Below, piece by piece: positions 1 through 64,000 of a stretch of DNA of 64,000 nucleotides. The stretch lies in the NCBI GenBank assembly GCA_035527835.1, contig DATKZS010000109.1, forward strand, positions 819 through 64,818. The letters run 5' to 3'. The notes below the pieces were generated by a model. That model searched no databases and was not told where the DNA came from. It saw only the letters and a list, made by a program, of their open reading frames with translations. Numbering within the stretch: the first letter of the stretch is position 1; each line of letters begins with the position of its first letter. The stretch comes from a bacterium (GTDB lineage Bacteria > RBG-13-61-14 > DATKZS01). A program made the position numbers and the translations under genes.

Positions 1-42
1 AAAGGTGGTTGGTGGTACTTAATCATAATCTGTTAAGATTCC

Positions 43-1179
43 TTAGGCAATCGCATCGTTTATTCCCCACTTCGGCGGATACCAATAATTGATTTTATTT
101 AGTTTGGGTTTGAAAATCTGCTTAATCCTTTTCCTCTTGTTGTTACCTTGAATATCCGGATGAGCAATCCTCGCATATTTAGATATTTCGCAAAAAAGAT
201 TCTGGCAATCAACAAGCTTAAGTCTTCTGCCCCAGATAGTCTTAAATTGTATATCGAGCATATTGAAAAATTCATCCTGTCTTTCTGTAACCATCCTTAT
301 GAGATCCATCTCGTTAATTCCACCTAGATCGGAGAAGCACTTTCTAATCCCATCAATAGCTCCCGGCCCAGGGATAACAAATTGCATTTCAGAGAAGTTT
401 AAGACCTTACTGTAGTTAATATCGGTAACTAACTGAAAGGCCAGGAAGTCTCCTATTAGAGGATAAAATTTCAGTAGCTCAAAGGCATGCTCCATGCTTT
501 CAGACTCTGATAATTTTAAGGGAAGATCGTCCTCAATCATCATTTCAATTAATCTTAATATGTTTCTATGTTTCCTTTTAAGACGTAACCCTTTCGCCCT
601 TGAGGGCATGATATAAGCGGCAGAGAAAATTGGGGATCCTGAACGCATCGCTTTCATTAATATCGAATCAAAGCATTTATATGAATAATCAGCATAATTA
701 ATTGTTCCAACTTCCTTGCTTATTATTTCCCATGTCTCGATCTTGTTGAATAGCCTAAAAAGCAATATTCGAAACACGGTATCACTATTAGACCAATCTC
801 CATTATAAATTACATTTCTTATCATATACTGGCTCACGCGGTCAGATGCCCGATATGCATTTGTAAACTTGTATTTCTGTAGAATTTTATCTTCTGTCCA
901 TGGGGGCCTTTCGTTTGAAAGTCTTCTGAAAAATATATTTTGTCTTTCAGCCGCAAACCTCCAAAAAGTCTCAAACACTTTTGTCGGCTTTGCTGGAAAT
1001 AAGCGGGAATAAAGATCGGCATTGTTCAGTTGTTTACCATAATGCTCCTTTTCTTCAAATGCCTCAAACGATCTCTGCAATGGAGTTTCAAAGGCATTAC
1101 TATTATTAATAAGAGATGATTCGGATTTTATCCCCCCTTTTTTCATGTCTTTTCCGCTTCTTTGTTCTCTTTGTTCCAA
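43..1179 (-). CDS. hypothetical protein (378 aa) in low-GC island; possibly nucleotide/DNA-modification related
   Basis: Long ORF in a region of clearly lower GC than the rest of the window, with an AT-rich, Lys/Asn/Ile-rich composition. Its 3' end overlaps the next ORF's 5' end by 37 nt. I could not assign any family with confidence. Confidence 0.5.
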   Translation of the reverse strand: MEQREQRSGKDMKKGGIKSESSLINNSNAFETPLQRSFEAFEEKEHYGKQLNNADLYSRLFPAKPTKVFETFWRFAAERQNIFFRRLSNERPPWTEDKILQKYKFTNAYRASDRVSQYMIRNVIYNGDWSNSDTVFRILLFRLFNKIETWEIISKEVGTINYADYSYKCFDSILMKAMRSGSPIFSAAYIMPSRAKGLRLKRKHRNILRLIEMMIEDDLPLKLSESESMEHAFELLKFYPLIGDFLAFQLVTDINYSKVLNFSEMQFVIPGPGAIDGIRKCFSDLGGINEMDLIRMVTERQDEFFNMLDIQFKTIWGRRLKLVDCQNLFCEISKYARIAHPDIQGNNKRKRIKQIFKPKLNKINYWYPPKWGINDAIA

Positions 1180-1547
1180 TCAGGAATTGTCTCCTTAAGC
1201 TTACTAATGAATTCTGAAGCATCTTTCTTTTTGACCTTGCCTGGAGCCGCAACTGTTGCTATGCAATGCACAGTTGTGAGCTGCAATCCCATTTCATGCG
1301 CCATGAACTGTCCCAATTGATAAAGGCCGAGATAATTTCCATATGCCCTTTCAAAGATGTGTTGCTTCGCGTAAAGTCCGATCACGATAAGATCGTTCTC
1401 CTCAGGAGAAAACAAGACATGCTGAAGGCAAGGAAAGCCCCTTCGCCTTTGATGAGAATGATCCAAGGCCGGGTCAAATATCGCTGCCTGAAGCGCGCTT
1501 CGGCGATGGTTATCTTTGTCTACAAAGGTTTCTATTATATGATCCAA
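1143..1547 (-). CDS. nucleoside 2-deoxyribosyltransferase-like (NDT/DNPH1-fold) protein, 134 aa
   Basis: The segment NDLIVIGLYA...AHEMGLQ...APGKV resembles the NDT core NDIMLGVYI...GMELGYA...GK with its catalytic Glu. The gene lies in the same low-GC island and is co-oriented with the 378-aa ORF. Confidence 0.4.
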   Translation of the reverse strand: MDHIIETFVDKDNHRRSALQAAIFDPALDHSHQRRRGFPCLQHVLFSPEENDLIVIGLYAKQHIFERAYGNYLGLYQLGQFMAHEMGLQLTTVHCIATVAAPGKVKKKDASEFISKLKETIPDWNKENKEAEKT

Positions 1548-1586
1548 TTGATTAATTGGATGATCCTTTGAGCTATGAGCGGGGCA

Positions 1587-1803
1587 GGGGGTCAGACCCT
1601 GACTTGTTAGTTTAATTGCTGCCTCCCGCTCCCGATAAAAGCCGTTCCCTGCCGCCTCGCCTCGAAGGCGCGCCGGCGCTTTGGATTGGGGCGGGGGGTC
1701 AGACCCTGACTTGCTGACTTGTTAGTTTAATTGCTGCCTCCCGCTCCCAATGAAAGCTGTTCCCTGCCGCCTCGCCTCGAAGGCGCGCCGGCGCTTTGGA
1801 TTG
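1587..1803. repeat. tandem direct repeat, 2 copies of about 102-111 bp
   Basis: Copy 1 runs about 1587-1688 and copy 2 about 1693-1803. They are nearly identical, differing by an 8-nt insertion (cttgctga) and a few substitutions. Each copy begins with a hairpin-capable GGGGTCAGACCCTGAC. Confidence 0.85.
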
Positions 1804-1976
1804 CGCAAGCTTGCTTGCGCTTTGGTTCCGGGAGCTTGCTCCCGGATGGATTGAAAAGCTTGTTCCGGGGACCGGCAAGCAAGCTTGCCGATCTAAAGCG
1901 GATGATCCGCCTCAGGCGGCGGCAAGCCGCTTGCAGCGGCGCAACCGCGCGCACTCCAAATCGCTCCCCGCCGAAA

Positions 1977-2290
1977 TTTCAAACCACAAACCTCAAACCC
2001 CAAACCTCAAACCTCTTCTCCCCTTGGTGTCTTGGTGGTTTTCTTTCTCTTCTCTCTTCTTCCCCTCTTCTCAATTACCTTCATACCCTTGGTGTCTTGG
2101 TGGTTCTCTTCTTCTTCTCTTCTCTTCTCCCCTCTTCCCCGCCCTTATACCAACATCCATTGCAAACGCAAGCAGATATTATCGGTAAAATTTACCTGTC
2201 GGGGTGCGACGTTTTTACATATTATAGGGGGGCAATTCGGGGTTTGAGGTTTGGGGTTTGTGGTCTGTGGTTGAACAGGGGAGAGGAGGA
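1977..2290. repeat. inverted pair of heptanucleotide tracts, (CAAACCY)n and its reverse complement (GGGTTTG-like), flanking a CT-rich core plus an AT-rich core
   Basis: Sequence caaacctcaaaccccaaacctcaaacc at 1981-2012 is mirrored by gggtttgaggtttggggtttgtgg at 2239-2262. Between them lie two copies of ccttggtgtcttggtggtt (about 2024 and 2090). Confidence 0.7.
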
Positions 2291-2619
2291 GAAAAAAGTG
2301 TATAGGCACGCTCAACAAGGGCCTCGAAAGCGGTTATTTGGGTGCGACGTTTCGTGGCCTGATTTGTGGGACAGAGTGGCCCGGGTTTCAGGCCGCGGGT
2401 GGCCCGGACGGTGGGACGCGGGAGGCCGGAGATTGGGCCAGCCGTGGTCCAGTTCAGGGTCTTCGCGGCCTGGGCCCTGGGCCTCAAAATTCAGGCCACG
2501 GGCGGCCAACTCCCGGATTTCTTTGGACCCCGGGTCTAAAACGGGGGAAAATTTTCCGGGAAACGGCCTCTGCGGCCTAAATTTGACGACAGTGGTCAAG
2601 GCCCAAATTTTTTTCTTCC

Positions 2620-2850
2620 ATTTGCTTCCCCGTGTTCCCCGTTCCTCGTTCCGAGTTCCCCTCTCCCCGTTCCCCGCTCGTCGCCCCTCGCTCCCCGCTC
2701 CTCGCTCCTGGCTTCCTGCTTCTTGCCCCTGGCTTCTTGCTTCTGGATTCTTGCTTCTGGCTTCTGGATTCTTGCTTCTTGCTTCTGGATTCTTGCTTCT
2801 GGCCCCTGGCTGCTGGCTACTGGCTACGGGCTTCTATCGGCTTCGCGGAT
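2620..2850. repeat. long degenerate heptanucleotide tandem tract (CGTTCCC / CGCTCCT / TGCTTCT / GGATTCT units)
   Basis: Period-7 units can be read across about 230 bp. The region is non-coding, and the overlapping ORFs 1731..2873 and 2632..2913 are low-complexity artefacts. Confidence 0.7.
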
Positions 2851-2888
2851 TTGCTCAGCGGCGGCCGGCGTGATAATTTTTATAGGTT

Positions 2889-4586
2889 ATGGCGGAGAAC
2901 AAGATGGAGCTGATGAAGATTGCGGACAGCGGGGACCTGGCGGAGGTTCCGTTCGGTCGGGTGTTTTACCGTTTTTGCCGGGAGAAGCGGACCGGTGTTC
3001 TGGATGTTCGGGACAAGCCGGCGGCCGGGGGCGGCAGGATTTTGAAGCGGGTGATGATGGTTGAGGGCTCGCGGTTCGCGGCTCAGGGCGGGAGCGCGAT
3101 GGAGACGCTGCCGCAGATCCTGTTGGACCAGGGCAAGCTGACCCCGGATGGTTTTGAGGCGCTGAAGGCGGAGTTGAAGGGCGATTGGGGGAAGATGGAG
3201 CAGAAGGTGCTGGCGGGCGCGGTGGTGCCGGGGTCGGAGATCCCGGAGCTTCTGGCGCTGCAGGCGGAACTGAAGGTGCGGTCGCTGCTGTGCCTGTTCC
3301 GCGGGCATTACGATTTCAAGCCCCAGCCGGTTTCGCAGGTTATGGGCAAGCACATCCTGATGCCGTTCGGGGTTGAAAAGGCTCTGTTGGAGGGCGCGAT
3401 CGAGCACTACCCGGCGGCGCGGATCAATAAGGAGTTTCCGGGGATCGAGAAGAAGAATTTCCGGCCGGCGGGTGATTTCAAGGAACGGATCGGCGGGTTC
3501 GGGCTGCCGCCGAGCGTTCTGCGGTGGCTGCGGTCGTCGCCGGAGTCGTTTTCGTGGGACGGGTTGTTGCAGGGCGCGCCGGTGGGTGCGGAGCAGGCGG
3601 CGGTGATGCTGCTGGCGCTTTATTTCACCGAGGTGATCGTTCTGGCGCGGGCGGACGATGATTTTCCGGTGGGGCGGGCATATCTGGAGGCGCGGGAGGA
3701 AGCGGTTTCCCGGGCGGAACAGAAAGAGGAGAAGCGGGCGGCCGCCGAGCTCAAGTCCGACGAGACCAAGGCGGAGAAGGAGGAGAAGAAGGCGGAGAAG
3801 TCGGCGGAGCCGAAGCTCCCGATCGAGGAGATGCTGGACAAGGAGATGAGCGACGCGGAGACGCTCAAGGAGATCGAGCGGCTGCTGACGACGGCGCACA
3901 ATACCAAGGGCACGTATTTCGATTTGCTGGGGCTGAAGGAGAGCACCCCGACCTCGAAGATCAAGCAGGTTTATTTCAAGTTCGCCAAGAAGTTCCACCC
4001 GGACGCGAACCCGGAGCTGTTCAAGGGCGAGGTCAAGGATCGGGTGGAGGAGTTGTTCACGAAGCTCTCCGAGGCCTACAACACGCTCGCGGACGGAGAG
4101 TCGCGGCAGCAGTACGCGAACTCGCTGAAGAGCCAGGTCTCGAAGCAGGACATGGAGAAGGGGCAGCGGGCGATCGAGGCGGAGATGGATTTCCAGAAGG
4201 CGGAGGTCCTGCTCAAGCGCTCGGCGTGGGCCGAGGCCGCGGGGCTGTTGGAGCGCGCGGCGCAGCTCCAGGCGGACGAGCCGGAGTACGGGCTGTACCT
4301 GGCGTGGGCGCGCTACAAGCAGAAGGGGCCGTCGGAGGCCGCGCGGGCGCAGAAGGCGATCAAGGCGGCGCTGGACAAGCGGCCCAAGGTGGCGGACGGC
4401 TATTATTACCTGGGCCAGTTGGCCAAGGACGAGGGGAACCTGGACAAGGCCGAGGAATATCTCAGCAAGGCCTCGCAAATGAAGCCGCACGATATTGACA
4501 TCAAGCGCGAGCTCCAGCTCATGCAGCGGCGCCGGGTCAAGGAGGCCACCACCAAAAAGGGCGGGCTGTTCGGGAAGAAGAAGTGA
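2889..4586 (+). CDS. DnaJ (J-domain) protein with DUF4388-like N-terminus and C-terminal TPR repeats
   Basis: J-domain signature YFDLLGL...KKFHPDANPE with the HPD tripeptide is present. The C-terminus has a TPR-like AxxAxxYY..G...G pattern, and there is a charged Lys/Glu-rich linker. Confidence 0.7.
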   Translation: MAENKMELMKIADSGDLAEVPFGRVFYRFCREKRTGVLDVRDKPAAGGGRILKRVMMVEGSRFAAQGGSAMETLPQILLDQGKLTPDGFEALKAELKGDWGKMEQKVLAGAVVPGSEIPELLALQAELKVRSLLCLFRGHYDFKPQPVSQVMGKHILMPFGVEKALLEGAIEHYPAARINKEFPGIEKKNFRPAGDFKERIGGFGLPPSVLRWLRSSPESFSWDGLLQGAPVGAEQAAVMLLALYFTEVIVLARADDDFPVGRAYLEAREEAVSRAEQKEEKRAAAELKSDETKAEKEEKKAEKSAEPKLPIEEMLDKEMSDAETLKEIERLLTTAHNTKGTYFDLLGLKESTPTSKIKQVYFKFAKKFHPDANPELFKGEVKDRVEELFTKLSEAYNTLADGESRQQYANSLKSQVSKQDMEKGQRAIEAEMDFQKAEVLLKRSAWAEAAGLLERAAQLQADEPEYGLYLAWARYKQKGPSEAARAQKAIKAALDKRPKVADGYYYLGQLAKDEGNLDKAEEYLSKASQMKPHDIDIKRELQLMQRRRVKEATTKKGGLFGKKK

Positions 4587-4644
4587 AGAAATTATGAATT
4601 AATAATTAAGAGTTAAAAATGGCCGGATAAATAAACGCGATTTT

Positions 4645-4693
4645 TCATGACTCATCAATTTTTACTTTTTACTTTTTACCTTTTACTTTTGTC
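4645..4693. repeat. heptanucleotide tract (TTTTACY)n abutting the PHP gene start
   Basis: Sequence tttttactttttactttttaccttttacttttg lies immediately before the ATG at 4694. No Shine-Dalgarno is present. Confidence 0.6.
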
Positions 4694-5245
4694 ATGAAGT
4701 GCGCATTACACGTCCATACCAACCTCTCCGACGCGGCCCTCACCCCGGATGAAGTGTTGAAGATTTACGCGGACCTCGGGTTCGGGATGGTGGCCATCAC
4801 GGACCACGAGTTCCTGCTCCGCGACAACTACGTCGCGCTGGTGCAGGGGGCCAGGCACCGCGGGATGGCGGTGGCGGCGGGGGTCGAGGTGGACTGGGAG
4901 CCGTGGAACTACCACCACCTGCTGCGCATCTCCGGCACGCGCGAGACGCTGCACGTGCTGGCGCACCCCGGCGCGTATTACCTGGAAATCGAGGAGGTGA
5001 ACGCGCGGCTCGGGTCAACGCCTTTTGCCGTGGACGCGGTCGAGGTGACGCACCGCGGCTTTTATACTCCGAAATACGACACGGACCTGATCGCCGCGCC
5101 CAGGATCGCCACCGACGACGCGCACGAGCCCCACGAGTGCGGCCGCGCCTGGATCGAAATGGCCGACACCCGCGACCTGGACCGGGCGCTCCGGGCCGTG
5201 AAGGCCGGGGACTTCGAGGTGAGGTTCTTCAGAAATAGTAGATAG
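4694..5245 (+). CDS. PHP-domain metal-dependent phosphoesterase
   Basis: The N-terminal HVHTNLSD motif and the later ITDHE motif are typical of the PHP family. Confidence 0.7.
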   Translation: MKCALHVHTNLSDAALTPDEVLKIYADLGFGMVAITDHEFLLRDNYVALVQGARHRGMAVAAGVEVDWEPWNYHHLLRISGTRETLHVLAHPGAYYLEIEEVNARLGSTPFAVDAVEVTHRGFYTPKYDTDLIAAPRIATDDAHEPHECGRAWIEMADTRDLDRALRAVKAGDFEVRFFRNSR

Positions 5246-5294
5246 TAGCAAGTAGCCGGTAGCCAGGGAAATGCTTCAATCTGTTTGGCTCTCA

Positions 5295-5398
5295 TTCTTC
5301 AGCCCTGAAAGGGCCAAAATAAGATAGCCCAGGGTTGGCCGTCCTCGGCCTACCCTGGGATATCGGAGCCCATAATATCCTTTTCAGCCCTGAAAGGG
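5295..5398. repeat. two copies of a roughly 30-bp direct repeat, each carrying the hairpin AGCCCTGAAAGGGC
   Basis: Sequence tcttcagccctgaaagggccaaaataagat at about 5295 matches ttttcagccctgaaagggcgaaataaaaat at about 5368. Both lie downstream of the PHP gene. Confidence 0.6.
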
Positions 5399-5576
5399 CG
5401 AAATAAAAATGGTCCCTTGCGCGCGTTATTCGCTGAATAATCATCTTTGATTCGGATACACCACAATAGAGAAGAAAGGCAAGGATGAAGTACAGAGGCC
5501 GATGCAATTAGATTTCATCCTTCACCCTTCATACTTTTTTTACTTTCGCCCCGCCATCCACCGGCGGTGACATATC

Positions 5577-6134
5577 ATGGCTGACGAGCCGAACAGCAAC
5601 GAGCTTTTAGCGGTCCGCCCCGCGGTCACGGCGGGCGACGCGGCCCTGCGGCTCCGGCTCCGCTCGCCCTGGCCGCCTTTTTTTAAGATCAAGATGGAAA
5701 AGACGGAACTCGTCTGGCTCCCGCACTACCTGTTCACGCTGCGGCTCGCGCACAAGGGAAACGAGGAAAAGGTGGAGGCGGCGGTGGACGCGGTGGCCGG
5801 CCATTTCGCGCACTGGAAGGCGGACAAGGAAAGGATGGAGAGCGCGGCGGGTCAAGAGTTCGAGATAGGTTTCATGCTCACGCCAGAGGAGGCGAGGGCG
5901 AGGCTCATCGAAGAATACCGCTGGGTCATGATCGCCACCGCGCTCAAAACGCGCAAGCGCTTCGAGATAAAAGACGTGCTCCCAGGCCCCCGCGCCTACT
6001 ACCCCTTCTTCGCCGGCTACTACCGCTCCCGCCACCAATGGCGCTTCGAGGTCCTCGACGCCGTCTCCGGCCTGCGCCAGGGCGGCAAGGTCCGGGAGGC
6101 GCTGTTGATGGGATGGATGGGATGTGGGGATTGA
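5577..6134 (+). CDS. hypothetical protein (185 aa)
   Basis: High-GC ORF with codon usage consistent with the host. No recognisable motifs. An internal Met (MEKTELVW) is an alternative start. Confidence 0.4.
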   Translation: MADEPNSNELLAVRPAVTAGDAALRLRLRSPWPPFFKIKMEKTELVWLPHYLFTLRLAHKGNEEKVEAAVDAVAGHFAHWKADKERMESAAGQEFEIGFMLTPEEARARLIEEYRWVMIATALKTRKRFEIKDVLPGPRAYYPFFAGYYRSRHQWRFEVLDAVSGLRQGGKVREALLMGWMGCGD

Positions 6135-6275
6135 GACTTGAGGCTTCTGGGATGTATTTAGACCCTGAAAGGACGATTATGATCCGATGGCGCGGTGATG
6201 GTAGAATATCGCTAATTTATATCATGCACTTTTCGAGATCTCGCCGGAGCCAGTTCCGGTCAAGAGGAAATCAAC

Positions 6276-9200
6276 ATGGCCGATGAAAAGGCTATACTTG
6301 AAGCGCTGCTGACCTTCGCTGACACCGTAACGGCCAAGATGACCACTCTGACCCCGGGTGAGCCGGAAGATCAATTGCGCGCCCCTTTTGAAACATTTAT
6401 TCTCGAAGTCGGACGTGTCCTTTTCCGTAAAATCATCTGCACAGGAGAAACCAGGCTGCCGGGCCGGATTGGGAAGCCGGATTACGCCGTCCATGCAGAT
6501 GATCTATTAGCCGGCTACGTGGAAATGAAAGCCCCCGGCGTCGGCGCGGACCCCGGCCGCTTCTCCGGCCACAACCGCGATCAATGGAAACGCTTCAAGG
6601 CGATCCCCAATCTCATCTACTGCGATGGAAATGAATGGGGATTGTTCCGCAACGGCGAAAAGATCGGCTCAATCATCCGTCTATCAGGTGACGTGGCCGC
6701 CGACGGCAAGAAGGCCGTGACCTCGGAGAACGCCCGCTCCATAACAAAACTCCTGACCGACTTTCTTTCCTGGAAGCCCATCATTCCCACGACATCAAAG
6801 GGCGAAATAGACTTCAAGGGGTTCGCCGACCTGCTGGCCCCGTTGTGCCGGATGCTGCGCGATGACGTGACCGACGCGCTCAAGGACCCGCAATCGCCCC
6901 TCGTCCAACTGGCCAAAGACTGGCGCCAGCTCCTCTTCCCCGATGCCCCGGATGAGCAGTTCGCCGACGCCTACGCTCAGACCGTTACCTTCGCTCTGCT
7001 GCTGGCCCGCAGCGAGGGCGCCGATCCGCTCACCCTCGACAATGCCGAGAAAGCCTTATCCGCGGAACACGGTCTGCTCTCCCGCGCACTCCAGGTCTTG
7101 ACCGATCCCGGAGCTCAATCTGAGATCTCCGCCTCGCTCAATCTGATCATGCGCGTCGTCGCCGAAGTCCCGCCCCTCTCGCTGTCCGGCCCTCAAGACC
7201 CCTGGCTTTACTTCTATGAATATTTTCTCGCCGCCTACGACCCCAAACTGCGCAAGGACGCCGGGGCCTACTACACTCCAGTCGAGGTCGTCCGCGCCCA
7301 GGTCCGGCTTATTGACGACCTGCTGGTGAACCGGCTGGGCAAGCCGCTGGGCTTCGTTGATTCCGGAGTCGTCACGCTCGACCCCGCCGCCGGCACCGGC
7401 ACCTATCTGCTCGGCGTCATCGGGCACGCCCTCGGCCGGATCGAGGCAGAACAGGGCGCCGGCGCCGTAGCGGGGATGGCCACCGCGCTGGCCGCCAACC
7501 TCTACGGCTTCGAGCTCATGGTCGGACCTTACGCCGTAACCGAATTGCGAGTCAGCCGCGCACTAAAGAACAAAGGCGCCAGCTTGCCCCCTGAAGGCAC
7601 GCGCGTTTATTTGACCGACACGCTGGAAAGCCCAAACGCCAAGCCGTCAGAACTGCCTTTCTACCTCAAGCCCATCGCAGAGCAGCACGCCAAGGCGCTC
7701 AAAGTCAAGATCAATGTCCCGGTCATCGTCTGCCTGGGCAATCCGCCCTACGACCGCCATGAAGCCGCCACCGCCGAAAACCAGGCCCGCACCGGGGGGT
7801 GGGTCCGATGGGGAGACGACGGCAAGGGTTATCGCCTGAAGGATGACAGGGAAAAAGATGATGAATTTGAAGACGCTATCTTCCATGACTTTCTCGAATC
7901 CGCCAAAGTGGCAGGCCACGGCGTCCACGTTAAAAACCTCTACAACCTCTATGTCTATTTTTGGCGATGGGCACTATGGAAGGTTTTCGAGCACTCAACA
8001 GCATCCGGGCCGGGCGTCGTCAGCTTTATCAGCGCTTCAAGCTACCTCGACGGCGACGCCTTCTGCGGGATGCGCGAATACCTGCGCCGCGTCTGCGATG
8101 AAATCTGGATACTAGACCTCGGCGGCGAAGGGCGCGGCACGCGCAAGAGTGATAACGTATTCGCCATCCAAACGCCCGTCGCCATCGGCATCGCCGTCCG
8201 CTCGGGCAAGGCTAAAAAGGAAAAGCCCGCCAAGGTCCATTACTCCAGCATTGAAGGCGCACGAGATGATAAGCTCGCGAAGCTGGACGCCATTAAAGAC
8301 TTCAAGAGCTTGAAGTGGCTGGACTGCCCCGAAGGTTGGCAGACCCCTTTCCGCCCGGCGGGCAAAGGCAAATATTTCGAATGGCCGCTCCTGACCGATC
8401 TCATGCCGTGGCAACATTCGGGAGCTCAGTTAAAGCGAACCTGGCCTATTTCTCATGAGCAGGAGACGCTTAAGAAAAGATGGCGGGCGCTTCTTGGTTC
8501 AAAGGATATGAAACAAGCTTTTCGCGAAACCAGGGACCGAAAAGTCGTATCTCCTTGTCCCCAGGCACCGCCCAATGGCAATGGTGAAAAAGCATTGAAG
8601 TCCTTGCCCCAAGACTCAGAAGCGCCTCCCATTGTGCGTTATGCTTATCGCTCATTCGATCGCCAATGGGTCTTTGCCGACAACCGTTTAGGGGATTTCC
8701 TGCGCCCGGTACTGTGGGGGATACATGGCGAACGGCAGGTGTATCTGACAAGCCTGTTGACTAAATTCCTCGGTGCAGGTCCGGCGCTCACGACTTGCGC
8801 AGCTATTCCCGACTTGGACCATTTCTCGGCACGCGGGGCTAAGGATGTCGTCCCTCTCTACCGCACCGCAGACGCATCCGAGGCGAATGTCCTGCCCGGC
8901 CTGCTCGATCTGCTGGGCAAAGCGTACAGGCGCGTGGTGAAGCCGGAAGACTTCCTGGCCTACATCTATGGCGCGTTGGCGCAGCCGGCCTTCACTGGAC
9001 GTTTTCGAAACGAATTGGAAACGCGCGAGCTGCGCGTGCCGGTCACGAAGAATGCCGCGCTTTTCGAGAAGGTGCGCGACATCGGCTCGCGATTACTGTG
9101 GCTGCACACCTATGGCGAGCGGTTTGTGCCGAAGGGTGAAAAGCGCGGCCAGGTCCCGCGCGGCTCTGCTAAGTGCACCAAGGCCGTACCTGGCGGTCAG

Positions 9201-9617
9201 GAAGGCTATCCGGAGTCTTTCGAGTATGACGATGCAACGCGGACGCTCCGTGTCGGCGCGGGCGAGTTCCGGCCCGTGGCGCCCGAAGTATTCGCTTTTG
9301 AGGTTTCTGGGCTCAAGGTGGTGCAGTCCTGGCTCAAATACCGAATGAAGAAAGGCGCGGGCAAGAAGTCCTCGCCTCTGGACGACATCCGGCCGGAGCG
9401 TTGGACCAGTCAATTCACCACCGAACTTCTAGAGCTGCTCTGGGTGTTGGAAGCGACGGTGGAAGGTTATCCCGAGCAGGCGCGGCTTTTGGATGCCGTG
9501 ATTAAAGGTCCCTGCTTCACCGCCCATGAGCTGCCCCCCGTCCCGGCCGCCGCCCGCAAACCTCCTTCCTCGCGGGAACTCGATCTTCTTGACCAGATGG
9601 AGCCGGATGAGGGTTGA
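6276..9617 (+). CDS. type IIL (MmeI-family) restriction-modification enzyme: N-terminal PD-(D/E)xK nuclease, N6-adenine methyltransferase, and C-terminal TRD
   Basis: The N-terminus APFETFILEV ... DYAV ... YVEMKAPG parallels the MmeI D-x(n)-EMK nuclease motif. Methyltransferase motif I LDPAAGTGTYLLG and motif IV NPPY (N6A class) are present. A long C-terminal region follows. Confidence 0.65.
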   Translation: MADEKAILEALLTFADTVTAKMTTLTPGEPEDQLRAPFETFILEVGRVLFRKIICTGETRLPGRIGKPDYAVHADDLLAGYVEMKAPGVGADPGRFSGHNRDQWKRFKAIPNLIYCDGNEWGLFRNGEKIGSIIRLSGDVAADGKKAVTSENARSITKLLTDFLSWKPIIPTTSKGEIDFKGFADLLAPLCRMLRDDVTDALKDPQSPLVQLAKDWRQLLFPDAPDEQFADAYAQTVTFALLLARSEGADPLTLDNAEKALSAEHGLLSRALQVLTDPGAQSEISASLNLIMRVVAEVPPLSLSGPQDPWLYFYEYFLAAYDPKLRKDAGAYYTPVEVVRAQVRLIDDLLVNRLGKPLGFVDSGVVTLDPAAGTGTYLLGVIGHALGRIEAEQGAGAVAGMATALAANLYGFELMVGPYAVTELRVSRALKNKGASLPPEGTRVYLTDTLESPNAKPSELPFYLKPIAEQHAKALKVKINVPVIVCLGNPPYDRHEAATAENQARTGGWVRWGDDGKGYRLKDDREKDDEFEDAIFHDFLESAKVAGHGVHVKNLYNLYVYFWRWALWKVFEHSTASGPGVVSFISASSYLDGDAFCGMREYLRRVCDEIWILDLGGEGRGTRKSDNVFAIQTPVAIGIAVRSGKAKKEKPAKVHYSSIEGARDDKLAKLDAIKDFKSLKWLDCPEGWQTPFRPAGKGKYFEWPLLTDLMPWQHSGAQLKRTWPISHEQETLKKRWRALLGSKDMKQAFRETRDRKVVSPCPQAPPNGNGEKALKSLPQDSEAPPIVRYAYRSFDRQWVFADNRLGDFLRPVLWGIHGERQVYLTSLLTKFLGAGPALTTCAAIPDLDHFSARGAKDVVPLYRTADASEANVLPGLLDLLGKAYRRVVKPEDFLAYIYGALAQPAFTGRFRNELETRELRVPVTKNAALFEKVRDIGSRLLWLHTYGERFVPKGEKRGQVPRGSAKCTKAVPGGQEGYPESFEYDDATRTLRVGAGEFRPVAPEVFAFEVSGLKVVQSWLKYRMKKGAGKKSSPLDDIRPERWTSQFTTELLELLWVLEATVEGYPEQARLLDAVIKGPCFTAHELPPVPAAARKPPSSRELDLLDQMEPDEG

Positions 9618-9778
9618 ATTAATCATCCCGGCATACCGCCCATTTATCAGTCAGCTTCCCGATTGATCCCTCTTACATCGGCGCGGCCCGGGGGCCTTGA
9701 ATCGCCGAGGAGAAAAATGGGGGAATCTTACAGATTGTAAAATCCCCGGACAGATAACGGGGCATGGATTGAGCTGGT

Positions 9779-9810
9779 CCGCCACCCTTATTGGGGGGCG
9801 GGCTTTTTTT
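9779..9810 (+). terminator. rho-independent terminator after the RM gene
   Basis: Hairpin CCGCCACCC-ttatt-GGGGGGCGG is followed by a TTTTTTT run. Confidence 0.5.
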
Positions 9811-10000
9811 GTAATGATCCTGCCGGGTTTGGGGGGATGGGGCCGGATGGATTCGCGGGGGCGTTGGCATGGGCATTGCTTTATTAAGGGAATGGCGGTT
9901 TACGCATTGAGATCATGAAGGGATTTCTTGAGGGGATTAACGGCTCGGCTGAGCTCGCCGAAGTCAGGATTTTCAGGATGGGGGAGGAGGGAGCGGCGCC

Positions 10001-11836
10001 GTGGGGAGAGAAATAGGGGACAGGGGTGACCCTCCCAGCAAAGACGGGGACAAGAGTGTCCCCGCCACCGATGGAGGATATTATTCGCGGCTGACGGCTC
10101 GGTTCGTGCTGATCACGCTCACGTGCTCGATCGTTCCGCTGCTGGTGGGCGGGTGGGGGATGTACGCTCATTACTCGCGGTTCGCGCGGGAGCGGACCAC
10201 TCGTCTGTTCGAGACGCGGGTGATGCACCACCGTCGGGTGATCGAGCTTTACCTCGCGGAGCGGAGCTCGTGCCTGAAGGTGCTGGCGGAGATGGAGTCG
10301 GCGGATGAGCTGACGCGGCCGGGTCGTCTGGCGGAGGTTCTCAAGCTGCTGAACGCGGAATACGGCGGGTCGTTCGGGGACCTCGGGGTGATCGGTGACG
10401 ACGGGCGTCACCTGGCGTACGCGGGGCCTTACGCGCTCATGGACAAGAATTACGCGGGGGCGTTGTGGTTTGGGCAGGTGATGGAGAAGGGGATCTACAT
10501 CAGCGACATGTTCACGGGATTCCGGGGTGTTCCGCATTTCGTGATCGCGGTGCGGCGGGATGAGGGGGGGCGGCCGTGGATCCTGCGGGCGACGGTGGCC
10601 ACGGAGCCGTTCCAGGACCTGGTTTCGGGCCTGCGGTTCGGGGAGAGCGGTGAGGTTTACCTGGTTAACCGGGAGGGGGTGTACCAGACGGCGCCGCGGT
10701 TCGTGGGCCGGGTGATGGAGCAGTCTCCGTTCGCGATGCCGGCTTTGCAGCCGGGCACGGTGGTGGAGGTAATGGAAGGGGCGGAAGAGCGGGACAAGAG
10801 TGTCCCGGCCACCATGAGTGTCCCGGCCACCAGGAGTGTCCCGCCCACCATGGCGCGGGGCCAGCGGATCGTGGCGCGGTCTTGGCTTGAGGACCCGAAG
10901 TGGATGCTGGTGGTGAGCCAGGATTACGGGGAGGCGTTCGCGGACGTGGGCCACGCCCAGCGGGTGATGGCGCTGGCGCTGGTTGTTTCGGCGCTGACGA
11001 TCGTGGCGGTGAGCTGGCTCACGGCGCGGCGGATGGCGGGGGCGGTGCGGGAGCGGGACCGGGAAAGGGAGCGTCTTAACCGGAAGCTGATGGAGACGAG
11101 CCGGATGGCGACGATCGGGGAGCTTTCGGCGGGGGTCGCGCACGAGATCAACAACCCGCTGGCGATCATCCTGACGGAGAAGGAGCTGATGGCGGATTAC
11201 CTGGCCGCGGCGGCGGGGGTGGCGCCGGAGTTCCGGGGCCAGCTCGCGGAGTCGCTGGAACAGATCGGGGCCCAGATCCGGCGGTGCAAGCGGATCACGC
11301 AGGGTCTGCTCAAGTTCTCTCGTCCGGCGGGTCCGGCGCTGGAGCGGGTTGATCTCAACTCGCTGCTCAAGGAAATCCTGGACCTGTTGGGGAGAGAGGC
11401 CCGTGGGGACGGGATCGAGTTCCGGGCCGAGTTCGAGGCGGGTCTGCCGGAGATATTGGCCGACCCGGCGGAGCTGCAGCAGGTTTTCATGAACCTGATC
11501 GGGAACGCGATTGACGCGCACGAAGGCCGGAGGGGGGGGACGATCCGGATCGTGACTGCGGCCGGGGACGGCGGCGTCAAGGTGGCGGTCGCGGACAGCG
11601 GGCCGGGGATCAAGCGCGAGCACCTGGACAAAATCTTCGAGCCGTTTTTCACGACCAAGCCGGTGGGCAAGGGCACGGGCCTGGGGCTGTGGATCTGCTA
11701 CAACATATTGCAGCGTCGGGGCGGGAGCATCTCGGTGCGCAGCGAGCCGGGCCGGGGCACGGAGTTCGAGGTGCTGCTGCCGTCGTCGCCCCCGGGGCGG
11801 ACGGGGGAGCACGCGGAGCAGGGGGGCTCGGGATGA
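10001..11836 (+). CDS. sensor histidine kinase (membrane-anchored periplasmic sensor, HisKA and HATPase_c)
   Basis: A TM helix near the N-terminus is followed by the H-box [11 protein letters not shown] and the N, G1 and G2 boxes ([21 protein letters not shown]). Confidence 0.8.
10791..10849 (+). repeat. intragenic 18-nt tandem repeat x3 encoding [18 protein letters not shown]
   Basis: Unit agtgtcccggccacc plus a 3-nt spacer occurs three times. A related 23-mer gggacaagagtgtccccgccacc lies at 10046-10069 in the same gene and contains the GGACA/TGTCC inverted repeat. Confidence 0.7.
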
Positions 11837-11887
11837 GGAGGGCTTGAGGCTTGGGGCTTGGGGCTGCGCCGGAGAGGGGAGTAAGAC
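11837..11887. repeat. heptanucleotide tract (GGCTTGR)n between the histidine kinase and response regulator genes
   Basis: Sequence gggcttgaggcttggggcttggggctg. Confidence 0.55.
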
Positions 11888-12352
11888 ATGATCGGGACGA
11901 AGGTGCTCTTGGTGGACGATGAGAAGGTCTTCACCGACAACATGTCGCGTCTTCTTGAGGCGAGGGGTTACGTGGTCACGGTGGCCGGCAACGGGGAGCG
12001 CGCGGTGCGGGCGCTGCAGGGGGCCGGTTATGACGTGGTGGTGCTGGACCTGAAGATGCCGGGCAAGGACGGGCTGGCGACTCTAGAGGAGATCAAGAGG
12101 CTCGGTCTGCTCACGGAGACGCTGATCCTGACCGGCCACGGCTCGATAGACAGCGCGCTGGCGGCGCTGAAGCTCGGGGCTTACGACTACCTGACCAAGC
12201 CGTGCGAGGTCGGCGATCTGGCGGCGAAGATCGAGGGGGCGTGGAGGAAAAAGGACGAGGCGCGGATGAAGGAGCTTGAGGACAAGACCAAGAAGATCGT
12301 GGAGTCACCGCGCTCGGCGCTGGAGATGGGGCCGAGGAAGGGACGGAGGTAG
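11888..12352 (+). CDS. response regulator receiver protein (stand-alone REC domain)
   Basis: CheY-like fold with LLVDDE, phospho-acceptor motif VVLDLKMPGKDG, and the conserved Lys in KPC. Confidence 0.85.
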   Translation: MIGTKVLLVDDEKVFTDNMSRLLEARGYVVTVAGNGERAVRALQGAGYDVVVLDLKMPGKDGLATLEEIKRLGLLTETLILTGHGSIDSALAALKLGAYDYLTKPCEVGDLAAKIEGAWRKKDEARMKELEDKTKKIVESPRSALEMGPRKGRR

Positions 12353-12451
12353 GGGAGGCACAGGGCTTGGGGCTTGAGGCTTGGGGCTTGAGGATAGAGA
12401 CAAGGCATCTTGGCCTCACCCCTCACGCCTCACGCCTCAAGCCTCAGTCCA
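12353..12451. repeat. inverted heptanucleotide-repeat pair, (GGCTTGR)n and (CCTCACG)n, between convergent genes; likely a bidirectional terminator
   Basis: Sequence gggcttggggcttgaggcttggggcttgagg is followed by cctcacccctcacgcctcacgcctcaagcctcag. The two are imperfect reverse complements of each other. Confidence 0.6.
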
Positions 12452-14269
12452 CTACTCCGCGGCGAGGGCCTCGCGGACCTTGGCGGCGATGGCGGCGGCG
12501 GTGAAGGGTTTTTGGAGGAAGGCGGTCCCGGGCTCGATGACGCCGTGATGGACGATGGCGTTGTCGGTGTATCCGGACATGTAGAGGGCCTTGATTCGGG
12601 GCCGGGATTGCTGAAGCAGGTTGAAGAGCTCGCGTCCGTTCTTGTCGGGGAGCACGACGTCGGTGAGGAGGAGGTGGATTGTTCCCGGGTATTGGCGGGC
12701 GGCGGCGAGAGCGGCCCCGCAATCCTCGGCCTCGATCACGCGGTAGCCGGCGCCGGCCAGGAAGCGGGCGGCGAGCTTGCGCACGTTCTCGTCGTCCTCC
12801 ACCACCAGAATGGTCTCATCGCCTGTGAGCGGAGTCGCTTCATGCGTTGCCCTTTCCTCCTCTTTTGCGCCGAAAAAGCGAGGCAGGTACACCTTGAAGG
12901 CGGCGCCCTTGCCGGGCTCGCTGTACACGTAAATATTGCCTCCGCTCTGCTTGACGATTCCGTACACGGTGGACAGTCCGAGTCCGGTGCCCATTCCGAG
13001 CTCCTTGGTGGTGAAGAACGGCTCGAAGATGCGCCGGCGGGTCTCCTGGTCCATGCCGCGTCCGGTGTCGCTGACGGAGAGCATGACGTGGGGCCCGGTG
13101 GCGGCGTCCACGTGCGAGGCGGCGTACTCCTCGTCGAGGACGATGTTTCCGGTCTCGATGGTGAGCTTGCCTCCGTTGGCCATGGCGTCGCGGGCGTTGA
13201 TGGCGAGGTTCATGATGATCTGCTCGACCTGGGCGGGATCGGCGCGGACCTCGCCCAGCTCGGGGTCGAGGATGGTTTCCAGCACGATGTCCTCGCCGAG
13301 GATGCGGCAAAGCATCTTCTCGATGTCCTTGACCATGAAGTTGAGGTCGAGGACCTTGGGCTGGAGCACCTGCTTGCGGCTGAAGGCCAGGAGCTGGGCG
13401 GTGAGGGCGGCGGCCTTTTCGCCGGCGCGCTTGATCTCGGCGGCGTCCATGGAATTGGGATGACTTGGTCCCAGCGCGTCGAGCATGAGCTCGGAGAGGC
13501 CCATGATCACGGTGAGCTGGTTGTTGAAGTCATGGGCGACGCCCCCGGCGAGGCGTCCCACGGCCTCCATCTTCTGGGACTGGAGCAACTGCTCCTCCAG
13601 GCTCCTCTGCTCAGTGACGTCAATGATGACGCCTTCCACCGCAACGGGGCCCAGATCGGGCACGGCGATGCCCTGATCGAGGACCCACTTTTCCTCTCCG
13701 CCCGCCAAGCGGATGCGGTAAGTGAGGCTGTAGGGCCGGCCGTGGTCCAGGGCCTGGCGCATGGAAGACCACATGAACTCGCGGTCCTCGGGATGGACCA
13801 GAGCGCCATACGACGTCTTCTTGCTTCCGGCCAGGTCCTGGTCCGCCAGGCCCAGCAGGGCGGCGCTGCCCTCGCTCACGAACTCCATGGTCCGGTCCCG
13901 GTCGGCGCGGCCCCGGTAAAACAAGCTGGGCAGGTGTTGGTTGAGCGCCGAGATGATGTGCTGGTATTCCTTGAGCGCCTCTTCCGTCCGGGCTCCATCC
14001 AGGCGCAGGCGCTCCTCGGAACGCGTGAGCTCGGAGGCCGCGATCTCCCGCTGGCGCTGGAAGCGCGAGACGATGACGCCGAGGAGAATGAACAACGCGA
14101 GCACCATCGCGCGCATGAAGATCTCGTGCGCGGGGACGCGGGTGATCATGGCGGCGGCCAGCGATCCCGGCACTTGATGAAAGACATAGCAATCGAGGAC
14201 GGAGTCCAGGACCCAGAACAGGACCCCCAACATGGCGGAGGCGAGGATGATGTTTTTCCCGCGTTTCAT
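12452..14269 (-). CDS. hybrid sensor histidine kinase (TM, PAS-like, HisKA, HATPase, C-terminal receiver)
   Basis: The H-box [12 protein letters not shown], an HATPase motif with GLGL, and a C-terminal REC domain ([11 protein letters not shown]) are present. The longer ORF extends to 14410, but the Met at 14269 (MKRGKNIIL) immediately precedes the TM segment and has a GAAGG Shine-Dalgarno. Confidence 0.8.
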
Positions 14270-14657
14270 GATAACCTTCAACTGGCCCGATCCGAAGAAC
14301 GGCGCCTGCCGACCTGGCGGCCATAGCGCGCGGGCAAAGGCAACCATGCATACGCGGCAGTGCTTGACCCGCGGAAGTTCTCCGCCGGCACGGATCATGG
14401 CTCCGAACACTCAAGGCGCAAATACTATCATGCGGTATCTATCAAAGAATGTGTATTGGGCAGTCTAGCACATCCGATAATAATGTCAAGAAAATAATTC
14501 GTATCAGGGTTATTTTTTCGGGGGGGGCCGCGGGAACCATCACTACGATGTCCGGAAGGGCGCTCCGACGCCAGGCACTGCGGTTTCGTGGGGGGCTCTC
14601 ACGAATATAGAATTTATTGAGGAGTGATGCTAATATGAGGCGCAACCGGAAAGGAGG

Positions 14658-16142
14658 ATGAGGATGGGCCGGAAAGTATTAATTTTCGGGAGCGGGGCGG
14701 TGATCGGGGCACTGGTGGCGGTGGCCATCGGGTGCCTGCAAATCCGGAGCCCGAAGGTGGTGGTTCGGGAGCCGGCGGCGCCGGGCGAGTCCACCTTGAC
14801 GTACACTCCGCCGCCCGAAGCCACGCTCTCGGCGGAGATGGCGGCCAAGGCCGCGCCCATGCTGCTCACCATGATCAGCCCGAAGATCGTGAAGGTGAAG
14901 GACGGCGTTTACGTGGCCATGGGTTACGCGCTGGGCAACGTGGCGATGGTGGTGACGGACGATGGCCTGGTGATCGTGGACACCACGGAGCGCGAGGAAG
15001 CGGCCAAGAAGATCATGGCGGAGTTCCGGAAGATCTCGGACCAGCCGGTGCGCTACGTGGTCTATACCCACTTCCACCCGGACCACACCCAGGGCACGCG
15101 GGCCTTCATGGGGCCGGGCACGCGGGTGATCGCGACCAGGGCCTTCCTCTACTGGATCGCCTACCAGAACGAGCTGCTGGGCACGCACCACCGCCGGTCG
15201 CGGGCGACGCAGGCGGGGCTCAGGGAGCCGGAATGGGCCTTTGACATGCCCATCTCCCGGAACCCGTTCCTGGGAGCGTGGAAAAAGCCCGAGGTGGTGA
15301 TGCCCACCATCACGTTCGAGGATGACTACAGCTTCACGCTGGGGGGCAAGCGCTTCGAGCTGTTTGCGACGCAGGGCGAGACCGAGGACCACCTGGCCAT
15401 GTGGATGCCGGACGAGCGCGTGCTCTTTGTGGGCGACCTGTATTACAAGTCCTTCCCCAACCTGTCCACCCCCATGCTCGAATCGCGGCCGGTGCAGGGA
15501 TGGATTGATTCGCTCACCCGCTTCATCGGCATGAAGCCGGAATACCTGGTGCTCGGGCACACCGAGCCGCTCCAAGGCGCGGACCTCATCGCCGAGCACC
15601 TCACCAACTACCGCGACGCCGTCGAGTACGTGCACGACGAAACCGTGCGCTGCATCAACGAGGGCAAGACCGTGGACCAGGCCGTGGCCGAGATCAAGCT
15701 GCCGGAGCGGCTGGCCAAGCTCGACTACCTGAACCCGGCGTACGGCCGGGTGGACTGGTCGGTGCGGGGCATCTATCACGGCTACAAGGGCTGGTACGAC
15801 GGCCAGGGCACGGCCCTGAACCCGCTGCCGCCCCAGTACCGGGCGCGCGAGCTGGTGCAACTGGCCGGTGGCGCCGACAAAATCCTGGCCCGCGCCATCG
15901 AGCTGCAAAAGAACGGCGAGCACCAGCTCACCGCCGAGCTCTGCGACCTGGTCATCGCCGCGAACCCGGCCGACAAGCTCGCCCACCGCATCAAGGCCGC
16001 CTCCATGCAGTACATGGCCTACGGCTTCAATAACCTCAACTGCTTCGGCTTCTACCGCTCGGCCTACTCCCTGGAAATGAAGGCCGCGGGAGAGCCGCCC
16101 CGCAGCGAAAAGTCGTCGGACGCCCAGGGCGTGAGCAAATAA
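14658..16142 (+). CDS. MBL-fold metallo-hydrolase (alkyl/aryl-sulfatase-like), membrane-anchored or secreted
   Basis: Motif THFHPDHTQG (HxHxDH) is present, an N-terminal hydrophobic helix is present, and an AAGGAGG Shine-Dalgarno precedes the start. Confidence 0.7.
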   Translation: MRMGRKVLIFGSGAVIGALVAVAIGCLQIRSPKVVVREPAAPGESTLTYTPPPEATLSAEMAAKAAPMLLTMISPKIVKVKDGVYVAMGYALGNVAMVVTDDGLVIVDTTEREEAAKKIMAEFRKISDQPVRYVVYTHFHPDHTQGTRAFMGPGTRVIATRAFLYWIAYQNELLGTHHRRSRATQAGLREPEWAFDMPISRNPFLGAWKKPEVVMPTITFEDDYSFTLGGKRFELFATQGETEDHLAMWMPDERVLFVGDLYYKSFPNLSTPMLESRPVQGWIDSLTRFIGMKPEYLVLGHTEPLQGADLIAEHLTNYRDAVEYVHDETVRCINEGKTVDQAVAEIKLPERLAKLDYLNPAYGRVDWSVRGIYHGYKGWYDGQGTALNPLPPQYRARELVQLAGGADKILARAIELQKNGEHQLTAELCDLVIAANPADKLAHRIKAASMQYMAYGFNNLNCFGFYRSAYSLEMKAAGEPPRSEKSSDAQGVSK

Positions 16143-16226
16143 AGGCTGCGAATTATTATAGCACTGTTGGATTTGAAGGTGTTAAGAATGCTGTAATGTT
16201 GCTTACACTAAGACGGAGGGCATAAA

Positions 16227-17159
16227 ATGGGTAAGGCAAATAAGCAAAAGCCCGATAGCAAGGCAAAGGCTGGATGTTTTAGGTATCCTCTAATTGTTAT
16301 TATTGCCTTCTTTATCTATGCCCCTCCTGTTTGTGTGAGCAAGTCTCAAAACCATATATTCGTAGATGGTCCTTCTGATCTTTATGATATCCATAGCCTG
16401 GCTCGGAGAGGCAAGACCCCTCTTGTCATTATCTACACCCTATTTAGTCCCAAATTGGTGAATTCGATTGATGATGGTAAGACCCCTCTCCATCTAGCAG
16501 CGGCAAACGGCCATACTTTCATGGTTCACTATTTGGTTTGGATAAAGGCTGACGTAAACAATAGGGGTCGAACCACGCCGCTAGAAGAAGCTCTCATCAG
16601 CGCCGCCAATATTAATCGCGCCAACCGCATTGCAAAGTATCTTATTGATCATGGATCTAAAATAAATCCTAAATCGGGTAGAGCGCCATTAAGCGTTGCT
16701 GTTTCCTATTGTAATACAGAAATGGCAAGCTATCTAATTGATAAAGGGGCGGATGTCAATTATGGCTCTCCGATTCTGCTCGCTACTCGTTGTGATGGTA
16801 ACATGTTAAAACTACTTGTGGATCATGGAGCAAATATTAACGCACGTTATAGGGATGGGAGGACTTTCCTGCACCAATTGGTTCTTGAAATGCCGAGTCC
16901 TCGATATGAACTCTTTCCTATACTTGCCGAAAATGGGATTGATCTCAATGCACAGGACGAACAAGGAAATACCTTTGTTCATTTGGCAGTTAATAAGGGA
17001 GATATAAAATTTATAGAACTTGCCATTGAGTATGGCGCTGCTGTGAATATCAATAATAATGAAGGAAAATCTCCTCTTGACCTAGCATTGGAAAAACCCA
17101 AGTATAAGATAACTGAGATTATAATTAACCAGCTGATAAATGAAGCTTCCATAAAATAG
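16227..17159 (+). CDS. ankyrin-repeat protein with N-terminal signal/TM segment (low-GC island)
   Basis: Ankyrin motifs GKTPLHLAAANGH...LV are repeated several times. The region is AT-rich relative to its flanks, and a GGAGGG Shine-Dalgarno precedes the start. Confidence 0.8.
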   Translation: MGKANKQKPDSKAKAGCFRYPLIVIIAFFIYAPPVCVSKSQNHIFVDGPSDLYDIHSLARRGKTPLVIIYTLFSPKLVNSIDDGKTPLHLAAANGHTFMVHYLVWIKADVNNRGRTTPLEEALISAANINRANRIAKYLIDHGSKINPKSGRAPLSVAVSYCNTEMASYLIDKGADVNYGSPILLATRCDGNMLKLLVDHGANINARYRDGRTFLHQLVLEMPSPRYELFPILAENGIDLNAQDEQGNTFVHLAVNKGDIKFIELAIEYGAAVNINNNEGKSPLDLALEKPKYKITEIIINQLINEASIK

Positions 17160-17231
17160 CGCGTTATTTTCTTAAATTCCGTAAATTCCGGGGACACAAT
17201 ACCTAACCAGCCCCATCTTCTCATCTTCACC

Positions 17232-17392
17232 TCATCGCCCGGTCAATTGCTCCATTTTTTCGGGATAGCGGGTGCCTTGGACGGTGATCTGGGAGGCGGC
17301 GGTTTGGATGTCGCGGAGGTCGGCGGAGGTGAGCTCGACCTTGACCGCTCCGATGTTCTCGTCCAGGCGCTCGAGTTTGGGGCGTGACGGGT
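17232..17392 (-). pseudogene. 3' remnant of an aldo/keto reductase gene
   Basis: Minus-strand translation gives ...PKLERLDENIGAVKVELTSADLRDIQTAASQITVQGTRYPEKMEQLTGR* — the typical AKR C-terminus (the preceding 5' codons run into the arm of the hairpin element at 17389). The 5' three-quarters of the gene is missing and its place is taken by the hairpin element at 17389. Confidence 0.55.
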
Positions 17393-17475
17393 CAGTGCTT
17401 CAGTTTTCAGTTAATCTGGGGAATGTTCATGACCTGGGGAGACTCGCGATTAACTGAAAACTGAAGCACTGACCC
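17389..17475. repeat. long inverted-repeat hairpin element (copy 1 of 2)
   Basis: Sequence GGGTCAGTGCTTCAGTTTTCAGTTAAT ... ATTAACTGAAAACTGAAGCACTGACCC forms a roughly 27-bp stem. A near-identical architecture is found at 46717-46803. Confidence 0.75.
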
Positions 17476-17550
17476 TGGCGACTTTTGCTGGACAGGGAGA
17501 TGTTGTAGCATGGAGACAAGGCGGGCCGGGGTCATCCGGAGGAAAACGTC

Positions 17551-18603
17551 ATGGCCGGGCTCGATTGGCGGGAGATGAAAAACACAAAGGCGATAAAGGT
17601 ATCTGAGATCGCGGAGCTGGTCGGCGGCGAGGTGGTTGGTGACGGCGGCGCGGAGGTGAAGGGCGTGGCGTCGCTGGAGGAGGCGGGGCCGGAGGACGTG
17701 AGTTTTTGGGGTAGCGTGAAGCACAAGGACGCGGCCATGGCGAGCAAGGCGGGCGCGCTGATCGTGGGCAAGGCGATCAAGAAGGACGTGCCGCAAGTGG
17801 CGGTGGCTGATCCTTATGCCGCGTTCGTCAAGGTGATGGAGTATTTTCATCCAGTGGCACGGCCGGAGCCGGGCGTGCATAAGACGGCGGTGGTGGAGAA
17901 GGACGTCACGCTGGGCGCGGACGTCTCCGTGGGCGCGCTCGCGGTGGTGGGCGCGGGGACCAGGATCGGGGCGCGGAGCGTGATCGGCGCGGGCGCCGTG
18001 ATGGGACCGGGGTGCGAGATCGGAGAGGACTGCGTGGTCCATGCCCGGGTCACGCTGTACGCGGGCACGCGGGTGGGATCGCGGGTGGTCATCCATTCGG
18101 GCACGGTGATCGGGTCGGACGGGTTCGGGTACATCCTGTCGGACCAGGGCCACGTGAAGAAGCCGCAGGTGGGCCGGGTGGTGATCGGGGACGACGTGGA
18201 GATCGGGGCCAACTGCGCGATTGACCGGGCCATGCTGGACGCCACGGTGATCGGGGCGGGGACCAAGCTCGACAACCTGGTGCACGTGGCCCACGGGGTG
18301 CGGATGGGAAGAAATTGCATCCTGCTAGCGGGCGCGATGGTGGGCGGCAGCGTGAGGCTGGGGGATTTCTGCATCATCTCCGGGAACGTGACGATCAAGG
18401 ACAACATCACGCTGGGCGACCGGGTGACGGTGGCGGGCCATTCGGCGGTGGCGGACGACGTGGCGTCGGGTCAGACGGTGTGGGGCTTCCCCGCCATGCC
18501 CTTCTCGCTGGCCAAGCGCGTGTTCGGCAGGGCCAAGCAGCTCCCGGACCTGTTCACGCGGGTCAGGGCGCTGGAAAAGAAAATGAAGAAGGAAGATAAA
18601 TAA
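17551..18603 (+). CDS. lpxD: UDP-3-O-acylglucosamine N-acyltransferase
   Basis: An N-terminal LpxD-type domain is followed by many hexapeptide (left-handed beta-helix) repeats. The length is about 350 aa, and a GGAGGA Shine-Dalgarno sits 8 nt upstream. Confidence 0.8.
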   Translation: MAGLDWREMKNTKAIKVSEIAELVGGEVVGDGGAEVKGVASLEEAGPEDVSFWGSVKHKDAAMASKAGALIVGKAIKKDVPQVAVADPYAAFVKVMEYFHPVARPEPGVHKTAVVEKDVTLGADVSVGALAVVGAGTRIGARSVIGAGAVMGPGCEIGEDCVVHARVTLYAGTRVGSRVVIHSGTVIGSDGFGYILSDQGHVKKPQVGRVVIGDDVEIGANCAIDRAMLDATVIGAGTKLDNLVHVAHGVRMGRNCILLAGAMVGGSVRLGDFCIISGNVTIKDNITLGDRVTVAGHSAVADDVASGQTVWGFPAMPFSLAKRVFGRAKQLPDLFTRVRALEKKMKKEDK

Positions 18604-18711
18604 AGAGCCGCGCGGCGATTGACCTGGCCCCATGGTCTTTGCTAGAATGGGTAATTCAATGACTCAAGAGACGGGACGCGGGAAATTCACCCCAACCAAG
18701 GAGGAGACGGC

Positions 18712-19170
18712 ATGGAAAACATAGAGCTGCTGAAAAAGGTTCGGATCTTCCAGGGCCTTTCGGATGACGAGCTCAAGAAGTTCGGGCCCATCGTCGGGGA
18801 GGAGCAATTTCCGCCCCAGGCGGTGATCATCGAGGAGGGCATGGAGGGCCGGGCGCTGTTCATCATCCGGCGGGGCACGGTCACGGTGACCAAGATTGAC
18901 GGCGAGGTGGAGACGGAGCTGGTGAAGCTGGTGGCGGGCGAGGAATTCGGGGAAATGAGCCTGGTCGAGGACACGGTGACGTCGGCGCGGGTCACGGCCT
19001 ATAACGACGTGGAGTGCCTGATCATCAACCGGGAACCATTCATGCAACTGCTGAACAATGACCTAAGCCTCTCCAACAAGGTGTTCCGGAACTTTACCAA
19101 GGTCCTCTCCGAGCGGCTCCGCAACACGTCGTCCGAGCTGGTCACCTGGAAGCCCGACATCGCCTTCTAG
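18712..19170 (+). CDS. cyclic-nucleotide-binding domain protein (no HTH)
   Basis: A cNMP-binding beta-roll with GEEFGEMSLVED and the RSA motif region is present. An AAGGAGG Shine-Dalgarno precedes the start. Confidence 0.75.
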   Translation: MENIELLKKVRIFQGLSDDELKKFGPIVGEEQFPPQAVIIEEGMEGRALFIIRRGTVTVTKIDGEVETELVKLVAGEEFGEMSLVEDTVTSARVTAYNDVECLIINREPFMQLLNNDLSLSNKVFRNFTKVLSERLRNTSSELVTWKPDIAF

Positions 19171-19206
19171 AAGCATCGCCCAATGACATTGGTCCAGAGA
19201 TATTAG

Positions 19207-19283
19207 GACAGGATTAACAGGATTTACAGGATGTCCGGAATACGCCTTCTCTTTTGTATCCTGTAAATCCTGTTAATCCTGTC
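19207..19283 (+). terminator. long hairpin downstream of the cNMP-binding gene
   Basis: Arm gacaggattaacaggatttacaggat pairs with atcctgtaaatcctgttaatcctgtc and is followed by aaaattttt. Confidence 0.5.
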
Positions 19284-19331
19284 AAAATTTTTCACGATTT
19301 CTTGGCGCCCCAAAGCGGCATGAGCAAGTGT

Positions 19332-19357
19332 AAAAAAAACCCGGGACGGTTCCCGGG
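19332..19357 (-). terminator. rho-independent terminator of tRNA-Val
   Basis: On the minus strand, CCCGGGAaccgTCCCGGG is followed by T8, 14 nt after the tRNA 3' end. Confidence 0.55.
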
Positions 19358-19370
19358 TTTTCTGTTTTCA

Positions 19371-19446
19371 TGGTAGGCGCGCGCGGGCTTGAACCGCGGA
19401 CCCCTACCGTGTCAGGGTAGTGCTCTCCCAACTGAGCTACGCGCCT
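19371..19446 (-). tRNA. tRNA-Val (anticodon GAC)
   Basis: The 76-nt cloverleaf has acceptor AGGCGCG/CGCGCCT, D-arm GCTCAGTTGGGAGAGC, anticodon loop CTGACAC, T-arm CGCGGTTCAAGCCCGCG, and an encoded CCA. Confidence 0.9.
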
Positions 19447-19456
19447 GGGTCGGTAT

Positions 19457-19487
19457 ATTAATATGCCACTTGGCCGGGAAAAGTCAA
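19457..19487 (-). promoter_or_regulatory. sigma70-like promoter for tRNA-Val
   Basis: On the minus strand, TTGACT is followed by an 18-nt spacer and TATTAAT, placing the TSS a few nt before the tRNA 5' end. Confidence 0.45.
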
Positions 19488-19537
19488 GCAGCGTAGGGCG
19501 TATGTCGCAGGTCGTATGGCGTAGGTCGCAGGTCAGG

Positions 19538-20584
19538 TTAAGGTATGGAGACGGCGGGGCCGGCGGCGGCCGGAAGGGGCTCCCCGGCGGGGGATGCGGG
19601 GTCGTCGAAGAGGGCGAGGAAGACGAGGACGTCGTGGAGATGGGCGGGTCCGTGGCCGAAGTCCACGCCGCGGGCTTGATGCTCGACCCTGACCTGCCAT
19701 CCGTCCTCGATGGCGGCGCGGGCCAGGGCGGCGGCGCGCCGGACCGCGGCCTCCCGCAGCGGCTCCGGGGACTCCGGACGGGGCGCGGACAGGTTGAGGG
19801 CGATGCGGAGCTTGCGCTCCTCCTCGCTCTCCCGGACGCGGACCATGAGGCCGCCGGTGCGGGCCGAGGTCTTCCAGTGGATGTCCTTGACCGGATCTCC
19901 CCGCGTGTACTGGCGGAACCCGAAGAGCTGGTCGCCGCGGCCGGCCTTGTGCACGGGCCGCTCTTCGCCACGCGCCGCGATCTGGTCGCGGTCCACCTCG
20001 CTGGAATCGGCGCGGGGCAGGGCGATGAGCCCGCCTTCGAGCGGCACTCGTTTCCTTTTGTCGAACCATCCGAAGGGCGCGGTGGTGGAGATGGTCATGT
20101 CGTGGAAGCGGATCCGGCCGCGCTCTGGGGCGATGGCGGACGCCTTGATCACCGTTTCCTTGCCCGCGCCGACGAAGGCGGCGATTGCCATGAGCTCCAC
20201 GCTGCCGAGCGATTCATTGACGCACACCGCAAATGAAGGGATGAGCTTTTTTTCATTCTTGAAGCGGTAAGTGACGCGGAAGCTGACGCCGGCGGTGACG
20301 AACTCGGGGGCGGCGCGTTCCACCCGCACCTGGGCGATTACGTACTCCGAGACCATGAAAGAGGCGAGCATGGCGGCGAGCATCATGGAAAGCACGAGGT
20401 AGAGGAGGTTATTGCCGGTGTTGAAGGCGGCGCCGGCCACGGCCACGATCAGGAAGAGGAAGGCGAATCCGGGCCGGGTGATGCGGACGCGGCGGTTCAA
20501 CAGCCAGTCGGGGAAGAAGATGCGGCGGAGCAGGGGCAGCATTTTATTCAACCGCGGAGGCGCGGAGGACGCAGAGGAAGACAT
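19538..20584 (-). CDS. DUF58 domain protein (vWA-like, MoxR-partner type)
   Basis: Two N-terminal TM helices and the DUF58 signature FGFRQYTRGDPVKDIHWKTSAR are present. Confidence 0.7.
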   Translation of the reverse strand: MSSSASSAPPRLNKMLPLLRRIFFPDWLLNRRVRITRPGFAFLFLIVAVAGAAFNTGNNLLYLVLSMMLAAMLASFMVSEYVIAQVRVERAAPEFVTAGVSFRVTYRFKNEKKLIPSFAVCVNESLGSVELMAIAAFVGAGKETVIKASAIAPERGRIRFHDMTISTTAPFGWFDKRKRVPLEGGLIALPRADSSEVDRDQIAARGEERPVHKAGRGDQLFGFRQYTRGDPVKDIHWKTSARTGGLMVRVRESEEERKLRIALNLSAPRPESPEPLREAAVRRAAALARAAIEDGWQVRVEHQARGVDFGHGPAHLHDVLVFLALFDDPASPAGEPLPAAAGPAVSIP

Positions 20585-20700
20585 GATTAATTCCTGTTAT
20601 TATTGGGTTGAGACCAATTCATTCTTCCTTCATCCTTCAAACTTGATTCTTGATTCTTTCCCTATCTACTACCTACTGACTACTATCTACTACACCAACC
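20585..20700. repeat. heptanucleotide tandem tract (TCTTGAT / CTAYCTA units) running into the 3' end of the phosphoglycerate mutase gene
   Basis: Sequence ttcttgattcttgattctttccctatctactacctactgactactatctactacacc. The last 9-10 codons of the mutase ORF and its stop codon are encoded by this tract. Confidence 0.7.
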
Positions 20701-22253
20701 CCCTGCCCGTCGGCCAGCGCGCGGTAGGCCTTTTCCACGCGGTCCCAGTTGTTCTCGCGGTCGAGCGCCCAGAAGCGGCCCATGACCGTGACCACGCGGC
20801 CGAGTCCGAGCTTTTCGCAGAAGGTCTCGACGTCGTCAATGTAACGGGCGCCGGCCTCCGGCCGCTCGCCGCGGCGGCCGAGCAGTCCGTGATGATATAG
20901 CTCGGTGACGCCGCGGTCCCTGGCCATGCGCAGGATGGCGTAGAGGTGGTCCACGGAGCCGTGGCTGGAGTAGAAGCTCACGATGCCCAGCAGGTGGAGC
21001 GGCCGGCGCTCGTTGACGGAGATGTCCATGGCCCGGATGAAGGCCGGGTTCCGGGCCAGCGAGCCCGCGGAGATGGCCTGGTCAATGCGGATGCGGTCGG
21101 AGAGCACGCGGCGGCCGGCGCCGATGTGCAGGTGCCCGGCCTCGGAGTTGCCGACCTTGCCCGCGGGCATGCCCACGGCCTCGCCGTGCGCCGCGAGCGT
21201 GGTGAACGGGAATTCGCGGCGCAGCCGGTCCATGACCGGGGTGTCCGCTTTTTTAATCAGGTTGCCGTGCTCGTCATCGCGCTCGCCCCAGCCGTCGCAG
21301 ATCACGAGGAGCAACCGCCGGGCCTTGCCGGGAGGCGCGCCCAGGATCAGACTCGATCCGGTCATCTCTTGGGGCGCGGCGATGCCGAGCAGGGAGAGGA
21401 CGGTGGGCGCGACGTCGGTGAGCGCGCCGCCTTCGCGGAGCCGCACGTCCTGGAATTTTTCGTCCACGATGGCAAAAGGCACAGGTGAGTCGGTGTGCCC
21501 GGTGTCCACCTTGCCGTCCGGGTACAGCCACTTCTCGGCGGTGCCGTGGTCAGCGGTGACCACGGCGGTGACGCCGGCCATGCGCGCGGCCTCCAGCACG
21601 CGGCCGAGCTCTCGGTCCACTGCCTGGACCGCCTGGATCACCGCGGCCTCGTTCTCGATGTGGGCGACCACGTCAACGTTGGCGAAGTTCACGATGATCA
21701 CGTCGCTCCCGCCGGCCTCCATCTCCGCGATGGTCTGGTCCGCGACCTCGCCAGCCGACATGGCCGGCAGCTCGTCGTAGTTGTTCACGTCCTTCCTCGA
21801 CTCGACCACGATCCGCCTCTCGCCCTCGAACGGCCGCTCGCGCTTGCCGTTCAGGAAATAGGAGAGGTGGACGGCCTTCTCGGACTCGACCACCTTTACG
21901 ATCTTCCGCCCGGCCCCGACCACGGCCTCGCACATGGTGCCCTTGATCGCGACCTCGGGCGGGAAGGCGGCCTCGGCCGCCAGCTCCGAGTGGTACTCGA
22001 TCATGGTGAAAAAGCGCGCGAGCCGTCCGGCGGTGTCGAACTCCTGAAACGACGGGTCCACGAACGCCCGCGTCAGCTCGACCTCCCGCTCACCCCGGAT
22101 GTCGTAAAAAATCACCGGGTCGCCGTGCCCGATCCTGCCCACCGCCCTGCCCTCTCCATCCGCGAGCACCAGCGGCCTGAGCGCCTCGTCCTCCTCGCCC
22201 CGCGCATAAGCCTCACGCACGGCCTCGGCCATTACATGCAACTTGTCACTCAT
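20673..22253 (-). CDS. gpmI: 2,3-bisphosphoglycerate-independent phosphoglycerate mutase, circularly permuted relative to canonical GpmI
   Basis: The protein's first half carries the C-terminal phosphatase-domain motifs of canonical iPGM (FLNG, ADHG, GHTDSPVPF, QEMTG). After a GAPPGKAR linker, it continues with the canonical N-terminus (LLLVICDGWG, GNSEAGHLHIGAGR) and the transferase domain (SSHGSVDHL, RFWALDRENNWDRVEKAY). A strong Shine-Dalgarno (GGGAGAAG) lies at the new start. Confidence 0.75.
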   Translation of the reverse strand: MSDKLHVMAEAVREAYARGEEDEALRPLVLADGEGRAVGRIGHGDPVIFYDIRGEREVELTRAFVDPSFQEFDTAGRLARFFTMIEYHSELAAEAAFPPEVAIKGTMCEAVVGAGRKIVKVVESEKAVHLSYFLNGKRERPFEGERRIVVESRKDVNNYDELPAMSAGEVADQTIAEMEAGGSDVIIVNFANVDVVAHIENEAAVIQAVQAVDRELGRVLEAARMAGVTAVVTADHGTAEKWLYPDGKVDTGHTDSPVPFAIVDEKFQDVRLREGGALTDVAPTVLSLLGIAAPQEMTGSSLILGAPPGKARRLLLVICDGWGERDDEHGNLIKKADTPVMDRLRREFPFTTLAAHGEAVGMPAGKVGNSEAGHLHIGAGRRVLSDRIRIDQAISAGSLARNPAFIRAMDISVNERRPLHLLGIVSFYSSHGSVDHLYAILRMARDRGVTELYHHGLLGRRGERPEAGARYIDDVETFCEKLGLGRVVTVMGRFWALDRENNWDRVEKAYRALADGQGVGVVDSSQ

Positions 22254-22401
22254 GCTTCTCCCGCTCCATTCAGATTCAAGTCCGCATTGCTTAATTTAAC
22301 AGCGCCTTCCGGCATAGACAACTTTAAAATTCCGTTTGAAAAAATCCGTTGCCCCGGTGCGGAAGGTATGGTATAAATCGCGGCAAGGAGAAGGGAAGGA
22401 C

Positions 22402-23583
22402 ATGGCGCAGGTACTGGTGGGGATGAGGGTGCTGGATTTAACGCGGCTGTTGCCGGGTCCGTTCTGCACACAGATGCTGTCGGACCTGGGGGCGGAGGTT
22501 ATCAAGATCGAGGCGCCGGGGGAGGGCGATTACAGCCGGACGCTGCACACGGCGATCCGGGGGTACGGCTCGACGTTCGTGATGTTGAACCGGAACAAGA
22601 AGAGCATCACGCTGAACCTGAAGCAGCAGGCGGGGGCGGAGATCTTCCGGCGGCTCGCCGGGAGCGCGGACGTGGTGATCGAGAGCTTCCGTCCCGGCGT
22701 GGTGGACCGTCTGGGGATCGGGTACAAGAACCTGAAGCGCGACAACCGCAAGCTGATCTACTGCTCGCTCACCGGGTTCGGCCAGGACGGGCCTTACGCG
22801 CAGCGGGCGGGTCACGACATCAATTACCTTTCCTATTCCGGGATCGGCTCGCTGACCGGTCCGCACGGCGGGCCGCCGGTTCCGCTGGGCATCCAGGCGG
22901 CGGACATCGCGGGAGGGTCGCTGATGGCGGCGTTCGCGGTGATGGCGGCGCTGTACCAGCGTTCGCAGACGGGACGCGGCCAGTACATTGACGTGTCCAT
23001 GTTGGATGGGCTCTTGGCGGTGGGGCAGACGCTGTTCGGCGAATATTTCTCGACGGGCAAGGCGCCGGGTCCGGGGACCATGCGGCTCTCCGGCGGCTAC
23101 CCGGTGTACGGGATTTACGAGACCAGGGACGGCAAGCACTTCGCCCTCGGCGCGCTCGAGCCCAAGTTCTGGGAGACGTTCTGCAAGAAGGCCGGGCGGC
23201 CGGACCTGATCCTGCTGCACCAGTCCGCGCGGGACCAGGATAGCGAGAAGCTGGAAAAGGAGCTCAAGGCGCTGTTCAAGAAGAAGACGCGGGCGGAATG
23301 GTCTGCGCTTCTGGAGGGGGAGGACGCGTGCGCTTCTCCGGTGCTGACGCTGGACGAGGTGATGGACGACCCGCACCTCAAGCACCGGGGCATGTTCGTG
23401 ACCGGCCCGCACCCGGAGGAGGGAGAGGTCACCCAGGTCGCGTTCCCGATCAAATTCTCCGACATCACGCCCGAAAAGCCCGGGCCCGCGCCCAAGCTCG
23501 GGCAGCACACCGAGGAGATCCTGCTCTCGGTCGGCTACTCCAAAAAAGAGATCGAGGGATTCAAGAAGGACGGAGTGATCTGA
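22402..23583 (+). CDS. CoA-transferase family III (CaiB/BaiF-like)
   Basis: Motif LDLTRLLPGPFCTQMLSDLGAEVIKIE is present. An AGGAGAAGGGAAGGA Shine-Dalgarno precedes the MAQV start. The longer ORF from 22336 lacks a ribosome-binding site. Confidence 0.8.
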   Translation: MAQVLVGMRVLDLTRLLPGPFCTQMLSDLGAEVIKIEAPGEGDYSRTLHTAIRGYGSTFVMLNRNKKSITLNLKQQAGAEIFRRLAGSADVVIESFRPGVVDRLGIGYKNLKRDNRKLIYCSLTGFGQDGPYAQRAGHDINYLSYSGIGSLTGPHGGPPVPLGIQAADIAGGSLMAAFAVMAALYQRSQTGRGQYIDVSMLDGLLAVGQTLFGEYFSTGKAPGPGTMRLSGGYPVYGIYETRDGKHFALGALEPKFWETFCKKAGRPDLILLHQSARDQDSEKLEKELKALFKKKTRAEWSALLEGEDACASPVLTLDEVMDDPHLKHRGMFVTGPHPEEGEVTQVAFPIKFSDITPEKPGPAPKLGQHTEEILLSVGYSKKEIEGFKKDGVI

Positions 23584-23625
23584 ACCATCCCTCCGCGTCA
23601 GCTGCAATCCAAGCAAGGAACAATC

Positions 23626-24801
23626 ATGGGTGATAAACATATTCATGTAAGCAAAAAGGGCGTGCCCTACTATCTGGTGCAAAAAACGAGGAAGGGGAAA
23701 AAGAGCTACCTCTGCGTGCCGCGGCCGCCGGATGGTCCTGATTTCGTGGTGCTGGAGGCCGTGCCCGAGGGCTATGAGATTTGCGAGACGCGCGGCAAGG
23801 TGAATTGCCTGCCCATTGCGGTCGAGGGCATCCCGGCGGAGGACGTGGAGAAGGTGAAGGCGGAGCTTGCCAGGCACGAGGCCTTTGAGGGCTGCCGGAT
23901 GGAAATTACTCAGGACCAGATCGTGGTCCACCTCTACCTGCTGAATCCCTTCCTGAAGAATCTGATGCAGGAAAGCCGCGAGGTTGCCGGCCTGCCCCCC
24001 CTCACGCCGCAAGAGTTCGAGGCGATAAAGCGGGAGGCGGGCCCGTCCCAGTTTTACATGCCCTTCCTGCGCTTTACGCTCCAGGACCGGAGAAGGCTGG
24101 ATTATGTGGCCGAGGGCTTCGCGGCCGGAGACAGGGGAGACGATGAACCGGATTGGGAATTCGTGGATTTCGGCAAGATCGGACGGATTTCGCGACAACT
24201 CATCGAGGAATTTCTCGCCGATATGCATTCAGCTCCGGCCATTGGGGCGCTGGATCCGGGGCCGGAGGCCAAGTCCTCGGGGCGGCGCCGGAGAAAACGC
24301 CCGCGCCGCAAGAAAGGAGAGAAGGCCAGGATTTACACGCTGAAGGTCGAACTGGAATCGGGGTACATCGTGGACAAAAAATATGGGGGTCATGAAATTT
24401 CCCGAACCATCCAGATCCTTGGCGATCAGTCCCTGCAGGATCTGCACGAAATAATTTTCGACGCCTTCGAGCGGGAGGATGAGCACCTTTATGAGTTCTT
24501 CTTCGGAAAGCGGCCTTATGGCAGAAAGAACCGGGTCTACGCCCATCCCTTCAGCCTGGAAGATAGCCCGTTCGGACCGGAGCCGAATATCGTGGGAACG
24601 GTTGATGAAACCTGGATTGACGACCTGAACCTCCGGCCCCGCCAGACCTTCGGTTACCTCTTCGACTACGGCGACGACTGGGTGCACCGGATCAGGGTGG
24701 AGAAGATCGAGGAAGCGGCCCCGGAAGGCGATTACCCGCGTATCACCGCGGCCGTGGGCGAGGCCCCGCCGCAGTATCCGTTCGATGATGACGAAGATTA
24801 G
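23626..24801 (+). CDS. hypothetical protein with C-terminal pRiA4b ORF-3-like domain
   Basis: The C-terminal IYTLKVELES...QSLQDLHEIIFDAF...HLYEFFFG matches the conserved pattern of the plasmid pRiA4b ORF-3 family. An Arg/Lys-rich linker is present. Confidence 0.5.
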   Translation: MGDKHIHVSKKGVPYYLVQKTRKGKKSYLCVPRPPDGPDFVVLEAVPEGYEICETRGKVNCLPIAVEGIPAEDVEKVKAELARHEAFEGCRMEITQDQIVVHLYLLNPFLKNLMQESREVAGLPPLTPQEFEAIKREAGPSQFYMPFLRFTLQDRRRLDYVAEGFAAGDRGDDEPDWEFVDFGKIGRISRQLIEEFLADMHSAPAIGALDPGPEAKSSGRRRRKRPRRKKGEKARIYTLKVELESGYIVDKKYGGHEISRTIQILGDQSLQDLHEIIFDAFEREDEHLYEFFFGKRPYGRKNRVYAHPFSLEDSPFGPEPNIVGTVDETWIDDLNLRPRQTFGYLFDYGDDWVHRIRVEKIEEAAPEGDYPRITAAVGEAPPQYPFDDDED

Positions 24802-24921
24802 TACGACGACGAGAATGAAGACGGCCTCGATGGATGACGCCGCCGTCTGATTCCTCGCGGCATCGAGACCATCCTCCGATCAGAGGCGTCCACCGGTTAC
24901 AAACCGGTGGCACGCAGGTCA

Positions 24922-26268
24922 CTACAGCTTAAACCCCTCCGGGAAGCATCGTTTCCAGAAGCCGCGGATGAAGATCATGCCGATGACGGCGCGTCCGATG
25001 AGGAAGCCGGTGGACCAGAGCAGGGAGAAGGCGATGACCTGGTCGGCGGTGCCGACCTTGCCCACCGAGACGATGAGGAACCAGGCGATGAGCTGGGGCC
25101 CTCCGTAGCCGCCGACGCCGATGGGGAGGAAGACGGAGATCACGATGACGGGGATGACGATGAGGGCGAGCGGGAGCGGCGGGTCCACGCCCATGGCGCG
25201 GAGCGCGGCGTAGCTGGAGGCGATGGAGGAGCAGAGGAGGACCATGCGGACGGCCCAGACCCGGAGGTAATGGTTCCAGCGGGCGAGGCTGAAGGTGCGC
25301 AAGAGCTGCATGAGCTCGCCCACGATCTTCTGGGCGCGGGTCTTGGACTCGACGCCTTCCCGGCCGGAGGCGATCCAGGTCATGGCGCGGTCGCGCAACG
25401 GGCTGTGCCAGAAGGCGACGTTGCCCAGAAACAGCGCCCAGAAAATGATGCAGGCCGCGAGCCAGGCGGGGCCGATGGCCGGGATCAGGCCGGTGTGCAG
25501 GTTGTAGATGACCGCGGGCAGCAGCACGGTGAAGTTGGCGGTCAGGTCCATGATCATGGACCAGAGGTTGGAGCTGACGCTCTCGGTGACGGGCACCTTT
25601 TTCACGCGGAGCATGTAGAGCGGGAAGAAGACCTCGGCCAGCACGGCGAGCCCGACCTGGATCACGTAAGGCGCGCCGCGGCACTCCATCAGCTCGCGGA
25701 ACTTGATGTCCGGGACGTTGAAGAACTTGTAGGCCATGCCGAAGCTGAGCACGTCGGCCATGAAGAAGATGAAGCAATGGAGGACCATCAGCGGCAGGAA
25801 GAAGCGGAGGTCGGCGGCCCGGACCAGGGCCCAGATGTCGGACATCTTGACCTTCTTCACGTAATTCACGGACACGGGCGCATGGTCGGGGATGCGGGTG
25901 CCGGCGGTGCGGCTGATGGCGGCCGCGCCTGAATTGCTCTCCGGCCGGAACTCGAAGTCGCCTCCGGCCGGGCAGCCGGCCGCGGCCAGGTCGCCCTTGT
26001 CCTCCTGCTCGGCCTCGCCCTTCTCGCAATAGGTAACGGTGCCGTCAATGCTCTTGATCGCCACCGATCCCTTTTTCACGCCGCTCGCCTTAAGCTCGGT
26101 CCACTCCGTCCCGGAAAATTCGTAGCGCTCGTCCACCACGTTGCTGGACAGCCCGGTGAACACGTAAACGAGGATGACGGCGGTGAAGACGTAGGGCACG
26201 AGCTGGCTTGCGAGCGACGGTTTTTTTACTTCGGCGTCCGGCCCCGGCTGGTTCTCGACCTGGCCCAT
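24922..26268 (-). CDS. polytopic membrane protein (flippase-like / LPG-synthase TM-region family)
   Basis: A soluble segment of about 140 aa is followed by at least 8 hydrophobic helices. This frame was chosen over the overlapping GC-artefact ORFs because of coherent TM periodicity. Confidence 0.45.
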   Translation of the reverse strand: MGQVENQPGPDAEVKKPSLASQLVPYVFTAVILVYVFTGLSSNVVDERYEFSGTEWTELKASGVKKGSVAIKSIDGTVTYCEKGEAEQEDKGDLAAAGCPAGGDFEFRPESNSGAAAISRTAGTRIPDHAPVSVNYVKKVKMSDIWALVRAADLRFFLPLMVLHCFIFFMADVLSFGMAYKFFNVPDIKFRELMECRGAPYVIQVGLAVLAEVFFPLYMLRVKKVPVTESVSSNLWSMIMDLTANFTVLLPAVIYNLHTGLIPAIGPAWLAACIIFWALFLGNVAFWHSPLRDRAMTWIASGREGVESKTRAQKIVGELMQLLRTFSLARWNHYLRVWAVRMVLLCSSIASSYAALRAMGVDPPLPLALIVIPVIVISVFLPIGVGGYGGPQLIAWFLIVSVGKVGTADQVIAFSLLWSTGFLIGRAVIGMIFIRGFWKRCFPEGFKL

Positions 26269-26287
26269 TAGGTTTTTCCTTTCCCTT

Positions 26288-26617
26288 TCACTTCCTGGCG
26301 GAGCACAGCCGCGAGCGGCCCGGGGTGAACTCCCGGCACACCCGCGGCCTGGTCTTATAGATCAAGCAGGTGGTGCGGCCCTCATCGCCGACCGGCTTGT
26401 TGAAGCGGCACGGCTTGAAGCGGCGCAAGCCGGCCAGGCCCGACTCCTCCTCCCAGTACCTCTGTTCCTCCTCGAGCGCGGCCAGGATGTCCTCGCGCTT
26501 CTCCTCTTTCCAGCGGGGCACGTCGTCTGGTGAAACGTAGCGCGAAAAGGGGTCCTTGCAGCAGCGGCCGCAACGCAGGCACACGGCCTCCCTTATTTTT
26601 TCCGTTGATTCGTCCAT
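26288..26617 (-). CDS. YkgJ-family cysteine-cluster (Fe-S/Zn) protein
   Basis: Motifs CLRCGRCC and later CxxxxC clusters are present. The start at MDESTEK (26617) is preferred over the extended basic, low-complexity ORF running to 26812. Confidence 0.65.
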   Translation of the reverse strand: MDESTEKIREAVCLRCGRCCKDPFSRYVSPDDVPRWKEEKREDILAALEEEQRYWEEESGLAGLRRFKPCRFNKPVGDEGRTTCLIYKTRPRVCREFTPGRSRLCSARK

Positions 26618-26649
26618 GCTGTTTTCAAGCCGATGGCTCCGCGCGAGAG

Positions 26650-26685
26650 CTTTGCAGTGCGCGGGCATGCCCGCGCACTGCAAAG
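26650..26685. terminator. perfect 36-bp palindrome downstream of the MaoC gene
   Basis: CTTTGCAGTGCGCGGGCATGCCCGCGCACTGCAAAG is an exact palindrome located between convergent and tandem minus-strand genes. Confidence 0.55.
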
Positions 26686-26706
26686 CGGCGTTTCGCGGCG
26701 CTCTAT

Positions 26707-27564
26707 TTAGAGGCTTACCTTTCCGAGCTCGGCGCGGCCGTTCTTGATCACGGGCTCGCCGGCGGGGTTCGCGGCCTCGAAGCCCAGGAGCTTGTCCTTT
26801 TCCATCCACCATCCCTTGATGGTGAGCACGTCAGTCGGGCGCACCGGCTTACTGAAGCGCACGGAGAATTTGCGGAGGCTGGTGGGGTCTCCGCCGCAGG
26901 CGTTCTGCACGACGGCCTTGTGGCAGAAGGCCAGGGTGCACAGGCCCTGGAGGATGATGCCGCCGAGCCCGACCTTCTTGGCGAAGTCCTCGTTCACGTG
27001 GATCGGGTTGTGGTCGCCGCTGGGCTCGGCATAGACGTAGCTCTGGCCGACGAGCACGCGCTCCTTGGACTCGAACGCGGTGTTGGACTTGTCCTCCTCC
27101 GGCTCCGGCGTCTTGGCCTTCTTCTCGAGCTTGCCGTAGCCGCGCACGAAGAAGCTGAAGAGCTGGCGGCAGACCGGCTCTCCGGTCACGAGCTTGGTGG
27201 ACGACTCGACGATGAGCAGCTCGCCCGAGCCCTTGTCCTGGATGTCCTGGATCTTGCCGGCGGTCAGCACCTTCTGGCCCGGCTTCACCACCTTGAACCA
27301 CTCGATCTCCTGCTCGCCGTGGACCAGGAAGGCCATGAAGCCCTGCCCGACCTCCTGGTCGAAAAACACGGAGGCCAATGCGCCGCCGCCGTAGTTCACG
27401 GCGAACATGGGCGGAGCGATGACCCCGCCCTCCCGCGAGCCGTTGATGTACCACGGGTTCGGATCGTTGGTGGCGAGAGCGTAATACATGCTCTCGTGGC
27501 CCTTGATCTCGACCTCGCCGGGCGGGTAAACCTTTCCGATCACTGCTTTGTTCAGTTCCGGCAT
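26707..27564 (-). CDS. MaoC-like (R)-specific enoyl-CoA hydratase, double hot-dog
   Basis: Two hot-dog halves are present, and the MaoC motif region includes the PIHVN-type segment DHNPIHVNEDFAKK. Confidence 0.8.
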   Translation of the reverse strand: MPELNKAVIGKVYPPGEVEIKGHESMYYALATNDPNPWYINGSREGGVIAPPMFAVNYGGGALASVFFDQEVGQGFMAFLVHGEQEIEWFKVVKPGQKVLTAGKIQDIQDKGSGELLIVESSTKLVTGEPVCRQLFSFFVRGYGKLEKKAKTPEPEEDKSNTAFESKERVLVGQSYVYAEPSGDHNPIHVNEDFAKKVGLGGIILQGLCTLAFCHKAVVQNACGGDPTSLRKFSVRFSKPVRPTDVLTIKGWWMEKDKLLGFEAANPAGEPVIKNGRAELGKVSL

Positions 27565-27619
27565 GACTTCCTCCTTTCCGGGCTATCAGTACATTTAAGT
27601 CTTGGAAACCGTATGATGG

Positions 27620-27717
27620 GAATTTTCAACGCCAAGACGCAAAGACGCAACGTATTTTTTTATTTTCTTTTTTCTTGGCATCTTGGCGCCTTGGCATCTT
27701 GGCGTTAAAAATTCCCT
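27620..27717. repeat. palindromic GCCAAGACGCCAAGG-type element (copy 1 of 3)
   Basis: Sequence gggaattttcaacgccaagacgcaaagacgcaacg, then an AT-rich loop, then cttggcatcttggcgccttggcatcttggcgttaaaaattccc. It lies between the lipA stop and the maoC start. Confidence 0.65.
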
Positions 27718-27761
27718 CCATGAATGAACACAACATTATTACCACAACCCGGCCCTGTTTG

Positions 27762-28652
27762 TCATCCGTTGGTCCGATGCGCCAATTCATCGAAGATTTT
27801 ATCCGCGAGGTAACTGGAGCGTACCAGGGGCCCGGCGAAGACGGTGAGGCCGAGGGCTCGGCCGTATGCGGATAGCTCGTCATATTCGCGAGGCTCCCAG
27901 AAGCGGGCCACGGGCAGGCGACCGCGGCGGGGCTGAAGGTATTGGCCGATGGTGACGATGGCGCAGCCGGCGGCCGCGAGGTCGTTAAGCGCGGCCTTGA
28001 CCTCGTCCTTGTCCTCGCCCAGGCCGACCATGAGGCCGGACTTGATCACGGTCCCGGCGCCGGCCTCGCAAGCCAGCTCGCGGGCCCGGGAGAGGACGGC
28101 CAGCGAGCGGAGATAGTCCGCCGCGGGCCGCACCGCCGGGTAGAGGCGGGAAACGGTCTCCAGGTTGTGGTTGAACACGTGGGGCGCCGCGGCCATGACC
28201 GTGCGCACCGCATCCGGGTCGCCCCGGAAGTCCGGGGTCAGGACCTCGATGCTCGCCGCGGGCAGGCGCGACTTGAGCGCGAGGATGACTGATGCGAAGT
28301 GGGCGGCGCCGCCGTCGGCGAGGTCGTCGCGGGTGACGGAGGTCACGACCACGTGCCTGAGCCCGAGCTCGGCGGCGGCCGAGGCGACGGCCTGCGGCTC
28401 GGCCGGGTCGAGCGGGAGCGGGCTTCCGGGAGTGACGGCGCAGAAGCGGCAGGCGCGGGAGCAGCGATTGCCCATGATGAGGAAGGCGGCGGTGGGCCGG
28501 GAGAAGCATTCCGTGATGTTGGGGCAGCGGGCGGACTCGCACACGGTGTGCAGCGACGAGCGGCGCAGGCGGACCTTCACCTCCCGCGCGGCTGCCCGCG
28601 AGCGGCAGGGGTTGAGGACGTAATGTGGGAGCCGGTCAATTTTGCGCTTCAT
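27762..28652 (-). CDS. lipA: lipoyl synthase
   Basis: Motifs CESARCPNITEC and CSRACRFC (two Fe-S cluster motifs) are present, and the length is typical. Confidence 0.9.
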   Translation of the reverse strand: MKRKIDRLPHYVLNPCRSRAAAREVKVRLRRSSLHTVCESARCPNITECFSRPTAAFLIMGNRCSRACRFCAVTPGSPLPLDPAEPQAVASAAAELGLRHVVVTSVTRDDLADGGAAHFASVILALKSRLPAASIEVLTPDFRGDPDAVRTVMAAAPHVFNHNLETVSRLYPAVRPAADYLRSLAVLSRARELACEAGAGTVIKSGLMVGLGEDKDEVKAALNDLAAAGCAIVTIGQYLQPRRGRLPVARFWEPREYDELSAYGRALGLTVFAGPLVRSSYLADKIFDELAHRTNG

Positions 28653-28717
28653 GGCGGTTAAATTTTATGGCCGGCGGCCGGGCGATGCAATGAGCCGATA
28701 AAAGCAGACAAGAAGAT

Positions 28718-28800
28718 TACCGCCAAGACGCCAAGGCCTCCAAGAACGCCAAGAAAAAATATTTTTATTAATTCTTGGCAACCTTGGCGTCTTGGCGGTG
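28718..28800. repeat. palindromic GCCAAGACGCCAAGG-type element (copy 2 of 3)
   Basis: Sequence accgccaagacgccaaggcctccaagaacgccaagaaaaaa, then an AT loop, then cttggcaaccttggcgtcttggcggtg. Confidence 0.65.
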
Positions 28801-29000
28801 ACCTTTTTGCCGATACCTTTCGAGAACGGACTCTCCCTGATCATCGCAGCGGCACCAGCCCTTTCTTGCTGGCCGGACGGGTGACGGCGGCGCTGATCGG
28901 GACGGGGCCGGCTCGCGTTACCATTGCCGCTGATCTGGGTTATACTGAATTTAAGAATATCTGAGATGGTTCGTCAAGGGAAGGGTAATAAGGAGCGCGG

Positions 29001-29951
29001 ATGGGCAAGGGCCAGGGAAAATACGTATTCGGTCCGGTGCCGTCGCGGCGGCTGGGGCGGTCGCTGGGGGTTGACCTGATCCCCTATAAGACCTGCTCTT
29101 ACGATTGCGTGTACTGCCAGATCGGCCGGTCGGAAGCGACGACCATCGAGCGCAAGGTTTATGCTCCCGCCCGCGCCGTGATCGAGCAGGTCCGGGAGCG
29201 GCTTAATCGCGGCGCCGCCCCCGACGTAATCACCATCTCCGGGTCGGGCGAGCCCACGCTGCACGCGGAGATCGGGGACGTGATCGCGGCCATCAAGGGC
29301 ATGACCGCCGCGCCGGTGGCGGTGCTGACCAACGGGTCGCTGCTCTTTCTGCCCGAGGTGAGGCGGGCGCTGATGGACGCGGACATCGTGGCGCCGGACC
29401 TGGACGCGGCCGATCCGGAGACGTTCCAGAGCGTCAACCGGCCGCACCCGGAGCTTAAGCTTTCCGAGATCATCGCCGGCTTGCGGTCGTTCGCCCGGGA
29501 GTACCGGGGCCGGCTGCTGCTCGAGGTCTTTCTGGCGGAGGGCCTGAACGCGGACGCGGCCCAAGTTGCGAAGCTCGCGGCCATCGCCCGCGGTCTCAAG
29601 TCCGGCCGGGTGCAGCTCAACACGGTGAGCCGGCCGCCGGCCGAGCAGTGCGCGCTGGCGGTGTCGCGGGAGAAGATGGCCGAGCTCGCGGCGCTGTTCG
29701 AGCCGCCGGCCGAGGTGATCGCGGATTTCCGGGCGGGCGTTAAATCAGCTCCCGCGGCCTCCGGGAGCGGCGCCGAAGTTCTGGCCATGCTGTCCCGCCG
29801 GCCGTGCACCATGGAGGACATCGCGGCGGGGCTGAGCTTGAGCCGGAAGCAGGCGCGGGAATTGGTGGACAAGCTGATCAAGGACAAGCAGGCGCGCATT
29901 TACGAGCAGGGCGGCCGGACGTACTACGCGGCCCGCGGCCGGGAGCGGTGA
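29001..29951 (+). CDS. radical SAM protein (COG0731-like Fe-S oxidoreductase)
   Basis: N-terminus FGPVPSRRLGRSLGVDLIPYKTCSYDCVYCQ carries the CxxxCxxC motif. A GGAGCG Shine-Dalgarno precedes the start. Confidence 0.75.
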   Translation: MGKGQGKYVFGPVPSRRLGRSLGVDLIPYKTCSYDCVYCQIGRSEATTIERKVYAPARAVIEQVRERLNRGAAPDVITISGSGEPTLHAEIGDVIAAIKGMTAAPVAVLTNGSLLFLPEVRRALMDADIVAPDLDAADPETFQSVNRPHPELKLSEIIAGLRSFAREYRGRLLLEVFLAEGLNADAAQVAKLAAIARGLKSGRVQLNTVSRPPAEQCALAVSREKMAELAALFEPPAEVIADFRAGVKSAPAASGSGAEVLAMLSRRPCTMEDIAAGLSLSRKQARELVDKLIKDKQARIYEQGGRTYYAARGRER

Positions 29952-30047
29952 CCGCGCGGCAAGGTCCGGCCGGGCCCCGAGCCCGCGGCCCGTTCTTTGA
30001 CCCCCCTGAGCCATGCGGTTATAATAAAATTCAAGGAGGCCAAGGAC

Positions 30048-30965
30048 ATGAAAAAGAGCGCACTGATTTTCGGTCTTTTCCTGGCACTGGCGCTGGTTCT
30101 CGCTTGCTGCGCTCCCAAGAAGCCGGCGGGCCCGCCGCAGGAGCTGGTTGACGAGATCGGGGCGGCCGAGTCGGTTTACCATGACCTGAGCGCGCTGAAC
30201 CCGTCGGACCAGAACAGCGCGTCCTATCGCGCGCTGATCGCGGACGCCAAGGGCAAGTTGGACGCGGGCGACTACAAAGGGGCGATGGCCAAGGCCCGGG
30301 CGGCGCACCTGGAGGCCGAGCGGCTCTACGCGCGCCTGGTTTACGCGGAGCTGGAAAAATACCACCCGCCCACGCCGCTAACCTATCACTACCGGCAGGG
30401 GCTCAAATCCTCGGACGACGCCCAGAAGGCCGGCGACATCCCGGGCGCGATCAAGGCGGCGCAGGACGCGCGGGAGCAGGCGCGGCTCGCCCTGCAACTG
30501 CAGAAGCAGTGCATGGACGACATGGCGCAGCGTCTGGCGGGCTTGAAAAACGAAATCGAGCTGCTTTACAAGCCGAACCTGGATCTCATTTTGCTTTACT
30601 GGGACTCGATGGACTCGCTTCCCCAGCTTGACTGCGAGAAGAGCAAGGCCATGGTTAACGAACTGGCCCGCTGGGTCGCGCAGTTCAAGGCCAACACCAT
30701 CGCGATGCAGCGGGTGTATTACGTGAACGCCTCGTTCGACTACATCAAGATGTACGGCGACCCGTACATGTACGGGGAGGTCACTCCTGACGGGAAGCTG
30801 AAGACCCGGGTTGACCAGGTGCAGGTGGGCCAGCCGTTGACGTTCATCCGGAGCATGCTGTTTTCCCGGGACAAGACCCTTTATTTCGTGGAGGACCAGC
30901 GCAACGGCGTGGAGGGCTGGATGGCGGAGGAGCGGGTTTGGCCGGAGCGCGCGATGCAGCACTAA
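30048..30965 (+). CDS. secreted/lipoprotein of unknown function
   Basis: The start MKKSALIFGLFLALALVLACC (signal peptide with Cys) is preceded by an AAGGAGG Shine-Dalgarno. The longer ORF from 29997 lacks a ribosome-binding site. Confidence 0.5.
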   Translation: MKKSALIFGLFLALALVLACCAPKKPAGPPQELVDEIGAAESVYHDLSALNPSDQNSASYRALIADAKGKLDAGDYKGAMAKARAAHLEAERLYARLVYAELEKYHPPTPLTYHYRQGLKSSDDAQKAGDIPGAIKAAQDAREQARLALQLQKQCMDDMAQRLAGLKNEIELLYKPNLDLILLYWDSMDSLPQLDCEKSKAMVNELARWVAQFKANTIAMQRVYYVNASFDYIKMYGDPYMYGEVTPDGKLKTRVDQVQVGQPLTFIRSMLFSRDKTLYFVEDQRNGVEGWMAEERVWPERAMQH

Positions 30966-30975
30966 GGACACGGAA

Positions 30976-31557
30976 ATGGCCATTACCCAGGAAGCCGATG
31001 AACACCTGATCGGACAGGCGCGTTCGGGAGACGCGGCGGCGTTCGAGGCGCTGATCGAGCGTTACCGGAGCCGGGTTTTCCGGCTGGCGGTTCGTTTCAC
31101 GCGGAACCCGGACGACGCTCAGGAGGTCTTACAAGAGGTATTTTTCACGGTTTACCAGAAGCTGGGTCAGTTCGAGGGCAAGTCCGCGTTCTCGACCTGG
31201 CTTTACCGGGTGGCGGTGAACACGGCGCTGATGCGGCTCCGGGGCCGGGACAAGGCGGAGCTGGTTTCGATCTCGGAATTCCCCGACGATTCGCTTCCCG
31301 GCGAAACGGAAGGCAAGGGGCCCGAGGACAAGATCATGACGGAACAGGCGCTGGCCCGGATCGAGCGGGCGATGATCCCGCTGCCGGCGGACTTCAAGAC
31401 GGTGCTGATCCTGCGCGACATCGAGGACTTCTCGAACGAGGAGACGGCGGAGATCATGGGCCTCTCGGTTGCGGCGGTCAAGTCGAGGCTGCACCGGGCG
31501 CGCGGCTTCATGCGCAAGAAGCTCGAGGACCTATACAAGGAGACCACGCAGCCGTAA
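30976..31557 (+). CDS. ECF-family RNA polymerase sigma factor
   Basis: Sigma-2 region FEALIERYRSRVFRLAVRF...AQEVLQEVFF and sigma-4 region ETAEIMGLSVAAVKSRLHRAR are present. Confidence 0.85.
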   Translation: MAITQEADEHLIGQARSGDAAAFEALIERYRSRVFRLAVRFTRNPDDAQEVLQEVFFTVYQKLGQFEGKSAFSTWLYRVAVNTALMRLRGRDKAELVSISEFPDDSLPGETEGKGPEDKIMTEQALARIERAMIPLPADFKTVLILRDIEDFSNEETAEIMGLSVAAVKSRLHRARGFMRKKLEDLYKETTQP

Positions 31558-31614
31558 GGGCCGGCGGGCAGGGGCGCCGGGGGCGGATAATAAAAGCTGA
31601 AAGGGACGCTCGCG

Positions 31615-32376
31615 ATGAAGATGCTCCAAGATGAGAACGAGCTTTATTGCCTGGAACAACTGGGGATCCAGAACGCGCGGGGCGACGTGGCGCGCCGGAT
31701 CCGCGAGTTGGCGCCGGCGCTTTCGGAGGATGAGCTGTTGTCGCTTTCACTGGACCGGGGCCGCTTTTTGATCGTGGACCTGGAGACGACGGGGATGAAG
31801 GCCCGGCGGGCGCAGGTGATGGAGATCGGCGCGGTGGAGGTTGACGGGTTCGCGCTGGGCCGCGAGTTCGCCACGCTGGTCAACCCCGGAGTCCCGGTGC
31901 CTCCGTTCATCGCGTCGCTCACGGGCATCCGCACCAACATGCTGATCGAGGCGCCGGGTATCGGGGCGGTGTTGCCGCTCGTGGAGCGGATGCTGCGGGG
32001 CCGGGTGCTGGTGGCGCACAACCTTCGCTTCGACGCCTCCTTCCTGGAATCGGCCTGGGACCAGGTTTTCGGCCGCAAGATCGAGGCGCCGACCCTGTGC
32101 ACGGTGCGGCTGGCGCGGCGGGTGTTCCCGGAGCTTGGCTCCCACAGCCTCGACGCGGTGGCCGCGCACCTGGGCATCCGGCCCGAGCCGGACGGGGCCA
32201 AGGCCCGGCACCGGGCGCTGGGCGACGCCCGCATGACCGCGGCGCTCCTAGTGCAGGTCTGCATGAGGCTCCGGGGCGAGGGCGTGGAGAGCGTGGCCGA
32301 CCTGATCGCGTTCCAGTCGTCGCGCCGGGCCCGGAAGAGGCTCGGCAAGCCGCAGGCCCGTCCGACCCTTAGTTAG
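31615..32376 (+). CDS. DnaQ-like 3'-5' exonuclease (DEDDh)
   Basis: Exo I LIVDLETTG, Exo II VAHNLRFD, and Exo III HRALGDA are present. Confidence 0.75.
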   Translation: MKMLQDENELYCLEQLGIQNARGDVARRIRELAPALSEDELLSLSLDRGRFLIVDLETTGMKARRAQVMEIGAVEVDGFALGREFATLVNPGVPVPPFIASLTGIRTNMLIEAPGIGAVLPLVERMLRGRVLVAHNLRFDASFLESAWDQVFGRKIEAPTLCTVRLARRVFPELGSHSLDAVAAHLGIRPEPDGAKARHRALGDARMTAALLVQVCMRLRGEGVESVADLIAFQSSRRARKRLGKPQARPTLS

Positions 32377-32432
32377 TCGCGCGCGGCCGGCCCGCGCTTT
32401 GTTGTTCCGGCACTCCGTGCTAATTATCCTTA

Positions 32433-33998
32433 GTGGCCATGACACCAAACCATCCCACCGGATTCAATCCCCATCTTAAGCGGGTGATGCTGATCTTCCC
32501 GCCGAGCACCACCTGCGCGCGCTTCGAGCCCATGGTTTCGACGCCGATGGGGATCGCGTACCTGGCGGCGACGCTCCGGGAGGCGGGCTACGAGGTGGCG
32601 TGCCTGGACGCGCTATGCGAGGCCCCGCGGCAGGAGACGCTGGTATCGGAGGACATCTTCCGGCTGGGGTTGAGCTACGACCAGATCATCGCTCGGATCC
32701 GCGAGTTCCAGCCGGAGGTGGTGGGGATCTCGTGCATTTTTTCCAACCAGTGGCCGGCGGCCAGAGAGCTGTCGCGTCGGATCAAGGCGCAGGACCCCGA
32801 CCTCGTGGTGTGCACCGGCGGGGCGCATCCGTCCTTTTTAAGCGAGCGGTGCATGAACGACGCGCCGCTGGATTTCATCGTCAAGGGCGAGGCCGAGGAA
32901 AGCTTTCCCGAGCTCTTGGGGCGGCTTCGGAAGGAGCGGCCATTTGACGACATTGACGGACTCGTCTGGCGTGACGGCGGGTCGTTGCGGCAGAACCCGA
33001 AGACGCGCTTCATCCGGGACCTCGACCGTCTGCCCTTTCCCGCCCATGACCTGTTAAACCCGGAGAGCTATTTCCGGGTGGGTCTGCCCATGGGCTACGA
33101 CTTCGTGAGCCCGCGCAACCTCCCGGTCATGACCTCGCGCGGCTGTCCCTGCTCGTGCACCTTCTGCTCCAGCGCGAACTTGTGGGGCCGGCATTACCGC
33201 ACGCGCTCATCCGCCAACGTGCTCGCGGAGCTGGACTGGCTCCAGGACCGGTTCCAGGTCAAGGAGATCAAGTTCCAGGACGACAACCTGACGGTGGACC
33301 GCAAGCGGGCGCGGGAGCTGTTTAACGGCATGGCTGACCGCGGCCGGCACCTGATGTGGAACACGCCGAACGGGATCGCGGTGTGGACCCTGGACGAGGA
33401 GATGCTCGGGCTGATGAAGCGCTCCGGCTGTTTCGGGATCACCATGGCCATCGAGAGCGGCGACCAGGAGGTGCTGTCGTCGCTGATCCGGAAGCCGCTC
33501 AAGCTCGACAAGGTGAGGGAGGTGAACCGGGCCGCGCGGCGGCTGGGCATTTTCCGCGGCGCCTACTTCATCATCGGCTTCCCCGGCGAGACCCGGGAAC
33601 AGATAGGAAAGACCATCAGCTTCACGCGCGAGCTCAAGCTCGACAACTGCATCATCTTCATCTTTAACCCGCTGCCCGGCTCGGAGCTGTTTAAGGAGTG
33701 CCTCGCCCGCGGCTACATCACGGAGGAAAGCTTTTTCGAGACCGGGAACCAGTACTTCTCGTCGGTGATTGATTCGGAGCAGTGGAAGGCGGAGGAGCTG
33801 GAGCGCATGATCCAGCGCGAGTACGTGCGCAATTACCTGGCGCTGTTCCGAAACCCCGTGGTGGTGGGACGGCGGTATTACAACTACATCCGGCACCATC
33901 CGGCCGCGCTCGTTTACGCTTCCACCCGCGTCCTGCGGACGCTCAAGGAGCAGGTGCTCAAAAGGAGCGGCCGCGCCCTGCCCTCCCGCGGCGGCTAG
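32433..33998 (+). CDS. B12-binding domain radical SAM protein
   Basis: An N-terminal cobalamin-binding Rossmann segment is followed by the radical SAM CxxxCxxC motif (RGCPCSCTFC). Confidence 0.8.
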   Translation: MAMTPNHPTGFNPHLKRVMLIFPPSTTCARFEPMVSTPMGIAYLAATLREAGYEVACLDALCEAPRQETLVSEDIFRLGLSYDQIIARIREFQPEVVGISCIFSNQWPAARELSRRIKAQDPDLVVCTGGAHPSFLSERCMNDAPLDFIVKGEAEESFPELLGRLRKERPFDDIDGLVWRDGGSLRQNPKTRFIRDLDRLPFPAHDLLNPESYFRVGLPMGYDFVSPRNLPVMTSRGCPCSCTFCSSANLWGRHYRTRSSANVLAELDWLQDRFQVKEIKFQDDNLTVDRKRARELFNGMADRGRHLMWNTPNGIAVWTLDEEMLGLMKRSGCFGITMAIESGDQEVLSSLIRKPLKLDKVREVNRAARRLGIFRGAYFIIGFPGETREQIGKTISFTRELKLDNCIIFIFNPLPGSELFKECLARGYITEESFFETGNQYFSSVIDSEQWKAEELERMIQREYVRNYLALFRNPVVVGRRYYNYIRHHPAALVYASTRVLRTLKEQVLKRSGRALPSRGG

Positions 33999-34028
33999 AG
34001 GCCGCCCCCGGACCGAAGCACGGAAGAT

Positions 34029-34105
34029 ACCGCCAAGACGCCAAGGCCGCCAAGGAGAATAAGATTTATTTTTCTTGGCGGTCTTGGCGTCATGGCTGCT
34101 TGGCG
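34029..34105. repeat. palindromic GCCAAGACGCCAAGG-type element (copy 3 of 3)
   Basis: Sequence accgccaagacgccaaggccgccaaggagaataag, then an AT loop, then cttggcggtcttggcgtcatggctgcttggcg. It lies between convergent genes. Confidence 0.65.
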
Positions 34106-34136
34106 TAATTCTTATTGTCTCGTCCTTCCAGGAAAG

Positions 34137-35342
34137 TCACTCCTTTTGGTTCTGGTACTGGCGCAGGATGCGCTTGGCGACCACCACCTTGTGCACCTCG
34201 TCGGCGCCGTCGTAGATGCGGGCGGCGCGCTCCGAGCGGTAGAAGAAGGAGAGGATGGTGTCGTCGGACACCCCGAGCCCGCCGTGCACCTGGATGGCCT
34301 TGTCAATCACCTTGAGCATCATGTTGGCGGTGTAGAACTTGATGAGCGATATTTCCTCGCGGGCGGCGTAGGCCCCCTGGGTGTCGATCTTCCAGGCGGC
34401 GTGGAGGACCATGAGGCGCGCGGCGTGGATCTCGGCCCGGCACTCGGCGATCCAGGACTGGATGATCTGCTTGGTGGCCAGCGTCTTTCCGCCTCCCGCG
34501 TCGCGGCGCGCGGCGTAGGCGCACATGATCTCGAAGCTACGCTGCGCGATGCCGATGTAGCGCATGCAGTGGTGGATGCGGCCGGGACCCAGCCGCTCCT
34601 GGGCGATCACGAAGCCCTGGCCCTCCGGACCCAGCAGGTTGGTTTGCGGCACGCGGCAGTTCCGATACATGATCTCGCCGTGGGAGGCGTAGTCGTCGCC
34701 GGCGTGGCCCATCACCGAAATGTTGCGGACCAGCTCGAAGCCCGGCGTGTCGGTGGGCACGATGATCATGGAGGCTCGGACGTAGGGCGAGGCCGCCTCC
34801 GGGCTGGTGATGGCCATGACCACGGCAAAGGCGGCGCCGTCGGCCGAAGAGCTGTACCACTTGTGGCCGTTGATCACGTAATCGTTGCCGTCCTTTTTCG
34901 CGGTGGTGGCCATCTCGGTGGGGTTGGAGCCGGCGAACTCGGGCTCGGTCATGGAGAAGCAGGAGCGGATCTCGCCCTTGATCAGCGGCCACATCCATTT
35001 TTCGCGCTGTTCTTCGGTGGCGTACTTGGCCAGGATCTCGATGTTGCCGGCGTCGGGGGCCTGGCTCCCGAAAGTGTACGGGCCGATCGGCGAGCGCCCG
35101 ATCTCCTCGCAACACTGCGCGTAGCCCATGAAGCCGATGCCCACGCCGCCCAAGTCCCTGGGAAGCTGCGGCGCCCACAGCTCCATCTGCTTCACCTTTC
35201 GCCGGGCCTCGGCCAGCCGGGGCTTCATCTCCTTGAAGCTCTTGCCCAGGAAATGCGGCTCCAGAGGATAGACCTCCTTGTCCATGAACTCCCGGATCAT
35301 CTCCAGGATCGTCTGCGTCTTTGAATCAATCCCGAACTCCAT
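34137..35342 (-). CDS. acyl-CoA dehydrogenase
   Basis: ACAD signatures include the catalytic base near the C-terminus, GGxG motifs, and a FAD-binding segment. The length is about 400 aa. Confidence 0.85.
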   Translation of the reverse strand: MEFGIDSKTQTILEMIREFMDKEVYPLEPHFLGKSFKEMKPRLAEARRKVKQMELWAPQLPRDLGGVGIGFMGYAQCCEEIGRSPIGPYTFGSQAPDAGNIEILAKYATEEQREKWMWPLIKGEIRSCFSMTEPEFAGSNPTEMATTAKKDGNDYVINGHKWYSSSADGAAFAVVMAITSPEAASPYVRASMIIVPTDTPGFELVRNISVMGHAGDDYASHGEIMYRNCRVPQTNLLGPEGQGFVIAQERLGPGRIHHCMRYIGIAQRSFEIMCAYAARRDAGGGKTLATKQIIQSWIAECRAEIHAARLMVLHAAWKIDTQGAYAAREEISLIKFYTANMMLKVIDKAIQVHGGLGVSDDTILSFFYRSERAARIYDGADEVHKVVVAKRILRQYQNQKE

Positions 35343-35470
35343 GTCACTCCTCCTTACTATTGCGCGGCCCTATTTTTTTCCCGCTCAATACCTATTACAA
35401 TTTTCCCGCCTTGCTTCTTGAATTTCAATAAACTCTTCTCTGCGTCCTCTGCGCCTCCGCAGTTAAAGAA

Positions 35471-36196
35471 TCACCTGTAACTAATCAGTGAAGGATCATT
35501 GAGATGCGGCGTTCCGTTGAAGCCGGCCAGCGAGAACTTATCGCCGCTGTAGCGGAACTCGGTGATGGAGCTGTTGCTGATGGACCAGCCCAAGTCGAGC
35601 GCGATCTTGTCGGGGCTCTGGAGGGCGCGCTGCACGGCGGCGGAGATGGGCCCGCCGGAGGTGAAGACGGCCACGGTCTTTCCCGAGTCGTGCCGGGCCA
35701 TGACCGATGAGAGTCCGCGGTTCACGCGCGCGGTGAAGTCGCGCCACGACTCCAGGCCCTGGACGTTGAGCTCGCCCTTCACCCATAAATCCATGATCCG
35801 CGCGAACATGCGCTGGAAGTCCTCCTTGTTGCCCCTGAGGTCGGGCTTGCCGTCGGGCGAGAGTTTTTTAGCGAGCTCCAGGATGTCGGGGTGCTTGGCG
35901 ATGAGGTCGGGGATGGAGCCGGTCAGGATGGCCGCGGTGTCGTACTCGTTCCACTCGGCCATCTCTTGGAGCTCGGGAAAGGGCAGGCCGGCGTCTTCAT
36001 AGGCCGTACGCACGAAGGATGCGCTGGCCTTCTGGCGCTCGAGGGCGCCGGCGATGGCCGCGTCAATCTTGACCCGCCATTTGGCCCAGTACTCGCCCAA
36101 CGCGCGGCTCTGGCGCTGGCCGAGCTCGGAGAGCCGGTCGTAATCAGCCTGGCCGAAGGAGGCCTGGCCGTGCCTTACCAGATAGAGCGTGCTCAT
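35471..36196 (-). CDS. histidine phosphatase family protein (PGM-like branch)
   Basis: The start MSTLYLVRHGQASFG carries the RHG catalytic motif. The longer ORF to 36244 adds an implausible leader. Confidence 0.7.
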   Translation of the reverse strand: MSTLYLVRHGQASFGQADYDRLSELGQRQSRALGEYWAKWRVKIDAAIAGALERQKASASFVRTAYEDAGLPFPELQEMAEWNEYDTAAILTGSIPDLIAKHPDILELAKKLSPDGKPDLRGNKEDFQRMFARIMDLWVKGELNVQGLESWRDFTARVNRGLSSVMARHDSGKTVAVFTSGGPISAAVQRALQSPDKIALDLGWSISNSSITEFRYSGDKFSLAGFNGTPHLNDPSLISYR

Positions 36197-36322
36197 TTCG
36201 TGTTTCCTGGAGAAGCGGCCATGATTGTATCCGCACCGGCCCATAATATACTATGGAAATGACGCGGCCATCGCGACCAGAGCGCCGGCGCCGCATCAAG
36301 GCCCGCGAATAAAAAGGTTATC

Positions 36323-37099
36323 ATGAAAATCCTGGTTTGCGTAAAATCCGTTCCGTCTCCGGAGTCGCGCTTCCGGATCAACGCGTCCGGCACCGGCTAC
36401 GACGAGTCGGGGCTCACGTTCCACGTGAACGAGTACGACCTTTACGCGATGGAGGAAGCGGCGCGGATCAAGGAGCGGTTCGGCGACGTTTCGATCACCG
36501 TGGTCTCGGTGGGTCCGCCGCGCGTCGTGGAGCAGGTCCGGAAGGCCATGGGCCTGGGCGCGGAGGAAGGGGCGGTGATTGACGACTCGGAGGCCCCGGC
36601 CGGCGACGCGCTGGCGGCGGCGGCGCTGCTCGCGAATTGGGCGCGCGCGGAAAGATATGACCTGGTGCTGTGCGGGGTGATGTCGGAGAACATGCAGCGC
36701 GGCGCGACCGGGCCGATGCTGGCCGAGCTCCTTCATCTTCCCTGCGCCACCACGGTCATCGCCGAGCGGATCGAGGACGGCCGCAAGAGCATTCTGTGCG
36801 AGCGCGAGCTGGAGGGAGGAGTGCGCGAGCGAGTGCGGCTCCCGCTCCCGGCGCTCATCACGGTGCAGTCCGGGATCAACGCGCCGCGCTACGCGTCGCT
36901 CAGCAACGTGCTCCGGGCCAAGGGCCGCGAGGTACCGGTGATCAAGGCGGCGGAGCTCGGCGGGGCCGCGCGCCGGAGCGAGGCGGTAAGGCGGGCCTAC
37001 CTGCACAAGCGGTCCGGCGCGTGCGAGATATTGACGGGAGACCTGGACACGATGGCGGAAAAATTAGCGGAGCGTATCAGGGCGCGGGTGCCGCGTTAA
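36323..37099 (+). CDS. etfB: electron transfer flavoprotein beta subunit
   Basis: The start MKILVCVKSVP and the typical EtfB fold and length are present. Confidence 0.85.
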   Translation: MKILVCVKSVPSPESRFRINASGTGYDESGLTFHVNEYDLYAMEEAARIKERFGDVSITVVSVGPPRVVEQVRKAMGLGAEEGAVIDDSEAPAGDALAAAALLANWARAERYDLVLCGVMSENMQRGATGPMLAELLHLPCATTVIAERIEDGRKSILCERELEGGVRERVRLPLPALITVQSGINAPRYASLSNVLRAKGREVPVIKAAELGGAARRSEAVRRAYLHKRSGACEILTGDLDTMAEKLAERIRARVPR

Positions 37100-37127
37100 T
37101 ATGCCCGTGGCGCGAGGTGGTTAAAGG

Positions 37128-38114
37128 TTGGGAAAAGAAATACTGGTGGTGGCGGAGCACGGGGGCGGCGCGCTCCGGCCGGAGTCGCTGGAGGCCGCGG
37201 CCTGCGGGCGCGAGCTCGCGGAGCTCACGGGCGGGAGCGTCACCGGGGTGGTGCTGTCGGCCCCGGGCCTGCCGCCGGCCGGGGAGTTCGCGGCGCGGGC
37301 CGGCATTGAAGTCGTGGCGCTTACGCATCCGGAGCTCGATCTCTACAACGCCGAGGCTTACCTGTCCGCGCTCGCCGCGCTGATGAATGAACGCCGGCCG
37401 GCGTACGTGCTGATCCCGCACACGGCCACGGGGTGGGACTACGCGGCGCGGCTGGCGGTAAGGACGGGCGCGTCGTACCTGGCCGCGGTCACCGCGATCA
37501 TGGCCGGCGATCCTCCCGCGTTCACGCGCTCGATCTGCCACGGGAAGATCGCGATGGAGGTCATGCCGGCGGAAGGGACGGCGGTGGTGACGGTGATGCC
37601 GGGGGCGTTTGCGAATTCGATGGTCGCGACTAAAGTCGCTCCCACGGATGAGGAGATTGGCGGGGTGGAGAGGCTGGAGGCGGCGGTGGACCTGCGGGGC
37701 ACGCGCGCGCGGGGATACGTTGAGGCGAAGCGGCGGGCGCTGGACCTGGGCCAGGCGGAGGTGATCGTGGCGGCGGGCCGGGGCGTGGAAAAGCCGGAAA
37801 ACCTGGGGCTGATCCGCGAGCTGGCGGCGTGCTTCGAGCGGGGCGCGGTGGGAGCGTCGCGGCCGCTGGTGGACATGGGCTGGCTGCCGCTGGACCATCA
37901 GGTGGGCCAGACCGGGCAGACGGTGGCGCCACGGCTCTACTTGGCCTGCGGCATCTCCGGGGCCATCCAGCACACCGCGGGCATGAAGAACTCCGAGCTG
38001 ATCGTGGCCATCAACCTTGACCCCGGCGCCATGATTTTTGACGTGGCCCGCCTGGGAGTCGTCGCGGACCTTGTCGAGTTCATTCCGGCTTTGATCGGCA
38101 AGCTGCGGCGATAA
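37128..38114 (+). CDS. etfA: electron transfer flavoprotein alpha subunit
   Basis: The FAD-binding C-terminal domain carries ISGAIQHTAGMK, and the gene is adjacent to etfB. Confidence 0.85.
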   Translation: MGKEILVVAEHGGGALRPESLEAAACGRELAELTGGSVTGVVLSAPGLPPAGEFAARAGIEVVALTHPELDLYNAEAYLSALAALMNERRPAYVLIPHTATGWDYAARLAVRTGASYLAAVTAIMAGDPPAFTRSICHGKIAMEVMPAEGTAVVTVMPGAFANSMVATKVAPTDEEIGGVERLEAAVDLRGTRARGYVEAKRRALDLGQAEVIVAAGRGVEKPENLGLIRELAACFERGAVGASRPLVDMGWLPLDHQVGQTGQTVAPRLYLACGISGAIQHTAGMKNSELIVAINLDPGAMIFDVARLGVVADLVEFIPALIGKLRR

Positions 38115-38164
38115 AGCGCGAGCCGCCGCGCCCGAAGTTCGGCGGCACTGAGAAAGGACGCAAG

Positions 38165-41100
38165 ATGATCACGGCAACCGCGAAAAAGAAGATGGGGATC
38201 ATGCTGGCTCTGTTAATGGTCGTTCTGCCCGGCAGCGGCGGCGCGGCGGAGGTCAACAATTTCATCGGGACGGGCGGCTCGGGCTTCGGCGTGGGCAGCA
38301 CCTTTCCGGGCCCGTGTCTGCCCTTCGGCATGGCGCGTCCGGGCCCGGACACGGCACGGCTGGGCGTTTCCTTAAGCTTTTACCATTGCGGGGGCTATTA
38401 TTATTCCGACGGCCAGGTGCGCGGCTTCAGCCAGTTCCGCCTCTCCGGCATCGGCGCGGTGGACTACGGCAACGTGCTGGTCATGCCGACGCTCAACCGG
38501 TCCGGGCATTATGACGATGAGTCCAGCTACCGCCAGAGGTTCGAGCATAAGAGCGAGCAGGCCGACCCCGGCTATTACGCCGTGACCCTGGAGAGCTCCG
38601 GCATCCGCGCTGAGCTTACCGCGACCGAGCACTGCGGGCTCCACCGCTTCACTTTTCCGACGGCCGGCCGCGGGCGGATCATTATCAACGCGGCGCACGC
38701 CAACGCCAAGGACGGCGTGTGCGCGGCGGAGGTGGAGGTCGCGCCGGTCTCGCGCGAGGTCACGGGCCGCGCGGTGAGCTGCGGGAGCTTGAGCGGCCGT
38801 AACGGGGGCGTCGAGATATTCTTCGCGGCGCGGCTTAGCCGGCCTATCCTCACGAGCGGCTTTTCGCAAGACGGCGCGGTGGCGTGGGTGGAGGTCGAGA
38901 CCGGACCGGACGACCCGGCGCTGGTGGCGGTCGGCCTCTCCTTTATCAGCGTGGAGCAGGCGCGGAGGCACCTGGACGGGGAGGTCAAGGGCAAGAGCTT
39001 TGACCTGGTTCGCGCCGACGCGGAGCTTAAGTGGGCGCGGGCGCTCAAGCTCATCGAGATCAGCGGCGGCACGCCGGACCAGCGCGCGATTTTTTACACG
39101 GCGCTGTATCACAGTGAGATCATGCCCACGGACTTCACCGAGTCCGGCGGGCTCTACCGCGGCTTTGACGAGAAGGTCCACGAGGCGCGGGGCTTCACCT
39201 ACTACACGGACTTTTCGTTGTGGGACACGTTCCGGACGCTGCACCCTCTGCTCACCCTGCTCCTGCCGGAGCGCTCCGGCGACATGATGCAATCGCTCAC
39301 GCTGATGGCCGAGCAGGGCGGGTATCTGCCGCGCTGGCCCACCGGATACCGCTACACCTCGTGCATGATCGGCCAAAACGCGGACAACGTGATCGCCGAC
39401 GCGTACGTGAAGGGCGTGCGCAACTTCGACGCGGCCGCGGCCTATGCCGCCATGCGCCAGGCGGCCACGGAGCCCATGCCGCCCGGCCGGGGCTACCCGG
39501 AGCTTGACGGACTCGCCGAGTACATGAGCCAGGGCTACGTGCCGGCGGACCGCTACGGCGGCGCCGCGTCCTGGACCATCGAGCTTTCCTATAACGACTT
39601 CGCCATCGCGCAAATGGCGCGGGCGCTGGGCCATGATGAGGACCATGATACGTTCATGGCGCGCTCCGGGAACTGGCGCAACATCTGGGACGCGAAGAGC
39701 GGGTATCTGCGCGGGCGCAAGGCCGACGGCGCTTTTAAATGGCCGTTCGCGGCGTGGGCGTGGACAAGCTATTACGTGGAGGGCGACGCGCGGCAGTGGG
39801 TATGGGCGCCGCTGCACGACGCGCACGGGCTGATCGAGCTGATGGGCGGGCCGGAAAAATTCGCACAGCGGCTGAACGGGTTTTTCGAAAAGAGCGCGGA
39901 GCGGCCGGACACGTTCTTGTGGGACACCTATTACTGGCACGGCAACGAGCCGGACATCCACGCGGCGTATCTTTTCGATTACGCGGGCCGGCCGGACCTC
40001 ACCCAGAAATGGGCGCGCTGGGTCATGGCCGCGAAGTACAAGAACGCGCCCGGCGGACTGGACGGCAACGACGACTGCGGCACGCTCTCGGCGTGGTACG
40101 TCTTCAGCGCGCTGGGCTTCTACCCGGTGGCCGCGACCGACACGTACCTCGTGGGCTCGCCGCTCTTTCCGCGCGCCGTGCTCCACTTGCCCGGCGGAGA
40201 CCTCACGGTGCGCGCCGTCAACGACCCCGCCAAAAACATCTACGTGCGCCGCGTCTCCATCAACGGCCGGCCGCTCGAGCGTCCGTGGTTCAGGCATGAC
40301 GACATCGCGCACGGCGGCGAGATCGTGTTCGAGATGTCCGCCGAGCCCGGAGCGTGGAACGCTCCGGCCGCAGCTCCCGTGGCGGCGCCGCCTACGGCGG
40401 CGGGCGACGCCGCGTTCATTGACTGGGCGCATCTTAAGAATCCGGTGCTCTCGCTCGAAGACCGCGCGGTCAAGGACCAGGTCGTGGTGTACGACAACGG
40501 CTGGTTTTACATCTTCGCTTCCAACCGCTTCGAAAATAACGATGACGATACCTTTCTCGAGGGGATCCGTTTTTATCGGACGCGCGACTTCAAGACCTAC
40601 GAGCCTTTCTTCGATCCCGACCTCATCACCTATTACCAGGGCCGGCCTGGGTTCCCGGAGTCGCCGGACGTGGTGAACGTGAACGGCGTCTGGCACATGG
40701 TGTTCCAGTCGCGCCTCACCGATCATGAGCATTACCGCCTCTTCCATTCGGTCTCGCACGACCTCATGGACTGGTCGCCCGCGGTCGAGATCGCGCCCGG
40801 GAACAAGCCGAAAGAAAGACAGATTGACGGCGCGCTGGCCTACGAGGGCGGCCATTTCATCCTGGGCTACAAGGGCCGGCAGAAGTTTTACGTGACCCGC
40901 TCCCTGGGCCCGGAGCTTGACGGCGCATGGGAAGCGGCCCGGCGGGCGAGCGCGGGCGGGAAATGGGCGGAGAATTTTCAGTTCATCCGGATTGACGGTG
41001 CCTGGCGCATGATCGCCACCGCCATCAACCCCAAGGTCCTCAAGCGCTGCGGCTACACCTGCGGCCACGAGGCCTACATCTACGAGATGGACGGCAAAGG

Positions 41101-41353
41101 CGGTCAGGATGACGACTGGACGCGCTGGACCGACATGCGCCGCCTCGAAGTTCCGACGGAGGACTGGAACCGCGTGATGATTGACAACTCGGCCTATCTC
41201 TGCGACTGGCGGCAATTCGACGGCTGGTTCTACCTGTTCTACGCCGGGTGCAACGACGACGGCCGGTTCCAGAAGCAGGGCCACGGCCAGATCGGGGTGG
41301 CGAGGTCAAGGGACCTGATCACGTGGAGACTTCCGGGGCAGATGGATGATTGA
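38165..41353 (+). CDS. secreted GH92-family alpha-mannosidase with extra C-terminal beta-propeller-like domain of about 300 aa
   Basis: A signal peptide is present, as is the GH92 N-terminal signature FIGTGGSGFGVGSTFPGPCLPFGMARPGPDT. The C-terminal domain with WFYIF and GVWHMVF motifs resembles GH43/GH130-type propellers. Confidence 0.7.
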   Translation: MITATAKKKMGIMLALLMVVLPGSGGAAEVNNFIGTGGSGFGVGSTFPGPCLPFGMARPGPDTARLGVSLSFYHCGGYYYSDGQVRGFSQFRLSGIGAVDYGNVLVMPTLNRSGHYDDESSYRQRFEHKSEQADPGYYAVTLESSGIRAELTATEHCGLHRFTFPTAGRGRIIINAAHANAKDGVCAAEVEVAPVSREVTGRAVSCGSLSGRNGGVEIFFAARLSRPILTSGFSQDGAVAWVEVETGPDDPALVAVGLSFISVEQARRHLDGEVKGKSFDLVRADAELKWARALKLIEISGGTPDQRAIFYTALYHSEIMPTDFTESGGLYRGFDEKVHEARGFTYYTDFSLWDTFRTLHPLLTLLLPERSGDMMQSLTLMAEQGGYLPRWPTGYRYTSCMIGQNADNVIADAYVKGVRNFDAAAAYAAMRQAATEPMPPGRGYPELDGLAEYMSQGYVPADRYGGAASWTIELSYNDFAIAQMARALGHDEDHDTFMARSGNWRNIWDAKSGYLRGRKADGAFKWPFAAWAWTSYYVEGDARQWVWAPLHDAHGLIELMGGPEKFAQRLNGFFEKSAERPDTFLWDTYYWHGNEPDIHAAYLFDYAGRPDLTQKWARWVMAAKYKNAPGGLDGNDDCGTLSAWYVFSALGFYPVAATDTYLVGSPLFPRAVLHLPGGDLTVRAVNDPAKNIYVRRVSINGRPLERPWFRHDDIAHGGEIVFEMSAEPGAWNAPAAAPVAAPPTAAGDAAFIDWAHLKNPVLSLEDRAVKDQVVVYDNGWFYIFASNRFENNDDDTFLEGIRFYRTRDFKTYEPFFDPDLITYYQGRPGFPESPDVVNVNGVWHMVFQSRLTDHEHYRLFHSVSHDLMDWSPAVEIAPGNKPKERQIDGALAYEGGHFILGYKGRQKFYVTRSLGPELDGAWEAARRASAGGKWAENFQFIRIDGAWRMIATAINPKVLKRCGYTCGHEAYIYEMDGKGGQDDDWTRWTDMRRLEVPTEDWNRVMIDNSAYLCDWRQFDGWFYLFYAGCNDDGRFQKQGHGQIGVARSRDLITWRLPGQMDD

Positions 41354-41459
41354 TATGATATTGCAAAGCATTTTCTTGCGTCACTTCCTGGATTTAAATT
41401 TTCAGATCAGGTAAAATTGATATGGAAGTGAAAGTAATGGTTCTACGAAGGGGGGTACC

Positions 41460-42386
41460 ATGCCAAAAAAACGAGTTGAACTGGTAACTCATATATTCAA
41501 AGGCGCTCGTTTCGAGGATCACGGCATTGATATAGACGTCCTTGAGGAGTTGATTGTATATAAAAAAATCTTGGTTGAAACAGCCAAGGAACTTTGGCGA
41601 CGTCATAACCCTGATCGTCAAAGATTGCCGAAAAATTTTGAAGATTCTCTCTGCATCAAGTTTTATGAGCTTCGGGAAGGCTCAACTGGCGTTCCGATGA
41701 TGCGGGAAATTGAATATGATAACGGCGAACTCCCTCTTCCACGGCCTGAGGATGAACTGGATGAGGCTGTGAAGGTTGTTGCGGAAGCGGAAGATGCGGC
41801 CAATAATGATTACCCGCTCCCGGATAATTTTCCTAAAAATATCATTCCACTGTTCGATAAATATGGAGACAGTTTGAGAGAAGACGAGAGTTTTGAGCAC
41901 CAGCCGGCAAACTCCGAACGACGTATCATTTATAATAAGAAGACTCGTGAACGGTTGCATAGTTGGTCAGACGGTCAATACGAAGACATGATTGAGCTGA
42001 GCGGGGAAGTCCGAGCCGCAGACCTTGACCAAGGAAATTTCACCATTCGTCTGGATGACGGGACCAAAGTCGCCGGAAAATTTAATCCGAGCCAGGAAGA
42101 AGAGGTAACGCTCGCACTCCGCGAACATGAGAAGAAGAGGCTAAGCGTGAAAGGTAGAGGAGGGTTTTCCTCGCCCGAAGGCAAGCTGAGACGTATTATC
42201 GCCGTGGAGCAAATGATAATTCATCAAGGTAATGGCGACGTTTTTGATGCCAGCGCCCGACCCATTTGGGAAGTCGTTTCCGAGATTGGGGCCTCCGTTC
42301 CCGAAGAGGAATGGGCCAAGGTTCCCACCGATCTTTCGAAAAACCTTGATCATTACTTGTACGGCGCACCCAAGGATGCGAAATGA
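41460..42386 (+). CDS. hypothetical acidic protein (308 aa), putative partner of the downstream PIN toxin (low-GC island)
   Basis: AT-rich codon usage unlike its flanks. The stop overlaps the PIN gene start (ATGA). The C-terminus ends ...KVPTDLSKNLDHYLYGAPKDAK. Confidence 0.5.
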   Translation: MPKKRVELVTHIFKGARFEDHGIDIDVLEELIVYKKILVETAKELWRRHNPDRQRLPKNFEDSLCIKFYELREGSTGVPMMREIEYDNGELPLPRPEDELDEAVKVVAEAEDAANNDYPLPDNFPKNIIPLFDKYGDSLREDESFEHQPANSERRIIYNKKTRERLHSWSDGQYEDMIELSGEVRAADLDQGNFTIRLDDGTKVAGKFNPSQEEEVTLALREHEKKRLSVKGRGGFSSPEGKLRRIIAVEQMIIHQGNGDVFDASARPIWEVVSEIGASVPEEEWAKVPTDLSKNLDHYLYGAPKDAK

Positions 42387-42793
42387 AAAAAATTTTCGCC
42401 GATTCCTCTTATTGGATTGCTCTTCTTAATCCTCGAGATGAACATCATGATAAGGCAAAAATAGTTTCTTCTTCTCTCGGACAGATACATATCGTCACCA
42501 GCGACATGGTTTTAACGGAATTCTTAAATTCCTTTTCCACTAGAGGAACTTTATTGCGAAAAAGGGCAGCAGAAACCGCCAAGGGAATCTTGAACAATCC
42601 CAATGTGAAAGTTGTTGCTCAAACCAGGGAGCAATTCAATGAAGCCCTCTCGCTATTTTCCGACCGAGAGGACAAGGAATGGGGCCTTACTGACTGTTCC
42701 TCCATTAAGATCTGCATTGATAACAAGATCAATGAGGTGTTAACCGCCGACCATCATTTTCAACAAGCCGGCTTGATCGCGTTGTTGTTATAG
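42383..42793 (+). CDS. PIN-domain ribonuclease (VapC-like toxin)
   Basis: The N-terminal FADSSYWIAL motif (first acidic residue) and the later acidic residues TSD and LTDC are present. The length is about 136 aa. Confidence 0.75.
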   Translation: MKKIFADSSYWIALLNPRDEHHDKAKIVSSSLGQIHIVTSDMVLTEFLNSFSTRGTLLRKRAAETAKGILNNPNVKVVAQTREQFNEALSLFSDREDKEWGLTDCSSIKICIDNKINEVLTADHHFQQAGLIALLL

Positions 42794-42817
42794 ACCAGTC
42801 TAGTACTACTTATCTTA

Positions 42818-44134
42818 TCAGTTCCACCCCGCGAGCATCCTCTGGGCCGCATACTTTCCGATGCACAGCGACAGCAGCACGACGGGGGTCCCGAGCTCGT
42901 CGGGGATGACGGAGGCGTCGGAGACGTAGCAGTTCTTGATCCTGGTTTCCAGGTTGTTGTCCACCACGTGTCCGATGCGGGCGGAGCCTCCGGGGTGCGC
43001 GGCCTTGACCGGAGCGGTCCATAACGATGACTTCTTGACCCCGGCCTGAAGCAGAATCTCGCGGGCCCGGGCGTCGCCGGATTCGAGGCGCTTGTGGACT
43101 TCGGGCTCGAGCTTCTTATTGAGTTTCCCGTTCGCGTCAATCGTGCCGGAGACCGGGTCCTTGACCTTGGTCATGATGCCCAGGGTGGTGCGAAGATTCG
43201 GAAGCTGGTCCACACGGAACTTGAGGCCGAGGGATGAGAGTTGGAGGAGCCAGGGCTCGGCCAGGTCGGTGAGCACGAAGCCCTCGGCGGCGTGGAACTG
43301 CCAGGTGCCGGCGGTCATGGGCACGTCGTAGATCGAGCCTTTTTCCTGGCCCGGCCGCCGGCCGTAGGTAAAGACCAGGGGGTCGGTGAAAAAGCCCTGG
43401 CCCGCTTCCTCGATGCCGGAGCGTTTGAGGATGACGGGGGTGCCGAGCCCGCCGGCGGCGATCACCACCTTTTGCGCGCGGACCTCGACCGGCCCTCCCG
43501 GTCCGCGGCCGCGCACGCCCACGGCCTTGCCGTTCTCCTGCATCACCTCATCCACCTTGACCCCGGTCATCAGCGTCATGCCCTGGCCCTGGGCCTGCTT
43601 CACGAACTCGCGGGAGGTCCACTTGGCGCCGCGCTTGCAGCCCAGCATGCACTCACCACAGTCGCGCACGCACTTGTCCGGATTGATGAACTTGGGCAGG
43701 GGCTGCCAGTCAATGCCCAGGGCCCGGGCCGCCTCCATGATGCGGCGGGCGCCGTCGCCGATGAGGCGCTCGGGGAGCGGGGCCACGCCGAGCTCTTCCT
43801 CGAAGGCGTCGGCGTAGGGCATGAGGTCTATGCCGGTCTGTTCCTTGATGAAGGCGGCGGGCTTGGTGGCGGTGCCGCAGTAGATGAGGGACGAGCCGCC
43901 GGTGGTGATGCCGCGGACCATCATGGCGTGTCCGAGCGGCAGCGCGTTCTTGAGGTCCACCTTGGGCAGGACCGAGAGGTGCGAGCCGATCCAGTCGCTG
44001 TCTCCGCCCCACTCCAGCATCGCCACCTTTTTCCCGGCCCGGCAAAGCTCGCGCGCGGCACTGGCCCCGCCCGGGCCCGAGCCCACCACTACCACGTCAT
44101 ATTCCATTGTCATGGCCGTCCCCTCCTTGTTCAT
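42818..44134 (-). CDS. FAD-dependent oxidoreductase (GMC-like)
   Basis: The dinucleotide-binding motif YDVVVVGSGPGG is at the N-terminus. The start may be the later Met (MTMEYD). Confidence 0.7.
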   Translation of the reverse strand: MNKEGTAMTMEYDVVVVGSGPGGASAARELCRAGKKVAMLEWGGDSDWIGSHLSVLPKVDLKNALPLGHAMMVRGITTGGSSLIYCGTATKPAAFIKEQTGIDLMPYADAFEEELGVAPLPERLIGDGARRIMEAARALGIDWQPLPKFINPDKCVRDCGECMLGCKRGAKWTSREFVKQAQGQGMTLMTGVKVDEVMQENGKAVGVRGRGPGGPVEVRAQKVVIAAGGLGTPVILKRSGIEEAGQGFFTDPLVFTYGRRPGQEKGSIYDVPMTAGTWQFHAAEGFVLTDLAEPWLLQLSSLGLKFRVDQLPNLRTTLGIMTKVKDPVSGTIDANGKLNKKLEPEVHKRLESGDARAREILLQAGVKKSSLWTAPVKAAHPGGSARIGHVVDNNLETRIKNCYVSDASVIPDELGTPVVLLSLCIGKYAAQRMLAGWN

Positions 44135-44251
44135 GCCGGGCCGGTTGTGCAGGGCGGGATGCGGGCGCCGGCGCCTGGAATTATAAATGCTGCAATGCCT
44201 GCGCCATTACCATAGCCTAATCCATTGCCCGATTCAATGGCGATCAGGATT

Positions 44252-44725
44252 TCAGGCTTGGCCGGCCGGGCGGTGACGGCGCAGGAAAAGGGCGGCCAGG
44301 GCGAGCGCGGTGATGATGACCGCGAACGCGGGGCTGGAATATTGGATGTAGCCCCGCGCGAAGTCCGTGCGGCGGAGCGGATAAAAAAGCAGCACGGGCC
44401 AGTCGCAGAGCACGTCGAGGCCGAGGGGGACGAGCAGGCAGAACACGGCGAGCAAGTAAAGCGTCATAAATCTGGAGCCCTTGCCCCACTTCCATCCCGC
44501 CCACGCGGCCGGCGCCGCGATCACGGGGAGCGCGAACAGCGTGTGGGTGAAGAGGCGGTGATAATGGTAATACAGGCCGGCGCCGCCGAGGTAAAGGGCG
44601 GCGTCGAGATCGGGCAGGGCCGAGGCGATGACTGCGGCGGCCAGCATCGCCTTCAGGTCCCGGCCGCCGCGGGCCGCGGCCGCTCCCAGGAACATCCCGG
44701 TCATGGAGTGGGTCACGAGGTCCAT
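44252..44725 (-). CDS. DUF457 membrane-bound metal-dependent hydrolase (YdjM-like)
   Basis: The start MDLVTHSMTGMFLG and His-rich TM segments are present. Confidence 0.7.
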   Translation of the reverse strand: MDLVTHSMTGMFLGAAAARGGRDLKAMLAAAVIASALPDLDAALYLGGAGLYYHYHRLFTHTLFALPVIAAPAAWAGWKWGKGSRFMTLYLLAVFCLLVPLGLDVLCDWPVLLFYPLRRTDFARGYIQYSSPAFAVIITALALAALFLRRHRPAGQA

Positions 44726-44734
44726 GGGCGCTCC

Positions 44735-45547
44735 CTAAAAAATCATGGCGCTGAAGAAGAGGCCGATGACTCCATGGATCACGGCGGGCGCCATGATGCC
44801 TCCGGTGCGCTCGTAGATCAGGCCCAGGATGAAGCCCTCGAGTCCGGTGACAAGGGCCTCGCCGATATTGGGACAAAAATCCCGGAGCCGGTCCACGAAG
44901 GGATTGTAATAGGCGAAGCCGTGGCCCAGGCCGAAGATGAGGGAGGCGATAATCAGCCCCCACCCGAAGCCGACGCCCGCGATCTTGAACGGCCGCCCCA
45001 GCGCCCGGTTCAGCCGGCCCTGGATGTAGCCTCGGAACAGCACCTCCTCTCCCACGCCGCAAAACACCACGGTAAAGACCACGGTATCGAGCCAGCCGAT
45101 CAGGTTGGTATCATGCCGGGTGAGGCCCAACCGCTCGCCGAAATGAAAGGGCGGCAGCAGGAGCGCGAGCCTTTTGCCTTCGTACAGATGCGGGACCAGG
45201 GAGAACAGGATCCAGATCGCGGTGAGCTCGGCCGCGGCCACCCGGGAGATGCGCCTTGCCTCCGGGTCGCACAGTTGCGCGCGGCCGAGCCCGAGGTCCG
45301 AGAGGGGACGGCGCATCAGAGCGGTGAGGGCGAGGGGAAAAGCCAGCATCATCAGGTGCGCGAAATAATCCCAGCCCACCAGGTAAAGCTGCACGGTCCC
45401 GAACCAGGTGGTCTCCAGGTACTTGATGAAAAGCAGGAACGCGGAAAACAGCGCCATGACCTCGGCCAGGGCCAATGCTCCCGAGTCCCGCACATCGCTC
45501 ACCTTGAGTCCCGCCGCGATCCTTGTGCTTTCCGCGGCATTTTTCAT
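44735..45547 (-). CDS. CPBP-family intramembrane metalloprotease (CAAX protease/Abi)
   Basis: The EEVLFRGY motif and the FGLGHG motif lie within a polytopic membrane protein. Confidence 0.75.
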   Translation of the reverse strand: MKNAAESTRIAAGLKVSDVRDSGALALAEVMALFSAFLLFIKYLETTWFGTVQLYLVGWDYFAHLMMLAFPLALTALMRRPLSDLGLGRAQLCDPEARRISRVAAAELTAIWILFSLVPHLYEGKRLALLLPPFHFGERLGLTRHDTNLIGWLDTVVFTVVFCGVGEEVLFRGYIQGRLNRALGRPFKIAGVGFGWGLIIASLIFGLGHGFAYYNPFVDRLRDFCPNIGEALVTGLEGFILGLIYERTGGIMAPAVIHGVIGLFFSAMIF

Positions 45548-45551
45548 CTGT

Positions 45552-45620
45552 TCACCCCCAGGTGATGATCATCAGTATCACGATGATGGCCCCCAACAGC
45601 ATAATCAATCTCTCGCTCAT
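45552..45620 (-). CDS. 22-aa hydrophobic peptide ORF immediately upstream of the CPBP protease
   Basis: The ORF encodes MSERLIMLLGAIIVILMIITWG, and its stop lies 4 nt before the protease ATG. It is below the ORF-track size cutoff. This call is speculative. Confidence 0.25.
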   Translation of the reverse strand: MSERLIMLLGAIIVILMIITWG

Positions 45621-45836
45621 GCCCGCCTCCTTTTCATATCCGGCCCTCTTCGCTCATAGGTCATAGCAAGCTCGGTGCCAAGTCCGCGGCCTGGCCGCAA
45701 CCGGCCTATTTCAAAGCGGTTTAATGATTTCAGGAATGGGCCATCGTTTACGGAGGGCATGTAAGCGGTTTCACAGCCCGGCAAGGCAGGGCAGCAATAG
45801 AGAGGCGCGGGAATGGCGTCAGGAGAGTTCGGGCGG

Positions 45837-46598
45837 CTATTTATGCTTGGGCGGAGGAGGATTGTTGGTGGATGGCGCGGGCTTTTCTTCCTTGGCGGGC
45901 GGCTGCTTGTTGTCAGCGGGAGCGTCGTCGCCCTTTTCCCACCAGAAGAGGGCCTTTCTCCACTGGGGCTTGATGTCGGTGCCGTTGGCGCCGGGTTCGA
46001 GCTTTTTCTTGCGGGTGCGGACTTCCTTGCGGATGGCGAGGAGGCGCTCGATGACGATGGAGCGGTTATCGAGGTCGGAGCTGAACTTGGGCACGAACCA
46101 TCCGGGGTCGCGGGCCAGCACGTAGACGACCCTGGTCTTTTGGTGGTCGGGGGCGAACGGGTGCAGCGCGATGGACTCGTATTCGGTCTTGAGGTTTCCT
46201 TCCTCCATGGTGAAAGAGATGGTCCAGGCTTTTTTGTTTTCCGCGGCCTTCAAGGTGTACACGAAGTCCGGGTAGGGCCAGAGGTTGTTGATCCGGATCT
46301 TTACGTGGACGATGTTTTGTTTGCGGTCGAGCAGCTCGGAGCCGGCGATGGAGGGGAAAATTTTCTGGTAAGCGGCGTAGTCGGTGAGCGCGGACCAGAT
46401 CAGCTCGGGGGGCGCGTCAGTCAAAATCTCGCCCTGCACCTCGTGGACCGAAGTCTCGGGGGCCTCGCGGAAGCTGATGAGCACGTCGCCCCGCAACAGC
46501 CGGCCCTCATCCGCGCTAAGAGGCTCCGCCCCGAGCCCGCCGGGGGCGATCCCAACTATCAGTAACATGGCCCCTGCCCATGCCAGGATGTTCTTCAT
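45837..46598 (-). CDS. secreted SRPBCC (START/Bet v1-like) protein
   Basis: A signal peptide MKNILAWAGAMLLIVGIAPGGLGA is followed by a polyketide-cyclase-like fold segment and a Pro/Lys-rich tail. Confidence 0.55.
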   Translation of the reverse strand: MKNILAWAGAMLLIVGIAPGGLGAEPLSADEGRLLRGDVLISFREAPETSVHEVQGEILTDAPPELIWSALTDYAAYQKIFPSIAGSELLDRKQNIVHVKIRINNLWPYPDFVYTLKAAENKKAWTISFTMEEGNLKTEYESIALHPFAPDHQKTRVVYVLARDPGWFVPKFSSDLDNRSIVIERLLAIRKEVRTRKKKLEPGANGTDIKPQWRKALFWWEKGDDAPADNKQPPAKEEKPAPSTNNPPPPKHK

Positions 46599-46716
46599 CT
46601 TCCACGCCGCGGACGGGCATATTGCCTGTGATGGTCGCATCATCCGATTGTAATGCTAGATCAGGGGGACATCAAAGTCAAGGAATAAACGGCGTTCCAA
46701 TCCTGGACAGCGGGTT

Positions 46717-46803
46717 GGGTCAGAGCTTCAGTTTTCAGTTAATGAGAGGATTGCCGAAAGCTGGAGCGATCCCGACATTAACTGAAAACTGAAGCTCTGA
46801 CCC
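46717..46803. repeat. long inverted-repeat hairpin element (copy 2 of 2)
   Basis: Sequence GGGTCAGAGCTTCAGTTTTCAGTTAAT ... ATTAACTGAAAACTGAAGCTCTGACCC. It has compensatory changes relative to the copy at 17389. Confidence 0.75.
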
Positions 46804-46835
46804 TCACCACCGCACAACCGGCAATGGCTTCCGGC

Positions 46836-46866
46836 TTGACATTCAGGCGCCGTTCATCTATTTAAT
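46836..46866 (+). promoter_or_regulatory. sigma70-like promoter for tRNA-Gly
   Basis: TTGACA is followed by a 17-nt spacer and TATTTAAT, about 20 nt upstream of the tRNA 5' end. Confidence 0.45.
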
Positions 46867-46885
46867 AGAGTGTGACCAAAAACCG

Positions 46886-46961
<76 letters not shown>

Positions 46962-47012
46962 ACAACCAATCCCTCCGCCTCGACCGGGGCGGGCTTTTTA
47001 TAGGAAACGTGA

Positions 47013-47110
47013 GGATGCCGGAAGCGGAGAGGAGCGAGGAGCGAGGAGCGAGGAACGAGGGAAGCCCCGGCCTCAAGCCTCACGCCGGCCGCCGCACGTC
47101 TCTTCCCTCG
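47013..47110. repeat. inverted heptanucleotide-repeat pair, (GAGGARC)n and its complement
   Basis: Sequence gaggagcgaggagcgaggaacgaggg ... cctcgatcttcgctccccgcccgtcgctcctc. The same unit family occurs as its reverse complement at 2640-2700. Confidence 0.6.
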
Positions 47111-47148
47111 ATCTTCGCTCCCCGCCCGTCGCTCCTCTTTGAGGACTA

Positions 47149-48843
47149 ATGAGCTCGAACGGCATTCAGGGCAACCTCCTGGGCATCAGCCGGCAGAAGC
47201 AGGACGAGATCTCCCGGCTGTTCCGCCGCCGCATTCCCGCTGACCAGGTCACCACCCACGAGTTCAACCGCGAGCTGTGCGCGCTGAGCCACGAGATCGG
47301 CCGGCAAATCGGGACGCTGCTCAACCGGCGCGGCCAGGTGGAGAGCGTGGTGGTGGGCGGCGACAAGAGCCTGCTCCTCGGCGACGTGGGCCGGAGCCGG
47401 GGCGATCCTGCCCGGTTCCGCGGGTTGCGCTACGTACATACCCACTTGAAGCCGGAGCCGCTTTCGGAGGAGGACCTGACCGACCTCGGGCTCCTGCGCC
47501 TGGACCTGGTGCTGGCGGTGACGGTTGACGAGCAGGGGTATCCGGGGCCGTCGTACCTCGCGCACCTTCTGCCCTATAACCAGGAAGGCAGGCCGTACGA
47601 GGTCTATCCTCCGTTCGCTCCCGGGCAACTGGACATGGATTTCCAGGAGCTGATGCGGTCGCTGGAGGAGGAGTTCGCGCGGACCCGGCCCAAGCTCAAG
47701 GGCCGCGACCGGGAGGGCGTGATCCTGGTGAGCGTGCAGGTGGACGAATTCCGCGCGAATTCGCCGCTGCCGGCCGCGCCGCGGATTGATTCGATGGCGG
47801 AGCTCATGGAGCTGGCGCGGAGCGCGGGCGTTGACGTGCTGGACCAGGTGGTGCAGCGTAGGCCTAAGGCGCACCCGCGCACGGTGCTCGGCCCGGGCAA
47901 GCTCCAGGAGGTGGTGGTCCGGGCCATGCAGCTCGGCGCGGTCACGCTGATCTTCGACCGCGAGCTGTCGCCGTCGCAGGTGAACGCCATCCAGAAGCTG
48001 ACCGAGCTCAAGGTGATAGACCGGAGCCAGCTCATCCTCGACATCTTCGCGCAGCGGGCCAAGTCGCGGGAAGGAAAGATCCAGGTCGAGCTGGCGCAGC
48101 TCCGCTACAACCTGCCCCGCCTGGCCGGGCACGGAGTGGACATGTCGCGGCTGACCGGAGGCATCGGGAGCCGGGGGCCCGGCGAGACCAAGCTCGAGAT
48201 TGACCGCCGCCGCGTGCGCGAGCGCATCCACCGCCAGGAGCGGGAGCTCGAGAACATCCGCCGCACCCGGGCCCAGAAGCGGGAGCGCAGGAAAGCGCGG
48301 GAGGTCCCCGTGGTCTCGATCATCGGCTACACCAACGCCGGCAAGTCCACGCTCTTGAACCAGCTCACCGACTCCACGGTGGACGTGGAGGACAAGATGT
48401 TCGCCACCCTGGACCCCACCAGCCGCCGGCTGCGATTCCCCCGCGAGCGCGAGATCGTCATCACCGACACCGTGGGCTTCATCCACGAGCTGCCCAAAGA
48501 CCTGATGGAAGCCTTCCGCGCCACCCTCGAAGAGCTCGCGGACGCCGACCTCTTCCTCCATGTCGTGGACGCCGCCGACCCGTCATGGGACGGACAGATC
48601 AGCGCCGTGGGGAAAATCCTCGAAGAGCTCGAATTCAGCGACAAGCCCCGCATCATCGTCTTCAACAAGGCCGACCTCGCCGCCCCCTCCGACCTGGGCG
48701 CCCGCCTCGCCCGCTTCTCCGGATCCATCTCCATCTCCGCCCTCAACCGCCGTTCCTTCCTCCCCCTGCTCCTGGCCATGGAGCGGGAGCTGTTCCGGGA
48801 AAAGGAGCTCGATTCCACGGCGTGGCAATCGCTGGGGTATTGA
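47149..48843 (+). CDS. hflX: GTPase HflX (with N-terminal extension of about 170 aa)
   Basis: HflX N-domain, the G1 box GYTNAGKST, G3 DTVGF, and G4 NKAD are present. Confidence 0.8.
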   Translation: MSSNGIQGNLLGISRQKQDEISRLFRRRIPADQVTTHEFNRELCALSHEIGRQIGTLLNRRGQVESVVVGGDKSLLLGDVGRSRGDPARFRGLRYVHTHLKPEPLSEEDLTDLGLLRLDLVLAVTVDEQGYPGPSYLAHLLPYNQEGRPYEVYPPFAPGQLDMDFQELMRSLEEEFARTRPKLKGRDREGVILVSVQVDEFRANSPLPAAPRIDSMAELMELARSAGVDVLDQVVQRRPKAHPRTVLGPGKLQEVVVRAMQLGAVTLIFDRELSPSQVNAIQKLTELKVIDRSQLILDIFAQRAKSREGKIQVELAQLRYNLPRLAGHGVDMSRLTGGIGSRGPGETKLEIDRRRVRERIHRQERELENIRRTRAQKRERRKAREVPVVSIIGYTNAGKSTLLNQLTDSTVDVEDKMFATLDPTSRRLRFPREREIVITDTVGFIHELPKDLMEAFRATLEELADADLFLHVVDAADPSWDGQISAVGKILEELEFSDKPRIIVFNKADLAAPSDLGARLARFSGSISISALNRRSFLPLLLAMERELFREKELDSTAWQSLGY

Positions 48844-48975
48844 GCGGCTTTTGCCCCGCGGCTCTTCATGCCGCGAGGAAGCGCTCTGAGCACGTGAAAA
48901 GGCGCTGGGCGTGATGCCTGCCGGGCCCGTCGCCGGCGCGATTGAAGGGACCTATGGTATTGGTTACAATGCCAG

Positions 48976-50799
48976 TTGTGTCAGGTGATGGAAAGCGCTA
49001 GTGTCAGAAATCTCTCCCGGCATCTGCCGCTCGCGGCGATCGTGGCGCTGGCCGCGGCCTTCCGGATCGCGCTCCTGATCGAGCATTATCATAGCCCGCT
49101 GTTCACGTTCCTCCGGCTTGACGAGCTGCAGTACGAGGAAGGGGCGCTGGGCGCCATGCAGGGCGAGCTGTTCCAGCATTACGTTCCCACCAACGCGCCC
49201 GGGTATTCGTGGTTTTTGGGCGCGCTCTATTACGTGTTCGGGCATAGCCTCATGGTCCCGCGCCTCGCCCAGATCGCCCTCGGACTCGCCTCCATCATCA
49301 TCGCGCACCGCGTCGCGCGGCGGCTTTTTTCGGAGGCGGCTGGACTCATGGCGGCGCTCATCCTGGCGCTGTACTGGCCGCTGATGATCTTCGAGCAGCG
49401 CCTGCTCTCGGCGTCGTTGTTCGTGTTCCTGAACCTCGCGGGCCTGTGGGCGGCGGCGCGGGCGGCACAGGGGGAATCATCGCGGCCGTGGGCGCTGGCC
49501 GGATTGATTTTCGGGGCGGCGGCGCTGGTGCGGCCGGAGGCCATGCTCATCATCATCGCTTACATCGTCTGGCTCTGCGGGCGGGCGGCGCGGGAAAAAA
49601 GCTGGCGCCGGATGGAGCAGGCGCTCGGGCTCACTGCCCTGGCCTTCCTGGTGGTCGCGCCGGTGGTGCAGGTGCAGCACGGCTTAAGCGGCGAGTGGAT
49701 GCTGCTGCAGAGTAACGGCGGGCTTAACCTCTACCTCGGCAACAACCCGGACTCCGACGGAACTCCGTATGCGCGGCCGGGAGGAGCGTGGGACGCGCTC
49801 ACGGCCATGCCGGCCAGGCAAGGGGCGCTGACGGACGCGGAGCAGGACCGCTGGTTCGCGCGCAAGGCCTGGGAGTTCGCGCGGAGCGAGCCCATGGATT
49901 TCCTGAAGCTCGTGCTGAAGAAGTCGGCCCTGCTCGCGAGCCATCGTGAGGTCCGGGCCACGATTGACCCGGAGTTCCATCGGTCGCTGTTCCGAGTCCT
50001 TAAGCTGCCCTTGCCCGGGTTCGCGCTGGTATTGGGACTGGCCGTGCCGGGCCTGCTGGCGCTCTGGCCCATGAAAAAAGGCCGTCAGGCGCTGCTCATT
50101 TATATTGGAGTTTATGCCGCGGCCACCGTCGGCGCCGTGGTCTCGTCGCGCTACCGGCTGCCGTTCACGGCGGGCATTATCATCCTCTCCGGCGCGGGCG
50201 CGGCCAGGGTGGTGGAGGCCGCGCGGGCGCTTCGGCGCGGCTTGGCGGGAGGCCGGGAGGCGGTGTCGAAAAGATCGCTCGCGCCGCTGGCGCTCCTGGC
50301 TTTAGGGCTGGCGGCGGCGTACCTGCCGGTGCGGATAGGTTACAACGCGGCGGAGGAATACGCGTACCTGGGCGATGCCTGGATGAATCATAAGAACGTG
50401 GCCCGCGCGGCCGAGAGTTATCAAGAGGCGCTCAAGCTGGGTCCCTCCCGCGCTCAGGCCATGAGGGGGCTGGCCCGGATCGAGCTCGGCCAGGGCGGGA
50501 CCGGGGCGGCGGAGCAATGGCTGCGGCGGGCCGTGGCCGCGGACCCGGCCGGCGCGGAGGGGCATTACGAGCTGGGATCGCTCTGGTGGCGCCAAGGCCG
50601 GAAGGATGAGGCAATCAAGGAATTGGGGACGGCGGTGGATTGCTCTCCGCAGTCCATCATGATGCTCTACTGGCTCGCCTACTACGAGCGGCTGGCGGGC
50701 AACACGGAGGACGCGAAGCAACGGCTCATGAGCGCGCTCCTGCTCCGGCCGGACTTCGAGCCGGCGCGGCAGATGCTCCTCGAAATGGAGTCCCGGTAA
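48976..50799 (+). CDS. GT-C glycosyltransferase (GT39/ArnT/PMT-like) fused to C-terminal TPR repeats
   Basis: The N-terminal polytopic domain of roughly 10 TM helices has the typical PMT/ArnT spacing, and the C-terminal TPR block carries motifs such as AxxxYxxAL. It is paralogous to the next gene. Confidence 0.7.
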   Translation: MCQVMESASVRNLSRHLPLAAIVALAAAFRIALLIEHYHSPLFTFLRLDELQYEEGALGAMQGELFQHYVPTNAPGYSWFLGALYYVFGHSLMVPRLAQIALGLASIIIAHRVARRLFSEAAGLMAALILALYWPLMIFEQRLLSASLFVFLNLAGLWAAARAAQGESSRPWALAGLIFGAAALVRPEAMLIIIAYIVWLCGRAAREKSWRRMEQALGLTALAFLVVAPVVQVQHGLSGEWMLLQSNGGLNLYLGNNPDSDGTPYARPGGAWDALTAMPARQGALTDAEQDRWFARKAWEFARSEPMDFLKLVLKKSALLASHREVRATIDPEFHRSLFRVLKLPLPGFALVLGLAVPGLLALWPMKKGRQALLIYIGVYAAATVGAVVSSRYRLPFTAGIIILSGAGAARVVEAARALRRGLAGGREAVSKRSLAPLALLALGLAAAYLPVRIGYNAAEEYAYLGDAWMNHKNVARAAESYQEALKLGPSRAQAMRGLARIELGQGGTGAAEQWLRRAVAADPAGAEGHYELGSLWWRQGRKDEAIKELGTAVDCSPQSIMMLYWLAYYERLAGNTEDAKQRLMSALLLRPDFEPARQMLLEMESR

Positions 50800-52662
50800 A
50801 TGGCATCCTCGATGACAGCAGCCGGCCGCGGCCACGGATTCATATCCCGCGGCTTCCCGCTCCTCCTGGTGCTGCCGGCCGCCGCGGCCTTCCGCATCGC
50901 TCTGCTCTGGGAGCATTCGCGCAGCCCGCTGTTCCATTACCTGCGGATTGACGAGGGCGAGTATGATCTGTGGGCGCGGGACGTGGCTAACGGTTTTTTG
51001 TTCCCGGACACGCTGGCCAATCACGGGGCGGGGTATCCGTGGCTCTTGGGAGGGCTCTACTATTTTTTCGGCCCTGGCCTTATACTGCCGCGTCTGGTCC
51101 AGATGGCGCTGGGCCTCGCATCCATCGTCCTGGTCCATCGGATCGCCGCGCGGCTTTTCAACAAGGGCGCGGCGCTGGCCGCGGCCCTGCTCTTCGGGCT
51201 GTACTGGCCGCAGATGCTCTTTGAGCAGCGCATCCTGGACGCGACGCTGTTCACGTTCCTGAACCTGGCCTGGCTCCTTGGCGCGGTGCGGGCCGTGGAG
51301 AGCGGAAGGGCGCGGGCCTGGGCGGCCACCGGATTGCTGATCGGCGCGGCGGCGGTGGTCCGGCCGACGCCGGTGATCTGTCTGGCCGCGCTCTTTGTCT
51401 GGCTCATGTATCGCGCGGCGCGGGAACGGAGCCAGGCGCCCGCGCTCGGGGCGTTGGCCATGCTCGCGGCGTGTCTCATCATAATCTTGCCGGTGATGGC
51501 CGGCGGCCGGCTGGCGTCGGGCCACTGGTCGCTCTTGCAGGCGGAGGGCGGGCTGAACCTTTACATCGGCAATAATCCGGACGCGGACGGGACGCCGTAT
51601 GCTCGGCCGGGCGGCGTTTACGACCGGCTCCAGGCGCTGCCGGTCGCGGAGGCCGGGATCACCGACCCGGCGGGGCAGGACCGGTTTTATATGAAAAAAA
51701 TTTTTGAGTTCATGCGGCGCGACCCGGCGCGGTTCTGGAAGCTGCAGCTTAAAAAGGCGGCGCTGCTCGTGAACCATCGCGAGCTCAGGGCGAGTGTCAA
51801 TCCCGAGTTCCAGCGGTCGCTGTTTCCGGCGCTTAGGCTGCCGCTGCCCGGCTTCGGCGTCATCCTGGCGCTGGCGCTGGCGGGGCTGCCGGCTCTCAGG
51901 TGGAGGCGGCGCGGCCATCAGGTATTCATGATCCATCTGGCGGCGTTCGCCGGCTTCACTGTTGCCACGGTGGTCTCCAGCCGGTACCGGCTGCCCCTGG
52001 CCGCGGGGATGATGGTCCTGGCGGGCGCCGGCGCGATGGAGCTTGGGCGGGCTGCGCTCCTGATGCGCGGCAAGGAACAGGGGCGGCGCGGAAGGCTGCC
52101 GCGGGCGGCGGCGCCGGTGGCGCTCATGCTGCTCGGGCTCGGACTCTCGCGTCTGCCGGTGGCGCCGCACTACACGGACGCGGAGGACTGGTCGTATATG
52201 GGCGGCGCGTGGCTGGAGCAGGGGAACCGGGAGCGCGCGGCGGACTCGTATGAAAAAGCGCTCGCGCTTGATCCGTCTTTGGCGGAGGCCATGATGGGCA
52301 TGGCGCGGCTGGAGCAGGAGAACGGCGATGCCGGCGCGGCGCGCCAATGGCTCACGCGCGCGGCCGCGGCCGATCCCGGCGGCGCAGCGGCGCACCATGC
52401 GCTCGGGCTGTTGTTGTGGGAGCAGGGCGAAAAGACGCGGGCCATTGCGGAGCTGACTCAGGCCGTTCATTTAAGGCCGCAGTGGCTTCCGGGCTATAAT
52501 GACCTGGCGCGGCGGGAGTGGGACATGGGGATGCATGACCAGGCGATAGCTCATCTCAAGACGGTGCTCAGGATGTATCCGGATTTCAGCGAGCTGAAGG
52601 CCCTGGTGCGCGAGCTGGAACGGGAGGCGGCGCGGCCGGCGGGCGGGGGTTCCGGGCCGTGA
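50800..52662 (+). CDS. GT-C glycosyltransferase (GT39/ArnT/PMT-like) fused to TPR repeats (tandem paralog)
   Basis: The protein aligns along its full length with the preceding gene (roughly 45-50% identity by eye) and shares the same domain order. Confidence 0.7.
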   Translation: MASSMTAAGRGHGFISRGFPLLLVLPAAAAFRIALLWEHSRSPLFHYLRIDEGEYDLWARDVANGFLFPDTLANHGAGYPWLLGGLYYFFGPGLILPRLVQMALGLASIVLVHRIAARLFNKGAALAAALLFGLYWPQMLFEQRILDATLFTFLNLAWLLGAVRAVESGRARAWAATGLLIGAAAVVRPTPVICLAALFVWLMYRAARERSQAPALGALAMLAACLIIILPVMAGGRLASGHWSLLQAEGGLNLYIGNNPDADGTPYARPGGVYDRLQALPVAEAGITDPAGQDRFYMKKIFEFMRRDPARFWKLQLKKAALLVNHRELRASVNPEFQRSLFPALRLPLPGFGVILALALAGLPALRWRRRGHQVFMIHLAAFAGFTVATVVSSRYRLPLAAGMMVLAGAGAMELGRAALLMRGKEQGRRGRLPRAAAPVALMLLGLGLSRLPVAPHYTDAEDWSYMGGAWLEQGNRERAADSYEKALALDPSLAEAMMGMARLEQENGDAGAARQWLTRAAAADPGGAAAHHALGLLLWEQGEKTRAIAELTQAVHLRPQWLPGYNDLARREWDMGMHDQAIAHLKTVLRMYPDFSELKALVRELEREAARPAGGGSGP

Positions 52663-54389
52663 AGCGGGAGCGCTTTATTCCGGCCATGCTGGCCGCGGTG
52701 ATGGCGGCGGCGTTCCTGGTCAACGCGCCTTCCCTCGGCTACGGCTTTGTTTTCGACGAGCGGTTACTGATCGTTGATAACCCGGTGGTGCACGACCTGG
52801 CGAACGCGGGGCGGATGTTCGGCGAGAAGTTCTGGCCGGGCCCGGCGCGGGGGATTTACTACCGGCCGCTGGTGACGCTCTCTTATGCGGCGGGCTATGC
52901 CGTGGCGGGGGAGACGCCGTGGGTCGAGCACCTGATCAACGCGTTGGCGCACGCGCTGGCCTCGGGGCTCATGTTGCTCCTCCTGGTCCGGCTCACGGGC
53001 AAGGAGCGGGTTGCGGCGCTGGCGGCGATGATCTTCGCGGTGCATCCGGCGCACGTGGAGTCCGTGGTGTGGGTGCCGGGCCGCACCGACGTTTTCGCCG
53101 CGATGTTCATGATGGCGTCCTGGGTCATGCTGCTTCGGGCCCGGGACCGGGGAGACCATGCCGGCCGCGCCGCGCCGTATTCCCTGGCCGCCCTGTTCTA
53201 CCTGGCCGCGCTGTTTTCGAAGGAGATCGCGGTGACGCTGCCGGCGCTCATCGTGGCGCACGATTTTTTCCAGCGCCGATCCGCCATGAGAAAGCGCGTG
53301 TATGAATACGCGGCCCTGGCGCTTATCACCGCGGCGTTCATGGCGTGGCGGACGCACGTGCTCTCGGCGCCCGGCCCGGCGCCGGCGCCCAACGCCCTGG
53401 CCGGGCTCTCCCCGGCCCGCTCCGCGCAGGCGATTATCATGGTCTTCGCCTATGCCCTGAAGCTCCTCGCATTGCCCTGGTTCTGGCGCATTGATTTTGC
53501 CTACGCCGCGAAGATCACCTCGGCGCCGGCGTGGGCCGGAGTCCTGTCCGCCGCCGTGGCCGCGCTCCTGATCGGGGCGGCGGCCGGGTCATGGAGACGG
53601 GGCCCGTCCGCCTCATTTTTTATCGCGGGCTTCTTCATCAGCGTCCTGCCGTTCTCGCAGCTCGTTCCCTTTCCGACGTTGTTCGCCCAAAGATTTTTGT
53701 ATCTGCCGAGCCTGTTCATCTGCGGCCTCGCTGCGTCCATGCTCATTCTTGCCGCGGAGAGGCTGAAGAAGTCCGGAAGCGGGGCCGGAAGCGGGGCCGG
53801 ACGCGTGGCTTTCGCCATCCTGCTGGCGGCCGTATTGCTGGCGCTGGGGCCGCTGTATATCGCGAAGGGACGGGTGTTCAGGAATGACCTGACTTTCTGG
53901 CGGGCCGCGGTGCAACAGGTCCCGGAATTGGCGCTGGCCCACAACAACCTGGGGATCGCCTATCGCGACCGGGGCCTGATGGCCGCGGCCCAGGCGGAAT
54001 ATGAAAAGACCATTGAGCTTGACCCTTCCTATCACGTTGCGCGGATGAACCTGGCCGAGATCGTGATCAAGAACGGAGACCTGGCGCGGGGGATCGCGCT
54101 GCTCGAGCAAGCGGCGGCGGAAGATCCGCAAAACCCGGCGGTCAGGAACAACCTGGGCCTGGCCTATATGAGCGCGGGGCGGGCGGGTGACGCCAGGGTC
54201 CAGTGGGAGGCCGCCCTGGCCCTGGACCCGTCAAATTTCATCGCGCACGTTCAACTCGCCCACTATTACCTGGAGTCGCGGCCGGACCTTGCGGCGGCCC
54301 GGAAGCACCTTGCCGCCGCGCGTGAAATCATGCCCGGCCACCCCCTGGTGCTCGAACTGGAGCGGGAGATCCGGGAGCGGGGACCGTGA
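52659..54389 (+). CDS. TMTC/DUF1736-like GT-C glycosyltransferase with C-terminal TPR repeats
   Basis: A different N-terminal family is present (FAVHPAHVESVVWV motif). TPR repeats are at the C-terminus. A 4-nt start/stop overlap with the upstream gene is present. Confidence 0.6.
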   Translation: MKRERFIPAMLAAVMAAAFLVNAPSLGYGFVFDERLLIVDNPVVHDLANAGRMFGEKFWPGPARGIYYRPLVTLSYAAGYAVAGETPWVEHLINALAHALASGLMLLLLVRLTGKERVAALAAMIFAVHPAHVESVVWVPGRTDVFAAMFMMASWVMLLRARDRGDHAGRAAPYSLAALFYLAALFSKEIAVTLPALIVAHDFFQRRSAMRKRVYEYAALALITAAFMAWRTHVLSAPGPAPAPNALAGLSPARSAQAIIMVFAYALKLLALPWFWRIDFAYAAKITSAPAWAGVLSAAVAALLIGAAAGSWRRGPSASFFIAGFFISVLPFSQLVPFPTLFAQRFLYLPSLFICGLAASMLILAAERLKKSGSGAGSGAGRVAFAILLAAVLLALGPLYIAKGRVFRNDLTFWRAAVQQVPELALAHNNLGIAYRDRGLMAAAQAEYEKTIELDPSYHVARMNLAEIVIKNGDLARGIALLEQAAAEDPQNPAVRNNLGLAYMSAGRAGDARVQWEAALALDPSNFIAHVQLAHYYLESRPDLAAARKHLAAAREIMPGHPLVLELEREIRERGP

Positions 54390-54435
54390 GGGGCCAGAGG
54401 CTTGGGGCTTGGGGCTTGAGGCTCGGGGCGCGGGA
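54390..54435. repeat. heptanucleotide tract (GGCTTGR)n
   Basis: Sequence ggccagaggcttggggcttggggcttgaggctcgggg. It belongs to the same family as the tracts at 11840 and 12360. Confidence 0.6.
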
Positions 54436-54470
54436 GATCCGTGAGCGGGGACCGGGAGGCCGGAGGGGCT

Positions 54471-55169
54471 TCACGCCTTCTTTTTCTTCCGGGAATCCAG
54501 ATAGAGGGCCACGATCTCTTTGCCCGCCCGCGCCATCACTCGCGCGCTTCCGCCGGTATTAAAGCCTTTCAATCTCGGCTTGTGGGTCACGGCGATCTCC
54601 ACCGGGTCCACGCCCTGTTTCGCGGCCACGGCCAGAATCTCGGCGTTGATGAGCGCGCCGCGGCTTAGGAACTCGTGTCCGCTGATCAGGTCTTTCCGGA
54701 AGAGCTTGAAGGCGCAGTTGACGTCGGTGGCCTTGACCTTGAACAGCGCCCGGACGGCGGCGGAGAAGATGAAGCCATAGGCGCGGCGGCGCCAGGGATC
54801 GGCGCGGCGGGCGCGGAGGCCGGTGATGAAGCGGTGGCCGGGGGCCTCGGCGGCGAGCCGGCTGAGCTCGGCCGGGTCGAACTGTCCGTCGGCGTCGGTG
54901 AAAAAGATCCAGTCGTACTTCGCGGCCGCGAAGCCGGAGGTGAGCGCCGCGCCGTAGCCCCGCCGTTTTTCATGATGCACCACGCGGACCCGGCCGTCGC
55001 TCTTCGCCAGCCCATCGGCCACGGCGGCGGTGCCGTCCCGCGACCCGTCGTCCACGATGATGATCTCATAACGCGCGGCCGCGCCCGCCAGGGCCGCGGC
55101 CAGGCCCTCCACCACCGCGGCCAGATTTTCCGATTCATTCAGCGCGGGCAGGACCACGGAAATCTCCAT
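54471..55169 (-). CDS. GT2 polyprenyl-phosphate sugar synthase (DPM1/ArnC-like)
   Basis: The start MEISVVLPALNE and motifs DDGSRDGT and TDAD are present. The longer ORF to 55253 adds 28 residues without a ribosome-binding site. Confidence 0.75.
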   Translation of the reverse strand: MEISVVLPALNESENLAAVVEGLAAALAGAAARYEIIIVDDGSRDGTAAVADGLAKSDGRVRVVHHEKRRGYGAALTSGFAAAKYDWIFFTDADGQFDPAELSRLAAEAPGHRFITGLRARRADPWRRRAYGFIFSAAVRALFKVKATDVNCAFKLFRKDLISGHEFLSRGALINAEILAVAAKQGVDPVEIAVTHKPRLKGFNTGGSARVMARAGKEIVALYLDSRKKKKA

Positions 55170-55492
55170 GGAGTTATCATGTGGCATGGCAAGCAAAGGT
55201 TTAACATTTTGACCCGGTCCGCGCAAACCGGAGACATGGGCGGACGCCGGCAACGTCCGGGCGGCCCGGGCCCGGGGCCTTCACGGTGAATGCCCTCCGT
55301 CCCATACGCGATCTTTTTGCCAAGGCCACGGGGCCATGCTATTATTAATTATTGGTTCGCGTGACGGCCAAGGACACTGGCCGCGAAAGGGCGGGAACTT
55401 TTTTTACCCTGTTGGTTCCCAACGGAAAGCAACAATAGAACATTGAGTTATGAATCCGGGGCGAGCGCTCGGCCCCGGGGGAGCGGCTGGAA

Positions 55493-56551
55493 TTGAACGA
55501 CGACATGGCGGCGCCGGCGATGAAGGATGAAAAGAATCCTGAAGGGACGCAGGGCCAGTCCCCGGCCCAGACCCCGGAGAAAAAGCCGGCCAAGAAGAAA
55601 GCCGATAAGCCCGGGGTGAAGAAGGCCGCGAAGCCCCTGGATCCGGCGGTGGCGGAGGCCCGGGCGCATGACGCGCAGAACCGGACGATCCTTGAATCGG
55701 CGGGCAAGATCGCGGACCGGATCCAGGCGCGGCAGATTTTCATGATTATCGAGGATCCGTCGGAATGCAAGATTCCGGCGGCGCTGGCCAGCCGGAAGAA
55801 CTTCGTGCTGGTGGTCAGCGAGCGGACGGTGAACGACGAGCTGCGCAAGCAGTACAAGAACATCCTGACCCTTCCCGATCTTCACCTCACGCGCATGGGC
55901 AAGGTCAAGATGGCGGTGATGCGGAGCCTGTCCGCGCACATGATCGCCCATGGCGACAAGATCGTGTGCGTCACGGGCTCGCGCGGGCTGCCCACGGTTG
56001 ACACGATGGTAGTGCTCGACATCGGCAAGGAGTTCGAGCTGATGGGCTCCGCGGAAATCGCCAACATCTCGACGCAGGTGCGGACGGAGGTGTTCGAGGA
56101 GCTGGTGACCATCTCCACCGAGCTGGCCAACCAGGGACGCGAGGGCAAGCCCATCGGCGCGATCTTCGTGCTCGGGGACACGGACAAGGTGATGCAGCTC
56201 TCGCGGCAGTTGATCTTCAACCCCTTCCACGGCTACCCGGAGGAGGAGAGGAACATCCTGGACCCGCGGCTCAAGGACACGATCAAGGAGTTCTCCGCCC
56301 TCGACGGGGCTTTTGTCATCCGCGACGACGGGGTGATCATGGCGGCGGGCCGGCACCTGAACGCGGTGCTGGAAGAGGAGTCGCTGCCGCAGGGACTGGG
56401 CGCGCGGCACGCCGCCGCCGCCGGCATGACCGACGTGACCAACTCCACCGCCATCGTGGTCTCGGAGAGCACGGGCACGGTCCGGATTTTCAGGAACGGC
56501 AAAATCTTCATGGAAATCGAGAAAGCCGCCGCCGCCCCCCACAAACGATGA
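55493..56551 (+). CDS. diadenylate cyclase (DAC domain) protein with N-terminal lysine-rich histone-H1-like tail
   Basis: The C-terminal DAC motifs DGAFVIRDDG, LGARHAAA, and VVSESTG are present. The N-terminus carries KKPAKKKADKPGVKKAAKP. Confidence 0.65.
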   Translation: MNDDMAAPAMKDEKNPEGTQGQSPAQTPEKKPAKKKADKPGVKKAAKPLDPAVAEARAHDAQNRTILESAGKIADRIQARQIFMIIEDPSECKIPAALASRKNFVLVVSERTVNDELRKQYKNILTLPDLHLTRMGKVKMAVMRSLSAHMIAHGDKIVCVTGSRGLPTVDTMVVLDIGKEFELMGSAEIANISTQVRTEVFEELVTISTELANQGREGKPIGAIFVLGDTDKVMQLSRQLIFNPFHGYPEEERNILDPRLKDTIKEFSALDGAFVIRDDGVIMAAGRHLNAVLEEESLPQGLGARHAAAAGMTDVTNSTAIVVSESTGTVRIFRNGKIFMEIEKAAAAPHKR

Positions 56552-56676
56552 CTCCGCCTCTCCCGCCTGCTCCGGGCGGCGCCGGCCAGGCTCTGGCGGC
56601 AAGGGAAAAAGCCAATCTATGGTAGACTAATAAAACGCCGGCGCGGTCCTTACCGCGCCGGGCGGCGCTGGCGGAC

Positions 56677-58296
56677 ATGACGCCCGTTCAGCGGACCGAT
56701 ACCAAGAGAGATCGCGTGACGGACCAACGGGACAATTTAACGCACGAGCTTGCCGCCGCGGTGGGGGCGGAGCACGTGTCGGCGCGCCACGTGGACCGCG
56801 CCATCTACAGCCGGGACGTATGGCCGCGCAACACCATCCGGCTGCAGTCGGACGAGCTGCCCGACCTTCCCGAGGCCGTGGTGTGGCCGGGCTCGGTGGA
56901 AGAGGTGCGGGCGGTGGTGCGCATCGCGGGGCGGGCCCTGGTCCCGATCATCCCCATGGGCGCGGGCTCCGGCGTGTGCGGGGGCACGGTGGCCCTCGGC
57001 GGCCGCGGCATCGTGCTCGATTTGAAGCGCATGAACCGGGTGCTGGCGATTGACGACGAGTCGCTCACGGTCACGGCCGAGGCCGGCATCATCGGCGAGA
57101 TCCTGGAGCGGCGGCTCAACCGGAAGGGCTATACGATGGGGCACTTCCCGTCGTCCATCTACTGCTCGTCCTTCGGCGGCTGGCTCTCGACCCGGGCCGC
57201 GGGCCAGCTATCCGCCAAGTACGGCAAGATCGAGGACATGGTGGTGTCGCTGCAGGTGGTGCTCCCGAGCGGGGAGGTGCTCGAGACCCGGAGAGCGCCG
57301 CAGAGCGCGACCGGTCCGGACTGGAACCATGCGTTCATGGGCGCGGAGGGGACGCTGGGGATCATCACCGCGGCGACGTGCCGGGTCTGGCCGTACCCGG
57401 CGTCGCGCCGCTTCCAGGCGTATTCGTTCGCGACGGTGGAGGACGGTCTGGAGGCGATCCGGGAGATGATGCAGGCGGAGCTTCGTCCGGCGTGCGTCCG
57501 GCTCTACGATCCCGTGGACACGTTCTTCTCCAAGACGAGCAAGATCGTGCCGGCCGAGGAGCAGATTGAGGATCATCAACGCCGCGCGCCGAAACAATTA
57601 AAGGACCGGGGGACCTGGCCGCGCCGGGTTCTGCCCTTGTTGTTCCATCCCGGGCTGATGAACCCGCTGCTCAATCGCCTGGACCGGTCCAAGCTGGTGC
57701 TGACGTTCGAGGGCGACCCGGAGATCACGGCGCTGGAGCAGAGCCTGGCCAAGGGGATCTGCGCCCGGTGCGGCGGCCGGGACCTGGGCCCCGGCCCGGC
57801 GCGGCACTGGTGGGAGAAGCGCTACAAGGTGAGCTACACCATGCAGGTCATGTTTGATCTTGGCTTCTTCGTGGACACCATCGAGGTGGCCACGGTCTGG
57901 GACCGGCTCGACGAGCTGTACTACGGCATGCGCAACGCCATCGGGCGGCACGCCTTCGTGATGGCTCACTTCAGCCATTCCTACCCGCAGGGCTGCTCGA
58001 TTTACTTTTCCATCGCGGCCACGGCGCGGTCGCAGGCGGCGAAGCTCGCGGTGTATGACGGGGTGTGGAAGGACGCGCTCGACGAATGCGTCCGGCGGGG
58101 CGGGAGCATCAGCCATCACCACGGGGTCGGCGTGCTCAAGGCCAAGTGGCTGGAAGAGGAGGAGGGCGGGGCGTTGCCGCTGCTCAAGGCCCTGAAGAGC
58201 GCGGTGGACCCGGAGGGGATCATGAACCCGGGCAAGCTGGGGCTCGGCGGAAACAACGGGAACCGGAAGCAATCGGATGAATCAAAGAAGTTATAG
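56677..58296 (+). CDS. FAD-linked oxidase (AGPS/GlcD/D-lactate dehydrogenase superfamily)
   Basis: A PCMH-type FAD-binding domain is followed by HFSHSYPQGCSIYFS and SISHHHGVG in the C-terminal half. Confidence 0.7.
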   Translation: MTPVQRTDTKRDRVTDQRDNLTHELAAAVGAEHVSARHVDRAIYSRDVWPRNTIRLQSDELPDLPEAVVWPGSVEEVRAVVRIAGRALVPIIPMGAGSGVCGGTVALGGRGIVLDLKRMNRVLAIDDESLTVTAEAGIIGEILERRLNRKGYTMGHFPSSIYCSSFGGWLSTRAAGQLSAKYGKIEDMVVSLQVVLPSGEVLETRRAPQSATGPDWNHAFMGAEGTLGIITAATCRVWPYPASRRFQAYSFATVEDGLEAIREMMQAELRPACVRLYDPVDTFFSKTSKIVPAEEQIEDHQRRAPKQLKDRGTWPRRVLPLLFHPGLMNPLLNRLDRSKLVLTFEGDPEITALEQSLAKGICARCGGRDLGPGPARHWWEKRYKVSYTMQVMFDLGFFVDTIEVATVWDRLDELYYGMRNAIGRHAFVMAHFSHSYPQGCSIYFSIAATARSQAAKLAVYDGVWKDALDECVRRGGSISHHHGVGVLKAKWLEEEEGGALPLLKALKSAVDPEGIMNPGKLGLGGNNGNRKQSDESKKL

Positions 58297-58368
58297 GGGG
58301 AAGGTGCGCCTTCGCGCCGCTTGCCCGGATAATGGAATTATTAATCAGAACAAAGATACCAGCGCCGC

Positions 58369-59844
58369 ATGAAGCAGGAACCAGACATCAATAAGCTGAA
58401 GTTTCCGGAACCGGACCCGGACCTGCTCACGGCCCTGGCCGGGATCGTGGGCGAGAGGCACGTGTCGGGCCGGGCGCTCGACCGCCTGGCCGTGAGCCGC
58501 GACTCGTGGCCCCAGGGATATTTCTGGATGCGGGAGGGGAGAGCGCCGCTGCTGCCCGCGGCCGTGGCCTGGCCGGGGAGCGAGGACGAGGTCGCGGAGC
58601 TGATCATGTGGTGCGCGATGAACCGGGTGCCGCTGACGCCGGCGGCGGGCGGGTCGGGCGTGTGCGGGGCCTCCATCCCGGCGCGCGGCGGGATCGTGAT
58701 GGACTTAAAGCGCATGAACCGGCCGCTGGAGCTGAACGAGATCAATCACACGGCGGAGGCCCAGGCCGGGATCATGGGCGAGACTTGGGAGCGGTGGCTC
58801 AACCGGCGCGGCTTTTCGCTGGGCCATTTCCCGTCGTCCATGTACTGCTCGACGCTGGGCGGGTGGCTGGCGTCCCGGAGCGCGGGCCAGCTCTCGTCGA
58901 AGTACGGGAAGATCGAGGACATGGCCTTGAGCCTGTCCGGGGTCCTGGCCGACGGGAGCAAGTTCACGTCGTCCGACTCGCCGAAGAGCGCGGCCGGGCC
59001 GGACCTGGACCAGCTCATCATCGGGAGCGAGGGCACGCTGGCGGTGATCACGAGCGCGGTGATGGCGGTGCACCGGCTGCCGGAGCGCTCCGCGTTCCGC
59101 GGGTTCATGTTCGAGGATCTGGAGAGCGGGGTCCGGGCCATGCGCCTCGTCATGCGGGCGGGGCTTGACCCGGCCGTGATGCGCCTCTACGATGAGCTGG
59201 ACACCAGGTTCCACGCGAAGAGCCTCGGGGCGGAGGGGCCCGGCTGCCTCCTGGTGGCGGGGTTCGAGGGCCCGGACCACGAGCTTACCCGGGCCAAGGC
59301 CGCGAAGGGCTTTTCCATCCTGGCCGAGGCGGGCCGCGACCTGGGCCCGGGACCCGGCGAGGCGTGGCTTGGGCGGCGCTACTCGGTGAGCTACAATCAG
59401 AGCACGGTGCTCTCGCTCGGGCACACCATCCTCGACACCTGCGAGGTCGCGGCGGTGTGGTCCAAGATTCCCGGGCTCTACCATGCCGTGCGCGGCGCCA
59501 TCGCGCCGCACGCGCTGGTGACCGCGCACATCTCGCACGTCTACTCCGTGGGCGCGGCCATTTATTTCACGTTTGTCGCGGGCTCGGAAGAGCCGCCGGC
59601 GGCCGAGGCCTATAAGGCGGCCTGGAGAGCGGCCATGGAAGCATGTCTTCAGGCGGGCGGGACCATCAGCCACCACCACGGCATCGGCGCGCACAAGGCC
59701 CGCTGGATGCGCGCGGAGCTGGGCCCGGCCCTCGACATCTTTAATGATTTGAAGCTCAGGCTTGATCCGGGCACAATATTAAACCCGGCCAAGATGGGCA
59801 TCGGCGATACTGAAACGGAGGACCGAGATGATCAATTTCTTTAA
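58369..59844 (+). CDS. FAD-linked oxidase (AGPS/GlcD superfamily), paralog of the preceding gene
   Basis: The architecture matches the preceding gene, with motifs AHISHVYSVGAAIYFTF and TISHHHGIG. Confidence 0.7.
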   Translation: MKQEPDINKLKFPEPDPDLLTALAGIVGERHVSGRALDRLAVSRDSWPQGYFWMREGRAPLLPAAVAWPGSEDEVAELIMWCAMNRVPLTPAAGGSGVCGASIPARGGIVMDLKRMNRPLELNEINHTAEAQAGIMGETWERWLNRRGFSLGHFPSSMYCSTLGGWLASRSAGQLSSKYGKIEDMALSLSGVLADGSKFTSSDSPKSAAGPDLDQLIIGSEGTLAVITSAVMAVHRLPERSAFRGFMFEDLESGVRAMRLVMRAGLDPAVMRLYDELDTRFHAKSLGAEGPGCLLVAGFEGPDHELTRAKAAKGFSILAEAGRDLGPGPGEAWLGRRYSVSYNQSTVLSLGHTILDTCEVAAVWSKIPGLYHAVRGAIAPHALVTAHISHVYSVGAAIYFTFVAGSEEPPAAEAYKAAWRAAMEACLQAGGTISHHHGIGAHKARWMRAELGPALDIFNDLKLRLDPGTILNPAKMGIGDTETEDRDDQFL

Positions 59845-62359
59845 AAGCGGCGGCAAGTGGAGACCGGCCCGGATCGCGGGCGTCTTGATTCTTCTCATCT
59901 GCCTGGCGGGCAGTTGCACCGGCCAGGGCTGCAAGGGCTGCACCGCCTGCGAGAGCTGCTCCTCATGCAAGCCTCCCGCCGGCGGACCCGGAGGCGTGAC
60001 CCAGCCCGGCGTGCTACCCGGCGGCACCAGCCAACCCGGCGCCCAGAAACCGGCCTTTGACTGGACCAAGGAGACACGGCCGTCGCCCTACCGGCCCGTG
60101 ACCGTCCTTTCCTCCGACACCGCGCGATACGTCCCCACCGCGGAGCAGCAGGAAGCCGCCAAGAAGTTGCTGCGGGAGATCGAGGCCAAGGGCCAGGGCG
60201 AGAACCCGCCCGCCGCTCCCCTGAACCTCAATGCCCAAGACGTCAAGGGAGTCAGCGTATCTCTGACCTGGACCGACGCCTCCAATAACGAGCAGGAGTT
60301 CCAGGTGGACCGCTCGGAGGGCGGCGGTCCGTTCGTGGCGGTTTTCCGGCTGCCGGCCAATTCGGCTTCGGTCATGGACGGGCCGCTCGCGAAGGGGACT
60401 TACTCCTACCGGGTGCGGGCCGCCAACGATACCGGGGCCTCCGCGTTCGCGGGTCCGGCCGCGGTGACGCTCGCGGGAGCGGACAGCGCGCCGGCCGCTC
60501 CGGTGGCGCTGACCGCGGATGCCGACGCCACGCCCCAGGTCATGCTGCTGTGGGAAGACCAGTCGGACAACGAGGAGTACTTCAAGGTAGAGCGCTCGGA
60601 GGGACGGGGCCCATTCGCAGCCATCGCCACCCTCGGGGTGAACGCCAACTCTTACAACGACCCCATGGTCCAGGACAAGATGACGTACACCTACCGCGTG
60701 ATCGCCGGGAACAAGGCCGGCGAGTCCGCCCCCACCAATACCGCGAGCGTCAAGATCAAGGTGGCGGACAAGCCGCCGGCGGCGCCCACCAACCTCCAGG
60801 CCGTCACCGGGACTGACGGCGGTGTGACCCTGCAATGGGACGACAACTCCGACAACGAGGACCGGTTCGTGGTCGAGCAGAGCACGGCCGACGTCCCCAA
60901 GTTCCGCCGCTTCGCGGAGACCGACCAGGACCAGCCGGCGTTCTCCCTGCAAACGGCCGAGCCCGGAGAAGCCTGGAACTACCAGATCCGCGCCGAGAAC
61001 GCCGCCGGAACCTCCGACCCTTCCAACGTGGTCACGGTTACCGGCAAGGACAAGCCGGTCACCGCCTTTACCATCACGGTTGACCCCTCCGGCAACGTCG
61101 CGGTCACCCCCCCGTCGAACCCGTCGCTGCCGAGCCTCGTGGTGCAAAGCTCGGCGCGGGAGGGCGCCGACATCGTGGCCGAGATCGCGGTCCGCAACAG
61201 CGACCCGGAGAACAAGCTCGAAGAAGTTTATGTCCTGGTCGAGGACAGCGACCAGAGCGGCGTCATGCTGCAGGGTTGCGACCGCGGGCCCGGGAGCTGC
61301 GCGCTGGATGAGGGGATAGCCTCGGGCTCGCCGGTGGGCTATCAATACGTGGAGGGCGGCTACGACCGGCAGGTGCTGCACGGTGGCGAGATGGAGCATT
61401 ATCCTTCCCAGCAGGGTTTAAGCTATGCGGTGCGCAACATCTGGCCGGCCTGCGGGTCGGTGGCCGTGAAGTGGACCTTCAGCGGGGTAACCGCCACCAC
61501 CCAGCTCGGGGTCAATCTCTACGGCAACGTCGCGCCGGGGGACTTACGCCGGGGGGATGCGCGCTTTGACCGCAACAAGTTGCTCTTCATGATCGAGCCG
61601 TTCGCCCCGGGCCCCGCGACCGAGCTTTACAAGCCCGGGGCCCTGCCCAACCCTACCTCGCGGCACATCAATTTCCTCAAGCCCGGAGACGTGGTGGCGG
61701 TCAACGTGTCGGTCGAGGCCGCGGACTGGATGGAGAACCAGCCGGAGATCGGACGGCTCGCGGATGAGCCGAACGCCGACTACATCTACTGGCACGACCT
61801 AGGCTTCGGCATCACCTTTGATCCCGCCGTGATCCAGCCCATCTCCAAGAGCGTGGTCATGCCCGACGGCTCCGTCCTGTACAAGGGCATCCAGGACCCC
61901 ATGACCGCCGCCCATATCTTCGACGACGGCTGGAACGCGGAGAACGGCCAGTGGTGCTTCTCTTACATGGTGCCCAACGAAGGCGTGGTCGTGGCCAATT
62001 TCTCTTATGCGAGCTTCGAGATCGGCCAGAACGCGCAGGGCCAGGAAACCTGCGTGCATTGCGGACAGGAAGGGTTCGTGGACGCCAATGGAGTCATCAC
62101 CGGGCCGGACCCGGAACCGGAGGCCACGCTCGGGCTCATTTATTTCCAGGTGGTCGGCCCGCCCGGCTCCGGCACGCCGCTCCGCCTCTTCCCCAGGCCC
62201 ATGACCTTCGCGATACCCTACAGCACCAAGGGCACCATCCGCGACTGGCACGACGACCAGGCCCGGGACTGGTCATTGGAAATAAGCACCCAGCTCCCCA
62301 TGACCGGCTTCTGGCCCGGCGAATACCAGGCCAATGAGTCGTTTATATGCGTGCAATAA
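59828..62359 (+). CDS. secreted/lipoprotein with Cys-rich N-terminal segment, four FN3-like repeats and a C-terminal domain of unknown function of about 420 aa
   Basis: A signal peptide with a lipobox-like LAGSC is followed by CxxxGCxGCxxCxxCxxC. Four roughly 95-aa repeats each carry W.D.S.NE..F.V.RS and Y.YRV motifs. The start overlaps the upstream gene's stop by 17 nt. Confidence 0.65.
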   Translation: MINFFKSGGKWRPARIAGVLILLICLAGSCTGQGCKGCTACESCSSCKPPAGGPGGVTQPGVLPGGTSQPGAQKPAFDWTKETRPSPYRPVTVLSSDTARYVPTAEQQEAAKKLLREIEAKGQGENPPAAPLNLNAQDVKGVSVSLTWTDASNNEQEFQVDRSEGGGPFVAVFRLPANSASVMDGPLAKGTYSYRVRAANDTGASAFAGPAAVTLAGADSAPAAPVALTADADATPQVMLLWEDQSDNEEYFKVERSEGRGPFAAIATLGVNANSYNDPMVQDKMTYTYRVIAGNKAGESAPTNTASVKIKVADKPPAAPTNLQAVTGTDGGVTLQWDDNSDNEDRFVVEQSTADVPKFRRFAETDQDQPAFSLQTAEPGEAWNYQIRAENAAGTSDPSNVVTVTGKDKPVTAFTITVDPSGNVAVTPPSNPSLPSLVVQSSAREGADIVAEIAVRNSDPENKLEEVYVLVEDSDQSGVMLQGCDRGPGSCALDEGIASGSPVGYQYVEGGYDRQVLHGGEMEHYPSQQGLSYAVRNIWPACGSVAVKWTFSGVTATTQLGVNLYGNVAPGDLRRGDARFDRNKLLFMIEPFAPGPATELYKPGALPNPTSRHINFLKPGDVVAVNVSVEAADWMENQPEIGRLADEPNADYIYWHDLGFGITFDPAVIQPISKSVVMPDGSVLYKGIQDPMTAAHIFDDGWNAENGQWCFSYMVPNEGVVVANFSYASFEIGQNAQGQETCVHCGQEGFVDANGVITGPDPEPEATLGLIYFQVVGPPGSGTPLRLFPRPMTFAIPYSTKGTIRDWHDDQARDWSLEISTQLPMTGFWPGEYQANESFICVQ

Positions 62360-62378
62360 AAGATTGTAGTGGAGTCGC

Positions 62379-63497
62379 TTGATGGCCGACTGGCGCACGG
62401 GCTTCAGGAAGCAGATCGAGTACTGCGCCTATTGCCCCAAGCTCTGCCGCTTCGCCTGCCCGGTGGCGCAGGCCGAATGCTCGGAGACCGTCACCCCCAC
62501 CGCCAAGCAGACCATCCTCAAGCTGGTGCGCGACGGCGCGCTGCCCTTTGACCGGGAAGTGGGCGAGCTGGTCTACATGTGCTGCGGCTGCCTCATCACC
62601 CGGCCCTACTGCGAGCACGAGATCGAGGTCTACCCCTGCTTCGAGGCCGCGCGGGCGGAGGCGGTCGAGCGCGGCGTGGCCCCCGAAGCCGCCATGACGT
62701 TCGAGAAAAAATGGGCCCAGCGCGGCAACCCCTTCAACGCCGACCTCGCCGCCGTCCTCGCCCGCCATGTTTCGGAGAAGCATCACGCCAACGGACGGAC
62801 CGTCCTCTTCACCGGATGCTCCACCACCCATCATTTCCCGGACCAGGTAGCGGACATCGCCGCGGTCATGGAGGCCATCGGCCGGGAGTTCAGCGTCTTC
62901 ACCGGCGACTCGATCTGCTGCGGGTATCCGCTGCTCACCCTGGGCCATAAGGAGGCTTTTGAGCGGCAGGCCCGGAAGGTCGCCGCCGGCCTCCGCGGCG
63001 CCGAGTTGGTGCTCTCGCCCTGCCCCACCTGCGCGCACATGCTCAAGACACGCTACCGCGAGCTGGGCTTTGCCCTGGACGCACGGGTGATGCACGTTAC
63101 CGAGTTCGTGGCCGAGAACCTCGCCAGGCTGACGGTGCGGAAGCCGGAGCCGCGACCCACCATCTATCATGACCCGTGCCACCTGGGCCGATACCTCGGG
63201 GTCTATGACGAGCCGCGCCGGATCCTGGAGGCCGCGCTGGGCAAGGCGCCGCTCGAGTTCTTCGAGGCCCGCGAGCGCGGGACCTGCTGCGGCGGCGGCG
63301 GCGGGCTGCCCGTGGTCAAGCCCGAGACCGCGCGCAAGATCGCCCATGACAAGGCCGCCACCATCCCCGAGTACGGCGCCCTGCTCCTCGCCACCGCCTG
63401 CCCCATGTGCCGCCGGATGCTGGGAATGGCCGGCCGCGAGACCAACATCCCGGCCGACGACGTCATCTCCATCCTCCGCCGCTCCCTGGAAACGTGA
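62379..63497 (+). CDS. (Fe-S)-binding protein, GlcF/heterodisulfide-reductase-like with CCG domains
   Basis: An N-terminal ferredoxin-like segment CAYCPKLCRFACP is followed by two CCG-type Cys clusters (CCGCL..., CCGYPLL, TCCGGGGG). Confidence 0.7.
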   Translation: MMADWRTGFRKQIEYCAYCPKLCRFACPVAQAECSETVTPTAKQTILKLVRDGALPFDREVGELVYMCCGCLITRPYCEHEIEVYPCFEAARAEAVERGVAPEAAMTFEKKWAQRGNPFNADLAAVLARHVSEKHHANGRTVLFTGCSTTHHFPDQVADIAAVMEAIGREFSVFTGDSICCGYPLLTLGHKEAFERQARKVAAGLRGAELVLSPCPTCAHMLKTRYRELGFALDARVMHVTEFVAENLARLTVRKPEPRPTIYHDPCHLGRYLGVYDEPRRILEAALGKAPLEFFEARERGTCCGGGGGLPVVKPETARKIAHDKAATIPEYGALLLATACPMCRRMLGMAGRETNIPADDVISILRRSLET

Positions 63498-64000
63498 TGC
63501 GCGCGAAAAACGCCGGCCGCCCCGTCATTTACTCCGGAGTCATTCTTGCCGTTTTTTTCTGGGCCGCCTTCCCGCTGATGATCACGGCCCCGCCCGCCAG
63601 TGGAGGCGATGACCCGGCCGCGCCGAAGGCCGCGGCCCATGCCTCCGGCAAGCTCACGCCCCCGGCCCGGCCCTTGCGCGCGGTGCAGGTGATGGAATTC
63701 GAGTGCGCGACCTGGGACGAAGTGGACAAACGGCTGGACGAGTTCAAGGCCGCCGGCGTCCAGGCCGTCATCCTCAGAGTGTTCCACAATCAGGACGACG
63801 GCTATTACCGGATGATCAATCCGGCCGCGCCGGCCGGGGTCTATTTTCAGACCTCGGCCGCGCCGGTGGTCGCTGACGTGCTCGGCCCGGTCATCCAAAT
63901 GGCCCACAAAAAAGGATTATGGGTCATCGCCTGGATGACCACGCGTTATGCTGATTACGGCCATGAGCGGGAAAGCGCGCTCCCGTGCATGGCCTGGGAC
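63497..64000 (+). CDS. partial (5') gene for a secreted protein, possibly GH-like TIM-barrel (GHL10-type); continues beyond the window
   Basis: The ATG overlaps the upstream stop (TGATG). The open frame runs to the window end. A signal/TM segment is followed by VQAVILRVFHNQDDG. Confidence 0.4.
   Translation, partial: MRAKNAGRPVIYSGVILAVFFWAAFPLMITAPPASGGDDPAAPKAAAHASGKLTPPARPLRAVQVMEFECATWDEVDKRLDEFKAAGVQAVILRVFHNQDDGYYRMINPAAPAGVYFQTSAAPVVADVLGPVIQMAHKKGLWVIAWMTTRYADYGHERESALPCMAWD

Follow-up and report, generated by a model that had tools for sequence, protein, structure and literature searches.

A low-GC VapBC-like cassette with a composite candidate antitoxin that shares a module with the phage-defense candidate PDC-M32

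Sequence comparison and structure prediction suggest that a low-GC island within the window, by which we mean the whole 64-kb (64,000-nucleotide) stretch of bacterial DNA analyzed here, is probably a type II toxin-antitoxin cassette of the VapBC-like kind that arrived by horizontal transfer and whose composite antitoxin bears a swappable accessory module, probably a sensor. The product of its second gene is predicted to be the toxin, a VapC-type Mg2+-dependent ribonuclease of the PIN family made by translational coupling with the product of the first (protein A). The C-terminal ∼45 residues of protein A would keep the PIN protein inactive, probably by folding onto its surface as VapB tails do. 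The first ∼255 residues, a putative novel alpha/beta domain followed by an acidic OB fold (together, N+OB), sit where antitoxins with the same tail appear to carry a ribbon-helix-helix (RHH) or AbrB-like DNA-binding domain. This N+OB unit most likely governs release of the toxin by the tail, either through an infection-related cue or through antitoxin stability or oligomerization, and the outcome would be abortive-infection-type defense or the stabilizing of the defense islands with which the cassette usually travels. The interpretation offered by the first-pass annotation, an antitoxin fused to an accessory domain, is largely supported by the sequence comparisons.

Layout, composition, and origin of the cassette

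The first-pass annotation had described an AT-rich two-gene module set between a GH92 gene and an oxidoreductase gene, with an ATGA overlap coupling an acidic 308-aa partner to a PIN protein. Pfam searches returned both flanking families, the latter as a GMC oxidoreductase, and the difference in composition is pronounced. The GC content of the cassette is 0.459, versus 0.651 for the flanks and 0.630 for the entire window, and only 2% of equal-sized segments of the 64 kb are as low. GC3 is 0.466 in gene A and 0.467 in the PIN gene, versus 0.87 in the GH92 gene and 0.89 in the GMC oxidoreductase gene. Position 41354 is the start of intergenic sequence, and no gene begins there. The Shine-Dalgarno sequence of gene A, GAAGGGGGG, lies at 41447 to 41455, and that of the PIN gene, AAGGA, lies within gene A at 42372 to 42376. 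The TGA stop codon of gene A (42384 to 42386) is shared with the ATG start codon of the PIN gene (42383 to 42385). Protein A is acidic as described, with a pI of 5.04 and a net charge of −17.

Table 1. Features of the cassette and its flanks, in positions of the window
Feature	Position	Strand	Basis or remark
Low-GC island	41354..42817		Limits are the GH92 stop (41353) and the convergent GMC oxidoreductase stop (42818)
AT-rich intergenic leader	41354..41459	+	Carries the GAAGGGGGG Shine-Dalgarno sequence and the weak direct repeat ATTGATATG
Gene A, acidic 308-aa candidate for a composite antitoxin, made up of N-domain, OB fold, and tail	41460..42386	+	ORF
N-domain, residues 1-172, alpha/beta	41460..41975	+	Common to PADLOC PDC-M32A and phrog_30544
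OB-fold domain, residues 173-256	41976..42227	+	Predicted structure
Conserved tail, residues 265-305, ARPIWEVVSEIGASVPEEEWAKVPTDLSKNLDHYLYGAPK, predicted PIN-neutralizing module	42252..42374	+	Conservation, fusions, PIN linkage
ATGA start/stop overlap of gene A and the PIN gene	42383..42386	+	AAGGA Shine-Dalgarno sequence just 5'
Gene B, 136-aa VapC-type PIN ribonuclease, predicted toxin	42383..42793	+	ORF, PF01850
GH92 gene, flank	38165..41353	+	Pfam search
GMC oxidoreductase gene, flank	42818..44134	−	Pfam search

Mobile-element ends and flanking repeats were sought around the cassette, and only chance-level short repeats were found; the direct repeat ATTGATATG, at 41349 and 41416, is weak. 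A search for an empty site located 18 metagenome loci with orthologs of the flanking oxidoreductase (62 to 82% identity), none of which adjoins A, PIN, or GH92 genes and around which no synteny is preserved. Since these loci lack synteny, the case for insertion is drawn solely from composition and phyletic pattern. The cassette is lower in GC than its flanks in 37 of 61 loci, and its phyletic distribution is patchy, spanning many phyla. Judged from these sequence data, horizontal acquisition of the two-gene cassette appears to be the best explanation.

Such a cassette might be no more than a recently landed selfish passenger, silent or decaying in its present host and without current function. 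The extreme mismatch in codon composition (GC3 of 0.47 versus 0.88) is what such a passenger would show, as are the lack of a sigma-70 consensus promoter in a plus-strand scan upstream, the lack of defense genes nearby, and the decay of copies at other loci. Yet both ORFs are intact and of full length, both Shine-Dalgarno sites are in place, and the family-invariant residues of protein A and the catalytic quartet of the PIN protein are all retained. Moreover, the promoter scan covered only the sigma-70 consensus, which may not be that of the host. We therefore consider the passenger explanation extremely improbable.

A C-terminal tail linked to one PIN subfamily

The second ORF matches the Pfam PIN family PF01850 with an E value of 2.7e-10 and 41.3 bits (cutoff, 23.6), and its acidic quartet (D7, E46, D104, and D123) is invariant across 54 PIN orthologs. 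Its closest solved relative is Mycobacterium tuberculosis VapC20 (5wzf), matched at an E value of 8.7e-15 with the family profile and 1.4e-5 with the single sequence. VapC20 cleaves 23S rRNA. The C terminus of VapB20 may resemble the tail of protein A. The PIN protein scores below threshold with the NCBIfam VapC models, at 27 bits for NF047959 (cutoff, 80) and 22.3 for TIGR00028 (cutoff, 73.6).

The first-pass annotation singled out the extreme C terminus of protein A as resembling a PIN-associated antitoxin tail, and comparison of homologs bears this out. The tail has the consensus RPIWE..EIGASVP.EEW.KVPTDLSKNLDHYLYG.PK, within which W270, P289, D291, and H298 to Y301 are invariant among homologs. 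It is the sole part common to partner proteins of at least six architectures, being joined elsewhere to ParD RHH, AbrB-like, DUF2281-like, OB-only, N-domain-only, and N+OB N termini; the RHH domain of the short tail proteins is of the ParD type (PF03693; E value, 7e-7). In the neighborhood survey proposed by that annotation, a PIN gene of one subfamily lies directly downstream of the tail in 66 of 80 loci (61 detected by phmmer, with E values from 1e-16 to 1e-49, and five by tblastn), one of them only as a 52-aa remnant. Of the 61 homologous pairs, 51 show a 4-bp overlap between the tail gene and the PIN gene. A profile search with the tail recovered 838 proteins, and the best 120 of the 838 are small, at 53 to 83 aa. 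The tail has no match in PDB, Pfam, or NCBIfam, and a literature search on its DHYLYG motif found no paper. In the AF2 model of protein A, it is the part of lower confidence (pLDDT of 52 to 75). On the strength of these sequence patterns, the conclusion that the tail is a separate PIN-antitoxin module, widespread and unannotated, is supported. With no fewer than 838 members, it delimits a candidate family of PIN-antitoxin tails, to which six or more kinds of N-terminal region can be joined.

The cassette accordingly resembles VapBC systems in several respects. It has a PIN protein with four conserved acidic residues, an antitoxin gene placed first, a 4-bp overlap, and an apparently toxin-specific C-terminal tail on its candidate antitoxin, and its short same-tail relatives appear to carry ParD-type RHH or AbrB-like N termini as classical VapB proteins do. 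It differs from VapBC systems in that the tail family has no relative in the databases named above and that the PIN protein misses the NCBIfam VapC equivalog threshold. It differs also in the partner itself, which is 308 aa long and lacks RHH, AbrB, Phd, and helix-turn-helix (HTH) domains, having instead what is predicted to be a novel 170-aa alpha/beta domain and an OB fold.

The N-terminal module and its relation to PDC-M32A

Protein A has no match in Pfam (none at an E value of ≤1), NCBIfam, or PDB sequences, and its 246 homologs are all labeled "hypothetical" and all lack Pfam domains. Structure prediction, likewise proposed by the first-pass annotation, was run twice, on full-length protein A and on the N-domain alone, and gave a novel alpha/beta domain and an OB fold. 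The full-length AF2 model has a pLDDT of 80.8, and its pTM of 0.56 leaves the arrangement of the domains uncertain. No solved structural counterpart was found for the confidently modeled N-domain, which is possibly a new fold. The second domain has OB-fold topology in the model and resembles SSB, RPA, and PriB. R185, F194, K203, and F208 are conserved within it, and one OB-only relative gives a weak POT1PC match (E value, 0.007), under the cutoff. Given the predicted OB fold, the N+OB region could have a nucleic-acid-binding role. As for the earlier statement that the partner has no recognizable DNA-binding fold, neither Pfam nor the predicted structure reveals an N-terminal RHH, AbrB, Phd/YefM, or HTH domain in protein A.

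That possibility underlies one alternative, an ordinary addiction-type VapBC system in which N+OB replaces RHH or AbrB for autoregulation and dimerization and has no role in sensing or defense. The OB fold would then bind the operator, the mRNA leader, or single-stranded nucleic acid, and the cassette would stabilize mobile DNA such as restriction-modification (R-M) islands. The likeness to SSB, RPA, and PriB and the four conserved OB residues fit this account, as do the low GC of the cassette (toxin-antitoxin modules being generally found on mobile DNA) and the ∼140-aa antitoxins made up of OB and tail only, in which the OB fold occupies exactly the position of the DNA-binding domain of the short forms. 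Against it, the OB domain (pI of 5.7 in protein A; family median, 5.3) and the N-domain (family median, 5.3) are acidic family-wide, and Pfam searches at an E value of ≤0.1 found no SSB or other nucleic-acid-binding family, and no DUF4065, in 24 family members (protein A and 23 relatives). The cassette has no significant upstream palindrome, but upstream palindromes are not enriched in the long, mid, or short partner class, and because no class is enriched, not even the RHH forms, this test has no discriminating power. The account also leaves unexplained a conserved extra domain of 170 aa that is shared with PDC-M32A across 1,822 clusters. We regard ordinary addiction as an unlikely explanation, with perhaps one chance among several.

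The shared module itself was found by searching PADLOC. Residues 7 to 256 of protein A match PDC-M32A with an E value of 4.6e-54, over profile positions 5 to 254 of 375, whereas genuine PDC-M32A members match positions 5 to 372. The remainder in PDC-M32A is a C-terminal domain of ∼120 aa with the motif GW.DG...YPT..G..Q.EW, in place of which the cassette has its 45-aa tail. The PIN protein of the window has no match in PADLOC, PDC-M32B included, and stands where PDC-M32 systems have PDC-M32B. Because the tail replaces the PDC-M32A C-terminal domain and the PIN protein replaces PDC-M32B, the cassette would escape PADLOC calling. That PDC-M32B might be a divergent PIN protein was considered and ruled out (hhalign probability, 0.6%), and PDC-M32B has no relative among PDB sequences. 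The five genuine PDC-M32 pairs (L081, L082, L089, L090, and L092) have the overlapping two-gene layout of the cassette, with a second gene of ∼130 to 147 aa. Since N+OB also occurs on PDC-M32A, with a different C terminus and a different partner, it behaves as a swappable accessory unit; a fused sensor or accessory domain had been suggested by the first-pass annotation.

An exhaustive search placed 1,822 cluster representatives in the N+OB superfamily, and their lengths are bimodal, at ∼305 and ∼375 aa, matching the two C-terminal types. Viral contigs searched for relatives of the long protein A held none; PDC-M32A-type relatives are present in BFVD and PHROGs (phrog_30544 and phrog_31579). 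PDC-M32 was put forward as a phage-defense candidate by "guilt-by-embedding" (Payne et al., bioRxiv 10.1101/2024.01.29.577857). The 255-residue module, in ∼1,800 protein clusters, ties a classical toxin-antitoxin family to this PADLOC candidate, and an analogous reading would make PDC-M32 a toxin-antitoxin-like pair in which PDC-M32A serves as neutralizer or sensor and PDC-M32B as toxin.

Defense-island context and candidate roles

Homologs of protein A are found in defense-type settings, and the first-pass annotation had likened the pair to some defense-type toxin-antitoxin systems. In 7 of 27 full-length homolog loci, the cassette lies within a type I R-M operon in the order hsdR-hsdS-[A-PIN]-hsdM; Gabija-like or type ISP genes adjoin other homologs, and all three of the metagenome contexts examined are embedded in or adjoin known defense systems. 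PDC-M32 at L090 is also within a type I R-M operon. Both cassette types, A-PIN and PDC-M32, recur in type I R-M operons and defense islands. The cassette of the window has no adjacent defense gene, its neighbors being the glycoside hydrolase and oxidoreductase genes.

Residence between hsdS and hsdM is reminiscent of PrrC, whose activity is coupled to the type I R-M complex, and could mean that protein A is an adaptor or targeting subunit and not an antitoxin. Its tail would tether the PIN protein in a constitutive RNA-processing or effector complex, and the N-domain and the OB fold, whose presence suits such a task, would bring in either the RNA or DNA to be acted on or another complex, for instance type I R-M. 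An R-M neighbor is, however, absent at many loci, the window included. The short homologs bear the same tail on classical antitoxin DNA-binding domains, such as the ParD RHH, and keep the canonical order of antitoxin gene first with a 4-bp overlap. At three loci (L001, L057, and L059), the tail protein is orphaned beside a decayed PIN gene; loss of the toxin first is the usual route by which a toxin-antitoxin pair decays. An adaptor role is, on balance, very unlikely.

Returning to the composite antitoxin, the comparison with PrrC suggests a further parallel. PrrC/EcoprrI is an ABC-ATPase anticodon nuclease without a separate antitoxin. An RNase gene nested in a type I R-M operon, as in both cases, would by analogy suggest a second-line response to restriction that has been countered. 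The cassette differs in bringing its own predicted neutralizer and in often lying apart from R-M genes, as it does in the window.

Another parallel may be found in Panacea. The multidomain PanA antitoxins, whose toxins are unrelated, have one globular domain in common, for which a sensor function has been proposed, and neutralize through a separate toxin-specific C-terminal element (Ernits et al. 2023, PMC10440598). By analogy, the cassette would follow the same logic, with a shared globular module and a separate toxin-specific C terminus. It differs in that protein A has no DUF4065 match and no sequence relationship to Panacea, and in that the N+OB module is so far found with only two toxin classes, whereas Panacea has dozens. 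We tentatively propose, as a possibility that we hold to be somewhat short of even, that N+OB is an infection-sensing module that can be plugged onto different toxin-specific neutralizing C termini, with a phage cue freeing the toxin. These C termini would be the DHYLYG tail for the VapC-like PIN protein and the PDC-M32A C-terminal domain for PDC-M32B, and the cue might be a phage protein, an anti-restriction factor, or a replication intermediate. If true, this proposal would describe a Panacea-like sensor-antitoxin defense family nested in R-M operons and would provide the first mechanistic hypothesis for PDC-M32.

The homologs also provide a natural truncation series on one PIN subfamily (tail only, OB plus tail, N-domain plus tail, and N+OB plus tail) with which the role of large extra antitoxin domains in defense-type toxin-antitoxin systems can be probed directly. 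Long and short partners are interspersed in the PIN tree, in which the closest neighbor of the window's PIN protein has an OB-only antitoxin of 141 aa as its partner.

A low-GC gene pair for a PIN protein and an acidic partner

As the first-pass annotation had it, two AT-rich genes joined by an ATGA overlap encode a 308-residue acidic protein (A; pI 5.04) and a PIN protein (ORF B). The GC content of this cassette is 0.459, compared with 0.651 for its flanks and 0.630 for the whole window, and GC3 is 0.466 for A and 0.467 for PIN versus 0.87 for the GH92 gene, 0.89 for the oxidoreductase gene, and 0.88 for ETF-alpha. The compositional break at the cassette borders is sharp. Only 2% of equal-sized windows have GC as low, all within three islands. 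Of 61 loci, 37 have a cassette lower in GC than its flanks (the median difference is −0.05), and the window shows the largest difference, −0.19.

A search around the cassette turned up neither flanking repeats nor the ends of a mobile element, and no consensus promoter was found for it. Neither tRNA gene of the window, tRNA-Val(GAC) (19371-19446, −) or tRNA-Gly(CCC) (46887-46961, +), adjoins the cassette, and there is therefore no tRNA-linked integration site. The search for an empty site through oxidoreductase orthologues was uninformative because these lacked surrounding synteny. The leader of gene A contains a weak direct repeat, ATTGATATG(A/G), at 41349-41366 and 41416-41433, 67 bp apart, with the first of the two copies overlapping the stop codon of GH92; the repeat may be either a chance occurrence or regulatory.

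Features of the cassette and its flanks
Feature	Position	Strand	Remarks
GH92 glycoside hydrolase	38165..41353	+	Flanking; Pfam
Shine-Dalgarno-like sequence for A start	41447-41455		GAAGGGGGG
ORF A	41460..42386	+	308 aa; ORF listing and raw sequence
Shine-Dalgarno-like sequence for B start	42372-42376		AAGGA
ORF B (PIN)	42383..42793	+	136 aa; ORF listing and raw sequence
ATGA overlap	A stop TGA 42384-42386; B ATG 42383-42385	+	Raw sequence
GMC-type FAD oxidoreductase	42818..44134	-	Flanking, convergent

The PIN assignment was borne out by a match to Pfam PF01850 (E = 2.7e-10, above the gathering cutoff), and residues D7, E46, D104, and D123 are invariant across 54 orthologues. A 22-member PIN profile run against all PDB sequences matched only Mycobacterium tuberculosis VapC20 (E = 8.7e-15), annotated there as a 23S rRNA-specific endonuclease, which the window protein also reached as a single sequence (E = 1.4e-5). 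NCBIfam VapC models match it below their thresholds. We classify ORF B as a VapC-type PIN protein of a distinct subfamily.

Protein A had no Pfam or NCBIfam match and no PDB sequence relative. AlphaFold2 models, one built from 24 homologues (pLDDT 80.8) and one of residues 1-173 (pLDDT 88.8, pTM 0.86), predict three parts: an alpha/beta N-domain (residues 1-172), an OB fold (residues 173-256), and a tail (residues 257-308) in which a linker precedes short helices, for which model confidence is lower (pLDDT 52-75). Each part is acidic: pI is 5.07, 5.68, and 4.45, against medians of 5.3, 5.3, and 4.5 in the family. The family comprises 246 matches of about 305 aa, 47-71% identical, all of which carry the annotation "hypothetical" and lack Pfam domains. 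Its best-conserved stretch is the C terminus (RPIWE..EIGASVP.EEW.KVPTDLSKNLDHYLYG.PK), where W270, P289, D291, and H298-Y299-L300-Y301 are invariant. The cassette family is large and uncharacterized, and no description of its N-domain or of the tail family was found in the libraries and literature searched.

The tail as a PIN-linked module

Among 185,579 species genomes scanned, 80 loci were recovered, and in these one tail is joined to N-terminal parts that differ widely. Some proteins have the full N-domain and OB region (N+OB; L001-L027), some an N-domain from which the OB fold is deleted (L032, L033), and some only an OB fold, at a length of about 140 aa (L029, L031, L039, and others). In proteins of 80-105 aa, the N terminus is a ParD-type ribbon-helix-helix (two matches to PF03693 above the cutoff, E = 7e-7 and 2e-5), AbrB/SpoVT-like by eye (MTIRQRVKILPGG..), or DUF2281-like (weak matches). 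A tail-only profile retrieved 838 proteins, the best 120 of which are unannotated and 53-83 aa long.

PIN genes co-occurred with the tail in the homologue neighborhoods surveyed: 61 of 77 downstream ORFs are clearly homologous to the window PIN (phmmer E = 1e-16 to 1e-49), 51 of these 61 pairs share the 4-bp overlap, and tblastn located five further PINs, of which two are truncated at the end of a contig and another is only a remnant. Several remaining loci look decayed. Two ORFs after a tail protein (L001 4921-5367 and L057 4126-4425) have PIN-like starts (MRQVFADADFF.. and MKVAFVDT..) and then diverge; at L059 (4126-4281), a 52-aa PIN remnant is left. All three look like decayed toxins, and the antitoxin-like gene beside each is intact.

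Across these loci the tail is the sole element common to all partners of the PIN subfamily, and from this we infer that it is probably a toxin-specific neutralizing element, in keeping with the initial likening of the C terminus of A to a PIN-associated antitoxin tail. In a neighbor-joining tree of the PINs, those with long and short partners are interspersed, and the nearest to the window PIN is paired with an OB-only 141-aa antitoxin (L039); the interspersion indicates that the N-terminal part has been exchanged repeatedly. In two natural variants of A (L032 3887-4699 and L033 3956-4762), the OB fold is precisely missing and the N-domain joins the tail directly. Their PINs group with the PIN of L014, a full-length locus, and this grouping points to a recent loss.

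The N+OB region, PDC-M32, and genomic contexts

PADLOC-DB models of PDC-M32A, from the phage defense candidate pair PDC-M32, matched residues 7-256 of A (E = 4.6e-54), spanning only profile positions 5-254 of 375; the PIN had no PADLOC match. Genuine PDC-M32 pairs, on one Limnohabitans and one Rhodococcus plasmid (L081, L082) and on metagenome and genome contigs (L089, L090/L091, L092), consist of a 373-401-aa A protein overlapping a 129-147-aa B protein, neither with a Pfam domain. PDC-M32B had no PDB sequence relative and was ruled out as a PIN relative (hhalign probability, 0.6%). An exhaustive N+OB HMM search returned 1,822 cluster representatives (816 at E ≤ 1e-30) of bimodal length, those of about 300-313 aa ending in DHYLYG tail variants and those of about 370-390 aa in the PDC-M32A C-terminal domain (GW.DG...YPT..G..Q.EW). 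One 343-aa protein from this search, P0388, continues from N+OB into a PDC-M32B-like C terminus (..HVVIDFTELSGNQVEKKAKKLRSVAEARGW..), an apparent A-B fusion or frameshifted pair.

PHROGs includes a family for each PDC-M32 component, phrog_30544 and phrog_31579, both of unknown function; A matches phrog_30544 at E = 2e-19. In BFVD, the model matched the structures of one protein from Leptospira phage LE1 and of two from metagenomic phages (E = 3e-9 to 1e-6); no long-form relatives were found in the viral contigs searched. The PDC systems are 145 untested candidates proposed from their embedding in BREX, DISARM, or type I restriction-modification (R-M) loci (bioRxiv 10.1101/2024.01.29.577857), and the sole other paper naming PDC-M32 merely gives a PADLOC match (PMC12429752). 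Two of the three hallmarks of PDC-M32, the full-length A and the B partner, are lacking from the cassette, which is best described as an unrecognized sibling.

The commonest neighbors of the 27 full-length genome loci are type I genes (Methylase_S, 7; ResIII, 6; N6_Mtase, 4), and PADLOC matches nearby include REase_I and Specificity_I, with 7 each. In L001-L004, L010, L011, and L019, the immediate neighbors of the pair are type I R-M genes, with hsdR/hsdS upstream in 7/7 and hsdM detected downstream in L003, L011, and L019. On three metagenome contigs, the surroundings of A-PIN differ. Its neighbors are a transposase and a Gabija-like OLD-TOPRIM/UvrD pair in L083, and DNA methylase and type ISP genes in L085. 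In L087 (3432-11049), it is one of two passengers in a type I R-M operon with the order hsdR-Y1 transposase-hsdS-[A-PIN]-hsdM: the Y1 transposase (IS200/IS605-type) separates hsdR from hsdS, and A-PIN separates hsdS from an hsdM that is split, its HsdM_N and N6_Mtase parts being called as two genes. In L090, PDC-M32 too sits inside a type I R-M operon, and a KAP NTPase and AbiH are close by. In the window, no defense gene adjoins the cassette. Hosts include Verrucomicrobiota, Planctomycetota, Omnitrophota, Acidobacteriota, Proteobacteria, Clostridia, WOR-3, and others.

Predicted roles and other features of the window

The cassette shares its PIN toxin, gene order, and coupling with VapBC but lacks the classical DNA-binding antitoxin domain, and is best described as a candidate VapBC-type toxin-antitoxin pair with a composite antitoxin. 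We consider a VapBC-like core probable and hold the role of N+OB with less confidence. The tail would neutralize the PIN; that A is instead an adaptor is improbable, and that the cassette is a silent passenger slightly more so. N+OB would fill the slot normally held by a DNA-binding and dimerization domain. Ordinary autoregulation, with the OB fold binding nucleic acid, is the main rival and rather unlikely: the domain is acidic and lacks a nucleic-acid-binding family match. The upstream palindrome test had no discriminating power.

Because N+OB stands on an unrelated C terminus and toxin in PDC-M32, and both cassettes occur in defense islands, we favor a role for it as an accessory control or sensor unit. 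Multidomain PanA antitoxins follow an analogous logic: a C-terminal element apart from the globular domain neutralizes the toxin, and a sensor function is proposed for the globular domain, which these antitoxins share (PMC10440598); A is not a Panacea protein. The first-pass reading, an antitoxin fused to an accessory domain in a defense-type system, was substantially right, given the modularity, the PDC-M32A link, and the R-M and defense contexts. Modular antitoxins and defense-associated toxin-antitoxin systems are already established as a general principle; the modular logic of this family is clear and testable, and function is inferred throughout.

In the 1,062-aa GH92 ORF, Pfam GH92 domains cover residues 30-725 only; the C-terminal ~330 residues had no Pfam match at E ≤ 1 and so may be an unannotated fused domain. 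The second low-GC island (43-1547, −; GC 0.37-0.50) encodes a 378-aa protein with a 5-hmdU DNA kinase helical domain (PF18723, E = 5.7e-107), known from thymidine hypermodification; its gene overlaps a 134-aa ORF (1143..1547) with no Pfam match. The third (16227-17159, +; GC about 0.45) encodes a 310-aa protein that has ankyrin repeats (PF12796, E = 1e-33) and a hydrophobic stretch at its N terminus.
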